Below are positions 1 through 64,000 of a stretch of 64,000 bases of DNA, piece by piece (positions within the stretch are counted from its first letter, which is position 1; each line of letters opens with the position of its first letter). The DNA lies in assembly GCA_021786315.1 (NCBI GenBank), contig JAJYNN010000003.1, positions 67,360-131,359 of the forward strand, in the 5' to 3' direction. The notes beneath the pieces are model-generated. The model did no database searches, was not told where the DNA came from, and saw only the letters and a program-made list of their open reading frames with translations. Made by a program: the position numbers and the translations under genes. Source of the DNA: a bacterium. GTDB taxonomy: Bacteria; Patescibacteriota; Microgenomatia; Daviesbacterales; UBA10151.

Positions 1-1
1 A

Positions 2-1084
2 AAATACGGCGGCACCGAAAGGGTAGTTTCAGCCTTAACGGACGAACTGGTAAAGCGGGGACACAAGGTAACCCTGTTTGCCAGCGGTGATTCCGTCACC
101 TCCGCCAAACTGGTTTCCGTCTATCCCAAATCACTGCGGGAAATAAAGATGAAGGACCTTTACGGGCCGAACGTTTGGACAATGCTTAATATCGGGTTGG
201 CTTATTACCATTATGAAGAGTTTGATATTATCCACGACCACGTCGGCCACCCCAGCCTCCCTACGGCCAATATGTCACCCACACCTGTTGCGATGACCCT
301 TCACGGACCGTTTACCACCGAAAATAAGCGGATCTTCCAGACTTTAACCAATCCCTATTTAATCAGCATTTCCGAAGCCCAGGCTAAGTCCGGTCCTCCG
401 GGGTTAAACTATATCGGGAACGTTTACAACGGCCTGCCGATGGAAGACTACCCGTTTTCCAGGGAAAACGAGGGATATCTTCTCTTTGTCGGCAGGATCT
501 CCATGGAAAAGGGTGTCCATAATGCCATTGAGGTAGCCCAGTATCTTGATATCCCCTTAATCATTGCCGCCAAACTGGAGGCCATTGACCTCCCCTACTT
601 TAACGAATACGTCGGCCCCAGGCTTTCCGACACCGTCAGGTGGATCGGGGAGGTGGATGATGCGGAGCGTAACCGTTTAATGAGCAAAGCCCTGGCTTTC
701 TTACACCCAATTACCTGGAAGGAACCATTTGGGCTCACCATGATTGAGGCCATGGCTTGCGGCTGTCCGGTTATCGGTTTTAATAAGGGATCGGTCCCGG
801 AAGTGGTTGAGAACGGCAGATCAGGTTTCGTGGTTGCCGATATTGACGAGATGATTGATGCCGTTGACCACATTAGTTTGCTTGACCGGGAAGAGTGCCG
901 GAGATACGCGCTGGAAAAATTCAGCGCGGCCAAGATGGCGGAAGGCTATGAAAGGATGTATGAAAAGATCATCGAAGAAAAGAAGCACCGGGCAGCAAAG
1001 AAAGACCCTAAAAAAGCTGCTGGATCCGCCCAAAAAGGAGCATTTATCCCCCCAATGTCACCCGTTTTATCTCTAGAATCATAA
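2..1084 (+). CDS. Glycosyltransferase family 4 (GT-B, group 1), 5'-partial (continues upstream of window)
   Basis: Frame 2 is open from the window edge (KYGGTERVVSALTDELVKRGHKVTLFASGDS...). C-terminal half has the GT4 signature EPFGLTMIEAMACGCPVIGFNKGSVPEVVENGRSGFVV (E-x7-E motif). Confidence 0.8.
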   Translation, partial: KYGGTERVVSALTDELVKRGHKVTLFASGDSVTSAKLVSVYPKSLREIKMKDLYGPNVWTMLNIGLAYYHYEEFDIIHDHVGHPSLPTANMSPTPVAMTLHGPFTTENKRIFQTLTNPYLISISEAQAKSGPPGLNYIGNVYNGLPMEDYPFSRENEGYLLFVGRISMEKGVHNAIEVAQYLDIPLIIAAKLEAIDLPYFNEYVGPRLSDTVRWIGEVDDAERNRLMSKALAFLHPITWKEPFGLTMIEAMACGCPVIGFNKGSVPEVVENGRSGFVVADIDEMIDAVDHISLLDREECRRYALEKFSAAKMAEGYERMYEKIIEEKKHRAAKKDPKKAAGSAQKGAFIPPMSPVLSLES

Positions 1085-1161
1085 AACCTATAGTTAATCT
1101 ACCCCCTTGAATTGAGGTCAGTTTGTGCTAAACTGCCACCTTGTTTTAGGAGAAACTGCCC

Positions 1162-2433
1162 ATGGATAACTTAAAACTCTACCAATTAGCACACGATTCC
1201 CTTTTAAATCTGGCAACAGAAGAAGGGATTAACGCATCCGGGAAAAACGATATTTACGGTTGTGTTTTTGGCCGGGATACTGCTTTAACGGTCCTCAAAA
1301 TTTTGCGTGCCCATAAGAAACAGCCCAACACGGCGCTTTTGGAAATTAGCAAAAGAGCCCTGCTGTCTCTGGTTAAGTTGCAGGGGACGGAAGTAAATAT
1401 CGAAAGCGGGGAACAGCCCGGCAAATTTATCCACGAATTCCGCAAAACTGATTTTGGACACCTGCTTTCCGGAGAACGTCCCTGGTATGTTTACCCGGAT
1501 GGCCTGATGCGCAACTACGATTCCATCGATGCTACCCCTTTAGCCCTAATCGCTCTCTATAAATACTGGGAGGCAACCCAAGACAACGGATTTTTGCTTG
1601 CAGTGCTTCCGGCGGTGGAAGCCGGTTTAAACTGGATCGTCACTTACGGGGATATCGATAAAGACCAGCTTTTGGAATATGAATTCCCGGAAGAAAGGCG
1701 TTTTGGCGGCCTCTCTGTCCACTCCTGGACCGATTCCCATCAATCAGTTATAAGACACGACGGAACTTTTCCCGCCTACCCTATCGCCCCGATTGAAGTT
1801 CAGGGATTTGCCTGGCTGGCTTTAAAACTTTGGGGAGATTTTTACTTAACCCAATCGCCGACATTTGCCCACAAGATTATTTCTTTTGCCGATGCAGTTA
1901 AAAGAAAGTTTAACCAGAAGTTTATTTTTAAGGATTACGGAATCTACTTTGGGGCCCAGGCTTTGGATGGCAGAAAAAGCCAAATCCAAACCGTAACAGG
2001 TAACCCCCTTCTTTGTCTTTGGGCTGCCTATCAGGGAAACGGCAGGGTCGAATCTATTGTAGATGAAAGATATATCCCCGGTTTTATTAAACGAACCTTC
2101 CTTCCGGATATGTTCATCGAGGATGCAGGAATAAGGACTATGAGCGCCCTGGCTCCCAACTTTAACCCCAACCAGGATTCCTACCACAACGGCAGCTTTT
2201 GGCCCATCCTAAACGGCCTTGCTATTGAAGGGTTGGAAAATTTTGGGTTTGTCGAGGAAGCGGAGAAACTTAAAACAGCCTCTTTGAAACCCTTTGCTCA
2301 TTTTAGTTCCCCGGTGGAGTTGTACATTAGAAATGCTGAAGGGTATTCCCGATATTGCAATGCCCATGGACAAACCAGTTGCCAGGATCAAGCCTGGTCT
2401 GCTGCCGCCCTCCTAGATATGACAACTGTTTGA
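1162..2433 (+). CDS. Six-hairpin glycoside hydrolase, GDE_C / amylo-alpha-1,6-glucosidase-like (glycogen-debranching-type)
   Basis: 423-aa ORF with an FGRDTALT motif and an (alpha/alpha)6-barrel-type sequence (GSFWPILNGLAIEGL). Upstream there is a putative promoter (TTGAAT-16-TAAACT) and SD AGGAG 9 nt before the ATG. Family assignment is from memory of motifs only. Confidence 0.5.
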   Translation: MDNLKLYQLAHDSLLNLATEEGINASGKNDIYGCVFGRDTALTVLKILRAHKKQPNTALLEISKRALLSLVKLQGTEVNIESGEQPGKFIHEFRKTDFGHLLSGERPWYVYPDGLMRNYDSIDATPLALIALYKYWEATQDNGFLLAVLPAVEAGLNWIVTYGDIDKDQLLEYEFPEERRFGGLSVHSWTDSHQSVIRHDGTFPAYPIAPIEVQGFAWLALKLWGDFYLTQSPTFAHKIISFADAVKRKFNQKFIFKDYGIYFGAQALDGRKSQIQTVTGNPLLCLWAAYQGNGRVESIVDERYIPGFIKRTFLPDMFIEDAGIRTMSALAPNFNPNQDSYHNGSFWPILNGLAIEGLENFGFVEEAEKLKTASLKPFAHFSSPVELYIRNAEGYSRYCNAHGQTSCQDQAWSAAALLDMTTV

Positions 2434-2467
2434 CATCCGTTATATACTATTATGACCTCTCCGAATT

Positions 2468-3868
2468 ATGCCAACTCTTAAAAAAACCATGTTCCGTGAA
2501 TACGACCTCCGGGGACGGGAAGCGGATGATGAGCTAAACGAAGAATCCATGTACCATATCGGACGCGGATTCGGAACTCATCTTAAGAGGAAGGGCATTA
2601 AGGAAGCAACAATTGGACATGATGTCCGGGCCACCTCTGAATCGTTCCATAAAAATTTTATCAAAGGCGTTACAGAATCCGGAGTAGACGTTATCAATAT
2701 CGGCAACGTTACTACCCCTATGGGCTACTGGTCGCAGCACTATTTAAATACCAAGGGCGGGGCAGTAATCACCGCCAGCCATAATCCAGTGGGTTGGAAC
2801 GGAGCGAAAATTAGCGATGATTTTTCTAAAACCATGTTTGGCGAAGAGATCCAACAGATCCACAAGATAATTGCAGATGAAGATTTTGAAAATGGCCAAG
2901 GGTCTATAATTTCCAAAGATATCAAGGAGGCCTATATTCAAGACCTGCTTTCCAAATCCAAGGTCACTAATAAATTTAAAATTTTAGTCAACACCGGAAA
3001 CGGCACTGCGGCAATTGTTGCCCCGGAGCTCTTAAGAAGAGTCGGTTGTGAAGTTATTGAGCATAATACCAATATTGACCCCACATACCCCAACTACACT
3101 CCCAATCCGGAAAATGTGGCCATGATGGAGGACACCATTGCCCAGACAATCAAACATGGATGCGACCTGGGTTTTGCTTTTGACGGGGATGGGGACAGAT
3201 TAGGTTTAGTGGATAACCAGGGACATGTTTTTGCAGCTGATATGATTTTGATTCTCCTGTCCCGGCTTTATCTAAGCCGCCATCCCGGCAACAAAGTCAT
3301 GTTCGATGTTAAAGTTTCCGAAGCCTTACCGGAAGATATTAAAGACCACGGCGGGGAGCCGATCATGTTCCGGACAGGGCATTCTTACATTAAGGCAGAG
3401 ATGAACCGTCAAAATATTTCCCTAACCGGAGAGATGAGCGGCCATATATTTTTCGGCAAGGACTTTGACTATTACGGATTTGATGATTCAATGGTTTCTG
3501 CTTTGAAGGTTTTAGAGTTTTTATCTGAACAAAACGAGCCCCTGGCGGAAATTTTTGCCAGCATCCCCCACTATATTGCTACCCCGATTATCAATGTCGA
3601 AACAGCTGATGAAGTCAAACACGATATCATTAAGCAAATCACTGCCCAATTCAAAAAGGAGGGGTATAAAGTTGTTGATGTCGACGGGGCCAGGGTTTAT
3701 GCCCATGAAGGGTGGGGGTTGGCCCGCGCCTCCAATACTACCCCCAATATTGTCTTGAGATTCGAAGCAAAATCAGAAGAACAAATAGAAAAAATTAAAG
3801 AAATTTTTCGGGAGAAACTCCAAAAATTTAAAGAGGTCAGTACTGACTGGAATTATACCGGCGGTTAA
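2468..3868 (+). CDS. Phosphomannomutase/phosphoglucomutase (alpha-D-phosphohexomutase)
   Basis: Active-site TASHNP(V)GWNG, metal-binding loop FDGDGDRLGLVD, sugar-binding GEMSGHIFF. 466 aa. Confidence 0.9.
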   Translation: MPTLKKTMFREYDLRGREADDELNEESMYHIGRGFGTHLKRKGIKEATIGHDVRATSESFHKNFIKGVTESGVDVINIGNVTTPMGYWSQHYLNTKGGAVITASHNPVGWNGAKISDDFSKTMFGEEIQQIHKIIADEDFENGQGSIISKDIKEAYIQDLLSKSKVTNKFKILVNTGNGTAAIVAPELLRRVGCEVIEHNTNIDPTYPNYTPNPENVAMMEDTIAQTIKHGCDLGFAFDGDGDRLGLVDNQGHVFAADMILILLSRLYLSRHPGNKVMFDVKVSEALPEDIKDHGGEPIMFRTGHSYIKAEMNRQNISLTGEMSGHIFFGKDFDYYGFDDSMVSALKVLEFLSEQNEPLAEIFASIPHYIATPIINVETADEVKHDIIKQITAQFKKEGYKVVDVDGARVYAHEGWGLARASNTTPNIVLRFEAKSEEQIEKIKEIFREKLQKFKEVSTDWNYTGG

Positions 3869-3874
3869 AAAATC

Positions 3875-4084
3875 CTAAGATTGGGGTGGGATAATTATTG
3901 CCGCCAGAATATAGGCAATAATGCCCGGGATGAATCCGGTAAAAATAGTGATAAGCACCCAGGAAAGCCGGAGGATTGTCGGGTCAATATCCAAATATTC
4001 CCCCAGACCACCAAAAACCCCGGCGACCATTCTGTCCTTGTTACTCCGGTATAACTTTTTAGAATTCCTCTTCACTTCTGCCAT
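3875..4084 (-). CDS. PspC-domain membrane protein
   Basis: 69 aa. LYRSNKDRMVAGVFGGLGEYLDIDPTILRL is the canonical PspC motif, followed by one TM helix. ATGA overlap with the upstream gene. Confidence 0.7.
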   Translation of the reverse strand: MAEVKRNSKKLYRSNKDRMVAGVFGGLGEYLDIDPTILRLSWVLITIFTGFIPGIIAYILAAIIIPPQS

Positions 4085-4566
4085 TATATACCAAAATCCC
4101 CACTATCTTGAAGACCCCCGTCATCGTCCATATGCCCGTAGAGCCCGGTCAGGCTGGTTTGGGCAATAATAGAACCCCCCATCTCTTCTTCCAACTCTTC
4201 CTTGGAAGAGCTTGATGGTAAATCTAAGGTTTTGTCTAAAGCATAAAGGTTAAAGATATAACGGTGAACCCCGGAGAGGGGACAAGGAGGCGTATAACCT
4301 GTTCCGCCGCTGCTGTTTACACCCTGTCTGGCTCCCGGAGGCACCTCCCCTTCTTCAATTTCTTCCACATCCGGATTAATATTCCATAAAACCCAATGGG
4401 TAAATGTTCCCGCTGGGGCATCCGGGTCATCGACAACCAAAGTCAGACTCCTGGCTTCCTCCGGGACATCCTCAAAAGACAAAGGCGGGCTCATACCTTC
4501 CCCGTCACAGGTGTATTCCACCGGGATATCTTCATTTTCCTCAAAAGCAGAACTGCTAATCAGCAT
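4084..4566 (-). CDS. YbhB/YbcL family Raf-kinase-inhibitor-like (PEBP) protein
   Basis: 160 aa. DPDAPAG...FTHWVLWNI...GYTPPCP...HRYIFNLYALD are PEBP-family hallmarks. Confidence 0.75.
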   Translation of the reverse strand: MLISSSAFEENEDIPVEYTCDGEGMSPPLSFEDVPEEARSLTLVVDDPDAPAGTFTHWVLWNINPDVEEIEEGEVPPGARQGVNSSGGTGYTPPCPLSGVHRYIFNLYALDKTLDLPSSSSKEELEEEMGGSIIAQTSLTGLYGHMDDDGGLQDSGDFGI

Positions 4567-4632
4567 GTAGAAAATAATACCTTAAAAGGCAAATGCTTTA
4601 CATTAATATTTCTCACCAAAATTATCTGGAAA

Positions 4633-5031
4633 TTAACGCTTTGGAGATTGTTTCTTGGCACGGGCTTTGTGGGCCAAACCATATTTTCTTCGTTCTTTTA
4701 CCCGGGCATCGCGGGTAAGCAAACCATGGTCCTTTAAGACATCGCGGAAATCAGTGGATACTCCGGCTAGCGATCGGGAAATGCCATGGACAACTGCCTG
4801 AAGCTGGGAAGCGGAACCTCCACCAACAACTTTTACCGAAGCAGTGTATTTGCCGAATGTTTTAGTCAATTCAAACGGTTTTTGGTAGGCTTTTTGCTTA
4901 ATCGGTCCACGGAAAACTTCAGCAATCGGTTTGCCGTTAACGGTAACCTGGCCCTGGCCTTCCATAAGCCGGACCCGGGCAATGGCTTCTTTTCTTCTTC
5001 CTACTGCTTGCATTGTGTGGTTAGCTTTCAT
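4633..5031 (-). CDS. rpsI: 30S ribosomal protein S9
   Basis: GGGSASQLQAVVHGISRSL and C-terminal RKYGLAHKARAKKQSPKR are typical uS9. Confidence 0.95.
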   Translation of the reverse strand: MKANHTMQAVGRRKEAIARVRLMEGQGQVTVNGKPIAEVFRGPIKQKAYQKPFELTKTFGKYTASVKVVGGGSASQLQAVVHGISRSLAGVSTDFRDVLKDHGLLTRDARVKERRKYGLAHKARAKKQSPKR

Positions 5032-5033
5032 GG

Positions 5034-5465
5034 TTATTTAGTCTCCTCTTTTTCTTCAACCATCTTTTTGAAAGGATGATCGGATCCTGCAAAAACGTGT
5101 AATTTTTTAATCATCGCCCTTCCTAATTTATTTTTAGGAAGCATGCCTTTGACTGCATGGGTAATAATAGCTTCTGGTTTGCGCTCAATTAATTCATCAA
5201 ACTTTTCTACCCTTAAACCTCCCGGATAGCCGGAGTGCCGGGTATATTTTTTCTCAGTAGCCTTATTTCCGGTAACTTTGACCTTGGCAGCATTAACCAC
5301 AACTACATTGTCACCCATATCCAGGTAAGGAACATAGTTGGGTTTTTTCTTTCCCATTAAAACAGCAGCGATATCCGTAGCCAGTCTTCCTAAAACGGCA
5401 TTTTTGGCATCCACTAATTGCCAGTCTCTTTTAATTTCTCTTGCTGATACAACGTTTGTCGACAT
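5034..5465 (-). CDS. rplM: 50S ribosomal protein L13
   Basis: The N-terminus [45 protein letters not shown] matches uL13. Confidence 0.95.
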
Positions 5466-5965
5466 TATTTAGTCTCCTTTTTAACTCTCGGTTTTCTCAC
5501 TACTTTTTTCTCAGTCTTTTCTTCTGTTTCTTCTGCTTTTCCGACGTTCTGAGATTCTGATACGCTGACACTCTGATCTATTGATTTCTCTGATTTTCCG
5601 GTTTTCTGATCTTCTGAGATGAGCGTCATCTTTACCAACATAGCTCCGTCTCCGGCTCTGTTGCCAAGCCTCACAACTTGAGTAAAACCGGAAGCCCTGG
5701 TTTTATAGGAAGGGGCAATTTCTTCCAGTAATTTTTTGCTGACTTCTTTTTGGGGCAAGTTTGATTCAACGACTCTTCGGGAAGCGTTGGTATTTTCCCG
5801 GCCTTTAGAAATTAAGCGGTCAACCAAGCCTTTAATAGCTTTAGCTTTGGCTTCAGTGGTAGTTAAATGGCCTTGGAGGATGAGACTACGAACTAAGCCT
5901 CTAAAAAGGGCTGTTCTTTGATTTTTGTCTCTACCAAGGTGCTTACCATAGACTTTATGCCTCAC
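5465..5965 (-). CDS. rplQ: 50S ribosomal protein L17 with ~45-aa Ser/Glu-rich C-terminal extension
   Basis: [24 protein letters not shown] is typical bL17. The C-terminal extension (5538-5628) is encoded by the ctctgat-type repeat element. Confidence 0.9.
5538..5628. repeat. In-frame palindromic ctctgat-type repeat element, copy in the rplQ C-terminus
   Basis: ttctgatacgctgacactctgatctattgatttctctgattttccggttttctgatcttctgag. Homologous to the copies at 9229, 15192 and 19751. Confidence 0.55.
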
Positions 5966-6863
5966 TTAGACTCAAACCCCTTTCCTGAAGTTTTTGGGAG
6001 ATCAAAGTCAAAGACTGTACTCCCAAATTTTTAGTTTTCAAAAGCTGGGCACGGGGTGCAGTGATCAATTTTTCCACAGTCTCGATATCCACAGCTTTTA
6101 AGGCATTGGTAATTCTGACAGGAAGATCTAACTCTTCGACACTAAGCTTTAAGACATCATCCGGGACTTTGGTTTCCTCAACCTCTTCGCCTTCAAATAC
6201 CGGCTCAAAGAGCTGCTTGAAGTAATCGCTTAAAACCTTGGCTGATTGGTTTAAAGCCTCTTCCGGTTTGACACTGCCGTCAGTGGTAATGTTCATCACC
6301 AGCTTGTCGAAGTTAGTGCTGCGGCCAACACGGGTTGGCTCAACTTTGTAATCAACTGAAATTACCGGGGTAAAGATGGAATCAATTGGCAGGACTCCGA
6401 TTTCGGAAGTTTTCTTTTCATCAGCGCCGACATACCCCACACCCTTTTCCGCAGTCATCTCAATATTTAATTTGGCGGAAGGAGTGTTCAAAGATGCAAT
6501 GTGCTGATCAGGGTTAACGATCTCTCCGCCACCCATGGCATTAATATCCCGGGCTTTGACTTCACCTTTTCCGGAAGCCTTAACAACCAATCTGATGGGC
6601 TTATCAGAAAAGATTCTCAGTTTAACCTTCTTAAGGTTCAGGATTATTTGGATAACGTCTTCCGAGATTCCCGGAATGGTGGAGAATTGATGGGAAACTC
6701 CATCGATCTTAATAGTGGAAATAGCAGCTCCTTCTAAACCGGAAAGTAACACCCGGCGCAAAACGCTGCCTAAAGTGTGGCCGAAACCTCTCTCTAAGGG
6801 TTCGATGGCAAAAGAGCCAGAATTATCAGTTTGTTCAATTGTGTTTATTTTAAAATTAATCAT
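5955..6863 (-). CDS. rpoA: DNA-directed RNA polymerase subunit alpha
   Basis: AIEPLERGFGHTLGSVLRRVLLS N-terminal domain signature. 302 aa. Confidence 0.95.
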   Translation of the reverse strand: MINFKINTIEQTDNSGSFAIEPLERGFGHTLGSVLRRVLLSGLEGAAISTIKIDGVSHQFSTIPGISEDVIQIILNLKKVKLRIFSDKPIRLVVKASGKGEVKARDINAMGGGEIVNPDQHIASLNTPSAKLNIEMTAEKGVGYVGADEKKTSEIGVLPIDSIFTPVISVDYKVEPTRVGRSTNFDKLVMNITTDGSVKPEEALNQSAKVLSDYFKQLFEPVFEGEEVEETKVPDDVLKLSVEELDLPVRITNALKAVDIETVEKLITAPRAQLLKTKNLGVQSLTLISQKLQERGLSLSEA

Positions 6864-6865
6864 GG

Positions 6866-7468
6866 TTATCTACTATAATATTCAACAATCAGATGTTCGT
6901 CTATCCCCGACTCGGCCTCATCCCTATTTGGAACCCGTAAAACCTTGCCTACGGTAGCCTTTCTTTCCAGCCACTCCGGCAAGGTAGTTTGAGCATCCAA
7001 ACTTTTTCTAACCTGTGTATTATCTAACATCTTCTTCAAAATAGCAACAGTTGATCCAGGTTTGACTTGAAAGGATGGAATTGTCACTTTTTGGCCGTCA
7101 ACACTGATATGTCCGTGGGAAACCATCTGCCTGGCGCCGGCCCGGGAAGGAGAAAAACCTAAACGGTAAACAACATTATCCAGTCTGGTTTCCAAAAGCT
7201 GCATCAAAACATTCCCGGTATTACCCCTCACCTTGCTGGCAGTTTGATAATATTTGGCAAACTGTTTTTCCAAAAGGCCATAAGTCCTTTTGGCCTTTTG
7301 TTTTTCCCGGAGTTGGATACCGTATTCAGAAACTTTCCGGCGGGCACGGGGATGGACCGGTCCGGGAGGAACAGCTCCTTTTCTTTCAATGAAGGCAGCA
7401 TCTTTAGCAAATAGTGCTACACCTTCACGACGGGATAATTTTCTTTTTGGTCCGGTATAACGCGCCAT
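6866..7468 (-). CDS. rpsD: 30S ribosomal protein S4
   Basis: MARYTGPKRKLSRREGV... is typical uS4. 200 aa. Confidence 0.95.
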   Translation of the reverse strand: MARYTGPKRKLSRREGVALFAKDAAFIERKGAVPPGPVHPRARRKVSEYGIQLREKQKAKRTYGLLEKQFAKYYQTASKVRGNTGNVLMQLLETRLDNVVYRLGFSPSRAGARQMVSHGHISVDGQKVTIPSFQVKPGSTVAILKKMLDNTQVRKSLDAQTTLPEWLERKATVGKVLRVPNRDEAESGIDEHLIVEYYSR

Positions 7469-7582
7469 ATAAATTTAATTTTCAATTTACAATTTTCAAT
7501 TTACAATGGATTTTCAATGTTCTTAATCTTGAAAATTTGATCATTAGTAATTACTTGAAAATTGGTTATTGATACTTGAAAA
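7469..7582 (-). promoter_or_regulatory. AT-rich structured leader upstream of rpsD, with three TTGAAAAT copies and three inverted ATTTTCAA copies
   Basis: The intergenic rpsK-rpsD region holds aattttcaatttacaattttcaatttacaatggattttcaatg followed by cttgaaaatttg...cttgaaaattgg...cttgaaaattatacc. The two arms are mutually complementary, so it can form a long hairpin. Confidence 0.35.
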
Positions 7583-7987
7583 TTATACCCTCCTTTTCTT
7601 TTTAGCCCTCGCACCATTGTGGGGTGTGGGAGTAACATCAGCAATTAAAGTAATATTTAACCCGGCGCTCTTTAAAGCCCGGATAGCAGCATCCCGTCCG
7701 CTCCCAGGTCCTTTGATATAAACCTCAACAGCAGACATGCCGACGCTTTTGGCTTTATTGGCCAACTTTTCCATAGCGGTAATGGCAGCAAATGGAGTAG
7801 CTTTTCTGGTGCCCTTAAATCCGGAAGCTCCGGATGAACCCCAACCCAAGGTGTTGCCTTTTTCATCGGTTAAGGTAATTAAGGTATTGTTAAATGTTGC
7901 GGTTACATAAACTCTCCCGGAAGGGATTTGTTTGTTAACGGCGCTCTTTTTAGTTGCTTTTGTTTTTATAGTTTGTTTCTTGGCCAT
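7583..7987 (-). CDS. rpsK: 30S ribosomal protein S11
   Basis: ATFNNTLITLTDEKGNTLGWGSSGASGFKGTRKATPFAA is typical uS11. Confidence 0.95.
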   Translation of the reverse strand: MAKKQTIKTKATKKSAVNKQIPSGRVYVTATFNNTLITLTDEKGNTLGWGSSGASGFKGTRKATPFAAITAMEKLANKAKSVGMSAVEVYIKGPGSGRDAAIRALKSAGLNITLIADVTPTPHNGARAKKKRRV

Positions 7988-7990
7988 ATA

Positions 7991-8383
7991 TTATTTTCCT
8001 CCGGTTTTGGCGACAACATCCTTTCTCACAGTTCCCACTGTCTTTCTCTTACCGCGTCGGGTCCGGCCATTAGAACGGGTTCTCTGACCTCTGGTAGGCA
8101 AACCCCGGCGGTGCCTAATTCCCCTGTAAGCTCCGATCTCTTCCAGTCTTCTGATGTTTTGGTTAATTTCCTGGATCAAATCCCCCTCAACCTTAAATTG
8201 CTCGACTGCCTTCTGGATCTTTCCAACTTCTTCCTCAGTTAAGTCCTTAATCCTTTTGGCTCCGTCAATTTTAGCATCAGCGATAACTTTTTTAACATTA
8301 GCGCGGCCAATGCCAAAGATATAGGTTAACCCTATATCGACTCTTTTTTCATCTGGTAAGTTTACTCCGGCAATTCTTATCAT
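7991..8383 (-). CDS. rpsM: 30S ribosomal protein S13
   Basis: MIRIAGVNLPDEKRV...YRGIRHRRGLPTRGQRT is typical uS13. Confidence 0.95.
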   Translation of the reverse strand: MIRIAGVNLPDEKRVDIGLTYIFGIGRANVKKVIADAKIDGAKRIKDLTEEEVGKIQKAVEQFKVEGDLIQEINQNIRRLEEIGAYRGIRHRRGLPTRGQRTRSNGRTRRGKRKTVGTVRKDVVAKTGGK

Positions 8384-8385
8384 AA

Positions 8386-8502
8386 TTATCCCTGCCTTTG
8401 CTTATGGCGGGCATCGCGTGAACAAATCACGTAAAGTACACCCTCGCGTTTAACGATTTTACAAAATTTACATCTGGCTTTAATACTTGCTTGTACTTTC
8501 AT
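8386..8502 (-). CDS. rpmJ: 50S ribosomal protein L36 (not in the ORF track; found by hand)
   Basis: The reverse complement translates to [38 protein letters not shown] (38 aa), the canonical bL36 zinc ribbon. It lies between infA and rpsM as in most bacteria. Confidence 0.9.
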
Positions 8503-8506
8503 ATCG

Positions 8507-8749
8507 TTACTTTAACCTAAAAGTAATCCTTCCTTTACTCAAGTCATATTTCGGGCTCATTTCCAGTTTTACCCTATCGCCTGCCAAAAGTTTTATATAG
8601 TGCAAGCGCATCTTGCCGGAAATATGAGCTAAAATTGTATGCCCTTCCAACTCTTTTAAATCAGGGGAGCGGTCAATGACCACCCGAAAGAGCGTGTTAG
8701 GCAATACCTCAGCTATCTTCCCTTCAACCTCAATTACGTCGTTATTCAT
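8507..8749 (-). CDS. infA: Translation initiation factor IF-1
   Basis: [43 protein letters not shown] is the S1-like OB-fold signature of IF-1. Confidence 0.9.
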
Positions 8750-8813
8750 ATCTTGTTCACAAGACGAACCATTTTAACAAATCTAGCCTCAAATTACAAT
8801 ACTATGGGCAGCA

Positions 8814-9632
8814 CTATAATCCACGCCAATCAGTAGTAATTTCAGGCTTCTTTTTACCCACAATTACCGACATCTCAAACAGGCCACCTAGGCTACCATC
8901 TTTAGTAGAAATTGTCCAGCCATCATCTGTTTCATACACTTCTCCCCGGCCCTCAGCATAAATTACTTCGATTGCCAAAGTCATACCCGTACGCAATATC
9001 AACCCTTTTCCGGCAGTGCCGTACTCAGGGATCTCCGGATCTTCGTGAGCCTCTCTCCCCACTCCATGGCCAGCCAAACTTTTAACAACCGAATAACCCG
9101 CGCCTTCCACACCCTGTTGGATAACTGAGGAGATATCGCCGATTTTTTTGCCCTCAACCGCTTGGGCAATCGCCTTCCATAAAATCTCTTCCCCTACTTT
9201 TAGAAATTTCTCCTTTTCTTTCAGAGTACCGGCGTCTCGGAGTGTCGGAGTGTCGGAATTTTCTGATATTCCGATACTCTGATACTCTGATGCTCTGACT
9301 ATTACCGACCATGCCATATCTGAGTGCCAACCTTCATAAACCGCCCCCAAATCAATCCCCAAAACATCCCCGTCTTTTAATTCTATATCCCTGGGTATCC
9401 CGTGGACAACCTCATCGTTAATAGTCAGGCAGGTGGTCCAGTAATACCCGGGCACAGTTTTGAAGGAAGAACGGCCTCCTAATCTTTGGATCTCATTCTC
9501 GGCGATCTCGTCCAGTTCCTTTAAGGTAATCCCTACCCGAACATTCTCGATAACCTTTTTCATAGCACGGGCGGCAATTTGGCCGCTCTTTCTAAAAAGT
9601 TTGAGCTCTTCTTCTGTTCTAGACTGCACCAT
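8814..9632 (-). CDS. map: Methionine aminopeptidase type I, with an ~25-aa in-frame surface-loop insertion
   Basis: MetAP motifs are present (GHGVGREAHEDPEIPEY, metal ligands). The insertion ASEYQSIGISENSDTPTLRDAGT is encoded by the palindromic repeat at 9229-9299. Confidence 0.9.
   Translation of the reverse strand: MVQSRTEEELKLFRKSGQIAARAMKKVIENVRVGITLKELDEIAENEIQRLGGRSSFKTVPGYYWTTCLTINDEVVHGIPRDIELKDGDVLGIDLGAVYEGWHSDMAWSVIVRASEYQSIGISENSDTPTLRDAGTLKEKEKFLKVGEEILWKAIAQAVEGKKIGDISSVIQQGVEGAGYSVVKSLAGHGVGREAHEDPEIPEYGTAGKGLILRTGMTLAIEVIYAEGRGEVYETDDGWTISTKDGSLGGLFEMSVIVGKKKPEITTDWRGL
9229..9299. repeat. In-frame palindromic repeat element, copy inside map
   Basis: cggcgtctcggagtgtcggagtgtcggaa-ttttctgata-ttccgatactctgatactctgatgctctgac. 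The arms are mutually complementary (11/13 positions, G-U tolerated). Confidence 0.6.
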
Positions 9633-10170
9633 AAACCACCTTTCCGGTAAAGCTCCTGGCTATCTCATCCCCAACTTCTTCGATGCTTTTGCTGCCATCA
9701 ATCCTGATTAGTTTATTTTGTTTTTGATAAAAATCTAAAACCGGCTCAGTCAGCTGGTGAAAAATGGACAACCGCTGTTCAATTACCTCCGGAGTATCAT
9801 CTTCCCGGCCTCTTTGGAGTAACCTTTTTTCCGCTAACTCATCGGAAATGTCCAGGTAAAAAACTATGTCAAACTTGGGATCATAGGCTTTGAGCTGGGC
9901 TATTTCCCTGGGGTAACCATCCAAAATAAAGCCTGTCCGGTATTCAGGCTTTTCCAACTCATCCCGCAAAATTTTAGCCATTACCTCATCATCAATTAAT
10001 CTTCCGGCTTCCAAATCCTCTTTGACAGATCTCCCAATAACATCATCTGCTTCTGCCCTTTTACGGGCCAGGTCGCCGGCAGACGAAAAGGCTATCCTTA
10101 ACTTATCGGACAAAAGCTCTGCTTGGGTGGTCTTGCCTGAACCTTGGGGGCCAGTGATGAGTATTCTCAT
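9619..10170 (-). CDS. adk: Adenylate kinase (short form)
   Basis: MRILITGPQGSGKTTQAELL P-loop. 183 aa. Confidence 0.9.
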   Translation of the reverse strand: MRILITGPQGSGKTTQAELLSDKLRIAFSSAGDLARKRAEADDVIGRSVKEDLEAGRLIDDEVMAKILRDELEKPEYRTGFILDGYPREIAQLKAYDPKFDIVFYLDISDELAEKRLLQRGREDDTPEVIEQRLSIFHQLTEPVLDFYQKQNKLIRIDGSKSIEEVGDEIARSFTGKVVYGAV

Positions 10171-10174
10171 AGGC

Positions 10175-11461
10175 TTATTTTAAGAAGGATTCGTAGTTCC
10201 TCTCGACTAGTTTGCTCTCGAATTGTTTGGCAGTATCCAAAATTACCGAAACCACAATCAAAAGCCCGGTGCCCCCCAAAGCCAAGGTGGTAACGTTAGT
10301 AATTTGGGAAACAATCGAAGGCAAGATTGCCACTATCCCCAAAAAGAGAGCTCCGGCCAAGGTAATCCTATTCAAGATATAAGTTAGATAGCTGGCCGTG
10401 GCTTCCCCCGGCCTGATTCCGGCAATAAAAGCCCCGGCTTTTTTCAATTCATCGGCAATCTTGTTGGGGTTGAAAACGACAGCCGTATAAAAGTAGGTAA
10501 AGCCAATCACCAGGAAAAAGTAGGTTAAGTTATAAGTTAAAGAGCGCACCTGGAAGTTGGCAATAAACCACCTACCAATATTTTGTAAAGCCGGCTGGGG
10601 AAGTTGGGATAAGTACTGGCCGGCAAACGACGGAATTAATACCAAAGACACCGCAAAGATAATCGGGATCACACCGGCTTGGTTGACCCGCAGCGGCAGG
10701 TACATTGAAGCCCGGTTAACTTCCCGCCCCCCGGTAAAACGCCGGGCATATTGGACCAAAACCTGCCTTCGGCCTTCATTAATAAAGACTACCCCAGCAG
10801 TAATTGCCAAAGCCAAAGCCGCAAAAAGAAGATAATTTAGGATTTGCTGGGTATCAACCAAGGAAGCAGTTTGGGCAACCGTCACCGGCATCCGGGCCAC
10901 AATACCGGCAAAAATCAGAAGAGAGATGCCGTTGCCGATACCGTATTCGGTAATCAATTCCCCCAGCCACATGGCAAAAAGTGTGCCGGCAGTCATGGTG
11001 ACAATTATAAGAAGAATGCTTAAAGGATTAAATTGGAGGATAATCCCCTGGTTTTTGAGCAGGGTAAACATGGCAATTGACTGCAACACCGCCAAAGGAA
11101 CAGTCAGATACCTGGTATATTGGTTAATTTTTTGCCTGCCGTACTCACCCTCTTTGGATAAGGCCTCAAGGGAGGGGAAGACCATAGTTAAAAGCTGGAT
11201 AATAATCGAGGCATTAATATAAGGATTAAGTCCTAAAGAGATAACTGAGAAATTAGCTAAAGTCCCGCCTGAAAAAATATCCAAAAGACCTAAAAATTGG
11301 TTCCCGGAGAAAAGAGAACGTAATGCCTGTAAATCTACCCCGCTTACCGGAATATGGGCTGCAATTCGGTAAACAATGATGATTATGGCAGTGATAATGA
11401 TTTTTCGGCGAAGTTCAGGGATCTTAAGGGAGTTAATTATCGGGGCAAGGAAGCTAGTCAC
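10175..11461 (-). CDS. secY: Preprotein translocase subunit SecY
   Basis: Ten TM segments and a typical SecY sequence. The ORF-track ATG at 11488 has no SD and overlaps rplO by 35 nt. An in-frame GTG at 11461 is preceded by AGGAGGG and overlaps the rplO stop by only 7 nt, so I prefer the GTG start. Confidence 0.85.
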
Positions 11462-11894
11462 GAATAACTTTCCCTCCTGCTTTTTCAATCTTGGCGGCAG
11501 CTGAAGCAGTCACGGGTAATTTTATATTTAAAGCTTTGGTAATCTCACCATCACTCATAATTTTGACTCCATACTTTTTCGCATTACTTTCAGAGACTAA
11601 ACCTTTTTCAATAACGCTTTGCAAATCGATTGTTGTCCCTGCAGCAAAAGCAGAAAGCTTATCTAAAGATAATGTTACCATTTTTGCGCTCATTTTAGGA
11701 TTACCCAATCCCCGACGGTAGGGGAACTTTTTGTACATGGGAAGTGTTCCCCCGATAAATCCGGGAGCAACCTTACCACGGGCTTTTTGGCCTTTGGTTC
11801 CCCGTCCGGAGGTTTTTCCTTTTCCGGATCCCAAACCCCGGCCAACCCTTTTCTTCGATCTTTCGACAACTTTGCTTAATTCGTGTAGTTTCAT
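11454..11894 (-). CDS. rplO: 50S ribosomal protein L15
   Basis: [28 protein letters not shown] is typical uL15. Confidence 0.9.
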
Positions 11895-11895
11895 C

Positions 11896-12408
11896 TTATT
11901 TCTTCCCTTTTTTAGCTCTTTTTACCTTTGGCTCCTCTGACTCATTCGACTCTCTGACTTTTAATTTCAATTCTTTTAACGCCTCCAAGGTAGCATAAAT
12001 ATTGGAAGCCCGGTTGCTGGTTCCGATAATCTTAGAAACTACATCGGAAATTCCTGCAGCATCAACAACCACCCGCACCGCTCCTCCGGCAATAATACCA
12101 GTACCTGCGGGAGCTGGTTTCAGCAAAACTTTAGCCGCGCCTCTTTTAATCACTACAGTGTGGGGAATAGTCCGGTTATCAACTAAAGGAACAGTGATCA
12201 TATGTCTTTTGGCATAAGTTGAGGCCTTTCTGACCGCTGACTGAACATCGGAAGCTTTACCTAAGCCCACACCAACCCGGCCTTTTTTATCACCGGCAAC
12301 CACCAAAACCGAAAGGGACCTTTTGTCTCCGCCTTTGGTCTTTTTGGAGACCCGGTTTACCTGGACAACTTTTTCGAAAAATTCCGGAACAATTACATCT
12401 GGATTCAT
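11896..12408 (-). CDS. rpsE: 30S ribosomal protein S5 (with Lys/Glu-rich C-terminal tail)
   Basis: VNRVSKKTKGGDKRSLSVLVVAGDKKGRVGVGLGKA is typical uS5. It is directly followed by rplO with no L30 gene between. Confidence 0.95.
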   Translation of the reverse strand: MNPDVIVPEFFEKVVQVNRVSKKTKGGDKRSLSVLVVAGDKKGRVGVGLGKASDVQSAVRKASTYAKRHMITVPLVDNRTIPHTVVIKRGAAKVLLKPAPAGTGIIAGGAVRVVVDAAGISDVVSKIIGTSNRASNIYATLEALKELKLKVRESNESEEPKVKRAKKGKK

Positions 12409-12409
12409 A

Positions 12410-12754
12410 TTAGAACTTTAAGCCTCCTTCTCTGGCGCCGCTGGCCAACTTTTCCACTCTTCCGTGATAGGCATAACCGCCACGGTCAAATACTACCTCT
12501 TGGATAGCTTTTTTCAAAGCCTTTTCCGCCAACTTTTTACCGATTTCAAAAGAGATATCCATTTTTGTTTTTCCTTTTTTCTCCAGCTTCATGTCGGACT
12601 CGGCCACCAGGGTCTTGCCCTGGGCATCATCGATAATTTGGGCATAAATGTGCTGGCTGGAACGGTAAACCGCCAAACGCGGACGGGCTGTTGTTCCGGC
12701 TAAATGCTTTCTGACCCTGATATGTCGCTTGTTTCTGCTGGCAACTTTGTTCAT
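12410..12754 (-). CDS. rplR: 50S ribosomal protein L18
   Basis: RPRLAVYRSSQHIYAQIIDD...VFDRGGYAYHGRVEKLASGAREGGLKF is typical uL18. Confidence 0.9.
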   Translation of the reverse strand: MNKVASRNKRHIRVRKHLAGTTARPRLAVYRSSQHIYAQIIDDAQGKTLVAESDMKLEKKGKTKMDISFEIGKKLAEKALKKAIQEVVFDRGGYAYHGRVEKLASGAREGGLKF

Positions 12755-12755
12755 A

Positions 12756-13307
12756 TTATTTTCCTGCTCCTACCTTTCCGGCCTTGCCTGCTTTTCTCTT
12801 TACATATTCACCGCTGTAGCGGATACCTTTCCCCTGGTAAGGTTCCGGCGGCCTGACACCGCGAATCTTGGCGGCGATTTGACCAACCAAATGTTTATCA
12901 ATTCCCGAAACTTTAACCTTGGTATTATCCTCAACGGCAAATTTAATTCCTTCCGGGGCTTCAATTTCTACAGGATGGGAATAACCAACGTTTAAAGTTA
13001 TCTTTTCCGGAGAACCCTGGACCCTATAACCTACTCCCACCAATTCCAGCTTTTTCTCCCAGCCTTTGGAAACACCGCTTACCATATTAAAAAGCAATGA
13101 TCTTGTCAAACCGTGCAGAGACCGGGACACCTTGTCCTCTTTGTGGCGTTTAACGATTAATACCTGATCTTCCTGCTCAATCTTCACCTCAGGACGAGTT
13201 TCCATATGTAATTCTCCTAAAGGACCGGTAGCTTTGACCTTGCGGCCCTCAATCTCGACATTTACTCCGGCAGGTATTTCAATGGGTGCATTACCAATTC
13301 TTGACAT
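12756..13307 (-). CDS. rplF: 50S ribosomal protein L6
   Basis: MSRIGNAPIEIPAGVNVEI... is typical uL6. The ORF-track start at 13319 is a TTG; the ATG at 13307 matches canonical L6 N-termini. Confidence 0.9.
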   Translation of the reverse strand: MSRIGNAPIEIPAGVNVEIEGRKVKATGPLGELHMETRPEVKIEQEDQVLIVKRHKEDKVSRSLHGLTRSLLFNMVSGVSKGWEKKLELVGVGYRVQGSPEKITLNVGYSHPVEIEAPEGIKFAVEDNTKVKVSGIDKHLVGQIAAKIRGVRPPEPYQGKGIRYSGEYVKRKAGKAGKVGAGK

Positions 13308-13312
13308 AAAGC

Positions 13313-13702
13313 TTACCAAACGTAGGCCATGATCTCTCCGCCTACCTTCTCCTTTCTTGCCTCTTTATCAGACATAATTCCTCTTGGTGTGGAAATAATG
13401 GCAATTCCTAGCCCATCAAATACCCAAGGTAAATCTTTGTTCCCACGGTAAACCCGAAGTCCGGGTTTGGAGATTCTCCGCACTCCGGAAAGGGCCGGGG
13501 TAGCCAGGGATCCGGCTTCTTTGTGGTATTTCAAGGTAACCTTGATATTCCGGTCTTGTACCTTGCAGCCGTCAATGTAGCCTTCCTTCTGCAAAAGCTC
13601 ACAGATAGCTGCCCCTAATTTTGAGCGGGAAACAGTGACCTCTTTTAAGGAAGCCATATAACCGTTTTTAATTCTGATTAATAAATCTCCAACTTTATCC
13701 AT
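13313..13702 (-). CDS. rpsH: 30S ribosomal protein S8
   Basis: MDKVGDLLIRIKNGYMA...GGEIMAYVW is typical uS8. The upstream extension in the ORF track (to 13729) would overlap rpsN; the Met at 13702 matches S8 N-termini. Confidence 0.9.
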   Translation of the reverse strand: MDKVGDLLIRIKNGYMASLKEVTVSRSKLGAAICELLQKEGYIDGCKVQDRNIKVTLKYHKEAGSLATPALSGVRRISKPGLRVYRGNKDLPWVFDGLGIAIISTPRGIMSDKEARKEKVGGEIMAYVW

Positions 13703-13706
13703 AATG

Positions 13707-13886
13707 TTACCAGCTCGCTTTCTTGACACCCGGCAATTGGCCGTTGTGGGCTAATTCTCTAAAACAAAGCCTGCATACACCAAACTTGCGGATCACACCG
13801 CGGGACCTGCCGCAGCGAACACAGCGGCTATGATAGCGGACTTGGTATTTTTCTTTATTTTTAACTACATTACTTGTTTTAGCCAT
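13707..13886 (-). CDS. rpsN: 30S ribosomal protein S14 type Z (zinc-binding; not in the ORF track)
   Basis: The reverse complement translates to [59 protein letters not shown] (59 aa). CxxC...CxxC and the C-terminal [11 protein letters not shown]-type ending are canonical for S14Z. It sits between rplE and rpsH. Confidence 0.9.
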
Positions 13887-13898
13887 ATATTTCTTTTT

Positions 13899-14453
13899 TT
13901 AATTCTTTTTAAAAGGCATCCCTAAAAGCTCCAAGAGCTTTCTGCCTTGTTGTTTGTCGCGAGCAGTAGTGACAATCGTAATTTCCATCCCCCGGGTTTT
14001 TCCGTCGGTGTTTTGTCCGACATAACTGACTTCAGGGAAAAGTGTCTGCTCCTTTAACCCCAAGTTAAAGTTTCCCTGGTTGTCAAAAGAAGTAGTTGGC
14101 ACTCCCCGAAAATCCCGGACTTTCGGCAAGACGATTGTTACCAACTTGTCAAAAAACTCGTACATTCTATCACCTCGAAGGGTAACCATCACCCCGACAG
14201 CCTGACCTTGGGCCAACTTAAACCCGGAGATAGACTTTTTAGCTCTTGTTACCTGGGGCTTTTGCCCGGATAAAGCACTCAAGTTTTCCTGGATCTTGTC
14301 CAAAGCGGCCGCATTATCTTTAGCATCACCGGCTCCAACATTGATGACAATCTTTTCCATTCTTGGTACCTCTAAGTCATTGACAAACCCAAACTCTTCC
14401 TTAAGCTTCGGTTTGATCTCTTTTTGATATTTTTCAGTTACCCTGGTACTCAT
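13899..14453 (-). CDS. rplE: 50S ribosomal protein L5
   Basis: 184 aa. Typical uL5 core (…RGMEITIVTTA…). Confidence 0.95.
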   Translation of the reverse strand: MSTRVTEKYQKEIKPKLKEEFGFVNDLEVPRMEKIVINVGAGDAKDNAAALDKIQENLSALSGQKPQVTRAKKSISGFKLAQGQAVGVMVTLRGDRMYEFFDKLVTIVLPKVRDFRGVPTTSFDNQGNFNLGLKEQTLFPEVSYVGQNTDGKTRGMEITIVTTARDKQQGRKLLELLGMPFKKN

Positions 14454-14456
14454 AAT

Positions 14457-14771
14457 TTATTTAATAACCTCCTTGCATTTTTTGCATACCCGGTATTTTT
14501 CCTGTCCTTCAATTTTGTATCCAACCCTGGTTTCCTTTTTACAATTTGGACAAACCAAAGCTACATTGCTTACCGGAAGAGGCTTAGGCAAATCCAAAAT
14601 TCCTCCCTCGTTTTGTCCTGTCCTTCGGATGTGTCTTTTGTAAAGGTTTACCCCTTCCACTAAAACCTTGTTATCTTTAGAAAAAACACGGACCACCTGA
14701 CCGGTTTTACCGGCATCTTTTCCTGTTAATATTTTGACTGTGTCGCTTTTTTTAATCTTCATTTTTACCAT
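14457..14771 (-). CDS. rplX: 50S ribosomal protein L24, with a C-terminal 4-Cys zinc-ribbon-like extension
   Basis: The KOW motif [21 protein letters not shown] is followed by CPNCKK...CKKCKEVIK. Confidence 0.9.
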
Positions 14772-15133
14772 ACCTCCGGTGCCAATGAGGCAATTTTGGT
14801 ATAACCTTTATCACGGACTTCCCTGGCTACCGGCCCAAAGACACGGGTAGCCCTTAAGTTCTTGTCTTTGTCCACAATTACTCCGGCATTCTCATCAAAC
14901 TTTACATAAGATCCATCAGCCCGGCGGACTTCTTTCCTGGTCCGGACGATTACGGATTTGACAACTTCCTTATCCTTCACCTGTCCGTTAGGGACAGCGC
15001 CCTCAACAACTGCCACCACCAATTCACCAACACTGGCTTTCCTTTTTCCGGAACCTCCTAAAGGCTGGATTACCCTTAAAAGCTTGGCTCCGCTATTGTC
15101 GGCAACTTTAATAACTGATCTGTGCTGTACCAT
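14765..15133 (-). CDS. rplN: 50S ribosomal protein L14
   Basis: [23 protein letters not shown]...[24 protein letters not shown] is typical uL14. Confidence 0.95.
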
Positions 15134-15627
15134 TATTTTTTACCTCTCTTTGTTTTCTTCTCACTCTTCTCTTCTTTTTCTTCTATCTTCTCTTCTGATT
15201 TCTCTGATATACCGACACTCTGATCCTCTGACTCACTGATCTTCTGATCTTCCGATTCCTCTGATTCTGGCATTACCTCTGCAATTGCTTCTTTGGCCTC
15301 TTCTTTCAGCTGCTCAGTCACAATAGCCTCAATATCCTTACCAACCACTCTTAAGATCTGGAAGTGCTTATTGGCAGACATTGGTTTGATTTGAACAATC
15401 TCCACCAAATCCCCCTCAGAAACGCCTAAAGTATCATGAACAAGATATTTCTTAGTGCGTCTGAAGGTCTTTCCATACAAAGGGTGAGTTTTGACGCTCT
15501 CCACGATTACAGTCACGGTTTGTGGCTGCTTGGCCGACGTCACCCTTCCGCGGGTTACGGTTTTGGCTTTTTGCATTAACGACTTCTCTTCTTTCATATT
15601 TTGGTTCTTTTTAACTACTTTAGGCAT
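15133..15627 (-). CDS. rpsQ: 30S ribosomal protein S17 with ~80-aa acidic Ser/Glu-rich C-terminal extension
   Basis: Core [11 protein letters not shown]...[18 protein letters not shown]. The start is moved to the ATG at 15627 (MPKVVKK), which has a perfect SD (AAGGAGG, 6-nt spacing) and sits 2 nt after the rpmC stop. The C-terminal tail contains the repeat element at 15192-15268. Confidence 0.85.
15192..15268. repeat. In-frame palindromic repeat element, copy in the rpsQ C-terminus
   Basis: ttctctgatataccgacactctgatcctctgactcactgatcttctgatcttccgattcctctgattc. Confidence 0.55.
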
Positions 15628-15859
15628 TCTTTTCCTCCTTTTGGGCTGCTTCAAACGCTGCCAATACTACTTTTTGCTGCAATACGGTCTGCATTTGCGC
15701 TAAATCCTTTCTTTTATTTTTAATAGCTTTCAAGTTTGTCATCTTATTCGTAACTTTATCAAGTGTCAACTTGGCAATTTCCTCCTCGGCCTTTTTAATT
15801 TGGCCTTCCAGGTTCTTAATGTCTGTTTTTTTAATTTCTGCTAAATCGCTTTTTTTCAT
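15620..15859 (-). CDS. rpmC: 50S ribosomal protein L29
   Basis: 79 aa, helical. MKKSDLAEIKKTDIKNLEGQIKKAEEEIAKL resembles uL29. Its position between rplP and rpsQ is conserved. Confidence 0.85.
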   Translation of the reverse strand: MKKSDLAEIKKTDIKNLEGQIKKAEEEIAKLTLDKVTNKMTNLKAIKNKRKDLAQMQTVLQQKVVLAAFEAAQKEEKNA

Positions 15860-15891
15860 AATTTTGTTAAAAATTTCAAGCTTTGCTTATA

Positions 15892-16308
15892 TTAACTTTC
15901 CTTAGTTACAAACTTAGTTTTTAACGGCAATTTGTGAGCTGCCAGCCTTAAGGCTTCAGTGGCGGTAGCAGAATTTACAGCTCCCATCTCAAAAATAATG
16001 CTTCCAGGCTTAACCACTGCCACATACCCAATAACCTCACCTTTACCGGATCCCATTCTGGATTCAGCCGGGTGCTTGGTAATTGGCTTATCAGGAAAAA
16101 TCCTGATCCAAAGTCTTCCCCCACGAGCCGTAAAGTGGGTGATGGTGCGTCTGGCCGCCTCAATTTGGCGGGAAGTGACCCACCCTCTTTCCGTCGACTT
16201 TAGGCCAAAGGTTCCAAAAGACAAATCGTTACCCCGGCTGGCTACTCCGCCTCTTTTGCCGCGGAAAGTCTTGCGGTATTTTACTCTTTTAGGTACTAAA
16301 AGTGCCAT
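15892..16308 (-). CDS. rplP: 50S ribosomal protein L16
   Basis: [24 protein letters not shown]...[19 protein letters not shown] is typical uL16. Confidence 0.95.
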
Positions 16309-16309
16309 A

Positions 16310-16954
16310 TTAAGCCTTTACCGCCTCCCCCCGGTTAATCCAAACTTTAACCCCGACATAGCCGGACTTAGTTAAAGCCGGGACTGCTGCAAAATCAATA
16401 TCTTGTCTTAAAGTGTGAAGCGGCATAGTTCCCAAAGACTTTCCTTCACGCCGGGCAATTTCTGCTCCCCCAATTCTTCCGGAAAGGATGATCTTTACTC
16501 CTTTAGCCCCAGCCCGCATCACTCTTTCCACTGATTGGTTCATTACCCTCTGAGCAGGCAGCCTTTTGGCTAACTGTTCAGCAATGTTTTGAGCCACTAG
16601 ATAAGCAGAGAGGTCAGGAGCCCGGACATCCATCGGAGCAATTTCCAGAGCATTCTCATCCTTGACCTCCAACTCCCGCATTAGGAATTTCTTCAGCTCG
16701 GTCAATCCGGTTCCGCCGCGGCCAATTAAAACTCCCGGTCGGGCCACAAAGATTAAGACTTTAACTTTATTAGCCGCTCTCTCGATTTCAACTTTGGTTA
16801 CCCCGGCAGCTTTTAATTTGCGCATTAAAATTTCCCGGATCTTAATATCCTGGGAGACATATTGGCTGTACTTCTTGCTGTCGGCAAACCATCTGGATTG
16901 CCAGGTGGCGCTTGTACCCATCCTAAAACCTACCGGATTAATCTTCTGCCCCAT
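16310..16954 (-). CDS. rpsC: 30S ribosomal protein S3
   Basis: [13 protein letters not shown]...KH domain...[12 protein letters not shown] is typical uS3. Confidence 0.95.
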
Positions 16955-17337
16955 TACTTTTCCTCCTTCTTAGTAACCTTGGCTTTTTTTACTTTTGGTT
17001 CTGCTTCAGCTGCTTCCGTTAGCACTATCCTGATATGGCTTAATTTCTTTCTGAAAGGCCTGACCCTTCCCCGGGCTCCCGGCTGGAAACGGCCCATCTT
17101 AATTCCTTCGTTGACCTCAAGTTTGGCAAAAGCCAGTTTCTCTTCATCAAGGTTTTGCTGTCTGGCATTACCCAAAGCAGTCTTGATAGCTTTGGCTAAG
17201 TCATCAGCTGCAGCCCTGTTAGTAAACTCCAGGGTGGTTAAAGCCCTGGCAGGCTTCATTTTTCTGACCAGATCAGCCACCAGCCGCAATTTGCGGGGTG
17301 AGCTATGTACATTTTTTTGTATACTTGTTACTTCCAT
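16954..17337 (-). CDS. rplV: 50S ribosomal protein L22 (with Lys-rich C-terminal tail)
   Basis: SPRKLRLVADLVRKMKPARALTTLEF... is typical uL22. Confidence 0.9.
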   Translation of the reverse strand: MEVTSIQKNVHSSPRKLRLVADLVRKMKPARALTTLEFTNRAAADDLAKAIKTALGNARQQNLDEEKLAFAKLEVNEGIKMGRFQPGARGRVRPFRKKLSHIRIVLTEAAEAEPKVKKAKVTKKEEK

Positions 17338-17352
17338 TTTTAATCTCCTTTT

Positions 17353-17637
17353 TTAAGTCTTCGCTGATGATTTTTCAGTCATCTTTCCGTGTCCTTTAAA
17401 ATTCCTGGTTGGAGAAAACTCTCCCAACCTGTGACCGACCATTGATTCACTGACGTAAACCGAAATAAAGTTCTTGCCGTTATGAACCATAAAGGTGTGT
17501 CCGACAAAATCCGGAGAAATCTGGCTGTGTCTGGCCCAGGTCTTAATCGGGGTTTTGGCACCACCGGATTTCTGGTTTAAAACCTTCTTCAATAACTTTT
17601 CATCAATATATGGTCCTTTTTTCAATGATCTAGCCAT
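17353..17637 (-). CDS. rpsS: 30S ribosomal protein S19
   Basis: [19 protein letters not shown]...[32 protein letters not shown] is typical uS19. Confidence 0.95.
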
Positions 17638-17639
17638 TT

Positions 17640-18464
17640 TTATTTAGATTTTCTCCTTTTCAAAATATATTTATTCGTATATTTCCCAACTTTTCTGGTC
17701 CTGCCAACAGCCGGTCTGCCGTAATAAGTCATCGGTTTCTTGCGTCCGACTCCGGATCTTCCTTCTCCTCCTCCATGGGCGTGAGAGCGGGGATCCATAG
17801 CTGTACCGCGAACTTTTGGCTTAATACCCATGTGCCTTGATCTTCCGGCCTTACCAAGCTTCATGTGCTTGTACTCTTCGTTACCCAAAGCCCCAATTGT
17901 GGCCATTGATTCCAAGGAAATCATTCTAATCTCCCCGGATGGCATTTTCAAGTGAGCAAAGGGTGGTTGCTTCGCCTGTAATGTTAAGGATGTACCGGCA
18001 CTGCGGCCTAATTGTCCGCCTTTACCGGGGGTCATTTCGACATTGTGGACAACTGTTCCCACCGGCATATTTTTCAGCCTCATGGCATTTCCGGTTTTAA
18101 CTTCAACCTTATCTCCGGAAACTACCTGATCCCCAACTTTTAAGCCTTTTGGAGCCAGGATATAGCGGTACTCGCCATCCGGGTACTTAATCAAGGCAAT
18201 ATTGACGTTACGGTTTGGATCGTAAGCAAAAGCCTCAACTTTACCCGCCACAGTAAACTTATCCCGTTTAAAGTCAACGATCCGGTAATATCTCTTGTGT
18301 CGGCCGCCTTGATGACGGACAGTAACTTTGCCGCCGGAGCGTCCGCTCTTTTTAGGAAGGATTACTTCCAGTCCGGCAGGAACCACGGCCAATTTCCCCG
18401 GCTTGGTCATCCTGGAGGCAAATCTGCGGGTCTTGGTTTTTTCTTTGTACTCAACTAATGCCAT
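17640..18464 (-). CDS. rplB: 50S ribosomal protein L2
   Basis: 274 aa. ...[18 protein letters not shown]...[35 protein letters not shown] is typical uL2. Confidence 0.95.
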
Positions 18465-18541
18465 ATTTTTTCCTTGGACAGATCTGGACTTATCTTCCGG
18501 GAGCTATTTAGTCTGCTTCCCAGATCGTCCATTCGTATCTG

Positions 18542-18961
18542 TTACTTTTTACCCCCTTTTTTCTTTTTTTCATCATTTTCTTTTCCTTCTTTTTCGATCT
18601 TAACTCTGGTGCCTTTTAATAAACTCTTCTTTTCTTTTACTTCAGCCTCTTGTTCTTCCACTTTTTCAACTTTAGCCTCTGTCTCAAACAAACCGATCTT
18701 TTGGCCATCTTTTAGTCTAATCATGGCTTTTTTAGCTTCTCCGGTAGAAAAGTATTTTCTCCTGTTGCCTCTTTGAAGCTTGTTTTGAGCCTTGATGGAA
18801 GCTGTTTTAATATCCACAACTTTGACCCCGAATTGTTTTTCCACTGCCTGGGCAATTACGTGTTTGGTGGCCTTGGCGTTTACCAGAAAGGTATACCAAC
18901 CGGCTTTGGTAAGCCCCACAGATTTTTCAGATACAATCGGTCTTTTTAAGATAATATTCAT
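18542..18961 (-). CDS. rplW: 50S ribosomal protein L23 (with Lys/Glu-rich C-terminal tail)
   Basis: KRPIVSEKSVGLTKAGWYTFLVNAKATKHVIAQAVEKQFGVKVVDI is typical uL23. Confidence 0.85.
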   Translation of the reverse strand: MNIILKRPIVSEKSVGLTKAGWYTFLVNAKATKHVIAQAVEKQFGVKVVDIKTASIKAQNKLQRGNRRKYFSTGEAKKAMIRLKDGQKIGLFETEAKVEKVEEQEAEVKEKKSLLKGTRVKIEKEGKENDEKKKKGGKK

Positions 18962-19065
18962 CAGTGGCTAGTCGCTAGAGTCTTGAATCTAGGACTTAAC
19001 CTCCTTTTCTTGTTTTTTATCCTTACTAGACTCCAAACTCTTGACTCTAGACTCTAGTTTTTCTG
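18962..19065. repeat. CTAGAGTC-type palindromic repeat spanning the rplD 3' end and the rplD-rplW spacer
   Basis: cagtggctagtcgctagagtcttgaatctagg ... ctagactccaaactcttgactctagactctag. Its coding part gives the rplD tail LESRVKSLESS. Confidence 0.4.
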
Positions 19066-19720
19066 CTGCTTCTTTGGTCAGCATTAAGGTTTGGAACTTT
19101 AGAACCTGCATAATATTTAACTGGTCAAAAGCCACCGCCTCCACCTTGGGCAAATTCCGGACAGCCCTTTCCAACTTTTCCGGTGTTTTATCTGTTACCA
19201 AAAGTAAGTTGTTCTTAGCCAATTTATTAACAAATTCCTGAATTTGCTTGGTCTTTCCGGAAACAGTATCTACTCCGGTCACACCCAGAAGGTTGCCGTT
19301 TGAAACTTTAGAAGATAAAGCGGCAACTAAAGCCGCTTTTCTCATCTTCTTGGGTAGATCCAAGGTCACTTTCCGGTATTTTGGACCTAAAGCAATACCT
19401 CCGCCAACAAAGATCGGGGCGCGGAGGGCACCATGCCTAGCTCCACCGGTTCCTTTTTGGGTCCTGATTTTTCTGGTAGAACCCTGGACTTGCCCCCTAG
19501 TTTTAGTGTTGGCAAAATGGGATTTTTGGTTATTGGTATAAACCCTAACAGCCTGGGCCAGAAGGGTTTTATTAACTTTCGCTCCAAAAACCTCTTCCGG
19601 TAAAGACAAAGTGCCACTTTCTACCCCGGTCATGTTATAAACCGGTACCAAAAGACCTTCTGCCTTTTTAGCAGCTACCTTAGTAACTTTTTCAGTTGTT
19701 TCTTTCTTAACTCTCGGCAT
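18989..19720 (-). CDS. rplD: 50S ribosomal protein L4
   Basis: 243 aa. A typical uL4 core (…GSTRKIRTQKGTGGARHGALRAPIFVGGGIALGPK…). The C-terminal tail is encoded by the CTAGAGTC-type repeat. Confidence 0.9.
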   Translation of the reverse strand: MPRVKKETTEKVTKVAAKKAEGLLVPVYNMTGVESGTLSLPEEVFGAKVNKTLLAQAVRVYTNNQKSHFANTKTRGQVQGSTRKIRTQKGTGGARHGALRAPIFVGGGIALGPKYRKVTLDLPKKMRKAALVAALSSKVSNGNLLGVTGVDTVSGKTKQIQEFVNKLAKNNLLLVTDKTPEKLERAVRNLPKVEAVAFDQLNIMQVLKFQTLMLTKEAAEKLESRVKSLESSKDKKQEKEVKS

Positions 19721-20495
19721 TTACTTCTCCTTCTTCTTCTTTCGGTGTATCGGCGTCTCGGTGTGTCTGTGTGTCAGAACTCTCTTCTTCGCTGACATTC
19801 TGATGCTCTGATGCTCCGACACTCTGTTCTTCTTCCTCCTCAATCTTTTCTTCCGGTGGAGGAGTATAGCCTTTGATTCTTCCCAGTTTAGTAATTTCCA
19901 CCAAAGATCCTACCGGTCCGGGAACTCCGCCTTTGACCACTAATAAATTATTCTTTTTATCCACAGTAACCACTTCCAGATTCTTCACTGAGACGGTATC
20001 AAAACCATAGTGTCCGGCCATTCTCTTACCCTTGTAAACCCGTCCCGGGGTAGTCCCTGACCCTAAAGATCCGGGAGCGCGGTGCCTGTCTGACTGGCCG
20101 TGGGTTTTCGGGCCACCGGCAAAGTTATAACGCTTGACCCCGCCGGCAAAACCCCGACCCTTGGAAACACCAGCAACTTTAACGGCATCACCTTTAGAAA
20201 AGACATCGCCAACGTGGAGTTCTCTTCCTAAGTCCTCCACCTTGCCGGTTACTTCTCTAAAAAACCGGAGCTTTTGATCTACTCCGGCCTTCTTAGCGTG
20301 TCCCACTTGAGGTTTCTTAACTGATTTTTTAGTGGAAAAACCAAGCTGGGTTGCTTCATATCCATCTTTATCCTTGTTTTTAATTTGGGTAACAAAGTTG
20401 GGCCCAACTTCCAAAATTGTAGCGCCAACACGGCGCCCACGGGCATCGTAGGTTGAAGTCATATTTTTCTTAATTCCTAATAATGTATTAACCAT
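19707..20495 (-). CDS. rplC: 50S ribosomal protein L3 with ~55-aa acidic C-terminal extension
   Basis: Start set at the ATG at 20495 (MVNTLLGIKKNMTSTYDARGRRVGATILEV), which aligns with canonical L3 N-termini. The ORF-track GTG at 20588 would add 31 unmatched residues. The C-terminal tail contains the repeat element at 19751-19826. Confidence 0.9.
   Translation of the reverse strand: MVNTLLGIKKNMTSTYDARGRRVGATILEVGPNFVTQIKNKDKDGYEATQLGFSTKKSVKKPQVGHAKKAGVDQKLRFFREVTGKVEDLGRELHVGDVFSKGDAVKVAGVSKGRGFAGGVKRYNFAGGPKTHGQSDRHRAPGSLGSGTTPGRVYKGKRMAGHYGFDTVSVKNLEVVTVDKKNNLLVVKGGVPGPVGSLVEITKLGRIKGYTPPPEEKIEEEEEQSVGASEHQNVSEEESSDTQTHRDADTPKEEEGEVNAES
19751..19826. repeat. In-frame palindromic repeat element, copy in the rplC C-terminus
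   Basis: cggcgtctcggtgtgtctgtgtgtcagaa...ttctgatgctctgatgctccgacactctg. It shares the 11-mer cggcgtctcgg and the tgtc/ctgat core with the map copy. Confidence 0.6.
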
Positions 20496-20504
20496 ATTTT
20501 TTGC

Positions 20505-20762
20505 CAAGAAAAAGAGTGAGTCCTTCGATAAACTCAGGATCTCACTCAGTAATTGTGCTTTCAATTGTCGTATCCTTTTGGGACGCACAATCTACTGAAA
20601 TTTTTCTTTTGTTAAATCAAACAAATACCATTTGCATGGCCTGTAGGAATTCTAGCACAACTTGAGGCTAAAATGCAATAGTTTGAATCTAGGGATAAAA
20701 ACTAAGAACCTATTGTCTTTAGACCGAAGGTCGCAAGATAGTTGATTGCCGAGAAGCTAAGA
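20505..20762 (-). promoter_or_regulatory. Unusually long (267 nt) rpsJ-rplC intergenic leader with a hairpin and U-run just before rplC
   Basis: On the mRNA strand, gagtgagatcctgagtttatcgaaggactcactc (7+4 bp stem) is followed by tttttcttggcaaaaaatATG. In other bacteria these two genes are adjacent. Confidence 0.35.
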
Positions 20763-21071
20763 TTACATCTTAACTTCAATATCAACACCAGCTGGGAGCT
20801 CAAGGTGCATCAATGAATCAATTGTTTTGTCCGTAGGTTCGACAATTTCCACCAATCTTTTGTGGGTTTTGATTTCAAAAGCTTCCTGGGAATCTTTGTC
20901 TGTGTGAGGGGATCTTAAAACGGTAAATCTTTCGGATTTGGTAGGAAGTGGCACAGGACCAACAATTTTAGCGCCGGTTCGAAGCGCAGCATCCAAAAGC
21001 TGCTCGGTAGCGCCGTCTAAGACTCTATGGTCGTAACTTTTTAATTTGACTCTAATACGTCCTTTTGCCAT
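20763..21071 (-). CDS. rpsJ: 30S ribosomal protein S10
   Basis: RIRVKLKSYDHRVLD...LRSPHTDKDSQEAFEIKTHKRLVEI is typical uS10. Confidence 0.95.
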   Translation of the reverse strand: MAKGRIRVKLKSYDHRVLDGATEQLLDAALRTGAKIVGPVPLPTKSERFTVLRSPHTDKDSQEAFEIKTHKRLVEIVEPTDKTIDSLMHLELPAGVDIEVKM

Positions 21072-21121
21072 CTTTTCCTTTCAAAGTGCAACCTATTGTA
21101 TCACAACACTCTCTTGAGTAC

Positions 21122-21146
21122 AAAAAAGAGGCCTCAGCCTCTTCTT
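21122..21146 (-). terminator. Rho-independent terminator downstream of tuf
   Basis: On the minus strand, a GAGGC-TGAG-GCCTC hairpin is followed by TTTTTTG. Confidence 0.6.
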
Positions 21147-21147
21147 G

Positions 21148-21172
21148 ATTCCTAAATCTTAAATCCTAAATC
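21148..21172. repeat. ATTCCTAAATCTTAAATCCTAAATC motif directly 3' of the tuf stop
   Basis: Single-arm copy of the GATTTAGGAAT family, followed by the GC hairpin terminator. Confidence 0.4.
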
Positions 21173-22353
21173 TATTTAATGATTTTAGTAATAGCTCCAG
21201 CTCCAACTGTCTTTCCACCTTCACGGATAGCGAATCTCAAACCCTCTTCCATAGCAACCGGAGTGATTAACTTTCCAGTAATATGAACAGTGTCTCCTGG
21301 CATAGCCATCTCAACACCCTCAGGAAGTTGGACTTCACCGGTCACATCAGTTGTTCTGACATAGAACTGTGGTCTGTATCCCTTGAAGAATGGGGTGTGT
21401 CTTCCACCCTCTTCTTTAGAAAGGATGTAAACTTCAGCTTCAAACTCAGAGTGAGGAGTAATAGAACCCGGCTTGGCTAATACCTGGCCACGCTCGACAT
21501 CGTTCTTTTCAATACCCCGGAGCAGGATTCCGGCGTTGTCTCCAGCTTGACCCTCATCAAGCATTTTGTGGAACATCTCGATACCGGTAACCACAGTTTT
21601 CTTGGTTGGGCGGATACCGACTATTTCAACTTCTTCATTAACCTTAACTTTACCTCTTTCGATTCTTCCGGTAACCACGGTTCCCCGACCCTTGATAGAA
21701 AAGACATCCTCAACAGCCATCAAAAACGGCTTATCAACATCCCTTTGAGGAGTTGGAATCCATTCGTCAACAGCCTTCATTAATTCCTCAATGGATTTGA
21801 CTGCCTCAGGATCACCGTTTAGAGCCTTCAAAGCACTTCCGCGGATGATTGGAGTGTGATCTCCGTCATATTCATATTTCTTAAGTAAATCGCGGATTTC
21901 CTCTTCCACTAAGTCCAAAAGCTCCGGATCAGAAACCTGGTCAACTTTGTTCATGTAGACCACAATAGCCGGAACACCAACCTGGCGGGCCAAGAGTAAA
22001 TGCTCGCGGGTTTGAGGCATCGGTCCATCCGGAGCGGAAACTACCAAGATAGCACCATCAGCTTGAGCAGCACCGGTAATCATGTTCTTGATATAGTCGG
22101 CGTGACCCGGCATATCGATGTGGGCATAGTGACGATTTTCAGTTTCGTATTCTTGGTGGGAAATGTTAATGGTAATTCCACGGGCTTTTTCTTCAGGGGC
22201 GTTATCGATTTGGTCAACAGATCTTTTCTCGGCTAAACCTTTGTTAGCTAAAACGTTAGTGATAGCTGCGGTCAAGGTAGTTTTTCCATGGTCGACGTGA
22301 CCCATGGTTCCAATATTGACGTGTGGTTTTGTTCTTTGATATGTACCTGCCAT
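21172..22353 (-). CDS. tuf: Elongation factor Tu
   Basis: [23 protein letters not shown]-type motifs, 393 aa. Unmistakable EF-Tu. Confidence 0.97.
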
Positions 22354-22587
22354 ATATTTAAATTAGACTTAAGAATTATTACAAATATTTTTAAGATTTG
22401 CAATACTTCTCTTTGAAGGCCTGTGGGCCTAAAAATCCAGCTTGCTCAGCTGGGTAAAAGTAATATACACAATCTTTTTAAATTATGCAAGAGGGAAATT
22501 TAGCTTTGAAAACCTCTCTAAACTTGAAAAATTGGCCAATTTGTGCTATCCTATCCTCCTCTGTAAAAAGAGGAGAAGGGAGAGAAG

Positions 22588-24009
22588 ATGAGCGAACGAC
22601 TCACTTCCATCTCAATCTCAACTGCCAGCGCACCTACAATAAGGTTAAGTGCACCCAGCACAATGCCAAGCGTAGGAGGCAGAGCATTCTCCCCTAACTT
22701 TCTTTCCCATACCCAAGTATTAGCTCGACCTGCACCCAAACCCGATTTCCTGAAGATGCCTAAGGTAGAAGTAGTCAAAGCTCCTTCTTCAGACCAAAGA
22801 ATATCTCAAGCAGAAGCGTTTAACCCGAACAATAAGATTCTCTGGCAAGCTCCAAAACCGGAAATCGGAGGCCAGAAACCAGAGAGCAAACCAAGCGTCT
22901 CTACATTTAAAGCTGAAAAAACTCCTGCCGCTCAACCTTCGAAGGAACAGCCCAAGGCAGTTGAAGCTAAACCAAAGCCCCCAGTTCAACCAGAAAAACC
23001 CAAAGCCGAGGCTCCCAAAATTGAGACCAAAGATATCACTAAACCAAAAGTTGTTACCCGAAGGGAAGAAGCTAAAACCCAACCCTTAGCCCAAACTTTA
23101 GCCCAGGAGTTAGCGCCGGGGGTACAAAAACCGGACTTTAAACGGCTGGAAAGGGCCGTAAAAGCCACGGAAAAGCCGGTTTCGGTCCTCAAACAAGAGG
23201 TTGAAGAAGTGGCCAAAGCAATCAATGTACCAAAGCCAAAGGAACAACCGGAGGCTAAACCACTGCAGCTTCCAATCTCTCCGGCACTCAAACCGGAAAC
23301 CCAAAGAGCAACCCAAACCCAACCGGAATTAAGTCCGGATCTAAAACAAGCCTTAAAAACCTACGAGTTACTTGCAGCAGCCTTAATTAAGACACAAGTT
23401 GCGCCGGAAGCAGCCCAAAAACAAGCCGCAATTATAGTCTCCCAGGCAATCAGGCCGGAACTCAAAGAACAGTTTTTAACCTCTCTTCAACAAAAACCTG
23501 AGGCCAAGGAAAGGCAACAAGAGGCAAAAGAGAGAGATGAAATTATCAGATTCTATATCGAAAGGGATCCGGAAACAGACAACAGGCGGGTGAAAGCCGC
23601 AATCCAGGCTCTGATAGAGAACTTCCAACCGGGTGAAATACTATCCGGAACAAAGGTCGCCGATAGGATCACATCTAATCTTTTATCAAAAGAACAGCTC
23701 AGCCCAATAATCAGGCCTATCCATCCCTTTGACGGCTTACTGGAAGATTTCCAGACATTTATCCGAAGGTCGGAATTTAGAACTTTGGAGGAAGGATACC
23801 AAAGAATAGATCTGGCCAGCAAACTTTTCCCTGCGGCCCGATTTAATACCCAAGTCACGACCGAGGGGCTCCATCGGGAAAAGGCGTACCGGATTTACTA
23901 CGGAAACATTGATTATGTCTGGGTGGACGGCTGGGGAGTTTGCAGATTTGAACCTGCTGCCGAATCAAGGGAAAAACCCAACCTGTTTGGAACTCTCCAC
24001 AAAGACTAA
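22588..24009 (+). CDS. Hypothetical protein: ~300-aa Pro/Lys/Glu/Ala/Gln-rich low-complexity N-terminal region plus a ~170-aa C-terminal globular domain
   Basis: It is the only long ORF in this interval. Strong SD GAGGAGAAGGGAGAG before the ATG, and a putative promoter TTGAAA-17-TATCCT upstream. It is convergent with fusA, with a 4-nt gap. I recognise no domain. Confidence 0.6.
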   Translation: MSERLTSISISTASAPTIRLSAPSTMPSVGGRAFSPNFLSHTQVLARPAPKPDFLKMPKVEVVKAPSSDQRISQAEAFNPNNKILWQAPKPEIGGQKPESKPSVSTFKAEKTPAAQPSKEQPKAVEAKPKPPVQPEKPKAEAPKIETKDITKPKVVTRREEAKTQPLAQTLAQELAPGVQKPDFKRLERAVKATEKPVSVLKQEVEEVAKAINVPKPKEQPEAKPLQLPISPALKPETQRATQTQPELSPDLKQALKTYELLAAALIKTQVAPEAAQKQAAIIVSQAIRPELKEQFLTSLQQKPEAKERQQEAKERDEIIRFYIERDPETDNRRVKAAIQALIENFQPGEILSGTKVADRITSNLLSKEQLSPIIRPIHPFDGLLEDFQTFIRRSEFRTLEEGYQRIDLASKLFPAARFNTQVTTEGLHREKAYRIYYGNIDYVWVDGWGVCRFEPAAESREKPNLFGTLHKD

Positions 24010-24013
24010 GGAG

Positions 24014-26152
24014 TTAATGTTCAACACGGCCGGTAAAACCGGAGGAAGCAACAATTTTCGCAGCTATATTTGAAGGAACCTCTTCGTAGTGGTCAGCCTC
24101 CATATAGTAAGTAGCGCGGCCTTGGGACATAGACCTGATAGTGGTAGCGTAACCGCCCATTTCTGCTAAAGGCACATAGGCCAAAACTACCCGGGCGTTA
24201 CCGCGCATCTCAGTTGATTGGATCTGAGCGCGTTTTGAAGAAAGGTCGGCGATAATATCACCCAAAAAGTCTTCCGGAGTGGTGACCTCCACCTTCATGA
24301 TTGGCTCAAGCAGAACCAATCCGGCCTTTTGGGCAGCGTCAGTCAAACCTAGAGATCCGGCAATCTTAAAGGCGATTTCCGAAGAATCCACCTCGTGGAA
24401 TGACCCGTCATAAACTACCACCCGGATATCAGTCACCGGATAACCGGCCAAAATACCGGTATCCTCTTTTTCGATCACACCCTTTTCAATTGGAGTAATA
24501 AATTCCCGGGGGATTGCACCACCAACAATCTCCGAAGCAAATTCCCGACCCTGGCCACGGGGTAAGGGCTCGATGCGAAGCAAACAGTGACCGTATTGAC
24601 CGCGACCTCCGGTTTGGCGGATATACTTTCCTTCTCCGCTGGCAGTCTGGGAAATAGTCTCCCGGTAAGCTACCTGCGGCTGACCAACATTGGCTTCCAC
24701 TTTAAATTCCCGGCGCATCCGGTCAACCAAAACCTCAAGCTGAAGTTCACCCATACCGGCAATAATGGTTTGGCCGGTATCAGCATCAGTTTTTACCCTG
24801 AATGTTGGATCCTCTTCTGAAAGTCTGGACAAAGCTAAACCTAATTTTTCCTGGTCAGACTTGGTCTTGGGTTCAATAGCCAAGGAAATAACCGGTTCCG
24901 GGAAGTTAATGGATTCCAAAGTGATTGGGTTGCCCTCGTCACACAAGGTATTGCCGGTGATAGTGTCCTTCAAACCGACAGCAGCCACAATCTCTCCGGC
25001 GTAGGCTTCCTCAATATCCTCCCGCTCATTAGCGTGCATTAACACCAAACGGCCGATTCTTTCCTTGATATCCTTGGTGGAGTTGTAAACATAGGAACCG
25101 GACTTTAAGACTCCGGAATAAACCCGGATGTAGGTTAATTTACCAACGTGAGGATCGACCTGGATCTTAAAAGCCAAGGCGGACATCGGGGCCTCAGGTA
25201 CAGCTTTCCTGACCTCTTCCTGGCCGGTTTTGGGATTGGTACCGACAAACTCGGCAATATCCTGCGGGGATGGTAAAAATTCCACTACTGCATCAAGCAT
25301 TGGCTGGACACCCTTATTGCGAAGTGAAGACCCGGCCAAAACCGGAACAATCTTGTTATCGATAACTGCTTTCCTTAAGGCCTTCTTTAATTCCTCAATA
25401 CTGATCTCTTCCCCATTTAAGTATTTTTCCATTAGGGAATCGTCAGTTCCGGCAATTTCTTCCACTAATTTTTCGCGGTGGATTTTGACATCTTCAACCA
25501 TATCAGCCGGAATCTCTTCTTCCACGAACTTGGCTCCGGTTTCATCACCCTGCCAGACAAAGGCTTTCTGGGTTAAAAGGTCAACTACACCCTTAAAATC
25601 ATTCTCTCTTCCAATCGGCAGGTTGTAAGGCAAGGCGTTAGCCCCCAGACGCTCCCTGGCGGACTCAATTGTCCCCAAGAAGTTGGCCCCCAAGACATCC
25701 ATCTTATTGGCAAAAGCAATTAGCGGGACCTTGTACTTATTGGCCTGTCTCCAGACTGTTTCAGTTTGGGATTGGACTCCGGAAGCAGAATCCAAAACGA
25801 TAACTCCCCCGTCCAAAACCCGCAAAGACCTTTCCACTTCGGCGGTAAAATCCACGTGTCCCGGGGTGTCAATTAAGTTGATCCTGGTTTCCTGGCCTTC
25901 CATCGGACCGGTCTTGGGAGTCCAGAAGGTGGTAATAGCCGCAGAAACGATAGTAATACCGCGCTCGCGCTCCTGTTCCATCCAGTCAGTGGTGGTTGTA
26001 CCTTCATCAATATCACCGATCTTGTAAGTCCGGCCGGTGTAAAAAAGAATCCGCTCGGTTGTGGTGGTTTTACCCGCATCAATGTGGGCGATAATACCAA
26101 TGTTTCTGATTCTGTCGAGAGGAAAATCTCGTTTTGTTTTTGCAACTGCCAT
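24014..26152 (-). CDS. fusA: Elongation factor G
   Basis: [15 protein letters not shown], 712 aa. Unmistakable EF-G. Confidence 0.97.
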
Positions 26153-26153
26153 A

Positions 26154-26372
26154 TTATTTATCTTTCTCTAATTTTTCGATGACTTCTTTAACCTCATCAA
26201 TTCTTACCTGATAGGTCTCAGCATCCTCTTCTAAAGATTGTAGGGCTGAGTCATCACCTAAGTTGGTTCTGGCTTCTTCATCTCTTTGCTGCAAGATAGA
26301 CTTATGCTCACTAATGAGTTTTTTGAGTTTTTCTTGCCACATTTTCAGTTTTTCTTGATTTATTTTGTTCAT
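26154..26372 (-). CDS. Small (72 aa) Lys/Glu-rich coiled-coil protein, translationally coupled to fusA
   Basis: Its stop codon lies 1 nt before the fusA ATG (TAAtATG). A terminator sits upstream, so it heads the fusA transcript. No recognisable family. Confidence 0.5.
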
Positions 26373-26410
26373 TGTTTAAATATCCTCTTTCGGTTTCCAT
26401 AGCTAGCACT

Positions 26411-26433
26411 TAAAAAGCCTCCTTCGGGAGGCC
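26411..26433 (-). terminator. Rho-independent terminator after the 236-aa hypothetical gene
   Basis: On the minus strand, a GCCTCC-CGAA-GGAGGC hairpin is followed by TTTTTAAG. Confidence 0.55.
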
Positions 26434-26509
26434 GTCAACATGTCAATATTACCCAAGATCACGCTTAAAGTCAACACAAACTTCTGATCTGTGACATTGA
26501 AATTTATGC

Positions 26510-27220
26510 TTACCCCTCGGGAGAATTTCGATCCAGGCAAATTTTCATAACTTTGGTGGGCACTTGAGGCAGGTAATTATATGCTCCACCGCTCTTTAGG
26601 CGATAGCCGTTAATAATCCCCTTAGCCTTTTTCTCAACTTTTTCCGGAGAAAATCCCGCAGCTTCGATCTTTGTCCGGAAAACAGATTCCCCCCGGACTA
26701 AGGCCATCACAAACCCCCAATAGATTTTATGCTGCTCCTCCGTCATATAGGAATCAATCCTCTGGACACTCTCACACGTTTCCATAGCATACCTTATTAA
26801 GCCGTTATGGTTGATCTGTTTTCTGGAGATACTTAGTCTTTCCGGCTGTTCCTCCGGCTTTTTCTCTTTTTGAGCCTCTTTTAAGCCTTTGGTTTCCGGC
26901 ACCGCCGCCTCCGGGTCAAAATAATCCCGGAGCATCCAACAACCAATTACTTTTGCTTCATCCAGCTCAGCCTCCGAGAGCCCTGCTTTTTTCACTTCCT
27001 TCATCGCCAAATTAAGTTGGGATTCCTTGGATTCCGGATCACGCAACGTAAAATAGTAGGCAAAAGTAAATTCCCGGGAGACCGCTTTAACAGGATCGGG
27101 AACATCTAAAATAGATAGTTTTGCCCGGGTATAATTTTTTAACTTCCCAAACGGCTCCTCCAACTTGTGGTTAGCATAAACAGAGGCATCAACAGGTAAT
27201 TTGGGCAGTTGTTCCGTCAT
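26510..27220 (-). CDS. Hypothetical protein (236 aa) sitting between rpsG and fusA
   Basis: Intact ORF immediately downstream of rpsG (30-nt gap). Mixed alpha-helical sequence. No recognisable domain. Confidence 0.6.
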   Translation of the reverse strand: MTEQLPKLPVDASVYANHKLEEPFGKLKNYTRAKLSILDVPDPVKAVSREFTFAYYFTLRDPESKESQLNLAMKEVKKAGLSEAELDEAKVIGCWMLRDYFDPEAAVPETKGLKEAQKEKKPEEQPERLSISRKQINHNGLIRYAMETCESVQRIDSYMTEEQHKIYWGFVMALVRGESVFRTKIEAAGFSPEKVEKKAKGIINGYRLKSGGAYNYLPQVPTKVMKICLDRNSPEG

Positions 27221-27250
27221 AAATAGAAATTAAAAGAAGCAGGCGAAGAG

Positions 27251-27730
27251 TTAAAACCTAAAGTGAGCGAAAGCCTTGTTGGCTTCAGCAGCACGTAAGG
27301 TATCTTCTTTCTTCTTAATAGCTACACCTTTACCTTCAGCAGCTTCCATCAACTCTGCAGCCAGTTTACTGGCAAAACTATGGAATTCTTTATTAGAACG
27401 CTTTCTGGCACCCTCAATAATCCAGCGGATAGCCAAAGCTTCTTTTCTGTCTCCCCGGACTTCAACCGGAATCTGGTAAGAAGCTCCCCCAATCCTTCTT
27501 GGGCGGACTTCCATCTTCGGGGAAACGTTGGAAATAGCGGTCTCAAAAATACCTAAAGGACTCTTACCGGTAGTTTTTTCAATCTCTTCCATAGCTTTGT
27601 AGATTAGAGATTGGGCAACGGTCTTTTTGCCGTCAACCATTACCCGGTTGATGAACCTGGTCAAAAGCCGGGAATTGTAAATTGCATCCGGTTCCAAAAC
27701 TCTTCTTTGAACTCTTCCTGATCTTGGCAT
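27251..27730 (-). CDS. rpsG: 30S ribosomal protein S7
   Basis: MPRSGRVQRRVLEPDAIYNSRLLTRFINRVMVDGKKTVAQ is typical uS7. Confidence 0.95.
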   Translation of the reverse strand: MPRSGRVQRRVLEPDAIYNSRLLTRFINRVMVDGKKTVAQSLIYKAMEEIEKTTGKSPLGIFETAISNVSPKMEVRPRRIGGASYQIPVEVRGDRKEALAIRWIIEGARKRSNKEFHSFASKLAAELMEAAEGKGVAIKKKEDTLRAAEANKAFAHFRF

Positions 27731-27738
27731 AATTATTA

Positions 27739-27792
27739 GTGACTAGTGGCTAGGTTTTAGAGTCTAGACTCTTGACTCTAGCGACTTGACTC
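27739..27792. repeat. CTAGAGTC-type palindromic repeat in the rpsL-rpsG intergenic region
   Basis: gtgactagtggctaggttttagagtctagactcttgactctagcgacttgactc. Contains the perfect palindrome gagtctagactc. Shares agtggctag and actcttgactctag with 18962-19065. Confidence 0.4.
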
Positions 27793-27797
27793 TCCTT

Positions 27798-28223
27798 TCA
27801 AGCTTTCGCTCCTCCTGAAGGCCTCTTGGCCCCGTATTTTGATCTACTGGATTTTCTATTGGCCACCCCGCCCATATCTAATTTTCCTCGGATAATGTGA
27901 TATTTTACACCCGGTAAATCCTTAACCCTGCCGCCGCGAACCATGACAATTCCGTGTTCAGCCAAATCGTGGCCGATACCCTGGATATAAGCAGTCACCT
28001 CAGTCTTATTGGACAATCTGACCCTGGCCACCTTCCGCAAAGCGGAATTTGGTTTTTTCGGGGTCATAGTTTTGACCAAAGTGACCACTCCCCGCTTTTG
28101 GGGGCTGGAAGTTGGCGTATATTTTCTGTCTAAGGCGTTAAAACTGCGTCGCAGTGCGGTTGCTTTAACCTTTTTGCTGACAGTTTTGCGGCCGTGTCTT
28201 ACAAGTTGACTAATTGTAGGCAT
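27798..28223 (-). CDS. rpsL: 30S ribosomal protein S12
   Basis: [18 protein letters not shown]...[16 protein letters not shown] is typical uS12. Confidence 0.95.
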
Positions 28224-28231
28224 ACAAACTC

Positions 28232-31200
28232 CTATGCTTGCTCCACCTTAGCTCTTTCGGGGCTGGTCGGAATCAAGCGACCAATGATAACATTTTCCTT
28301 CAAGCCGATCAAGCGATCGACCTTGCCGCTGGTTGCCGCATCGGCGAGTACTGTAGTTGTTTCCTGGAAGGAAGCAGCTGACAGGAAGCTTTCAGTCAAA
28401 AGTGAAGCCCTGGTAATACCCAGGATGGCAACGGACGCTGTAGCAGGATCACCTCCGGCAGCCAATACCCTTTGGTTCTCTTCCTCAAACTTAATCTTAT
28501 CAATAACCTCACCCGGCAAAAGACTGGTATCGCCTTGGCTCTCGATCCTGACCTTATCCGACATCTTGCGGACAATGACCTCAAAGTGTTTTTCATTCAA
28601 AGGCACACCCTGAGAAGAGTAGACTTTCCTGACCTCATCAACGATGTATCTTTGAGCCTCACGGAGTCCTTTAACCCGGACAACCTCTTTAATATCCATG
28701 TGGCCTGAAGCCAGTTGGGTTCCGGCAGCAATTAATTGCCCTTCCTCAACTAAAAGAGTGGCGGAAACCGGAATCAGGTATTCCCTTTCTTCAAAAGGCT
28801 TAGTGGTAGTTCTGACCCTGACTTTAACCCCCATCTCAGTTTCGGTAACAGCAACTTTTCCGGCAATCTCGGACAAAGGTGCCACATTTTTGGGAGTTCT
28901 GGCCTCAAATAGCTCTTCCACACGGGGAAGACCCATGGTAATATCGACACCGGCAATACCTCCGGAGTGGAAAGTCCTCATAGTCAACTGAGTTCCAGGT
29001 TCACCAATACTTTGGGCCGCCACGACTCCAACCGGCACACCAATCTCCACCGGCTTGCGGGTAGTCAAATCCCAGCCATAGCATTTGGCACAAATACCAA
29101 ACTTTCCTTTACAGGTGATTGGTGAAAAGACTGCAATACTTTGGACACCAGCCTCAACTGCCTCAGCAATTAAAGTTTCATTTAAGTACTCACCTTCAGT
29201 GGCAATTGTTTTCTTGGTCTTAGGATTGACTATCTTTGCCGCCACCATTCTTCCTAAGAAGCGGGAGTTAGCCGCAGCTAAACCTTCAGTCGGTACCGGT
29301 AAGGTAATTCCTGTCTTATCGCTACACTCCATCTGGCGGATGATGACATCGTGGGCCACATCCACAAGTCTTCGGGTCAGGTAACCGGCATCAGCTGTCC
29401 TGATAGCCCTATCAGCAACACCTTTTCTTCCTCCCCTAACGGATGCGAAGTACTCAAAGATCCGAAATCCCTGGCGGTAGTTGGATTTGGCCGGAAGCTC
29501 CACAATCTTTCCTGTAGGATCGATGGAGAAACCTCTCATACCGGAAAGCTGCTTGATCTGTTCAGCTGTAGCCCTGGCTCCTCCGGACTTCATGATGATA
29601 CTGACTGAGTTGGTCGGGGCAAAGGAAGCCAAAGTCTTTTTGGCAATGTCATCACCGATTCTGGTCCAAACTTCCTCGGCCAAAAGTCTCTTCTCTTCGT
29701 TGGTAATAATACCTTTCCTTAAGTTATCCTCAATTTCCATAACCTCTTTATCACCATCAGCGATTAACTGGTCTTTTTCCGGAATAATGACAAAATCAAA
29801 GATAGAGGATGAAACTCCGGAAACTGTCATTCCCCAAACACCAAAATCTTTCAGGTCATCAACTAACTTGGCGGCTTCATCCTTGCTAAACTGGTCAAAA
29901 GCTTTCATGGTCAGGTTTTGGGTATCCTTGGCTCCAAATGAAACATTCATGAAGCGCATTGGTTCGGGAAGCAGTCTGTTAAACAGGATCCTTCCGACAG
30001 TAGTCTCTAAATCTTCACCGTTGATACGGGCCTTCATCGGCTGGCGGAGCCCCAACTTACCGCTTTGGAAAGCTAAAACTGCTTCCTCAGGATCAAAAAC
30101 CCGATCCTCAATTAAGGTTGCACCTTCATCCATGGAAGTGGCGTAGTAAATACCCAAGGCAATCTCTTTGTTGTGGACCAAAACCGGTTGGGCGGATGAA
30201 GGCTTCAAGACGTTTTCTTTGGCCATCATTAAGTTCTTAGCTTCCTCACGGGACTTCTCACTTAAAGGAACGTGAATAGCCATTTGGTCTCCGTCAAAGT
30301 CAGCACCGAATCCGACTGTGATACACGGATGGATCTGGATAGCGCTTCCCTCAATTAAGATTGGGAAGAAGGCCTGGATACCTAAACGGTGTAAAGTCGG
30401 AGCCCGGTTGATCAATACCGGGTGGCCCTCCACAACCTCTTCCAGGATATCCCAAACCTCAGCCGGCCTCATTTCCAAAACGTTCTTGGCTCCCTTAATA
30501 TTGGCAGCCAAACCGCGGGCGATAATCTCCCGAAGGACAAACGGTTTAAACATCTCCAAAGCCATCTCCCGGGGCAAACCGACCTGGTCAAGCTTGAGCT
30601 GTGGTCCGACAACAATCACGGAACGTCCGGAGTAATCAACCCTTTTTCCGAGCAGGTTTTGGCGGAAACGACCCTGTTTTCCCCGAAGCATGTCGGAAAG
30701 TGACCTTAAAACATGCCCGGCACCGGCTCCCCGGCGGGTAGTCTTTAAGTTGGAGTCAATCAAAGCATCAACGGCTTCCTGAAGCATACGCTTTTCATTT
30801 CGGAGGATAATTTCCGGAGCGCCAAGATCAATTAGTTTCTTCAAACGGTTGTTGCGGTTAATGACCCGGCGGTACAAATCATTAAGATCGGAGGTAGCAA
30901 ACCTTCCTCCCGGAAGTTGAACCATCGGCCGGAGATCGGGCGGGATAACCGGCAAAAGCCTGGTCACCATCCACTCAGGGGCAATGGTTGCAGCCCTCAT
31001 GCCTTCAATTACCCGAAGCCTCTTGGTAGCTTTAATATGGCGCTGGCCGGAAGACTTTCTGACCTCTTCCCGGAGATCGGCTGAAAGCTTATCCAAATCA
31101 ATCTTCTTTAGGACCTCTAAAAGCCCTTCAGCACCCATACCGACCCTGGCAAAATCACTGACTCCATATTCGTCAAGCTTTAAGAATTCATCCTCAGAAA

Positions 31201-31927
31201 GAACTCTCAAAGGATTAATGCTTTTGACCAGGTCAGCCACAGCTTTGTAGATTTGCTCGAGCTGGCTTTGCTCTACCACTAAGTTGTCACGCAATTTCTG
31301 GATCTCCTGGCGGGTTTTCAGCTCGGCGTCAGAGGCAGCAATTTCGTATTTTTCATGGTCTTTTTGTTCTTTCTTGATCGACTCCAGCTGTTCTTTCATT
31401 GCAGCCTGAAGCTCTTCAATGCGCTTTTCCAGGTTAGCTTCAGCAGCTTTCTTCTTTTCCTCAAGGTCTTTTTCCAGCTTTTCCAAAGCCTGGGTCTTTT
31501 GGGCTTGATCAACCTCAATTACTAGGTAGGAAGCAAAGTAAATAACAGCTTCCAGACTCTTTAAGGAGAGGTCCAAAACAAGCGACAACTTGGAAGGGGC
31601 ACCTTTGACAAACCAGATATGGGTCACAGGAGCAGCTAGGGTAATGTGTCCCATCCGCTCACGTCGGACCTTACTTTGGGTCACTTCAACACCGCATTTG
31701 TCACAAATTACCCCGCGGTAGCGGATTCTCTTATACTTTCCACAGTAACATTCATAATCCTTGCTTGGACCAAAGATGTTTTCTGCAAAAAGGCCATCCT
31801 TTTCCGGCTTTAAGGTCCGGTAGTTAATGGTTTCCGGTTTAGTAACCTCACCAAAAGACCATGCCCGGATTTGTTCGGGGCTGGCGATAGTTACTTTTAA
31901 GGCTTCAAAATCTAGTAAGTCATTCAT
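28232..31927 (-). CDS. rpoC: DNA-directed RNA polymerase subunit beta'
   Basis: 1231 aa. Zinc-binding [18 protein letters not shown] catalytic loop, trigger loop. Confidence 0.97.
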
Positions 31928-31934
31928 ATATTTA

Positions 31935-34900
31935 TTATGCTGTCTCCTCCACTAAATCTTCATCATTCGGCTCTTCTTCCTCAGCCTCTTTTTCAACCTG
32001 GTTTTCTTCAGCTGCAATATTTTCCTCTTCTTCGCCTTTTAAGTCAACTACTTCCATTCCGGCATTTTCACCTTCCAAAGATCCTTCCTCAACTACCGGT
32101 CCGGCTTCCAAGACTTGTTCCATTTGCTCCACAGCTTCAGCAACCTCGGCTTTAACCGGTTCTTCGGCAGCCGCAATGGCGATCTTAGGATTAATGGTTT
32201 CCACATTAACACCCAGGGATTGCAGTTCTTTCACCAAAACCTTAAAGGATTCCGGTACCAAAGCTTGAGGGATCTCAGTACCCTGGATAATAGCCTGGTA
32301 AGCCTTGGTTCGGCCGACCACATCATCGGACTTGATAGTCAACATCTCTTGCAGGATATGGGCTGCGCCGTATGCTTCGAGTGCCCAGACTTCCATTTCT
32401 CCCAACCTTTGGCCTCCCATTTGGGCTTTTCCGCCCAAAGGCTGCTGGGTCACCATGGAGTACGGTCCGGTAGACCTGGCGTGTTGTTTGTCCTCAACCA
32501 TGTGGTGAAGCTTGAGCCAGTAAGATTTACCGACTACGACATCCTGCTCAAAGTAATTTCCGGTCCGGCCATCAATTAACCTGGTTTTACCGGTTTCGGA
32601 AATTCCCGCCTTCTTCATGTGTTCCAGGATGATATTTTCCGGGATCTTTTCAAAAACCGGAGCCGCAACTTTAAATCCTAAACGGTCGGCAGCAAGACCT
32701 AAATGGGCCTCCAAGAGCTGTCCCAAATTCATACGGGACATGATAGTCACCGGGGAAATGACAATATCAATCGGTGTGCCATCTTCCATATGAGGCATAT
32801 CGATCTCAGGAACGATCTTAGAGATGACACCTTTATTACCGTGACGTCCGGCTAACTTATCGCCAACGGAGATCTTTCTAAGCTGGGCAACCTTAACCTT
32901 GATTCTCTTGATGGTTCCGGCATCAAGTTCATCTCCGGCTTCCCGGGACAAGATCTGGATACCGACAACAGTACCTCTTTCGCCGTGGGGCATGCGCAAA
33001 GATGTATCACGGACCTCTTTGGCTTTTTCTCCGAAGATCGCCCGGAGAAGTCTTTCTTCAGCAGTTAGCTCGGTTTCACCTTTGGGCTGAACCTTACCGA
33101 TTAAGATATCATTTGGTCCGACCTTGGCACCAATACGGACAATACCGCCCTCATCAAGGTTAGCCAAATTCTCCTCCGCCACATTTGGAATATCGCGGGT
33201 TAGCTCATCAGGACCAAGCTTGGTTTCCACAACGTCAGTGACATATTCTTCAATGTAGATAGAAGAAAGGACATCTTGTTTGACCAATCTCTCGGAGATA
33301 ACGATAGCGTCCTCGTACCCTAAACCTTCGTAGTTCATGTAGGCGATCAAAAGGTTTTGCCCCAAGGCCAACTCTCCGTTGTCGGTAGCGGTACCGTCAA
33401 TCAAAAGATCACCGGTTTTGACCTTTTGGCCAATTGTTGCCACCGGTTTTTGGTTGTAACAGGTGTTGTCGGAAGTGTTGACGAACTTACGGATCTCCCA
33501 AGTTTGCTTTTCATTCTTACCCTCTAAAGTTAATTTGTTGCCGTCAACATATGTGACAGTTCCGTCAAAAGGAGCCCGGACAATTCTTCCCATATTGTCG
33601 GCCACAACCCTTTCCATACCGGTTCCCACAATCGGGGCAGTTGGAAGGAGTAATGGAACGGCCTGGTTTTCCATGGTACTTCCCATCAAAGCCCGGTTGG
33701 CATCGTCATGAGCCAAAAACGGAATCAAGGAAGGTGAGACACCCACAACCTGTTGGGGGGAAATATCGATGTAATTGACCAACTTGGCATCGGTTTCAAA
33801 GAAACTGCCGTTGTAGCGGACAGGGACACGGGTAGCAGTGATATAACCTTTTTCGTCCACAGATACGGAAGCCTCAGTGATATAGAAATTCTCTTCATCA
33901 TCAGCCGGAAGGTAAACAATTTCCTCAGTAACTCTTGGCTTACCACCCTCTAAAACCACCTTCTTATAAGGAGTCTCTAAGAATCCGTACTCATCAATAC
34001 GGGAATAAAGCGCCAGGTAAGTCACCAAACCAATATTCGGGCCTTCCGGAGATCTGATCGGATCGATACGGCCATATTGGGAGTGGTTGACGTCACGGAT
34101 TGAGAAGGAAGCCCTCTCCCGGGTGATACCACCCTGGCCGGTAACAGTCAAACGCCTTAAGTGGTCAGTTTCAGAAAGCGGGTTGGTTTGATCCAGGATC
34201 TGGGACAACTGGGAAGAACGGAAGAATTCGTTAACCGCAGCAATAATCGGACGGGCGTTGACTAATCCTCCCGGATTAATCTCCACTTCCGCAGAAAGCA
34301 GACTCATTCTCTCCTTGATGACCCTTTCCAGCCTTAAAAGCCCGACCCAAAAAGCGTTTTGGGCCACTAGTTCACCCACCCGGCGAACCCGGCGGTTAGC
34401 CAAATGGTCGATATCGTCAACCTTGCCCTTACCGTTTTGAAGGCCAATCAGGTACTTGATGGTGGCAACAATATCTTCCTTGGTTAAAATCCAGTTTTCC
34501 GGAGTATTGGGGGTATCGAGGCCTAACTTTTTATTAATCTTGAACCTGCCAACCCGGGTTAAGTCATAACGGCGATTGTTGAAGAACATCCCGGTCAAAA
34601 GCCCTTTGGCATTTTCCAGAACCACCGGATCCCCCGGCCTCATCTTGCGGTAGATTTCCAAAAGCGCTTCGTCCTGGTTTTTGGTGGCGTCTTTTCCTAA
34701 GGTGCTCTCCAAGAAGTGATGGTCCTCATTAGTATCAACATCGGCAAACAAAGCCTTGATCTCCTCATCGTCGGAGTAGCCTAAAGCCCGGAGGAAGGTA
34801 GTGGCGGTAAACTTTCGGCGGCGGTCGATTTTAACGGTAATAACATCAGCCCGGGAAACAGAAAATTCCAGCCAAGAACCGTGGGAAGGCCGAAGTTCAG

Positions 34901-35429
34901 AAGAGAAAAGTATCCTGCCGGTAATCGGGTCGGAAGCAGAGGAGAAGAAAACTCCCGGAGAGCGGACAATTTGGTTAACAACTACCCTCTCGATACCATT
35001 AACAACAAAGGTTCCTTTTTCGGTCATCAAAGGAATGTCGCCCAAAAAGACTTCCTGTTTGTACTCTTCCTGGGTTTGCAGATTAGTCAAAGAAACCTTA
35101 ACCCGGAGCGGAGCGTCAAAAGAAACCCCCTTGACCATTGCTTCTTCGGGGGTGTAACGGGGTTTACCTAAAGAGTAATCACCTAACTCAAGTTTCCAGT
35201 TCTTTCCGGTAAAATCTAAAACGGGATTAATGGAATGAAGAATTTCACCAATGCCTTGGTTCAAAAACCAAGCATAAGACTCCTTTTGGAGGTATGTCAG
35301 ATCAAATTTATGATCAATATTTTTTCTTGTACCCCAGTAGATCCGGGTATCAAGGTTATCATTAGTTATATTTTTATTGGGCATCAGTAGATGGTTCCCT
35401 TTGTTGACCTCGTCCGGCAGGTGAGACAC
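31935..35429 (-). CDS. rpoB: DNA-directed RNA polymerase subunit beta (with acidic C-terminal tail)
   Basis: 1164 aa with canonical beta-subunit motifs. The ORF-track start is a GTG at 35429; the internal ATG at 35384 (MPNKNITNDN...) is equally plausible from the N-terminal alignment. Confidence 0.96.
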   Translation of the reverse strand: MSHLPDEVNKGNHLLMPNKNITNDNLDTRIYWGTRKNIDHKFDLTYLQKESYAWFLNQGIGEILHSINPVLDFTGKNWKLELGDYSLGKPRYTPEEAMVKGVSFDAPLRVKVSLTNLQTQEEYKQEVFLGDIPLMTEKGTFVVNGIERVVVNQIVRSPGVFFSSASDPITGRILFSSELRPSHGSWLEFSVSRADVITVKIDRRRKFTATTFLRALGYSDDEEIKALFADVDTNEDHHFLESTLGKDATKNQDEALLEIYRKMRPGDPVVLENAKGLLTGMFFNNRRYDLTRVGRFKINKKLGLDTPNTPENWILTKEDIVATIKYLIGLQNGKGKVDDIDHLANRRVRRVGELVAQNAFWVGLLRLERVIKERMSLLSAEVEINPGGLVNARPIIAAVNEFFRSSQLSQILDQTNPLSETDHLRRLTVTGQGGITRERASFSIRDVNHSQYGRIDPIRSPEGPNIGLVTYLALYSRIDEYGFLETPYKKVVLEGGKPRVTEEIVYLPADDEENFYITEASVSVDEKGYITATRVPVRYNGSFFETDAKLVNYIDISPQQVVGVSPSLIPFLAHDDANRALMGSTMENQAVPLLLPTAPIVGTGMERVVADNMGRIVRAPFDGTVTYVDGNKLTLEGKNEKQTWEIRKFVNTSDNTCYNQKPVATIGQKVKTGDLLIDGTATDNGELALGQNLLIAYMNYEGLGYEDAIVISERLVKQDVLSSIYIEEYVTDVVETKLGPDELTRDIPNVAEENLANLDEGGIVRIGAKVGPNDILIGKVQPKGETELTAEERLLRAIFGEKAKEVRDTSLRMPHGERGTVVGIQILSREAGDELDAGTIKRIKVKVAQLRKISVGDKLAGRHGNKGVISKIVPEIDMPHMEDGTPIDIVISPVTIMSRMNLGQLLEAHLGLAADRLGFKVAAPVFEKIPENIILEHMKKAGISETGKTRLIDGRTGNYFEQDVVVGKSYWLKLHHMVEDKQHARSTGPYSMVTQQPLGGKAQMGGQRLGEMEVWALEAYGAAHILQEMLTIKSDDVVGRTKAYQAIIQGTEIPQALVPESFKVLVKELQSLGVNVETINPKIAIAAAEEPVKAEVAEAVEQMEQVLEAGPVVEEGSLEGENAGMEVVDLKGEEEENIAAEENQVEKEAEEEEPNDEDLVEETA

Positions 35430-35435
35430 AACAAA

Positions 35436-35516
35436 AAAGAAGCATACGGTGTCAGTATGCCTCCTTCTATGTATTCAACTGTGGATAATTTTCCCACAAT
35501 AAACCTTACCTGTCAA
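35436..35516 (-). promoter_or_regulatory. Putative rpoBC promoter and leader hairpin with U-run (attenuator-like)
   Basis: On the minus strand, TTGACA (35511-35516), a 17-nt spacer and GAAAAT (35488-35493), then GCATAC-TGACACC-GTATGC followed by TTCTTTTTTGTTG directly before the rpoB start. Confidence 0.3.
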
Positions 35517-35673
35517 GAGGCTACTGCTCGAGTTTTTTTGGAAACAAAAAACTAAAAAAACTATTTTCAATATACACCCAAAGTCAACAAAAATCCAATG
35601 TCCCAGCTTACATTTTTTAAACCCTTGATACTTGCTACTTAATACGTAATACTAATTTTGAGGGGGTGATTTT

Positions 35674-35874
35674 ATGGCAAAAAAATCTAATGCCGGAAAT
35701 TCATGTGGTCTTTGCAGCAAGAGCCCTTTCTGCGGTTTCTCAAATATTTTGATAGGAATAGGGTTAGGAGCTTTCTTGGCTTACCCGATGTTTGGCACCC
35801 ATCCCGTCAGATGGGGAGCAGCATTAATAATTGTTGGACTAGCCGGCCACCTTTATCCTAAATTTGCTAAATAG
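35674..35874 (+). CDS. Small (66 aa) Cys-rich membrane peptide
   Basis: Strong SD (GAGGGGGTGA, 5 nt before the ATG). CGLCSKSPFCGF, then two hydrophobic helices. It abuts the stop of the convergent minus-strand gene, so a spurious ORF is not excluded. Confidence 0.4.
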   Translation: MAKKSNAGNSCGLCSKSPFCGFSNILIGIGLGAFLAYPMFGTHPVRWGAALIIVGLAGHLYPKFAK

Positions 35875-36492
35875 TTAATAGTTATTAGAAGGTCTAACCA
35901 ATAAGACTTTTGCTTTTTGGTAAAGATCTTCCACTGATCCCTCTTCCCACCAGCCGGTAATATCATTATCAGGGATTAACTCAGGACGATTTGTGGGAAT
36001 TCTGCCCGGACTCCATCGCCATCCTCTCGGCCAAAGACCCGGATCAGTCTTAGGCTTTCCTTCCCTCACTTGAATAGGTTCTTCACCCCGAAAAGGAAAG
36101 CCGATGTGGTATTCCAGCGCAATGTTAAACGATACATGATGGAACTGGTTCACAAAACCACGCTTATTGTATAAGGCCAGGGGGTCGAAAGCTTCCTCTC
36201 TGGAAATTAAATCTTTATCGTAACCGTAGGCAAAATTCTCAGTAACATACTGTGCCTCAACTATATGATGCTCAAAATATCTGGCATACCCGGGGACATA
36301 AATTTTATAGAAAACATCCAAATAATCCCAAACATCACCAGCCGCTGAAACCCAAGCCAGTCTCCAATTAGCCTTTCCATAAATTTCATTCCAACATAAA
36401 GCTTGAGTATCCTTGTTTTTACCCTGGTATCCAGGAGTGTCGGCAATCTTCCAAAGATCCCCATCTATCTGTACTTCCTGTATACCAGCCAT
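35875..36492 (-). CDS. Hypothetical protein (205 aa), Trp/His-rich, probably soluble
   Basis: Intact ORF. No recognisable domain. Confidence 0.55.
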   Translation of the reverse strand: MAGIQEVQIDGDLWKIADTPGYQGKNKDTQALCWNEIYGKANWRLAWVSAAGDVWDYLDVFYKIYVPGYARYFEHHIVEAQYVTENFAYGYDKDLISREEAFDPLALYNKRGFVNQFHHVSFNIALEYHIGFPFRGEEPIQVREGKPKTDPGLWPRGWRWSPGRIPTNRPELIPDNDITGWWEEGSVEDLYQKAKVLLVRPSNNY

Positions 36493-36510
36493 TGGCCAGA
36501 TTATAACAGA

Positions 36511-37662
36511 CTAAATAATTTTTTTGGTTAGAAGGTTATCGTAAAGATTTTTCCAGGCTATAAGTAAGGCCCCGAATCCGAAGATGACAGCAAAGAAAGT
36601 GACAAATCCTCCAAGGATAGGAATGATTGAAAGGATTTCATAAATAATCAGACCCACCAAAAGTGCCCAGCCGCCTGTCCTTGCCTGGTGAAAAAGTTCA
36701 AAGACTTTAGAACCTAAGGCCAGTGAGGAAACTATAACCGAAAGGTATAAAGCAATTAAGTAAAGCCCCAGAATAATTAGTGCCAAAGGAATTCCAACCA
36801 AAGTAAACATCAAAATAAAGACAACAAAGGGCACAACTATCAAAGTAATAATACCTGCCACAAGGCTTAACCAGGGAGACTTAATTAAAGTGGCAGCTTT
36901 CCCCCAGAAAAAGTTTGGCATAAACCGGAGAAGAATTAACCCGACAATAAAGTACGCCAGGAGGGAAATAATTTTGAAGGTAATGCCAAAGCCCACCAAA
37001 GGACCCACCTCCCGCGAAGGCTTGGCCGGGGAAATATGCTGATTAGTTTTCCCGGAAACCGTCGCTCCGGATTGAATTTGGGCTTGGTTATTACTGGTGT
37101 AATCTAAGTTCCCGTTAACTTTTGCCCCTGATGTCAGTGTTAACTGGTTAGCTATCGCGTTCACATCACCCCCCACACTGCTTCCTAAAATTACCTGCCC
37201 CCCGCTGGCGGTAATCCCCCGGCCAACCGGACCGGAAACATCAAGCGAACCGGATGCAGTGGTTAAGCTGCCGTGAATTGATGCCTTATCAGTAACACTT
37301 ATTGAGCCCCCGGCAGCGGAAACATTCCTGTCCACCTCGCCGTTAATGGTTGTCTGCCCTCCAACCGACCGCAAACTCCCGGTAACTTTTCCTGAGACGG
37401 TAATATTCCCGCCAAGTACCAGCAAATCACCATTAACAGTTCCATCAACCATAATATTGCCGCCAGCCAAAAAGGCATCACCATTAACAGTTCCCGATAA
37501 AATGACAGTTCCACCTGAAGCAAAATAATCCCTATTTATAGTTTCCCCTTTGGGCAAGGTTGAGATTTGCGTTCTGTCAGGGCTTTGGGCAAAGACAGGG
37601 GTAAGGGTTACAAAAAGCGAGATAAAAAATACCAAGCACAAAGAGAGAATGACCTTAATCAT
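36511..37662 (-). CDS. Secreted / membrane-anchored beta-helix repeat protein (bactofilin/DUF4097-like Gly-rich repeats) with C-terminal multi-TM anchor
   Basis: N-terminal signal peptide MIKVILSLCLVFFISLFVTLTPVFAQ. About 200 aa of G-x-V/I-x-G-D repeats. A hydrophobic C-terminal region with 4-5 TM helices. Confidence 0.65.
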   Translation of the reverse strand: MIKVILSLCLVFFISLFVTLTPVFAQSPDRTQISTLPKGETINRDYFASGGTVILSGTVNGDAFLAGGNIMVDGTVNGDLLVLGGNITVSGKVTGSLRSVGGQTTINGEVDRNVSAAGGSISVTDKASIHGSLTTASGSLDVSGPVGRGITASGGQVILGSSVGGDVNAIANQLTLTSGAKVNGNLDYTSNNQAQIQSGATVSGKTNQHISPAKPSREVGPLVGFGITFKIISLLAYFIVGLILLRFMPNFFWGKAATLIKSPWLSLVAGIITLIVVPFVVFILMFTLVGIPLALIILGLYLIALYLSVIVSSLALGSKVFELFHQARTGGWALLVGLIIYEILSIIPILGGFVTFFAVIFGFGALLIAWKNLYDNLLTKKII

Positions 37663-37772
37663 CTGGGTACCATCTTATGCTATCTAGATAATAATATCTA
37701 CAAAAGAATGTAAGAGACAAAGCAGAAGAAGTAGCGTGAATTACAGCATTAATTGTCTGAAAATGGCAAAAT

Positions 37773-38624
37773 ATGAAGCAGATGCAGCTTCTTTTGGTAG
37801 GGGTATTAATCACCTTAGTCTCCTGGGTCTTTGCCTGGGGAAAGTTCTCTCCGCTTTCCCAATACTCATTCTTTCCCCTTTGGTTAGGCTATATCTTAAC
37901 TATTAACGGGTTAACCTTAGGAATATTTAAAAATTCGCTACTTTCAAAGATGAGGTTAAGTTTCATCTGGCTTTTTATCATCTCAATCCCCTTATGGTGG
38001 ATGTTTGAAGGGCTAAACACTGTGACCCAAAATTGGAGCTACCTTTCTCCGGTATCGCCTTCTTCCCTGAAATACTTTTTAGGAGGTTCGCTTTATTTTT
38101 CCATTGTTGTCCCGGCAGTCTTATCCACCTCTTTTCTGTTCTATCTCTTGCTCCTGAAGGTGAAGCCTGTCAACCGGAGCCCTTCCGTCATCTCGCCGTT
38201 AGTTTTGGTATTGTCATTTATTCTGGGGGCTTTATTCTCACTCCTAATTTTCATTTTCCCCCAGCTTTATTTTCCCCTGCTTTGGGGGGGAATTTTCCTG
38301 TTACTGGAACCAATTAATTATCTTTTAGGATTCCCCTCGCTTTTTAAAAAAATTGAGACAGGGGATTGGAATCTGGTAATCGCCATTATGGCAGCCACAA
38401 TTTTTACCGGTTTTTGGTGGGAATTATGGAACTTTTATTCATACCCCAAATGGACCTATCACATTCCCCAACTGGGGTTCTTTAAAATCTTTGAGATGCC
38501 TATTTTGGGTTACTTAGGCTATCCCTTCTTTGGCTTAGAAATTTACGCCTTTACCAATTTCATTTTTGGCATAGTTAAAAAATTTTTAGGGATGGTTAGC
38601 TACGTTTTGGTTGTGTTCCTCTAA
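37773..38624 (+). CDS. Polytopic integral membrane protein (8-9 TM), unknown family
   Basis: 283 aa, strongly hydrophobic, Trp/Phe-rich. Its last 39 nt overlap the convergent mltG. Confidence 0.6.
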   Translation: MKQMQLLLVGVLITLVSWVFAWGKFSPLSQYSFFPLWLGYILTINGLTLGIFKNSLLSKMRLSFIWLFIISIPLWWMFEGLNTVTQNWSYLSPVSPSSLKYFLGGSLYFSIVVPAVLSTSFLFYLLLLKVKPVNRSPSVISPLVLVLSFILGALFSLLIFIFPQLYFPLLWGGIFLLLEPINYLLGFPSLFKKIETGDWNLVIAIMAATIFTGFWWELWNFYSYPKWTYHIPQLGFFKIFEMPILGYLGYPFFGLEIYAFTNFIFGIVKKFLGMVSYVLVVFL

Positions 38625-39545
38625 AGTCTTGGCATAATAAGATCTTCCCTTGGAATCATGGTAATAATAAAGGTAAGGGGTAGATGGATCAGCATTGGCC
38701 ACGGCCTCCAAAGACGACAGGCTGGGATTACAAATCGGTGCCGGAGGCAGCCCGGCGTTAAGATAAGTATTGTAAGGGGAGTCAACTTTCAAATCCGCCG
38801 CTGTTAAATTCCTTTTCCACCACGAGCCTTCGGAACTTTGGTATCCCAAAACGTACTGGATCGTGGCATCGGCATTTAAAGCCATGCCAATCTTATACCT
38901 TTTCAGGAGGATGCTGGCAACCATCCGGCGGACTTCATCAGACCGGGCTTCCCTCTCCACAATCGAGGCTAAAATTACCCCCTGGGCCGGAGTTAGACCC
39001 TGAGCTTTAACCTTTTTTTGCAAAGCAGCATCATACCTTTTATCAAAGTTATCCCGCATTATTTGGGCAATCTCCGGCGGAGTGGCTTTGGGATCAAATT
39101 GGTAAGTGTCAGGAAACATATAGCCTTCTTTTGCATCTTGAACAAACTCCGTCGATTTAATACCCAGCTCTGCCCCCAACTTTTCCCCCATCTCCTCTAC
39201 CCGCCAGCCTTCAAGAAGAGTCACTTTTTTATCGATCATGCCTGATCTTAAATTTTGCAAAATTTCCCCGGCACTCATTGAGGGGGATAATTTAAAATTC
39301 CCGGCTTGGATACTCCCGGTATTCCCGCTTCTTTTAACTAGAACAGTAAAGGCGTTTGCTGAACGGACCAAACCTTCCTTTTCCAAATCTTTGGCAATTT
39401 CGACAGTTGCCTCACCGGGGCGAATCATAAATAATTTGGTTCCCTTATCCGCACTATTTACCGGGGAAAGCAAAAAACCGTAGTACCACTTCAATCCGCC
39501 AAAAATTACCACTAAAAAAATAACCAGAAGATAGAAGCGTTTCAT
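38586..39545 (-). CDS. mltG: Endolytic murein transglycosylase MltG (YceG family)
   Basis: N-terminal TM, then YceG signatures (…GMIDKKVTLLEGWRVEEMGEKL…ASIVEREA…YNTYLNAGLPPAPICNPSLSSLEAVANA). Start moved to the ATG at 39545 (MKRFYLL), 4 nt after the ruvX stop. Confidence 0.85.
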   Translation of the reverse strand: MKRFYLLVIFLVVIFGGLKWYYGFLLSPVNSADKGTKLFMIRPGEATVEIAKDLEKEGLVRSANAFTVLVKRSGNTGSIQAGNFKLSPSMSAGEILQNLRSGMIDKKVTLLEGWRVEEMGEKLGAELGIKSTEFVQDAKEGYMFPDTYQFDPKATPPEIAQIMRDNFDKRYDAALQKKVKAQGLTPAQGVILASIVEREARSDEVRRMVASILLKRYKIGMALNADATIQYVLGYQSSEGSWWKRNLTAADLKVDSPYNTYLNAGLPPAPICNPSLSSLEAVANADPSTPYLYYYHDSKGRSYYAKTLEEHNQNVANHP

Positions 39546-39549
39546 TGGT

Positions 39550-39939
39550 TTATCCTTTTGTCTCATCAAGATATCTTTGTAAAATAATCGCCGCGGCAAC
39601 TGCATTGTCTTCCCGGCGGGCTTTTTGGCCCATCCCCATCTCGATCATTGTCCTTTTGGCTTCCTGGGTCGAAAGTGTCTCATCCGCTAAAACCACATCC
39701 GCTCCCTGTTTTCTTAAGGCTTTGGCTACATCTTCGACAATTTTACCCATTTTGCCCTCCGGTTTCCCTAAAATTAGCTGCTGGGCTTTTTCCTCAACAG
39801 CCACAGCCATAACCTTGGCTACTGCTTTATCAAAACTATTGGCCTGAACATTGAGTGTACCTAAAGGAGAAGCGACCTCACCCTCAGAAATTGCTAAACC
39901 AATTCTATTTAAGCCCCAATCAACTCCTAAAAATTTCAT
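39550..39939 (-). CDS. ruvX: Holliday-junction resolvase-like RuvX/YqgF
   Basis: MKFLGVDWGLNRIGLAISEG... is the canonical YqgF N-terminus. 129 aa. Confidence 0.9.
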   Translation of the reverse strand: MKFLGVDWGLNRIGLAISEGEVASPLGTLNVQANSFDKAVAKVMAVAVEEKAQQLILGKPEGKMGKIVEDVAKALRKQGADVVLADETLSTQEAKRTMIEMGMGQKARREDNAVAAAIILQRYLDETKG

Positions 39940-39963
39940 ATCCCGTTAAGGTTAAACCAAAAT

Positions 39964-42366
39964 CTATTTGGGGGCAACATTGATATTGATATTTTGATCC
40001 AGGAAAGGAATCCTGGCAAACTTTGAAGGCAGGGAAGGACTAAGTTCAATATCCGATCCAATTGCGTTGTTTAGGCTCTTAAGCCTGTCCGCTACCTCAG
40101 CAAAACTCTTACCCCGGATATCCTTTTTAATCTGCGCCAAATCATACTTTGGCATCATTTTTGCCTTAAACCGGGCAGTAAATACCAACCTGCCGTCTTT
40201 TTCCACCTTGGTAATGTCTGCCTGGGTCTCAGTATCCTGCAAGTCCAACTGGTACCCGTCAGGCACATTAGTTTCCACCAGCTTGCCCACAATCGACCTT
40301 AAATCATTATCGGAATAGGCGGTGCCTTTAAAGCGGACGGTGGCGTTAAGCGAAAACTCGCTGGCAGCATCATTGACCTGCTTACTGTAACTGTACTTGG
40401 CATCCACTATCGATAGTCCCTCCGAGATAATCTTTTTGTCCCCGGAAAGTTTGCCCTTTAAGGCTTCCACGGCTTTGGTCCGCAGATCATCCAAAACCTG
40501 AGCCTGTAATTTCTTTTGGTCATCAGAGGTGACCACAGTGACTGTTTTGGAAGTTCCGCCGGAAAGTGCATCGGTAATCATCGCCGTGACTTGTGACTTG
40601 GAATAACCTGAAACAGAAAGCCCGTTATTGGTATCTGAGCTTGCAGGCAGGTTGCTGTCGGGCCCTATCGCCGCTGCGGTAATCCCTACCGATTCCGTCT
40701 TTCCCGGCTTGATAACTGTTGTCAAATCCGCTCCCAGCGTTGAGGACTGGGAAGCAATTTTTGCTGAGGAATCCAGAGTAAACTTCAAACCGTTATTGGC
40801 GGTTAAGGTTGTGCCCTGGGAAAGTGAAACCGAGGAATTTGTCATATTATAGAGAGTAACCTTTCCTTTGGCGGGATCACCGATTTGTTTACTTCCTGTA
40901 GCTGACCCTTTACCTGATCCGTCGACGGTTGTTTCCACAGTTGTACCGGGAATAATCTTTTTTTCCTCATCCACGCTGGTCGCCTTAGGGTCGGCAATAA
41001 CTTGGGTGTCTTTTTCTAAAATTTTGGGCTCCACAAAAATAGTGACATTGGCCTTAACCAAAAACACATACGCCAGTACTACCACCAGGAGAAACACCGG
41101 GATCAGAACCAGCTTTCCGGCTGCAGATCCCTGGATTTTTTCCACAAAAGGCATCACCGGCCCCAAGGCAACAGAGGCTTTATTAAGTATTGAAGAAACA
41201 GGAGAATTTTTGCCTCCCATGTGGTGTTTCCCCTCCATTCCCTCAGGAGCAACAAGGTTGGCATCCCGGTGGGAGGAAACAGGCAAATGCATCTCTTCCT
41301 CACTATAACGGTCACCTTCCGCAACTTTGGGTTCCATAAGCTCATCCTCATCCAATGCCTCCATTTCCTCCTCCATCCCCACCATCTCATCCTCTTTCCT
41401 TACCTCATCTAACTCACCGGCAAACTGATCCACCGACTCACCGATTTCATCCGATTTATTCCGATCCCTAATGTCCCCTTTAACAAAACCCAAATCCTCA
41501 TCAGGCGCAACCGCTTTAGCCCGGGAAAGCATGGGCTTGGCCGGGTGTAATGCTTTGGGGCCGGAAGCGGGGGCAGCAGCTTCTTGTTTGGAAACAAAAC
41601 TATGCTTTAAATCAACCTCCGGATTTAGTTCAAAAGCGGCGGAAGAGATAATTGCCCGAAGAGGCGCCTCCTCTTCTAAAATGTCTATCTTGGGAAAGTG
41701 CAGAAAAGGAAGCTTGGAAACCCAGGGATAAGACATTAGGTCATCATGGATCTTGTTTAAGTTCTCCTCTTTTTTGGTGGAATAAAGAAGGATTCTTGAG
41801 GGTAGTACTTCAACTTCGGTAAACTGACTTAGAACTTTCTCCACATCATCAAAAAGGTGGTCTGTCCGTTTGGCTGAACGGGTTTCAGCAATTTTCCCTC
41901 CCCTGATTAATGTGGCTTCCAGGGATTCACCAACCCCAAACAAAATAACTGTCGGCGGTGCTCCCTCGCCTTTTTGTAGGGCAAAGGATAGAGCGTTGGT
42001 GGTGGTGACAAAAGCCAAAGCTTCCAGGTCGCATTCTTTCAAAATCTTTCTTAAAAGCTTTAAATATGGCTCCTTGAGGTTATCATCCAAACTCCAGCTG
42101 TCGGGAACACCGAAAAGGACCTTCTGCGGCTCAATTTCTAAAACCCCCAAGGCTTTATCAAAAGCCTGCAAAGATTTTTCCAGCAAGTCCTCATGGTCGC
42201 TATAAGCGAAAGTGGCTGTGCCTAAGATATCAACCTCTTTGCCAAAGATTGCCCAAACTGCCGCAGTCACTTCAGTCAAACCAATATTTAAAGCAAGGAA
42301 ATATTCCGAATCTTCGGTTTTAGGTTTAAACGGAAGCTGGGCAGTTATTTTGTCTAAGAAACTCAT
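39964..42366 (-). CDS. Large (800 aa) membrane protein: N-terminal actin-like (FtsA/PilM-like) domain, acidic linker, one TM helix, ~430-aa Ser/Thr-rich extracytoplasmic domain
   Basis: ALNIGLTEVTAAVWAIFGKEVDILGTATFAYS and VILFGVGESLEATLIRGG resemble actin-fold ATPase phosphate loops. Acidic stretch EDEMVGMEEEMEALDEDELME. TM LVLIPVFLLVVVLAYVFLV. Function unknown. Confidence 0.55.
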   Translation of the reverse strand: MSFLDKITAQLPFKPKTEDSEYFLALNIGLTEVTAAVWAIFGKEVDILGTATFAYSDHEDLLEKSLQAFDKALGVLEIEPQKVLFGVPDSWSLDDNLKEPYLKLLRKILKECDLEALAFVTTTNALSFALQKGEGAPPTVILFGVGESLEATLIRGGKIAETRSAKRTDHLFDDVEKVLSQFTEVEVLPSRILLYSTKKEENLNKIHDDLMSYPWVSKLPFLHFPKIDILEEEAPLRAIISSAAFELNPEVDLKHSFVSKQEAAAPASGPKALHPAKPMLSRAKAVAPDEDLGFVKGDIRDRNKSDEIGESVDQFAGELDEVRKEDEMVGMEEEMEALDEDELMEPKVAEGDRYSEEEMHLPVSSHRDANLVAPEGMEGKHHMGGKNSPVSSILNKASVALGPVMPFVEKIQGSAAGKLVLIPVFLLVVVLAYVFLVKANVTIFVEPKILEKDTQVIADPKATSVDEEKKIIPGTTVETTVDGSGKGSATGSKQIGDPAKGKVTLYNMTNSSVSLSQGTTLTANNGLKFTLDSSAKIASQSSTLGADLTTVIKPGKTESVGITAAAIGPDSNLPASSDTNNGLSVSGYSKSQVTAMITDALSGGTSKTVTVVTSDDQKKLQAQVLDDLRTKAVEALKGKLSGDKKIISEGLSIVDAKYSYSKQVNDAASEFSLNATVRFKGTAYSDNDLRSIVGKLVETNVPDGYQLDLQDTETQADITKVEKDGRLVFTARFKAKMMPKYDLAQIKKDIRGKSFAEVADRLKSLNNAIGSDIELSPSLPSKFARIPFLDQNININVAPK

Positions 42367-42442
42367 TGGAAACAGCTGCCTGAATTAGGCAGCAGAATTA
42401 TTATATACAGTGTATCACAAATGGGGAAGTTCTGTAGAGAAC

Positions 42443-42479
42443 AAAAGGGGCCGAAAACCTCGGTCCCCCTTTTGTTTTT
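42443..42479 (+). terminator. Strong bidirectional terminator-like hairpin in a divergent intergenic region
   Basis: ACAAAA, GGGGCCGA, AAACC, TCGG-T-CCCC, then CTTTTGTTTTT. There is an A-run before and a T-run after. No annotated gene ends here on either strand. Confidence 0.5.
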
Positions 42480-42653
42480 ACTAACAACACCTAGAAGGAA
42501 TCTCTTCAACTCCTTTCAGGTGACAAGGTCCCACAAAGGTAGCAGATCTAGAATACCCCTTTGGGCAAGCCCACGCATGCTTGTGGACATTTTCAGCATA
42601 TGACTATCAATATATCTTTGTCAACTACGTTCAGTTTACAGGAACGTAGCCAA

Positions 42654-42962
42654 ATGGTTGTTTTAATGTCTTCGAATTTGTTATACATAACTAAGATGGC
42701 TAAAACGTTCTTTACTGCAGATGAGGCAAAACAAATTGGAGAGTCACTGGGAATAGACTGGAGCCGCTTTGATGTGGAACAATTCCGGATGGGTTTGGAT
42801 GTGGAACTTGAGCACGGCACCGTCTCCCCTTCCACTAATGTCACCAACGATGACCCAATTCTAACCGGCAAGATTGCCTTGGCTCACCTTAACGAGTACG
42901 CCGACTATTACACCCGTTTGGCCAAACTGGAGAAAGAGGCTGAAGAATTTTGGGGGAAATAA
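42654..42962 (+). CDS. Small conserved-domain protein (possibly DUF5661-like; ELEHG ... TNDDP motif)
   Basis: GLDVELEHGTVSPSTNVTNDDPILTGKIALAHLNEYADYY. The start is uncertain (ATG 42654 or 42696). The ORF-track start at 42561 adds implausible N-terminal sequence. Confidence 0.5.
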   Translation: MVVLMSSNLLYITKMAKTFFTADEAKQIGESLGIDWSRFDVEQFRMGLDVELEHGTVSPSTNVTNDDPILTGKIALAHLNEYADYYTRLAKLEKEAEEFWGK

Positions 42963-42995
42963 AAGGTTGTCCCAAATGTGGTATAATGCCACACA

Positions 42996-43250
42996 TTGGA
43001 CAACAGTAATTCACCCCGTAAATGTTTTAGCTGCGGATCTGACCTGATTTTGATCGAGGTTACAACCTCGACGTTAGGTAATAATCCTTCACCGATCACC
43101 AAAAGCACTTACCGCTGCTCAAATAAAGAGTGCCAGGAAGAGTCAGAAAAAAGAGCTGCCAAAAAAGAGGAGCTCAGGAAAGAACAGGAAGAGGCCCGTA
43201 AAAACCGCATGGCCGCCATCCATAAATCCATCAACCTCAAGGACGCCTAA
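42996..43250 (+). CDS. Small zinc-ribbon protein (CxxC...CxxxC) with Lys/Glu-rich tail
   Basis: Starts at a TTG 8 nt after a perfect extended -10 (TGgTATAAT, 42979-42987). Low confidence that it is expressed. Confidence 0.35.
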   Translation: MDNSNSPRKCFSCGSDLILIEVTTSTLGNNPSPITKSTYRCSNKECQEESEKRAAKKEELRKEQEEARKNRMAAIHKSINLKDA

Positions 43251-43660
43251 CCCGGGCCAATAACCCCATTGATATAAAAATCCCCGTCGGGGGTAAAAAG
43301 CTTACCGGTATTGTCCGCTGCAAGCGCTCCGCGCAGCTCCAATGGTCCAATTCTGGCAGAGGATGAAAAGTCTATATACTTACCATCCTGACCTAGCTCC
43401 TGGTTCATATACCAGGGGGAAACCGCCCAAATCCGGTCATGGTTACCGCCGCTTATTCCTCCGGCAACTTTCACATCCCCAATCTTAAATGCCACTCCCA
43501 CACCCGCCGATGCCTCTGTGATCACAACCAACACCAAACCAACAGCTGCAAGTAAAGCTAATCCTGAACACCCGATTCCCGGAATACACCCCCGGCGTTT
43601 TTTAATCTCCACCGTTTCATATTCATAAGGGGCTTCATAATATTCGTCTTCTTCCCTCAC
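43247..43660 (-). CDS. Hypothetical membrane-anchored protein (137 aa, one TM)
   Basis: Acidic Tyr/Glu N-terminus, TM LALLAAVGLVLVVI, Gly-rich C-terminal domain. Confidence 0.5.
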   Translation of the reverse strand: MREEDEYYEAPYEYETVEIKKRRGCIPGIGCSGLALLAAVGLVLVVITEASAGVGVAFKIGDVKVAGGISGGNHDRIWAVSPWYMNQELGQDGKYIDFSSSARIGPLELRGALAADNTGKLFTPDGDFYINGVIGPG

Positions 43661-43735
43661 CCTTCAATTGTAGGTTGAACCAGATTTTGAAGCAGTAATC
43701 TTAATCACGATGTTTCATGATGATATAATCCTCTC

Positions 43736-45514
43736 ATGACATCAAATGAGTTAAGGCAAAAATATTTGGATTTTTTTAAAAGCAAAGGACACAAAGAAAT
43801 TCCTTCTGCTTCCCTAGTTCCGGAAAATGATCCCACAACTTTATTTACCAGCTCCGGTATGCAACAACTTATTCCTTATCTTAAAGGACAAGCCCATCCT
43901 GAAGGAAAAAGATTAACTGATTCCCAGCCCTGTTTTCGGTCCCAGGACATTGAAGAGGTGGGTGACAACCGTCATACAACCTTTTTTGAGATGTTGGGCA
44001 ATTGGTCTTTGGGTGATTACTTCAAAAAAGACCAGCTAACATGGTTTTGGGAATTTTTGACCCAGGAATTAAAGCTTGACCCAGACAAACTTTATGTTTC
44101 TTATTTTGAGGGCGATGATCAGATTCCTGAAGATACGGAAACCAAGAATATTTGGCAGGAGTTGGGAATTCCCGAAAACCATATCTATGCTTACGGAACC
44201 AAGAAGAACTGGTGGTCGCGCTCCGGAACTCCGGAAGAAATGCCGGCAGGGGAAATTGGCGGCCCTGATTCCGAAGTTTTTTATGAATTTACTCAGATAG
44301 AACATGATCCAAAATACGGCGAAAAGTGTCACCCTAATTGTGAATGCGGAAGGTTTTTAGAGATTGGCAACTCTGTTTTTATCCAATACGAAAAACAGGA
44401 AAACGGAACATTTAAGGAACTTCCTCAAAAAAATGTTGATTTTGGTGGAGGGCTGGAAAGAATTACAGCAGTATCAGTTAATGAACCTGACATCTTTAAA
44501 ATAGACCTCTTCTGGCCAATTATTGGAAAAATTGAGGAACTTTCCAAGAAAAACTATTCTGACCCAAATGAGCAAAATCCAATGCGAATTATTGCCGACC
44601 ATATCAAAGCTGCTTTCTTTTTAATTGAGTCAGGAGTCCAACCAAGTAATAAATTACAGGGATATATTCTTAGAAGATTATTACGAAGGGTAATGGTAAA
44701 ACTCAACCTTTATACTAAGGACCAAAGACCATTTTTAGGAGAATTGATTGATGCTGTAGCTGAGATATATCGAGCAACCAGCTATTTTCCAGAACAGGGC
44801 GAGGAGCTGGTTAAACAAGTGGTATGGGAAGAATTAGCAAAATTTGAACGAGCACTCGCTCAAGGTTTAAAAGAAATCGAGAAAATTGAAAACATAACTG
44901 GAAAGCTTGCCTTTGATTTATTCCAAACCTATGGTTTTCCCTTGGAACTTACAGAAGAGTTGGCAAAAGAAAAGGGGCTGGAGATTGACCGGGAAGAGTT
45001 TCGGCAAGAGTTTGAAAAACATAAAGAATTATCCCGCACCGCTTCGGCCGGGATGTTTAAGGGAGGGTTGGGAGAGCAATCGGAAGTTACAACTAAATAT
45101 CACACTGCCACACATTTACTCCATGCTGCACTCAGAAAAGTTTTAGGGGAGCACGTCCAACAAAAAGGCAGCAATATTACCGCCGAAAGGTTGCGTTTTG
45201 ATTTTTCCCAGCCGGAAAAAGTTTCCGAAGAACAGCTGAAAGAAGTTGAAAACTTAGTTAATGAACAAATCCAAAAAGATTTACCGGTCACCTCTGAAGT
45301 GATGGACAAAGAAGATGCTTTAAAGTCCGGGGCTTTGGGATTCTTTACTGAAAAGTATGGGGACAAAGTGACTGTTTATACCATCGGAGACTTCTCCAAA
45401 GAAATCTGTGGCGGACCGCACGTTAATAACACCAAAGAGTTGGGAAACTTTAAAATTATCAAGGAAGAATCAGCCGGCGCCGGTGTCAGGCGTATTTACG
45501 CTGCTTTGTCTTAA
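43736..45514 (+). CDS. alaS: Alanine--tRNA ligase, short form (catalytic + tRNA-binding + editing domains; no C-Ala domain)
   Basis: N-terminal class II motifs (FTSSGMQQLIPY, FEMLGNWSLGDYFK). Editing-domain HTATHLLHAAL...CGGPHV. It ends at 592 aa. TGaTATAAT at 43721-43729 lies 6 nt before the ATG, suggesting a leaderless mRNA. Confidence 0.9.
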   Translation: MTSNELRQKYLDFFKSKGHKEIPSASLVPENDPTTLFTSSGMQQLIPYLKGQAHPEGKRLTDSQPCFRSQDIEEVGDNRHTTFFEMLGNWSLGDYFKKDQLTWFWEFLTQELKLDPDKLYVSYFEGDDQIPEDTETKNIWQELGIPENHIYAYGTKKNWWSRSGTPEEMPAGEIGGPDSEVFYEFTQIEHDPKYGEKCHPNCECGRFLEIGNSVFIQYEKQENGTFKELPQKNVDFGGGLERITAVSVNEPDIFKIDLFWPIIGKIEELSKKNYSDPNEQNPMRIIADHIKAAFFLIESGVQPSNKLQGYILRRLLRRVMVKLNLYTKDQRPFLGELIDAVAEIYRATSYFPEQGEELVKQVVWEELAKFERALAQGLKEIEKIENITGKLAFDLFQTYGFPLELTEELAKEKGLEIDREEFRQEFEKHKELSRTASAGMFKGGLGEQSEVTTKYHTATHLLHAALRKVLGEHVQQKGSNITAERLRFDFSQPEKVSEEQLKEVENLVNEQIQKDLPVTSEVMDKEDALKSGALGFFTEKYGDKVTVYTIGDFSKEICGGPHVNNTKELGNFKIIKEESAGAGVRRIYAALS

Positions 45515-45792
45515 GATTTTCTCTTAAAAAGAAGCTTTTTGGCAGGTTTGTTTTGGACAATTGACTTGACGGCCTTCACCCCGGTTTCCACTACCTGGGT
45601 CACCTCAGCCGCCGCTTTAATCGGTTTACTGACATCCTCGGCAATGTTCTGGGCATCACCCAAAAGCTCCTCAAATTTATCCAGGGATTTCCTTAGTTCC
45701 TTTAAGATCATAAACACCTGGATACCCAAAATTGACATGATGACCGAAAGAAGGAGAATTAAAAAAACTAGGGCAATCTGTAAAATGTCCAT
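45511..45792 (-). CDS. Small membrane protein, N-terminal TM + coiled coil (DUF948-like)
   Basis: 93 aa. MDILQIALVFLILLLSVIMSILGIQVFMIL, then a helical region. Confidence 0.45.
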   Translation of the reverse strand: MDILQIALVFLILLLSVIMSILGIQVFMILKELRKSLDKFEELLGDAQNIAEDVSKPIKAAAEVTQVVETGVKAVKSIVQNKPAKKLLFKRKS

Positions 45793-45816
45793 GGTCTACA
45801 ACTTAACATCTATCGG

Positions 45817-46455
45817 CTATCTTTTCAAGTACACCGTCCTCTCAACTTGAGATTTTTGGCCGAATTTAGAGACAGCGGAAATCTCGATTTTATTGACCGG
45901 AGAAGAAAGAGTAATCTCTTCCTTAAATTGTCCGTCAACATTTACAGGAATCTCCTGCCCGTTGACGGTCACTTTTGCTTCCTGTTCAGTCTCTCCGGCA
46001 ATTTGTAAAGTCGGATTATCAATCGTGAGCTGGTCAGCGGGAGAAGAGATCTTAAGCTCCGGAGCGGAGGCAAAACCGCGGTATTGGATCCAAAGATAGG
46101 CAAAAAAAGCAAGAATCACCAAAGCCACTACCCCGCCTAAAAGCCTTCCTGGAGTAAGCTTTAATCTTGAGACAGAGGGCGGCTTAGAAAAAGCATTCAT
46201 CACATAAGGCTGATGCCTTCTCTCGGAAAACTCCCTTCTATAGATTGCTAAAAGCTTTTGGGAATCTAGTCCTAAAAACCGGGAATAGTTTTTAATAAAT
46301 CCTTGGACAAATGTTGTGGGAGGTAATTTTGAGTAATCGTCAGCCTCCAACGCTGCCAATAACTCTTTTCTGATTTTGGTAGCTTTTTCAATTTCGTCGA
46401 GGGTATAAAACTTTGCTTCCCGGGTTTCCCTTAAAATTGATCCTACCGTACGCAT
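45817..46455 (-). CDS. rodZ: RodZ-like cytoskeleton protein (HTH + TM + DUF4115)
   Basis: YTLDEIEKATKIRKELLAALEADDYSKLPPTTFVQGFIKNYSRFLGLD is the RodZ-type HTH. TM LLGGVVALVILAFFAYLW. C-terminal beta domain. Confidence 0.7.
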   Translation of the reverse strand: MRTVGSILRETREAKFYTLDEIEKATKIRKELLAALEADDYSKLPPTTFVQGFIKNYSRFLGLDSQKLLAIYRREFSERRHQPYVMNAFSKPPSVSRLKLTPGRLLGGVVALVILAFFAYLWIQYRGFASAPELKISSPADQLTIDNPTLQIAGETEQEAKVTVNGQEIPVNVDGQFKEEITLSSPVNKIEISAVSKFGQKSQVERTVYLKR

Positions 46456-46529
46456 GCTTAAAATTATACCATCTTAAGGCTATATCTTAAGTGTACCAGT
46501 AAGCCCCGGTATTATCTAAAAAATCTCCC

Positions 46530-46558
46530 TTGACGGTAAGCGCACTTCTGCCTAATAT
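46530..46558 (+). promoter_or_regulatory. Sigma70-type promoter giving a leaderless transcript of the 46565 gene
   Basis: TTGACG (46530-35), a 17-nt spacer, TAATAT (46553-58), then 6 nt to the ATG at 46565. Confidence 0.4.
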
Positions 46559-46564
46559 GGTCAC

Positions 46565-47113
46565 ATGCCAGATACTGCCGATCAAAAACCCAATCTTCCG
46601 CCTCCCCAAGGGGAAAAAGACCAGGCCGAGAAATATCTCGACAAGCTTGCTAATTTAATTATCCATAACAAAATCCAGGTTTCCCATACTGATTTAAAGA
46701 AATTCGACCTTACGTCTTTGCAGGATCACTACACTATCCCTTTAGATGGCTACGAGGTGGAAGTCAGCCATACCAAACAACCGGACACCGGCAAAGATTT
46801 CTTCGTCATGCTGTTTAATAACATCCGCATGGTCCAGGCCGACGGGGCTAGCTGCATCGATAAATTGATTCTGGCCTATATCCATCTAACGGAAGAGCAA
46901 TTCAGAAAGTTTAAAAGGGTTGCTGATGATCAGCTGGAAAGAAAAAGGCGGGAGGAAGAAGCTCAAAGGTTTGAGGAAGCAATGACCCCGGTGGACAGCC
47001 TATTATCCAGATTTGCGGAAAATTCAGCTAAACCTTCATTCCAGACAAACAATCAGGAACAAAGGCCCCAAGCAACCCCGGCCCCCGTTAATAATTTCTC
47101 TGATAATTTTTAG
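46565..47113 (+). CDS. Hypothetical protein (182 aa)
   Basis: Intact ORF with a 4-nt convergent overlap with ftsK. No recognisable domain. Confidence 0.5.
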   Translation: MPDTADQKPNLPPPQGEKDQAEKYLDKLANLIIHNKIQVSHTDLKKFDLTSLQDHYTIPLDGYEVEVSHTKQPDTGKDFFVMLFNNIRMVQADGASCIDKLILAYIHLTEEQFRKFKRVADDQLERKRREEEAQRFEEAMTPVDSLLSRFAENSAKPSFQTNNQEQRPQATPAPVNNFSDNF

Positions 47114-49218
47114 GCTTCAGCAGTGCCGCCTTGGGCGGAAAAATATTCATCAGCGTTTCTGACTAGTACATCCCGAGGCTTACTGCCCTCACCCGGACCG
47201 ATTATCCCTGCCGCTTCCAACTCATCAATAATTCTCGCTGCCCGGGCATAACCTACCCGAAGTCTCCTTTGAAGCAAAGAGGCTGAAGCCCGGTCATACT
47301 GGCAAACTGTCCGGACTGCTTCCTCAAATAAATCATCCTGGTCTCCGGAATCCCCACCCTTGCCGCCTACCCGACCGATAGGCATTTCGGTAACCTCAGC
47401 AGTATACGAAGGGGCAATTCCCAAATCCTTAAGGAATTTAATTAAAGCGTTAATTTCTGCGTCAGAGACATAGACACCCTGGATACGCATTGGCTTGGAA
47501 GCATCCGGCGGCAGGAATAACATATCTCCTTTACCCAGCAATTTTTCCGCTCCCGGCTGATCAATAATGACACGGGAATCAATCATTGAGGAAACGTTAA
47601 AGGCAATACGGCAAGGAATATTAGCCTTAATTAAACCGGTGATAACATCAACCGAAGGACGCTGAGTGGCCACCACCAAGTGGATACCGGTTGCCCGGGC
47701 AAGTTGGGCAATACGGGTAATGGTATCCTCAACCTCGACCGGAGCAAACATCATTAAATCAGCCAACTCATCAATGAAAATCACAATATTAGGCAAAGCC
47801 TGAAAACCGGACATCTCGTTATAACCCTGGATATTACGGACACCCACGGATTGGAATAATTTATACCTTCTGTCCATCTCCGCTGTTGCCCACTTCAAAG
47901 AGGAAAGAATCTTCTCCGGCTCGGTAATGACCGGAGTTAAAAGATGGGGGATACCGTTAAATCCGGAAAGTTCGACCCTTTTTGGATCAATTAGTATCAG
48001 CTTTAACTCTTCCGGAGAATTTCTAAAAAGTAGGGTGGTGATAAAAGTATTTATCAGGATAGATTTTCCTGACCCGGTGGTACCGGCAATCAAACAGTGT
48101 GGCATCTTGGCAATATCTACAATTATTGGCTTAGAGGCAGTGTCTCTTCCCAAAGCTACTGCCAACTTTGATTTGTTCTTAAGCATCTCGTCTGCAGTCA
48201 TAATTCCCTTAAGACCAACAACCTCCAAAGATCTGTTTGGCACTTCAATACCCACTAAAGATTTACCCGGGATTGGGGCTTCAATACGGACTGTACCGGT
48301 CGGAGTAGCCAAAGCCAAAGCAATATCGTGTTGTAAGTTGGCAATTTTAGCAATCTTGGTTCCGGCAGAGATTTCCAAAGCGTATTGAGTCACCGATGGA
48401 CCACCATTCACCTCAGCCACCCGGGCTCCGATACCAAAAGAATCGAGAGTTTTTTCAATCAAAGCGGCACTCTTTTTAACATCCCCCCGTTCCGCCGGAG
48501 CTCCGATCTTATCGGAAAGCAAAGCCGTCGGAGGGTATTTCCAAATCCTGCTGCCGCCGGCAGCATTTTTAACCAGCTCATCGGCAATGATTGTCTCAGG
48601 TACGGCAGCCGTTTTTGGAACAACTCTAGGCCTGTCATCCACTCCGGAAACCCTGATTGGGATCTTCCGCGCCTCAAACGTTTCCCCTCTCTGAAGTAGC
48701 CCGGAAATAGGCGAAAGGACCCTACCCAATCCGGCAAATCCTCCCGCGAGTATCGACATTACTTGGGACAAAGAGGTATTAAACAAAACCACCAAACCAA
48801 CTAATAAAACCCCCACCAATACTGCGAAGGCTCCCAGACCGGTTACCAGTGATGTTAGCTCAGATCCAATTAAATTTCCCAGCTCTCCCGCCTTACTGGG
48901 AACAAATATCGAGGTTATACCTGAAAGGGCAACTACAGCACTCAAAAGTCCGACTAAAACATTCGGCTGGGCAAATGCCCATTTGAACTTCTGCAAAACT
49001 AAACCGGCAACTAAAAATATTAAGGGAGAAAAAATTGATACCCAACCCAAATTACCTTCCAAAAATTCCCGCCAAAAAACCAGCTTTGAGGATTCAGTCA
49101 AAATGGAAACACCGGACAAAGCAGCCAACACAAAGGAAACAAGGGTAGCCACAGTTACAACAGTCTTTTGGCGGAGTTTTAACTTAGGCAGTGAATAAGC
49201 GGATCTTCTTCTGGGCAT
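47110..49218 (-). CDS. ftsK: DNA translocase FtsK/SpoIIIE
   Basis: N-terminal TM helices, Walker A GTTGSGKS, and a C-terminal gamma winged-helix domain (…LQRRLRVGYARAARIIDELE…). Confidence 0.9.
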   Translation of the reverse strand: MPRRRSAYSLPKLKLRQKTVVTVATLVSFVLAALSGVSILTESSKLVFWREFLEGNLGWVSIFSPLIFLVAGLVLQKFKWAFAQPNVLVGLLSAVVALSGITSIFVPSKAGELGNLIGSELTSLVTGLGAFAVLVGVLLVGLVVLFNTSLSQVMSILAGGFAGLGRVLSPISGLLQRGETFEARKIPIRVSGVDDRPRVVPKTAAVPETIIADELVKNAAGGSRIWKYPPTALLSDKIGAPAERGDVKKSAALIEKTLDSFGIGARVAEVNGGPSVTQYALEISAGTKIAKIANLQHDIALALATPTGTVRIEAPIPGKSLVGIEVPNRSLEVVGLKGIMTADEMLKNKSKLAVALGRDTASKPIIVDIAKMPHCLIAGTTGSGKSILINTFITTLLFRNSPEELKLILIDPKRVELSGFNGIPHLLTPVITEPEKILSSLKWATAEMDRRYKLFQSVGVRNIQGYNEMSGFQALPNIVIFIDELADLMMFAPVEVEDTITRIAQLARATGIHLVVATQRPSVDVITGLIKANIPCRIAFNVSSMIDSRVIIDQPGAEKLLGKGDMLFLPPDASKPMRIQGVYVSDAEINALIKFLKDLGIAPSYTAEVTEMPIGRVGGKGGDSGDQDDLFEEAVRTVCQYDRASASLLQRRLRVGYARAARIIDELEAAGIIGPGEGSKPRDVLVRNADEYFSAQGGTAEA

Positions 49219-49367
49219 AATATTAATTTTAAATTTTCAATTTTAAATTTTAAACATTATTTTAAAATTTGGATTTTAGATTCTAAAATTATAGTAATAT
49301 TATAACATACTTTGTAAAGACTATAAGCCTATTTACAAGCAGGCTTTCAAGCTCCGCTTATGGGATA

Positions 49368-51065
49368 TTACACTTCCACCACTACCGGTAAGATCATTGG
49401 GTGTCTTTGGGTTTCCCGGTAGAAGAAATCCTCCAGGCTCTCCTCTATATGTCTGCGGGCAAACCGCCAGTCCAATGCGCTTTCCGGGTGCTCATTCAAT
49501 GATTGCTCCACCACCCTTTTTGCACGTCCTAATAATTCCTCAGCTCCCTTTTCAAAAACAAACCCCCGGGAAATGATATCCGGTTCCCCTGCCACTTTAC
49601 TGGTTTGAGCATCCACCGGCACCACCACCAACACTATCCCCTCTTCCGCTAAAACCTTCCGGTCCCGTAAAACCACATTTCCCACATCCCCAATCCCTAA
49701 ACCGTCAACATAAACATTTTTGGCTTCCACCCGACCATTAACGGCCGCTTTACTGGGAGTCACCTCCACCACCCGGCCATCCTCAACCAAGAGTACCTTA
49801 TCATCACCATAACCTAGCTCCTCAGCCATTTTAGAAAAGGCCCTCATTCCCTTAAAAGTTGCCCCAATCGGCATCAGGTATTTAGGACGGACCAGGTTGA
49901 TCATCACCTTAATCTCTTCGGAAGCAGCGTGGCCGCCAACGTGCAAGGCGTCATTGACCGCCGTGTAATAAACATTAGCCCCAAATTTAGCGATTTTATC
50001 AATTAAAGCGTTCTGTGCCGACTCGGAAGAAGGGATGGGGTCAGCAGAAAATACTACCGCATCATCTTTTTTAATGGTCACAAAACGGTGGTCGTTATTG
50101 GCTGCCCGGGATAACGCCGAAGTTGGCTGGCCCTGGGAACCGGCAATAATTAGCAGCAGTTTGGCATCCGGAAAACGTTTAATCTCATCCGGGGCAATAA
50201 TGACCCCCGAGGGAACTTGCAGATAGCCTAAGTCCCGCGCCACTTGGAAATTTTGTTCCATTGAGCGGCCGATTAAAGCCACCCTTCTTCCTGCTTCCAC
50301 CGCCACGTTAATCGCCTGCTGGATGCGGCTGATGTTAGATGAGGCAGTTGTAATAATTACTTTCCCCCGTGTTTCGCTTTCAATTCTTTCAAAAGTTGGC
50401 TGGATAGTTCTTTCGGAAGGGTTATAACCGGGCTTTTCTGACCTTAGGGCATCGATCAGCATTAAGAGCACTCCCTTTTTCCCGACAGTGGCTACCGTTC
50501 CCACGTCAGGCGGTTGCCCGATAATGGGAGTCCAGTCGAGCTTAAAATCAGATTGGTGAACAATCCTGCCAACAGGAGTTTCAATGACTAAACCCGTAGC
50601 ATCCGGAACCGAATGTGATACCCGGTAGAAGGAAACTCTAAAAGCGCCCAGCTGCAATTCGGTATCTATATTCACTGTGTGGATGGCATTTTTCGGTAAG
50701 CGGTGCTCAGCAAATTTGGCGCCGATAAACCCGGCAGTCAGCTTTTGGGCATAAATTGGGGCTTTTAGCCGGGGCCATAGGTAAGGCAAGCCGCCAATAT
50801 GGTCATCGTGGCCGTGGCTAATCACAATTCCCCGGATTTTATTAAGTTTATCCTGAAGGTAAGTTACATCCGGAATCACTAAATCAATCCCCAACATAGC
50901 CTCATCCGGAAAACCAATGCCGCAATCGACAATAATAATATCATTGCCGTACTCATATACATACATGTTTTTGGTGACATCACCGACACCCCCCAAGGGG
51001 ATAATTTTTAGGGATTTCCCAACATTGGGCCGGTGTTCAAATTTTGGTTTAAATTTTATATCCAT
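49368..51065 (-). CDS. rnj: Ribonuclease J (beta-CASP metallo-beta-lactamase)
   Basis: ISHGHDDHIGGLPYLW (HxHxDH) and beta-CASP motifs. 565 aa. Confidence 0.9.
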   Translation of the reverse strand: MDIKFKPKFEHRPNVGKSLKIIPLGGVGDVTKNMYVYEYGNDIIIVDCGIGFPDEAMLGIDLVIPDVTYLQDKLNKIRGIVISHGHDDHIGGLPYLWPRLKAPIYAQKLTAGFIGAKFAEHRLPKNAIHTVNIDTELQLGAFRVSFYRVSHSVPDATGLVIETPVGRIVHQSDFKLDWTPIIGQPPDVGTVATVGKKGVLLMLIDALRSEKPGYNPSERTIQPTFERIESETRGKVIITTASSNISRIQQAINVAVEAGRRVALIGRSMEQNFQVARDLGYLQVPSGVIIAPDEIKRFPDAKLLLIIAGSQGQPTSALSRAANNDHRFVTIKKDDAVVFSADPIPSSESAQNALIDKIAKFGANVYYTAVNDALHVGGHAASEEIKVMINLVRPKYLMPIGATFKGMRAFSKMAEELGYGDDKVLLVEDGRVVEVTPSKAAVNGRVEAKNVYVDGLGIGDVGNVVLRDRKVLAEEGIVLVVVPVDAQTSKVAGEPDIISRGFVFEKGAEELLGRAKRVVEQSLNEHPESALDWRFARRHIEESLEDFFYRETQRHPMILPVVVEV

Positions 51066-51070
51066 AATTT

Positions 51071-51160
51071 TAAAAGATTTAAGAATATAGATTTAGGATT
51101 TAGGAATAAAAAAAGCCTTTTTACCGCATTCTTAATTCTTACATCTTAAATCCTAAATCC
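51071..51160. repeat. AT-rich long inverted repeat (AGATTTAGGATTTAGGAAT ... ATTCTTAATTCTTACATCTTAAATCCTAAATCC) immediately 3' of the Lon-like gene
   Basis: The arms at 51089-51107 and 51128-51160 flank AAAAAAAGCCTTTTTACC. The same motif family occurs at 21148-21172 and 58829-58914. Confidence 0.45.
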
Positions 51161-52201
51161 CTAACTCAAATATTGTCCTATATTCTCCGCCGTTATTCTA
51201 TAGGGTCCGGGGTTACCCTCCACTGTAGCCTTGGCTACCTTGCGGACAATCTTTTCCACACTCCGCTGCAGTGATCTTACTCCGGCATCGTAGCCTAAAG
51301 GACGGACAACCTGGGGCCACAAGGGCTCATCAATGACAATTGTCCCGGGATTTAATCCGGCATCCTTCATCACCCTGGGCAAAATAAAGTCTTTGCCGAT
51401 GACTACCTTTTCATTGTCTGAGTAGGCCGGCATCTCCACTATTTCCAACCTGTCCATCACAGCTGTGGCAATATTGGCGGTGTTGTTGGCGGTGGCAATA
51501 AACAAAACTTTGGACAAATCAAAAGGGTAATCGACAAAATAGTCCAAAAACCCGCCGTTTTGCTCCGGGTCCAGCATCTCCACCAACACTCCCATAATAT
51601 CCGCCCGGGTTTCCACCGCTACCCGGTCAATTTCATCAAGTAAAACAATCGGGTTATTGACCCCTAAATCGTGGATAGTCTGCAAAACCCTTCCCGGCTC
51701 CGCCTCCATCTTTATCCGGGATTGGCCTTTAAGCTCACTTATTGATCCTAATCCCCCAAAAGGAATGCGGACAAGCTTTCGGCCTAACGCTTCGGCTATA
51801 GAATAAGCCAAAGAAGTTTTGCCGGATCCTACTAATCCAATAAAGGCTAAAACCGGGGACTTAGCCTGATGCCCCGCCCGGGCATTTAAGATCAGTACTG
51901 ATAAGTATTCCAAAATCCGGTCTTTGACCGGCTTTAAACCGTAGTGGTTGCGGTCTAAGATTTCCGCTGCCCGTTTAAGGTCTAAGATATCCTCGCTGGA
52001 TTTATGGAATGGCAAGGAAGCGACAAATTTTATGTAATTGAACTCCCGGTCAAACTCCAGGCGGTAACCGGAAACACTTACCGCCTTCTCTAAACGGGCT
52101 AATTGCTCGGAAAGCTTTTGGGCCAGATCAGAAGGAAGACCAGCTTGGTCAATTTGTAATTTTAGTTTGGAAAACTCGTTTCCACCTTGGGCAGGATCCA
52201 T
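51161..52201 (-). CDS. Lon-like AAA+ ATPase module without a protease domain (and without most of the Lon N-domain)
   Basis: Aligns with E. coli Lon residues ~240-585: HYGLKPVKDRILEYL, Walker A GLVGSGKTS, Walker B VLLDEIDR, LDPEQN, the sensor and alpha-helical lid. It stops before any S16 peptidase sequence. Confidence 0.8.
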   Translation of the reverse strand: MDPAQGGNEFSKLKLQIDQAGLPSDLAQKLSEQLARLEKAVSVSGYRLEFDREFNYIKFVASLPFHKSSEDILDLKRAAEILDRNHYGLKPVKDRILEYLSVLILNARAGHQAKSPVLAFIGLVGSGKTSLAYSIAEALGRKLVRIPFGGLGSISELKGQSRIKMEAEPGRVLQTIHDLGVNNPIVLLDEIDRVAVETRADIMGVLVEMLDPEQNGGFLDYFVDYPFDLSKVLFIATANNTANIATAVMDRLEIVEMPAYSDNEKVVIGKDFILPRVMKDAGLNPGTIVIDEPLWPQVVRPLGYDAGVRSLQRSVEKIVRKVAKATVEGNPGPYRITAENIGQYLS

Positions 52202-52229
52202 AATTTTATTCTAACGAATTAAGATGAAG

Positions 52230-54485
52230 TTATCTACCTCGTCTGCCGCCACCAAAACCGCCACGTCCACCGCGATCACCCCGGTCAAATCCGCCGGAGC
52301 GGTTACCGAAAGGACGACGTCCACCACGATCCCTATCTCCGCCAAACTCTCTGCGTCCACCAAAACCACCACGGGATGGTTTACCTTCAGATTCCGGCTT
52401 CATGTCTTCACCAAAAAGCATAGATAAGCCAATCTTGCCTTGTTGATCAACATTAGTCACCCTGACTTTAACCTTTTGCCCTTCCGAAACAATGTCTTCC
52501 GGATTTTCAACATGTCCCGGAGCCATCTGGGAAACATGGACCAAACCGTCTTTACCGGGAGCAATCTCCACGAAAGCTCCAAAAGGAGCCAGGCGAACTA
52601 CTGTTCCTTCCATAACTTCACCAACCTCAAAGGTTTTAAACATCCCCTCAACCTCACCTAAGGCTTTTGCAATTGCTTCATCATCAGTTGATGAAACCAT
52701 TACTGTTCCGTCATCTTCAATATCGATTTGGGCACCGGTGCGGGCAATAATTCCGTTAATGTTCTTACCTCCGGGTCCAATAAGCATCCCAATCTCTTCC
52801 GGCTTAATATGGGTAATCTCAATCTTCGGAGCATACTTGGAAATCTCCCCGGCTTTTGGCTCTGCTTCATGCATCTTTTCCAAAATAAACTCGCGGGCAT
52901 GTTTTCCTTGTTTTAAGGCTTCCTCAATAATGGCAAAGGTTAAACCTTGTAACTTAGTATCCATCTGGATAGCGGTAATACCTTTGACGGTTCCGGTAAC
53001 TTTAAAGTCCATCTCGCCGTAAAAGTCTTCAGTAGCCTGCATGTCGGTAATAACCTGGAATTTCTCTTCATTGGACAAAAGCCCCATGGCAATACCTGCA
53101 ACCGGATTCTTCAAAGGAACACCAGCGTTAAGAAGTGCCAAGGTAGAGGCACAGGCAGAAGCCATGGAAGTAGAAGCATTAGCTGCTAAAACTTCGGAAA
53201 CGACCCGGATAGCGTAAGGAAATTCTTCCGTCGAAGGCAAAACTCCCAGGATTGCTTTTTCAGCTAAAGCACCGTGACCGATATCCCTTCGGTTAGGTGA
53301 ACCAATCTTTTTAGCCTCACCGGTTGAGAAAGGATTGATTCCCATGTTGTAGTGGTGCATATATCTTTTGGTAGATTCCCCGGTCATCCCTTCCAAGGTT
53401 TGGGATAAGGAAAGCGGGCCTAAGGTAGCAATTGATAAAACCTGGGTTCCGCCTCTTTGAAAGACTGCTGATCCATGGGTCCGGGGTAAAATTCCGGTTT
53501 CAATAGAAATCGGGCGGACTTCATCCATTGCCCGGCCATCAACTCTTTTACCCTTGTTCAGGATCGAGTCATTCATAATCTCTTTAGCCACCTTGTCAAA
53601 GATAGAAGAAACCATCTGGGCATCCAAAGTTTCAGCATACTTGGCTGCCAACTCGCTTTTGATCATGTCACCTGTCGCTTCATGCCAAGGGTGAGCAGTA
53701 TCGAATAGAGCAGCTTCAATTCTTGTTCGTGCCTCTTCTTTGACCTCTTTGAGTAATTTTTCATCAACAGCTTCCGCAACTGTGGTGTAAGTTTGTTTTT
53801 CCTTACCTGCCTCTTTGGCAAACTCGGAGATAAAAGCAATCATCTTTTGGGATTCTTTATGGGCTTTCTTAATTCCTTCCAAAACTACCTCATCCGGGGT
53901 TTCCTTACCTTCAGCCTCAATCATAACTACTTTTTCAGCTGTGGAGGCAACAAGAAGGGCCAGGTCAAAACTCTCCAACTCAGAAATTTCGGGATCAAAG
54001 GTATATTTCCCTTCTTTGTGACCAACCCGGACTAAATTTACGGGGCCAGCAAAGGGAACAGAGGAAATAGCTAAAGCCGCAGCGCTTCCCACAAAACCTA
54101 AGGTAGTGGGATCATTAACGCCATCATAAGACAAAACAGAGATTACAATTTGAACTTCATTACGGAAATCTTTGGGGAATAAAGGCCTAATGGAACGATC
54201 AATAGCTCTTCCTGCCAAAACTGCTGCATCAGAAGGTCGGGTTTCTCTTTTAATAAACTTCTGGGCGGTAATCCGACCACCGGCGTAATATTTTTCAACA
54301 TATTCAACGGAAAGTGGGAAATAACCACGGTCTTCCTTTAAAGGTTGGGTAGCTACAGTACAAAGCACAACAGTCTCACCCCAACGGGCCAAAACTGCAG
54401 CATCTGCCGCCTGGGCTAACTTGCCAGTCTCTAAAACTAGTTTTCGACCATGAAGATCGATCTCTTTTGTAACAACTTTTGACAT
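52230..54485 (-). CDS. pnp: Polynucleotide phosphorylase with a C-terminal Arg/Gly-rich (RGG) tail
   Basis: Two RNase PH domains, KH and S1 domains. The last ~50 aa are SRGGFGGRREFGGDRDRGGRRPFGNRSGGFDRGDRGGRGGFGGGRRGR. Confidence 0.95.
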   Translation of the reverse strand: MSKVVTKEIDLHGRKLVLETGKLAQAADAAVLARWGETVVLCTVATQPLKEDRGYFPLSVEYVEKYYAGGRITAQKFIKRETRPSDAAVLAGRAIDRSIRPLFPKDFRNEVQIVISVLSYDGVNDPTTLGFVGSAAALAISSVPFAGPVNLVRVGHKEGKYTFDPEISELESFDLALLVASTAEKVVMIEAEGKETPDEVVLEGIKKAHKESQKMIAFISEFAKEAGKEKQTYTTVAEAVDEKLLKEVKEEARTRIEAALFDTAHPWHEATGDMIKSELAAKYAETLDAQMVSSIFDKVAKEIMNDSILNKGKRVDGRAMDEVRPISIETGILPRTHGSAVFQRGGTQVLSIATLGPLSLSQTLEGMTGESTKRYMHHYNMGINPFSTGEAKKIGSPNRRDIGHGALAEKAILGVLPSTEEFPYAIRVVSEVLAANASTSMASACASTLALLNAGVPLKNPVAGIAMGLLSNEEKFQVITDMQATEDFYGEMDFKVTGTVKGITAIQMDTKLQGLTFAIIEEALKQGKHAREFILEKMHEAEPKAGEISKYAPKIEITHIKPEEIGMLIGPGGKNINGIIARTGAQIDIEDDGTVMVSSTDDEAIAKALGEVEGMFKTFEVGEVMEGTVVRLAPFGAFVEIAPGKDGLVHVSQMAPGHVENPEDIVSEGQKVKVRVTNVDQQGKIGLSMLFGEDMKPESEGKPSRGGFGGRREFGGDRDRGGRRPFGNRSGGFDRGDRGGRGGFGGGRRGR

Positions 54486-54520
54486 AAAACTTAATGAAGG
54501 TTTGAGGCTTTGGAAACTGT

Positions 54521-54556
54521 GGAAGAGGCAACTAGATAAAGCTATCTACCTCTTTG
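54521..54556 (-). promoter_or_regulatory. Long imperfect hairpin in the pnp 5' leader, with an extended -10 promoter upstream
   Basis: AGAGG..TAGATA-AAGC-TATCTA..CCTCTT. Upstream on the minus strand there is a TGgTATAAT. Confidence 0.3.
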
Positions 54557-54604
54557 CAATCTCCAAAACACCTCTCAAACCAAAACAATTATACCATTAA
54601 CTGA

Positions 54605-54874
54605 TTACTTGCTCAAGCCGAGCTTTTTAATCAGTTCTTGGTATCTTTCGTTATCCTTCTTTAGAAGGTATTGCAGAAGTCTCCTTCGGCGGTTAACCAT
54701 TGAAAGAAGTCCTCTTCGGGAATGAACATCATGAGTATGTTCCTTTAAGTGGTTGGTTAAGTTTTTGATCTGTTCAGTTAAAAGGGCTGCTTGAACTTCC
54801 GGAGAACCAGTATCACCCTTGTGGGTGGCAAACTCTTCAATAATTTGTTGTTTTGATTTAATGTCTAAAGGCAT
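54605..54874 (-). CDS. rpsO: 30S ribosomal protein S15
   Basis: [42 protein letters not shown] is typical uS15. A 7-bp hairpin (CAAAGGA-AAG-TCCTTTG) lies in its leader. Confidence 0.95.
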
Positions 54875-55020
54875 AAGCCGTCACTAATCCTTCAGAACCA
54901 GCAGTATCTGTGTTCCAAAGGAAAGTCCTTTGTAATTTACTTGGCAATCTTAGCAGAAAAATAAGAATTTATCAAGGGCATACCTTGTGTACTAATTCAA
55001 CCTAAGCTAAAGTAGTATCA

Positions 55021-55845
55021 ATGTATCTCAAGTTTTTCTCAGAGATTAACAAAAACGATACTTCAGAGGTTGGAGGCAAAGGTGCGTCGCTTGGAGAGAT
55101 GACGAAAGTTGGAATCCCGGTTCCCCCGGGGTTTGCAGTGACCACAGAAACATACAAAGAGTTTCGCGATCAGGAATTACCAGTTGAGGTTAGGGATGAG
55201 ATTTTGGCAGCTTTTGATAAATTAGGAGCTGAGCGGGTTGCCGTCAGATCATCAGCAGTGGCCGAGGATTCTTCAGCTGCTTCCTGGGCTGGGCAATTAG
55301 AAAGTTATCTGAACACCACCAGGGATAATTTAATTGAAAATATTAGGAAATGTTGGGAATCCATAAAATCTGAGAGAGCTTTGGCTTATGCTGCTGAAAA
55401 AGATGTTCCGGAGGATAAACTTTTAGTAGCAGTAGTGGTCCAAAAAATGGTAGAAAGCGAAGTTGCCGGAGTGATGTTTACCATTAACCCCATCACCAAA
55501 GATCAAAACGAAGTTATGATTGAAGCGGGATTTGGCTTGGGTGAAATGTTGGTTCAAGGGATGATCACCCCGGATAACTTTGTGGTTGATAAAAATACTT
55601 TGGATATAAAAAGCATTGATATACAAACTCAGGAAACAATGCTGGTTTTTAAAGATGGAGAAAATAAAGAGGTTCCTTTGTCTAATGAGGAGGGTAGCAG
55701 ACAAACTCTGTCTCATGAACAAATCCGGAAACTAACTAAAATTGGCAAGAGGATCGAGGAACATTACGGTTTTCCCTGCGACATCGAATGGACCCTGGAA
55801 AAAGGTAATTTCTATATTGTCCAATCAAGGCCAATTACTGCCTGA
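55021..55845 (+). CDS. Stand-alone PEP-utilising enzyme N-terminal (PPDK_N / pyruvate-phosphate-dikinase ATP-grasp) domain protein
   Basis: GGKGASLGEMTKVGIPVPPGFAVTT...RSSAVAEDSSAASWAGQ resembles the nucleotide-binding domain of PEP synthase / PPDK. Promoter TTGTGT-17-TAAAGT lies 7 nt before the ATG. Confidence 0.65.
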   Translation: MYLKFFSEINKNDTSEVGGKGASLGEMTKVGIPVPPGFAVTTETYKEFRDQELPVEVRDEILAAFDKLGAERVAVRSSAVAEDSSAASWAGQLESYLNTTRDNLIENIRKCWESIKSERALAYAAEKDVPEDKLLVAVVVQKMVESEVAGVMFTINPITKDQNEVMIEAGFGLGEMLVQGMITPDNFVVDKNTLDIKSIDIQTQETMLVFKDGENKEVPLSNEEGSRQTLSHEQIRKLTKIGKRIEEHYGFPCDIEWTLEKGNFYIVQSRPITA

Positions 55846-55895
55846 ATATTATTCAGGTGTACACACAGCTAAGGTAATGGATATTCAACAACGGT

Positions 55896-56156
55896 TCAGT
55901 GGCGGGGAGAGATTTCCAGAAGATCGGTTCCGCGCAAAGCCCAAGTGATCCCCACCAGAGTAACACCCAAACCTGCCAGAGCAATGGCTGAGTTATGGCT
56001 GACAGCATAAAACCCTAGGCTGCCCCCAAAAGTCGCGGCCGTTCCGGCCAAAATCCACTTTACATCAATATTCCTAATCTTATCGACAAACGACCAGGCG
56101 GGATTATCACCTTTTCCTTGTTCAGCTTTGCCTGTAATATTTTCTATACTGCTCAT
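55896..56156 (-). CDS. Small membrane protein (86 aa)
   Basis: Two hydrophobic helices. Immediately downstream of the DHH-like gene. Confidence 0.4.
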   Translation of the reverse strand: MSSIENITGKAEQGKGDNPAWSFVDKIRNIDVKWILAGTAATFGGSLGFYAVSHNSAIALAGLGVTLVGITWALRGTDLLEISPRH

Positions 56157-56162
56157 TTTAAT

Positions 56163-57293
56163 TTATCCGCCTTTGCCGCGGAAGATTTTCGGGGTTAGCC
56201 AGTCCGCTTCCGGATTTTCTGATTCTATACCTTCACCCGAAGGAGTTTCCTCGGCTGATGGTTGAGGTATTTCAGGCTTGTTCTGTGCTGTATCGAAGGG
56301 TTTTTGCTCAATACCGGAAGACACTACCGGAGGAACGGTAAAACTTTCCTGTTTCTGATCCTGGACCGTGCCGTCTGAAGTGGAAATATTCACCGGCGCA
56401 TTAAAGATCTTGCTTAAATCAATTTCCCCCTCTTGCGGTTGAGGTGCCACCGGTTGAGGAGCGGGTTGCGGGGAGGATACAGGATTAACCGAAAAAGCTT
56501 GCTGAAAATCGGGCTGCTTCGGCTGGGATTCATTAAAGTTTGGTTTCTGCCCGCCCTTTTTCAGAGCTTCAGCAACCACAGCAAAAGTATCAGCAGTGGT
56601 ATTTGTACCTTGTAAGTTATTAGTGGCATTAAATATTCCTGAAAGGACGTTGGAAGCAATATCTGTTTCCAAAGGAAGCTGCAACGACATTAATACCTCC
56701 CCAACTATTTCTGAAACCGAAGAGGAGGCAGAATCGACAATACTTGTATTTCCAAACCTGCTGTTATCACCTTTATTGTCAATATCAATTATATGGGCCG
56801 CAGAAAAAATTTCGGGCTTGGCAGTATAGATTCCGCCTAAATCCGATAAAGTTTTAGCCCCAATCACAAAAATTAAATCAAAATTTCCTCCGGCAGTTTT
56901 TGGAGTAATCGCCGTGGGTTCGAACTTTTGTCCGGGAAAAACTTTAAACACTAAGTTTAAGTCAGACCCGGTAGTAAAGTAATCCATTTTTTCTACCGCT
57001 GTAACTTTTCCATCCGGGGTTGCAACTCCGGACAAAACAATCGAAAAATCTCCTCCCTTACCCTCCGGAAGCTTATTGGTGATATTTCCCACCCCAAATA
57101 AATTCGTGTGCCCCACTAAGATCGAGCCTTCGGTGACGATAGAGACGTCCTTCCCTGCCTGTTTTAAAGAAAGATACAAAGCAAGCCCGGCAGCCAGATC
57201 ATCTATAGTGGGGTTAGAGGACAAGGCAATTAAAACCGAACGAACGGAAGGAAGTAAACCGCGGACATTACCTAATTCAGCCTCATATTTCAT
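56163..57293 (-). CDS. DHH-superfamily (NrnA-like) protein with apparently degenerate catalytic motifs and a Pro/Gln-rich C-terminal tail
   Basis: The N-terminus VLIALSSNPTIDDLAAGLALYL resembles the DHH motif-I region (NPDGDAIGS), but the DHH triad is not evident. It is positioned after infB, where rbfA/nrnA sit in other bacteria. Confidence 0.45.
   Translation of the reverse strand: MKYEAELGNVRGLLPSVRSVLIALSSNPTIDDLAAGLALYLSLKQAGKDVSIVTEGSILVGHTNLFGVGNITNKLPEGKGGDFSIVLSGVATPDGKVTAVEKMDYFTTGSDLNLVFKVFPGQKFEPTAITPKTAGGNFDLIFVIGAKTLSDLGGIYTAKPEIFSAAHIIDIDNKGDNSRFGNTSIVDSASSSVSEIVGEVLMSLQLPLETDIASNVLSGIFNATNNLQGTNTTADTFAVVAEALKKGGQKPNFNESQPKQPDFQQAFSVNPVSSPQPAPQPVAPQPQEGEIDLSKIFNAPVNISTSDGTVQDQKQESFTVPPVVSSGIEQKPFDTAQNKPEIPQPSAEETPSGEGIESENPEADWLTPKIFRGKGG
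56208..56232. repeat. Possible degenerate fragment of the same element at the 3' end of the DHH-like gene
   Basis: cttccggattttctgattctatacc compared with cggaattttctgatattccgatac (map) and ccggttttctgatcttc (rplQ). Confidence 0.3.
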
Positions 57294-57341
57294 ACAATGT
57301 CAGGATTTTAGCACATGCGCTATAGGATGTAAAATTGAGTC

Positions 57342-58793
57342 TTAAAGAAGCCTAAACGATTCCACTATATCCCCAATTTGGAAATCAATCGGGGGATCAA
57401 ACATCATTCCACACTCCATCCCCTTTTCCACCTTAGTTACCTCTTCCTTAACTTTTTTCAGCATCTTAATCTTCCCCTCACCGATTATTTCTTCACCCCT
57501 GACTACCCTGACTTTTGGTCCTTTAGAGATAGTCCCTTCAGCTACATGACAGCCAGCAATCTTTTCTGATTTACCATAAGGAAATTCGGCAATAATTTGC
57601 GCCCTCCCAAAAACTTCCTCGACTTTGCCCGGCCGAATAATCCCTTCCACCACATCCTCCAGCTCTTCAATTAATTCATAAATAATGTTGTATGTCCGAA
57701 CCAACACATTTTCCGTCTCGGCAATCTTATTGGCTGATGGTTTAATGCCAACATTAAAAGCCAAAACAATAGCCTTGGTGGAGGCGGCAATCTCAACGTC
57801 GGAATCCGTCACTTCACCGGTCCCCGAGGAAACAATCCTCACATGTTCCTCATCAGTATTAAATTTTTGGATCATATCCACAATTGCCTCCAATGACCCT
57901 TGGTTATCGGCTTTGACCACCACAGTTAAGATTTGTTTATCACCCTCTTTGAGCTTATCGATCAAGCTCCGCATTGCTTTACCTTCGTCGGATCTTTCCG
58001 CTTCCTCACCAAGTTTGGCTCCAACTGCCGGAACTGTCACAAAACCTAAAACTTCAACCGGAACTGAGGGGCCTGCCGAGTCAGCCATCTTCCCTGTCCA
58101 GTCAAACATTCCCCGAACTTTGCCCTGTGCCTCCCCAGCCTTGATCATATCACCCTTGTTTAAACTTCCGTCCCGGATTAAAACGGTGGCGATCGGACCC
58201 TTAAATTTATCGATTTTAGCCTCGATAATCACCCCTGAAGCCGGCTTTGACGGATCGCCTTTAAACTCATTAATTTCCGCCACTAAATTGATAGTCTCCA
58301 GCAGGTCTTCTACACCCAAGCCGCTTTTAGCAGAAACCGGTACCAAGGGGGTATCCCCACCGTATTCCTCAATCAAAACTTCTTGGTCGGAAAGCTGTTT
58401 TTTAATCTTTTCGGTTTGGACTTTTACGTCAACCCCTGGCAAATCTATTTTATTTAAAGCTACAATCATCGGGATTTTTGCCCCTTTAATGTGTTTTATT
58501 GCCTCCACCGTTTGCGGCATAATTCCATCGTCAATGGCCACCACTAAAACAGCAATGTCCGCCACTTGGGCTCCCCGGGAACGCATTTTTTCAAAAGCCG
58601 CGTGGCCGGGAGTATCAATAAAGGTAATTTTCTTTCCTCCAGCCTCAGTTTGGTAAGCACCGATCGCCTGGGTGATTCCGCCGTGTTCCCGGGCGGCCAC
58701 CGAAGTTTTCCGGATAAAATCCAGCAGGGTAGTCTTACCATGATCAACATGGCCAAGGATGGTAACAATAGGAGCTCGGAGTTGTTCGGACAT
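57342..58793 (-). CDS. infB: Translation initiation factor IF-2, short form starting at the G domain
   Basis: [15 protein letters not shown]1 motif at residue 10. 483 aa. No N-terminal domains. Confidence 0.95.
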   Translation of the reverse strand: MSEQLRAPIVTILGHVDHGKTTLLDFIRKTSVAAREHGGITQAIGAYQTEAGGKKITFIDTPGHAAFEKMRSRGAQVADIAVLVVAIDDGIMPQTVEAIKHIKGAKIPMIVALNKIDLPGVDVKVQTEKIKKQLSDQEVLIEEYGGDTPLVPVSAKSGLGVEDLLETINLVAEINEFKGDPSKPASGVIIEAKIDKFKGPIATVLIRDGSLNKGDMIKAGEAQGKVRGMFDWTGKMADSAGPSVPVEVLGFVTVPAVGAKLGEEAERSDEGKAMRSLIDKLKEGDKQILTVVVKADNQGSLEAIVDMIQKFNTDEEHVRIVSSGTGEVTDSDVEIAASTKAIVLAFNVGIKPSANKIAETENVLVRTYNIIYELIEELEDVVEGIIRPGKVEEVFGRAQIIAEFPYGKSEKIAGCHVAEGTISKGPKVRVVRGEEIIGEGKIKMLKKVKEEVTKVEKGMECGMMFDPPIDFQIGDIVESFRLL

Positions 58794-58828
58794 GTCCTAA
58801 ATTCCTTTCTTTTTTTTATCCCAACCAA

Positions 58829-58914
58829 GAATTAGGATTTAGGAATTAGGAATTAAGCGTAAGAGAGGAAACAATTTGTTTTCATTCTATATTCTTAAAT
58901 CATTATTCTTAAAT
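58829..58914. repeat. AT-rich inverted repeat (GAATTAGGATTTAGGAATTAGGAATTAAG ... ATTCTTAAATCATTATTCTTAAATC) between nusA and infB
   Basis: Same GATTTAGGAAT / ATTCCTAAATC family. It begins immediately after the nusA stop. Confidence 0.45.
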
Positions 58915-60375
58915 CTATTTCTTGTTTTGATCTTCTGGTTCATTAGTCTCTTCAAAGGGTGGCTCAGCGTCACTTACATCCGGGGTTTCGGAAGTGTTAG
59001 CCACAGTAGGAGCTTCTTCTTCGCTGGGTTGTTCAGTCGCTACCACATCTCCCCTTTGTTTATCAGTGTCTTCTTCAAAAGACCCTTCGTCTTTAGCTAA
59101 TTTTTCAGCTTCCGGTTCCTTGTCATCAGCCTCAATATCAGCTTCAGCGGCAGCAACGGCCTCAGAAGCCTCTTCTCCTGTTGGTTCTTCGGGAGCTGCG
59201 CCATTTGTTGATTCTTCCTCTTCAACCTTAGTTACCCCTTCTTCCACACCTTCAACTACAGCAGCCCGGCCTTCCTTTTCGGCTGTTTCATCAGTCGGCT
59301 CAGGTTGGGTACCTGCCTCTAAACTTTCTTCAGCCTTCTCTACCGCCTCGGCTGCTGCTTGAGCAGGAGCTTGGGAAACACCCTCTTTTACTTCTGCTGT
59401 TCCCTCTCCGGTTCCTTCAATATCAATCTTCCAGCCGGTAAGTTTGGCTGCCAAACGGACATTTTGTCCGCCCTTACCGATTGCCAGTGATAGTTGATTT
59501 GCAGAAACTTTAACTTTAGCCACCTTTTCGCCATCTTTCTCCTCGATAGCAACTGTCACATCTTTGGCCGGAGACAAGGCTGAAGCAATAAATCTTTCAG
59601 GTTCTTCTGAGAAAGGAATAATGTCAATCCTCTCCTCACCCAGCTCATTCATAACAGCCTGGACCCGGACACCTTTTTGGCCAACTAACGAACCCACCGG
59701 ATCAACCCCGCTTTGGGTAGAGATCGCGGCAATCTTAGTCCGGGATCCGGCTTCCCGGGCCACATCCTTAATTTCAACCGCTCCGGTGGAAATTTCCGGT
59801 ACTTCCATAGCAAACAGACCCTTAACCAAATTGGCATCGGAACGGGAAACAACCACTTCCGGACCACGCTTTCCTTCCCGGATCTCTTTGATGTAAAACT
59901 TTAGCCTTTGCCCCTGGTGGTAGTACTCACCCCGGGTTTGCTCAGGAAACGGAAAGACACCTTCAGCCCGGCCTAAATCTACAAAATAAGTGTTGCCTTC
60001 CTGGCGCTGGATCATCCCGGAGATGACTGCCCCAACTTTTTTCTCGTATTCTTCAGTGATAGCGCTCTTTTCAGCCTCGTGAAGACGCTGCATGATAACT
60101 TGCTTGGCGGTTTGGGCAGCGATCCGGGCAAATCCCGGAGGGGTAATGTTTTCCTCACCGCGATGAATGGTGATCTCACCGGTGACCGAATCAATCTGGG
60201 CAGTCAGCTCTTCGAAATCTTCCGGGATCTCTTCACCCCGGAGGGATAAGTCCTTGCGGTACGCAGCCAAGGCTGCAGTTTGGATTGCTTCTAAAATAAC
60301 ATTAACATCTACCCCCTTCTCAGAGGCTAATTGGTTTAAGGCAGCGGCAAATTCTGTTCGTGCTTGTATCGGCAT
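58915..60375 (-). CDS. nusA: Transcription termination/antitermination factor NusA with a long acidic C-terminal tail
   Basis: S1 and KH domains (…GAVISGMIQRQEGNTYFVDLGRAEGVFPF…). 486 aa. The last ~150 aa are Glu/Ala/Thr-rich. Confidence 0.9.
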   Translation of the reverse strand: MPIQARTEFAAALNQLASEKGVDVNVILEAIQTAALAAYRKDLSLRGEEIPEDFEELTAQIDSVTGEITIHRGEENITPPGFARIAAQTAKQVIMQRLHEAEKSAITEEYEKKVGAVISGMIQRQEGNTYFVDLGRAEGVFPFPEQTRGEYYHQGQRLKFYIKEIREGKRGPEVVVSRSDANLVKGLFAMEVPEISTGAVEIKDVAREAGSRTKIAAISTQSGVDPVGSLVGQKGVRVQAVMNELGEERIDIIPFSEEPERFIASALSPAKDVTVAIEEKDGEKVAKVKVSANQLSLAIGKGGQNVRLAAKLTGWKIDIEGTGEGTAEVKEGVSQAPAQAAAEAVEKAEESLEAGTQPEPTDETAEKEGRAAVVEGVEEGVTKVEEEESTNGAAPEEPTGEEASEAVAAAEADIEADDKEPEAEKLAKDEGSFEEDTDKQRGDVVATEQPSEEEAPTVANTSETPDVSDAEPPFEETNEPEDQNKK

Positions 60376-60383
60376 GTTTTTTC

Positions 60384-60407
60384 AAAAAAAGGTGGGACCA
60401 GCCCACC
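60384..60407 (-). promoter_or_regulatory. Hairpin with U-run 9 nt upstream of the nusA start (attenuator/terminator-like)
   Basis: On the minus strand, GGTGGG-CTGGT-CCCACC is followed by TTTTTTTGAAAAAACATG. Confidence 0.35.
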
Positions 60408-60523
60408 TCTTGTAAGTCCCTTTATTAACTGACACGAACATTTTAGACCCTTCTTAAGATGAAGTCAACCCCACCTGGGAGCACTTGCATCGTACCTCAG
60501 AGGTGCTGATATAATTATTTTCT

Positions 60524-61135
60524 ATGTCGGTATCTTTCGAAATGTTTATCGCCGCGGTAACCTGCTTTTTTAGCTTCGGTATCCAGTCTCTTTTCTATCT
60601 CGTCTATAGACTTAAACGATCCGCATTGATTAAGAAAGAAAAAACGGTATTTGATTATCTTTCAGGTGTTATAGGGGATGGAGTTTTAGTACCCTCAACC
60701 AACATTTTTGCAGTCCAAACCCTTCAATACACCGGAGCAGACCTGTTAAATATGCAAGCTTGGCTTTTGGCTTTACCAATTGGTTTTGCCATCACTTTCT
60801 CCTCACACTATTATCAACAAAAATCTCAGCTTACTAACTGGACAATGCCAAAGATAGGCAGGTGGAATACATTAGGGTTCTACCATGCGTTCTTTATGTT
60901 TTGGGAAACCACATTTTTAGGATACTCCTTAATCAGCCAAATTGAGTTTTCCCTCCATCATGGCCTTAGATCTTTTATCTATTCACCAATTAAATTTGGC
61001 CTTCTAGCGCTGACTTTATTTCTTCTTACTTTCTTTATTGACTACTGGAAGAGTGTCTTTAAGGAATTTGCTGCAGATGTTTTTCGCTCCATTCTTGGCT
61101 TTGAGGTTGATGAGGCCAAAATCCAAGACAATTAG
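60524..61135 (+). CDS. Hypothetical integral membrane protein (203 aa, 5-6 TM)
   Basis: Hydrophobic. TGaTATAAT (60502-60510) lies 13 nt before the ATG. Confidence 0.55.
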   Translation: MSVSFEMFIAAVTCFFSFGIQSLFYLVYRLKRSALIKKEKTVFDYLSGVIGDGVLVPSTNIFAVQTLQYTGADLLNMQAWLLALPIGFAITFSSHYYQQKSQLTNWTMPKIGRWNTLGFYHAFFMFWETTFLGYSLISQIEFSLHHGLRSFIYSPIKFGLLALTLFLLTFFIDYWKSVFKEFAADVFRSILGFEVDEAKIQDN

Positions 61136-61140
61136 CCCGC

Positions 61141-62391
61141 TTATTTTAGATGGTGCTGCAAAGTTGGGTTTAACAATAACCCCAAGATCCCCAAAGTAAG
61201 CCCAAAGGCAATAAAAATTACACTTACATCAAGTTTTTCTGTAAATAAGGCAATCAGCAACACAGGTACAGGAGTAATAGCCGACGCAGAAACAGTAACT
61301 AAGGAAAATACTCTCCCCAACATATGTTCGGGGGTGTTTTCTTGTAAAATGGTTCGCGAATGCACAGCGATAAATACTGCCGCTACTCCAATAACTATAG
61401 CTGCAGCCACTGTAATAACCCGCAAAACCAAAATTCCCAGCTGATCTCCGCCAAAAAGTAGAGCACTAATTCCAAGCGCAAGTAGAACTAGTCCAAAGGA
61501 GACTATGGCGAAAAAAATTGATCTTCCCCGGGTAAAATATTTTTGGGAAAAATTTAAAAGATAAGTGCCAATTCCCAAACCGATAATTAAAGGGATTACC
61601 AGATAGTAGCTAGTTGCTGTTGGAGGCAGCTGGAGGTATTTCTTTACATAATCAATAAAGATAATTGCCAGCATACCAATATTAAATTCCATCAATGTCA
61701 AAAGGATAATCGGCATTAAAATGGTGTGTTTCCCCCGTGTTTCAGCTATCACCTCCTTAGCCAACATTAAGGTATGAGCAAAAATCCGCTTCCCTGTTAC
61801 TTCTGGACGAACTGTCTCAATGGTTTTTAGACTCAACCTGAGGAGAAGGCCCAAGGCTGTTAATACTCCGGCGATGATGAATGCTGCCTGAGCTCCGGAT
61901 TTATCAATACCCCCAAAAGTTTGAATTACCGGACCAGCCAAAGCATAACCTGCCATTACTGATCCTAAACCGGTAAATAAAAAGAGGGAATTTGCCTGAT
62001 GTAGAGATTCATCTTTGACTAATAGAGGAATCGTTGCCGCCTCAGCCGGAGTAAAAAATTGCGAGACGGAGGCAGATAAAAAGGCTATTAAAAGAATAGC
62101 CTCTAAGTTATGACCGGAGAGGGCATAGGCAAAAAATAATATACTGAGAAGAGAGTCTGTCACAAGCATTAATTTTTTCCGGTTGGACATATCGACAATG
62201 GCTCCGGCAAAAAACCCCACAGCGAAAGCCGGCAAAGTCATGGCGGCATAAAACTGGGCCAAAGATGTTCTCGAACCCGTCACCTGGCTGATTAAAAGTA
62301 AGGCCGTAAAGTTACACATATTAAAGGCAATTTGAAGAAGAATTTGATTTCCCCAAAGCTTTAAAAACTGAGTATTTTTTAGAATATCCAT
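61141..62391 (-). CDS. MFS transporter
   Basis: 416 aa, 12 predicted TM helices, MFS-like loops. Confidence 0.8.
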   Translation of the reverse strand: MDILKNTQFLKLWGNQILLQIAFNMCNFTALLLISQVTGSRTSLAQFYAAMTLPAFAVGFFAGAIVDMSNRKKLMLVTDSLLSILFFAYALSGHNLEAILLIAFLSASVSQFFTPAEAATIPLLVKDESLHQANSLFLFTGLGSVMAGYALAGPVIQTFGGIDKSGAQAAFIIAGVLTALGLLLRLSLKTIETVRPEVTGKRIFAHTLMLAKEVIAETRGKHTILMPIILLTLMEFNIGMLAIIFIDYVKKYLQLPPTATSYYLVIPLIIGLGIGTYLLNFSQKYFTRGRSIFFAIVSFGLVLLALGISALLFGGDQLGILVLRVITVAAAIVIGVAAVFIAVHSRTILQENTPEHMLGRVFSLVTVSASAITPVPVLLIALFTEKLDVSVIFIAFGLTLGILGLLLNPTLQHHLK

Positions 62392-62415
62392 CTGTTATAT
62401 AGTATAAAAAAATAT

Positions 62416-63477
62416 ATGGAAGAATCTAGTGAAGTTGATTTTGGGACTGTTTCTCAGAGTGCTCAGGAATGGGAAAACGGGATTAAAAAAACCATTGAGG
62501 CCAATGGCCATACCTGGCACTATATTGAATACGGCAACCCCCAAGGCACTCCTCTAATTAATATCCATGGCTGGTTAGGCTCCTCTGCAGACGGTAATGA
62601 TCTTTTATCTCGTACCTTCGCTGGCGAAGCTGTTAGCTCCCCTGGACTTTCAGCACTTAACCAAACCTCTCCGGAAAGTGCCCAAGGACTTACAGAAAGA
62701 GTGCAAAATTTAAAGGGTAAGTACCATGTAATAACTCCTGAACTTCCTGGTTTTGGAGTTACTGAAGCATTAGAAGGCAAAGTTTCACTTGATCAAATAG
62801 CTGAAAACTTAGTAGGATTTCAAAAAGCACTTTCTGCAAATCAAGCTATTCTTTTTGGCTCTTCCATGGGAGGAATTTTAGCCATTAAAATGGCTGCGGC
62901 CCATCCAGAAAGCGCCAAAGCCTTAGTTGTCCAGGGGACAATGACCCAACCAAAAGATATGGATAAAGTAACTTACGCCCTAGCCCAAGTTATGACCTGG
63001 GGACCAATTCCCAAAGTCATGGCAAAATTAAATCTTACCGGGAAGCTTTTCACTGCAACTGTTAAGGGCAGTAAGGATTTTCAGATAGCCGATAAACCAA
63101 CTCAAGATAGAATTATTGAAGCCACATTAAAGTCAGATCCTATGACAGCCGCTACAACACTAAAGGAAATTGGTAAGGACATAGGTGACGACATTAATAA
63201 AGTGACTTGCCCGGTTATTGTTGTTGACGGGGCCAATGGAACCCTGGTGCCAATTTTAAAAAGCCAGGAAGCAGCAAAACGTTTTTACCCCGATTCGCCA
63301 TTACCCGAAAAGATTCCCCAAAAGGTCGTTTTTCTTCCCCTAGGTGGAGATGCAGGAGAGCAGGGGCATAATATTGTTAATACGCTACCAGAAGGAGTCG
63401 TCTCTTGGGTTGATTATACCCTCAATAAAATGGCGGAAGACCCTCAAAATCAATCGCCTGCTCAAAGCGCTGCTTAA
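62416..63477 (+). CDS. Alpha/beta-hydrolase fold protein
   Basis: HGWLGS, nucleophile-elbow GSSMGG, and a C-terminal Asp/His region. It has a long insertion after beta3. Confidence 0.7.
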   Translation: MEESSEVDFGTVSQSAQEWENGIKKTIEANGHTWHYIEYGNPQGTPLINIHGWLGSSADGNDLLSRTFAGEAVSSPGLSALNQTSPESAQGLTERVQNLKGKYHVITPELPGFGVTEALEGKVSLDQIAENLVGFQKALSANQAILFGSSMGGILAIKMAAAHPESAKALVVQGTMTQPKDMDKVTYALAQVMTWGPIPKVMAKLNLTGKLFTATVKGSKDFQIADKPTQDRIIEATLKSDPMTAATTLKEIGKDIGDDINKVTCPVIVVDGANGTLVPILKSQEAAKRFYPDSPLPEKIPQKVVFLPLGGDAGEQGHNIVNTLPEGVVSWVDYTLNKMAEDPQNQSPAQSAA

Positions 63478-64000
63478 AACCAGCCTTTTTTCTTGGAAGT
63501 GAGCTGGGAAAGCTTTTCAAAGAGTTCTTTTTCCTCTTCAGACAGCTTTTTGGGGATATTAACCCGGATCCGGACAAAATGATCACCTTTTCCTGAGGAA
63601 CGAAGCCTGGCTACCCCTTTATCCTTGATCCTGATGAGCGATCCTGGTTCAGTGCCGGCAGGGACTTTAAGTTTTACCGGTCCCCAGATAGTTTTGACCT
63701 CCACCACATCCCCTAAAACAATTTGGGGAATGGAAAGGGTAATTTCCGAAAAGATATCTGCCCCTTCCCGCAAAAATTCCGGGTGGCGCCTGACCCGAAA
63801 AACCAAATCAATTCCCTCAAACCTCATCCTGGTACCGTTATCCACCCCGGCCGGGACTTTAATGGTCATATGTTTGGTCTTGCCATTACTTTCCGGGATC
63901 TCAATCTCTTTAGTGGTTCCATTAATGGCCTCATTAAAGGTAATCTCCATTTGGTAAGTCGGAGTCCTTTGGTAAGCTCCGGCAAAGGGATTGCCCTGAC
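63474..64000 (-). CDS. dnaJ: DnaJ/CbpA-like co-chaperone, C-terminal substrate-binding domains; 5' part beyond the window; no zinc-finger insertion
   Basis: MEITFNEAINGTTKEIEIP aligns with DnaJ [21 protein letters not shown] but proceeds directly into CTD I without the CxxCxGxG repeats. The frame stays open to the window edge. Confidence 0.7.
   Translation of the reverse strand, partial: QGNPFAGAYQRTPTYQMEITFNEAINGTTKEIEIPESNGKTKHMTIKVPAGVDNGTRMRFEGIDLVFRVRRHPEFLREGADIFSEITLSIPQIVLGDVVEVKTIWGPVKLKVPAGTEPGSLIRIKDKGVARLRSSGKGDHFVRIRVNIPKKLSEEEKELFEKLSQLTSKKKGWF

Follow-up and report, generated by a model that had tools for sequence, protein, structure and literature searches.

The window, that is, the whole 64,000-nt stretch of DNA analysed, carries two extra genes between rpsG and fusA on the minus strand, as a preliminary description of this DNA had stated. 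ORF236 begins 30 nt after the rpsG stop codon (spacer 27250-27221), and ORF72 stands between ORF236 and fusA (Table 1). The rpsG product shared 63-75% identity with the S7 proteins of relatives, and an identical gene with PF00177 was called in L001 and L002. ORF236 and ORF72 were also called in these two independent samples, each with 100% identity; all proteins of L001 and L002 match those of the window exactly, so these samples carry no population-level substitution data. The codon-usage score of both ORFs was positive in frame 0 alone. Given this codon usage, the identity in two samples, the protein family around ORF72 described below and two distant relatives of ORF236, both are more than chance ORFs. 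At the fusA loci of other species, rpsG lay within ~210 nt of fusA in 69 of 78 cases, so the interruption seen here is unusual, not unique.

Table 1. Positions of genes and sequence features around the rpsG-fusA interval (window coordinates)
Feature	Position	Strand	Description
rpsG (ribosomal protein S7)	27251..27730	-	ORF; last conserved gene before the variable slot
ORF236	26510..27220	-	236 aa; between rpsG and the miniGre promoter
Sigma-70-type promoter-like site	26446..26474	-	TTGACT 26474-26469, 17-nt spacer, TAATAT 26451-26446; consensus scan
Leader hairpin and U-tract	26412..26433	-	GGCCUCC-CGAA-GGAGGCU 26433-26416, then UUUUU 26416-26412
SD-like GAGGA	26383..26387	-	10 nt 5' of the ORF72 ATG; anti-SD duplex -5.8 kcal/mol
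ORF72	26154..26372	-	72 aa; divergent stand-alone GreA/GreB N-terminal coiled coil ('miniGre')
Tip codons N37-L-G-D-D41 of ORF72	26250..26264	-	In place of the family G-D-L-S-E-N motif
Stop-start junction ORF72/fusA	26150..26156	-	GAT AAA TAA t ATG: TAA 26156-26154, t 26153, ATG 26152-26150
fusA (elongation factor G)	24014..26152	-	712 aa; complete EF-G Pfam domain set

Neither protein had been credited with a recognisable domain in the preliminary description, which held for ORF236 but not for ORF72, whose relatives match PF03449 (best E 2.9e-10). Homologues of ORF72 were found as 76-79-aa proteins with 52-60% identity (E 5e-15 to 7e-9). Two of them carry PF03449, including P0003, which is 60% identical to ORF72 (E 5e-15). 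The Pfam search with ORF72 itself did not reach PF03449; its membership in the family, which we call miniGre, follows from its similarity to family members, four of five of which match PF03449 individually. A search with the miniGre profile gave 946 hits. The best 120 of these 946 are all 72-89 aa long, nearly all of them carry PF03449, and every source-named member among them is from Candidatus Daviesbacteria. The family comprises at least 120 clusters of stand-alone GreA/GreB N-terminal coiled coils of ~74 aa. The family is defined by the conserved helices EKLKMW... and ED...RVRIxEVKxII and a gene position directly 5' of fusA, and ORF72 has both the helices and this position. The dN/dS of the family was 0.04-0.11, with synonymous sites saturated.

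The relationship to Gre factors was also seen at the level of structure. The profile of 121 sequences aligned in register with the GreA structures 4wqt_X (E 0.0032, profile positions 15-68 on residues 17-70) and 1grj (E 0.02), and E. coli GreA as the query picked out two miniGre ORFs among all ORFs compared. Of the remote-homology and structure comparisons proposed in the preliminary description, those for ORF72 led to GreA through the family profile, while a Foldseek search of the PDB with the ORF236 model returned nothing. The AlphaFold2 model of ORF72 is a helical hairpin (pLDDT 92.4) with helices at residues 3-36 and 42-70, so the earlier reading of the protein as a coiled coil was right. 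The model consists of these two helices and lacks the globular C-terminal domain. The gene, too, is without the RNAP-binding C-terminal domain: it stops after 72 residues, one base short of the fusA start. The fold search with ORF72 gave generic coiled coils only, with Gfh1 (3aoi_X) at rank 33, and does not discriminate, because any antiparallel coiled coil matches. Judged from its sequence and that of its relatives, ORF72 has diverged from other stand-alone N-terminal domains of the GreA/GreB type, and its antiparallel coiled coil is homologous to PF03449 by way of the family. No full-length GreA was found in the 64-kb window or in any compared locus, and no miniGre gene was found near fusA in 79 other species. 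A search of the accessible literature gave no mention of GreA together with Daviesbacteria, Microgenomates or Patescibacteria.

The arrangement of two genes between rpsG and fusA, whose recurrence in related genomes had been raised as a question, is conserved in part. In each of the 12 lineages with downstream sequence, miniGre was the gene immediately before fusA, and ORF236 was present at no sister locus. In L093, the contig ends at the miniGre-fusA junction. Where nothing is inserted (L089, L093, and L097), rpsG lies 23-95 nt upstream of miniGre, and rpoB and rpoC are found just upstream in the same orientation in the miniGre loci of relatives. The ancestral order in the lineage of the window, whose named relatives are Candidatus Daviesbacteria (Patescibacteria/CPR), is rpoB-rpoC-rpsL-rpsG-miniGre-fusA. 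Conservation likewise differs between the two ORFs: the ORF72 family has a low dN/dS, and ORF236 has two weak relatives.

The preliminary description had placed a terminator after ORF236 and the start of a new transcript behind it. A hairpin with a U-tract does exist there, but the conserved promoter-like site lies upstream of it, so the hairpin falls inside the predicted miniGre-fusA leader, at the 5' end of the transcript. It has seven pairs (five G-C) and a 4-nt loop and lies ~12 nt downstream of the -10 box. With its G+C-rich stem and immediate U-tract, the segment 26433-26412 has the form of an intrinsic terminator; no other strong site of this kind was found in 23.8-28.4 kb. Twelve of the 13 miniGre lineages have both hexamers, TTGACT and TAATAT, conserved in position. 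The promoter, the CCUCC...GGAGG stem and the U-tract are kept together in 11 of 13, with loops that vary, and L083 has a stem variant. In 1.15 Mb of sequence compared, the composite pattern matched in 11 lineages, each time immediately before miniGre and nowhere else; as it was derived from the same sequences, it is informative in its specificity only. L089 and L097, with no insertion after rpsG, have the module too. That the hairpin is simply the usual terminator of this genome was rejected, since the CCTCC..GGAGG hairpin occurs once in the 64-kb window and other terminator-like stems differ. Rfam gave nothing at gathering thresholds in the window and chance-level matches only on the leader.

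The genes miniGre and fusA lie behind a conserved promoter, and their predicted transcript opens with the CCUCC/GGAGG hairpin and the U-tract. The hairpin may attenuate transcription close to the promoter, stabilise the 5' end, or terminate read-through from rpsG. As described in PMC2836576 and PMC6829880, two-thirds of the transcripts from the E. coli greA promoter end in the leader (GraL), and autoregulation depends on its terminator. The predicted layout here is similar, with a promoter and then a putative intrinsic terminator in the leader of a Gre-factor gene, but the two leaders have no sequence relationship. Moreover, in these genomes a hairpin and U-tract of their own also precede the start codons of tuf and rpoB, in the same leader position, so this architecture may be general and not Gre-specific.

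At the other end of ORF72, the stop codon lies 1 nt before the fusA ATG and fusA is without an SD, just as first described: the junction reads TAA-t-ATG, and the anti-SD duplex of fusA was -2.9 kcal/mol. A duplex of -5 kcal/mol or lower was found for 24 of the 58 genes of the window, the other 34 being without an SD. The gap between miniGre and fusA was -1 to +4 nt in 10 of the 12 lineages with the junction, with overlapping TAATG or TAGTG junctions in L083, L093, L097, L099, and L100, and it was 15 nt in L084 and 65 nt in L089. ORF72 and fusA thus share the geometry of known translationally coupled pairs, in which the stop is near or overlaps the start (TAATG, ATGA). They differ from such pairs in that the strength of the fusA SD varies among the miniGre lineages from strong to none. 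A good fusA SD (-8 to -10 kcal/mol) lies inside the 3' end of miniGre in L003, L093, and L097, and L084 and L089, with their wider gaps, are without one. The fusA start is in a predicted unstructured A-rich stretch. A fusA AUG hidden in structure that is opened by translation of ORF72 was rejected on this ground. Translational coupling of ORF72 to EF-G is plausible and, because L084 and L089 are without an SD too and the fusA start region is unstructured, unnecessary in principle. These observations, together with the many window genes without an SD, do not support the dependence of EF-G translation on ORF72 that the preliminary description had put forward. Ribosomes finishing miniGre would probably reinitiate on fusA, so that miniGre and EF-G would be made together.

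On another reading, ORF72 could be a mere upstream ORF, which delivers ribosomes to the SD-less fusA by termination and reinitiation and encodes a functionless peptide. The TAA-t-ATG junction and the short gaps in most lineages agree with such a role, as does an ORF that stays intact after losing its signature tip (see below). We nevertheless consider it unlikely. Strong purifying selection acts on the amino-acid sequence of the family, which has an invariant Gre motif, most conserved positions outside the tip are kept in ORF72 itself, three lineages have a good fusA SD of their own in the miniGre 3' end, and the gap widens to 15 nt in one relative and to 65 nt in another.

The tip of the hairpin, GDLSENAAY, is the most conserved part of the miniGre family, and it is lost in ORF72. 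The motif G-D-L-x-E-N-A-A was present in 120 of 121 sequences and ORF72 was the sole outlier, in a comparison that is biased, as it was made against the best 120 of 946 hits; in these other 120 members the tip is intact. The aligned tip of ORF72 reads T/-, N, L, G, D, D, with G37 deleted and the changes D38N, E41D, and N42D. ORF72 therefore does not have the two acidic residues in a G-D-L-x-E-N tip that are functionally important in Gre factors. In the AlphaFold2 model N37-D41 is placed in the loop, where two Asp remain, arranged differently. Among the 31 columns conserved at 95% or more, ORF72 departs from the family at 10. The changes fall on 8 of 10 tip columns compared with 2 of 21 non-tip columns (Fisher p 2e-4), and 19 of the 21 non-tip residues are kept.

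Such a tip might also mark ORF72 of the window as a decaying remnant, with its Gre function lost and on the way to a pseudogene. The changes at eight of ten conserved tip positions, among them the deletion of G37, D38N, and E41D, would fit decay, as would the loss of a detectable PF03449 match and a three-taxon dN branch ~1.7 times that of the nearest relative, L083. We regard decay as quite unlikely in view of the intact frame, identical in two independent samples, the 19 retained non-tip positions, the confident hairpin model, the good codon usage, and the two Asp still present in the loop. The copy in the window keeps the helices, and its tip is rewritten (NLGDD for GDLSEN).

Gre factors are two-domain proteins, in which the C-terminal domain docks on RNAP and the coiled coil reaches the active site. 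The miniGre proteins resemble GreA and GreB in an antiparallel coiled coil that agrees with theirs in length and register, where family position n corresponds to about GreA n+2, and in the family tip G-D-L-x-E-N-A-x-Y, whose two acids are equivalent to D41 and E44 of E. coli. They differ in that miniGre stops where the Gre linker would begin and is without the globular C-terminal domain, which in Gre factors is responsible for RNAP binding (review PMC4598747), and in that its gene is locked 5' of fusA; the window copy differs further by its N-L-G-D-D tip. Gfh1 of Thermus/Deinococcus and Rv3788 of M. tuberculosis are RNAP-inhibiting Gre paralogues that enter the secondary channel and do not stimulate cleavage (PMC4598747). 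They could serve as a model for a copy with an altered tip, as in ORF72, but unlike ORF72 they have both the C-terminal domain and the acidic residues of the tip. Their sequence tie to ORF72 did not go beyond the similarity common to Gre N-terminal domains (Gfh1 chimera 4wqt_X; 3aoi_X at rank 33). TraR, a 73-aa truncated DksA homologue, is a minimal secondary-channel factor (PMC4598747). It is a precedent for a factor of ~70 aa that lacks part of the canonical two-domain architecture; however, what remains in TraR is the globular part with half of the coiled coil, and in miniGre the coiled coil only. Searches with ORF72, the family members and the family profile gave no DksA or TraR hits, and these proteins are unrelated at the sequence level here.

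A partner other than RNAP was also considered. If miniGre acts on EF-G or the ribosome, its adjacency to and overlap with fusA would reflect co-translational assembly with EF-G. The position next to fusA is invariant across the lineages sampled and the RNAP-binding domain is missing, as would be expected on this account. It is nonetheless very unlikely, since the part of the family that is most conserved is the Gre catalytic-tip motif, the only known role of which is in the RNAP active site (PMC4598747). In addition, the genes just upstream include rpoB and rpoC, which have the same orientation, and the searches showed no homology to a partner of the ribosome or of EF-G.

The AlphaFold2 model of ORF236 (pLDDT 64.5) has two helical domains with a disordered Lys/Glu/Pro linker between them. 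The preliminary description had allowed that the protein might prove to belong to a known housekeeping family; no match to such a family, or to any other, was obtained in Pfam, NCBIfam, PHROG or PADLOC. A word-indexed search of 5.8 billion proteins returned ORF236 itself alone, and an exhaustive HMMER search of 1.8 billion representatives gave two weak relatives, P0006 and P0007 (E 1.5e-4 and 5e-4). The context of P0007 is unrelated, between a ribulose-phosphate-epimerase-like gene and a penicillin-binding protein. ORF236 starts 30 nt after rpsG on the same strand and lacks a separate promoter, which makes co-transcription with rpsL-rpsG probable. The gene is native in codon usage and GC content, and composition and codon usage gave no sign of recent horizontal transfer, which was rejected as a candidate explanation. 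No homologue of ORF236 was found at any sister locus (12 other lineages), and for this reason ORF236 and ORF72 are not a pair. The slot between rpsG and the miniGre promoter holds different, unrelated genes in each relative, with ORF236 as the lineage-specific cargo of the window. In L100 it contains a HigB-like/HTH pair and an HD hydrolase, and in other relatives an IS200-like fragment, a histidine phosphatase, a GNAT protein, a Wzy_C ligase or a PsbP-like protein. That ORF236 is a new translation-related or housekeeping factor tied functionally to the str operon, as its probable co-transcription with rpsG and its native composition might suggest, is highly improbable, given its absence from the locus in all 12 other lineages, the context of one of its two distant relatives, the unrelated cargo elsewhere in the slot and the lack of any family or fold match. 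The rpsG-fusA junction is a hot spot for lineage-specific cargo in this group, and extra genes found there should therefore not be read as translation factors.

Overall, we think it probable that the region combines two unrelated things, ORF72 as a miniGre gene before fusA and ORF236 as lineage-specific cargo. By inserting its acidic tip into the secondary channel of RNAP, the miniGre protein of the family would most likely act as a minimal Gre-like factor; a point against this is that the review PMC4598747 assigns RNAP binding to the C-terminal domain. For ORF72, the stimulation of cleavage has probably been lost or altered, and the ORF may be kept for binding, for the coupling to fusA, or for both. 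A broader and rather doubtful proposal is that the lineage sampled here, with Candidatus Daviesbacteria as its named members, has evolved a Gre factor without an RNAP anchor, whose synthesis is tied to that of EF-G by the shared leader and the stop-start overlap. Such a factor would link RNAP proofreading or anti-backtracking directly with translocation capacity and might replace canonical GreA, and the window copy with its rewritten tip would be a non-cleaving, Gfh1-like plug or be kept mainly to launch EF-G translation.

A Gre family made of the coiled coil only is unexpected; this one occurs widely in its lineage, evolves under strong purifying selection and has its catalytic motif intact. 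If miniGre works on RNAP, it challenges the need for the C-terminal domain in Gre function and offers a minimal natural ligand of the secondary channel for study. The fixed position at fusA and the stop-start overlap, downstream of rpoBC-rpsLG, suggest that transcription rescue is co-regulated with translation elongation in these very small genomes. In the existing annotations, miniGre genes are mostly labelled 'hypothetical protein'.

The two extra genes between rpsG and fusA were present as the preliminary description had stated, with a gap of exactly 30 nt after rpsG. The first encodes 236 aa (ORF236) and the second 72 aa (ORF72). Both showed a native coding score in frame 0 alone, and both were also called on contigs of two other samples, with identical products. 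As a whole, the earlier sequence observation (ORFs, gap, hairpin, junction, and weak fusA Shine-Dalgarno sequence, SD) was confirmed, and its interpretation was partly supported.

Positions of the features in the window
Feature	Position	Strand	Remark
rpoB leader hairpin	35463-35432	minus	
rpoB	35429-31935	minus	
rpoC	31927-28232	minus	
rpsL	28223-27798	minus	
rpsG	27730-27251	minus	
ORF236	27220-26510	minus	236 aa
Promoter-like site	26474-26446	minus	
Hairpin	26433-26412	minus	GGCCUCC-CGAA-GGAGGCU + UUUUU
ORF72	26372-26154	minus	72 aa
fusA	26152-24014	minus	
473-aa ORF	22588-24009	plus	between fusA and tuf
tuf leader module	22500-22354	minus	hairpin at 22453-22437
tuf	22353-21172	minus	
Terminator-like hairpin	42442-42474		strong, bidirectional
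133-aa ORF	42561-42962	plus	DUF5661, E 4.7e-22

A search of 5.8 billion proteins returned three relatives of ORF72, 76-79 aa long and 52-60% identical to it (E 5e-15 to 7e-9); the GreA/GreB N-terminal domain, PF03449, was present in two of them. ORF72 itself did not match PF03449; four of five members of its family, here called miniGre, did so when searched singly (best E 2.9e-10). A profile of nine members matched 946 proteins, and the best 120 of these were all 72-89 aa long, nearly all with PF03449; those that bear a source name are all "hypothetical protein, Candidatus Daviesbacteria". The 121-sequence profile aligned in register with GreA chain 4wqt_X (profile 15-68 to residues 17-70, E 0.0032) and also with GreA chain 1grj (E 0.02). 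Among all ORFs of the loci compared, an E. coli GreA query singled out two miniGre ORFs; the query sequence matches 1grj across the residues of the profile alignment. The register with the GreA chains and the shortness of the proteins indicate that miniGre comprises the entire Gre coiled coil, with its end at the expected beginning of the C-terminal domain linker. In the AlphaFold2 model built on the family alignment (pLDDT 92.4), ORF72 forms a hairpin of two helices, residues 3-36 and 42-70, connected by the loop N37-D41. Foldseek against the PDB returned generic coiled coils alone for this model, with Gfh1 at rank 33, and the predicted fold match says no more than "hairpin". The dN/dS between members was 0.04-0.11 for pairs with unsaturated synonymous sites, which shows a protein under purifying selection, more than a mere upstream ORF. 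The earlier statement that neither protein has a recognisable domain was therefore overturned for ORF72, a relative of the Gre N-terminal domain, and held for ORF236, which had no match in four family libraries. MiniGre was absent from the fusA loci of all 79 other species examined, and our literature search found no paper linking GreA with Daviesbacteria, Microgenomates or Patescibacteria.

The motif G-x-A-A-x-E-G-D-L-S-E-N-A-A-Y was essentially invariant in 120 of 121 miniGre sequences; it includes the acidic pair that corresponds to D41 and E44 in E. coli GreA. The one exception was ORF72 (G31D, A33E, G37 deleted, D38N, S40G, E41D, N42D, A43S, and Y45L), although the comparison covers the best 120 of 946 matches and further degenerate copies may rank lower. 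ORF72 departed at 10 of 31 columns conserved at 95% or more: 8 of 10 were changed and 2 kept in the tip (columns 31-47), against 2 of 21 changed and 19 kept outside it (Fisher p 2e-4). In the other sequences the number of changed columns was 0-5, and 81 sequences had no change. The helices of ORF72 are retained and its loop still has two Asp; it looks altered, not dead.

On sequence grounds, the family shares ancestry with the Gre N-terminal domain and putatively works like it. The C-terminal domain of Gre factors, which binds RNAP (PMC4598747), is absent from miniGre, and the Gre tip motif is additionally missing in ORF72. For these reasons, miniGre is classed as a variant related to Gre and not as a GreA. 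Koulich et al. (J Mol Biol 1998) reportedly found that the isolated GreA N-terminal domain kept weak cleavage-inducing activity; if so, a coiled coil acting on its own would be feasible in mechanistic terms. What is notable is a conserved Gre factor without the C-terminal domain and locked to fusA, with a tip-altered copy in the window.

MiniGre adjoined the 5' side of fusA in all 12 lineages with downstream sequence (the window, L003, L083, L084, L089, L090, L091, L092, L095, L097, L099, and L100). The L093 contig stops at the miniGre-fusA junction, with the miniGre stop codon overlapping an ATG. The gap to fusA was -1, -1, -1, -1, 1, 1, 1, 2, 2, and 4 nt in ten lineages, 15 nt in L084 and 65 nt in L089. 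Upstream lay rpoB-rpoC-rpsL-rpsG in the same orientation, and where the interval after rpsG is empty (L093, L089, and L097), 23-95 nt separate the rpsG end from the miniGre ATG. This shared adjacency, with rpsG directly upstream when the slot is empty, identifies rpsG-miniGre-fusA as the ancestral order. Among 78 fusA loci scored, rpsG and fusA were 436-3079 nt apart in eight loci (L004, L021, L037, L042, L056, L063, L065, and L081) besides L003, a Daviesbacteria locus with miniGre; several of the eight are Patescibacteria. In L042, the ORF immediately 5' of fusA is 138 aa long and Lys/Glu-rich, and is not a miniGre.

The small gene before fusA was thus kept in relatives, and the larger gene was not: no sister locus held an ORF236 homologue. 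A word-indexed search with ORF236 found itself alone, and an exhaustive search gave two distant relatives (E 1.5e-4 and 5e-4), clearly related to each other, one of which has a ribulose-phosphate-epimerase-like gene on one side and a penicillin-binding protein on the other. Its AlphaFold2 model had helical domains at about 24-101 and 138-209 and a disordered linker (pLDDT 64.5), and Foldseek found no match to it. Elsewhere, the slot carried a HigB-like (Gp49)/HTH toxin-antitoxin pair (6313-6905) and an HD hydrolase (L100), two unknown proteins of 360 and 210 aa (L099), an IS200-like Y1 transposase fragment (L090, 3550-3807), a histidine phosphatase (L091 and L092), a GNAT acetyltransferase (L092), a Wzy_C ligase with secreted proteins (L003), or a PsbP-like protein (L083). 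The toxin-antitoxin pair and the transposase fragment mark the slot as an insertion hot spot. The best reading of ORF236 is cargo particular to its lineage, which probably shares a transcript with rpsG.

A promoter-like TTGACT(TTT)-17-TAATAT/TAAGAT was found in 12 of 13 miniGre lineages. In 11 of the 13, a CCUCC...GGAGG hairpin whose loop varies, then a U-tract, followed 8-15 nt past this site, and the miniGre ATG came 15-40 nt later. L083 has a stem variant, and L093 has neither element. The composite pattern occurred 19 times in 1.15 Mb of compared sequence, always just 5' of miniGre; as it was built from the same sequences, its specificity alone is informative. In the 64-kb window the CCTCC..GGAGG hairpin occurs once, and other terminator-like stems differ. 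A terminator after ORF236, followed by a new transcript, had been proposed; this was rejected because the hairpin lies 3' of the promoter and the module is also present in L089 and L097, where rpsG is the direct neighbour and no gene is inserted. Since the promoter stands upstream, the hairpin is predicted to span roughly +6 to +25 in the miniGre transcript, where it might serve attenuation, 5'-end stabilisation, or a block on rpsG read-through. In E. coli, two-thirds of greA transcripts end at a terminator in the leader, GraL (PMC2836576, PMC6829880); the likeness of the two leaders goes no further than resemblance. The tuf and rpoB leaders in these genomes carry their own conserved hairpin and U-tract, so this architecture may be general. 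The tuf module (TTGCAT-17-TATATT, a CCAGCU...AGCUGG hairpin, and AUUUUUAGG) has the layout of the miniGre leader and is conserved in L095 (13855-13915) and L097 (12435-12500). The rpoB hairpin, GAGGCAUAC...GUAUGCUUC with a U-tract, is conserved in one relative (L097, 1806-1845); because it immediately precedes the start codon, the listed GTG may not be the true start.

The TAA-t-ATG junction between ORF72 and fusA and the lack of a fusA SD were borne out: the anti-SD duplex over the 25 nt before the fusA ATG was just -2.9 kcal/mol, whereas it reached -5 or lower in 24 of 58 window genes. The conserved junction geometry favours termination-reinitiation. On the other hand, fusA SD strength ranged from -10 to +1.9 kcal/mol across lineages, fusA lacked an SD in both long-gap lineages, 34 of the 58 window genes have none (many look leaderless), and the fusA start region is predicted to be unstructured, which weigh against strict coupling. 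EF-G synthesis may plausibly depend on translation of miniGre. The window genes with an SD-like duplex were mostly internal genes of ribosomal-protein operons. Six others (35875-36492, 43736-45514, 45817-46455, 46565-47113, 60524-61135, and 62416-63477) have a TATAAT-like box 6-10 nt before the ATG and no SD, which suggests leaderless mRNAs.

The 473-aa ORF is convergent with fusA, the stops lying 4 nt apart. Its codon usage is native, and Pro, Lys, and Glu are abundant in its N-terminal half. The searches assigned it to no family and gave a single weak PHROG match (CtxA-like family, E 0.12). The fusA-tuf slot also varies in relatives: L095 has a 96-aa ORF and GpsA there, L099 has three genes, and L097 has none. 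Elsewhere in the window, the bidirectional terminator-like hairpin stands just 5' of the DUF5661 ORF.
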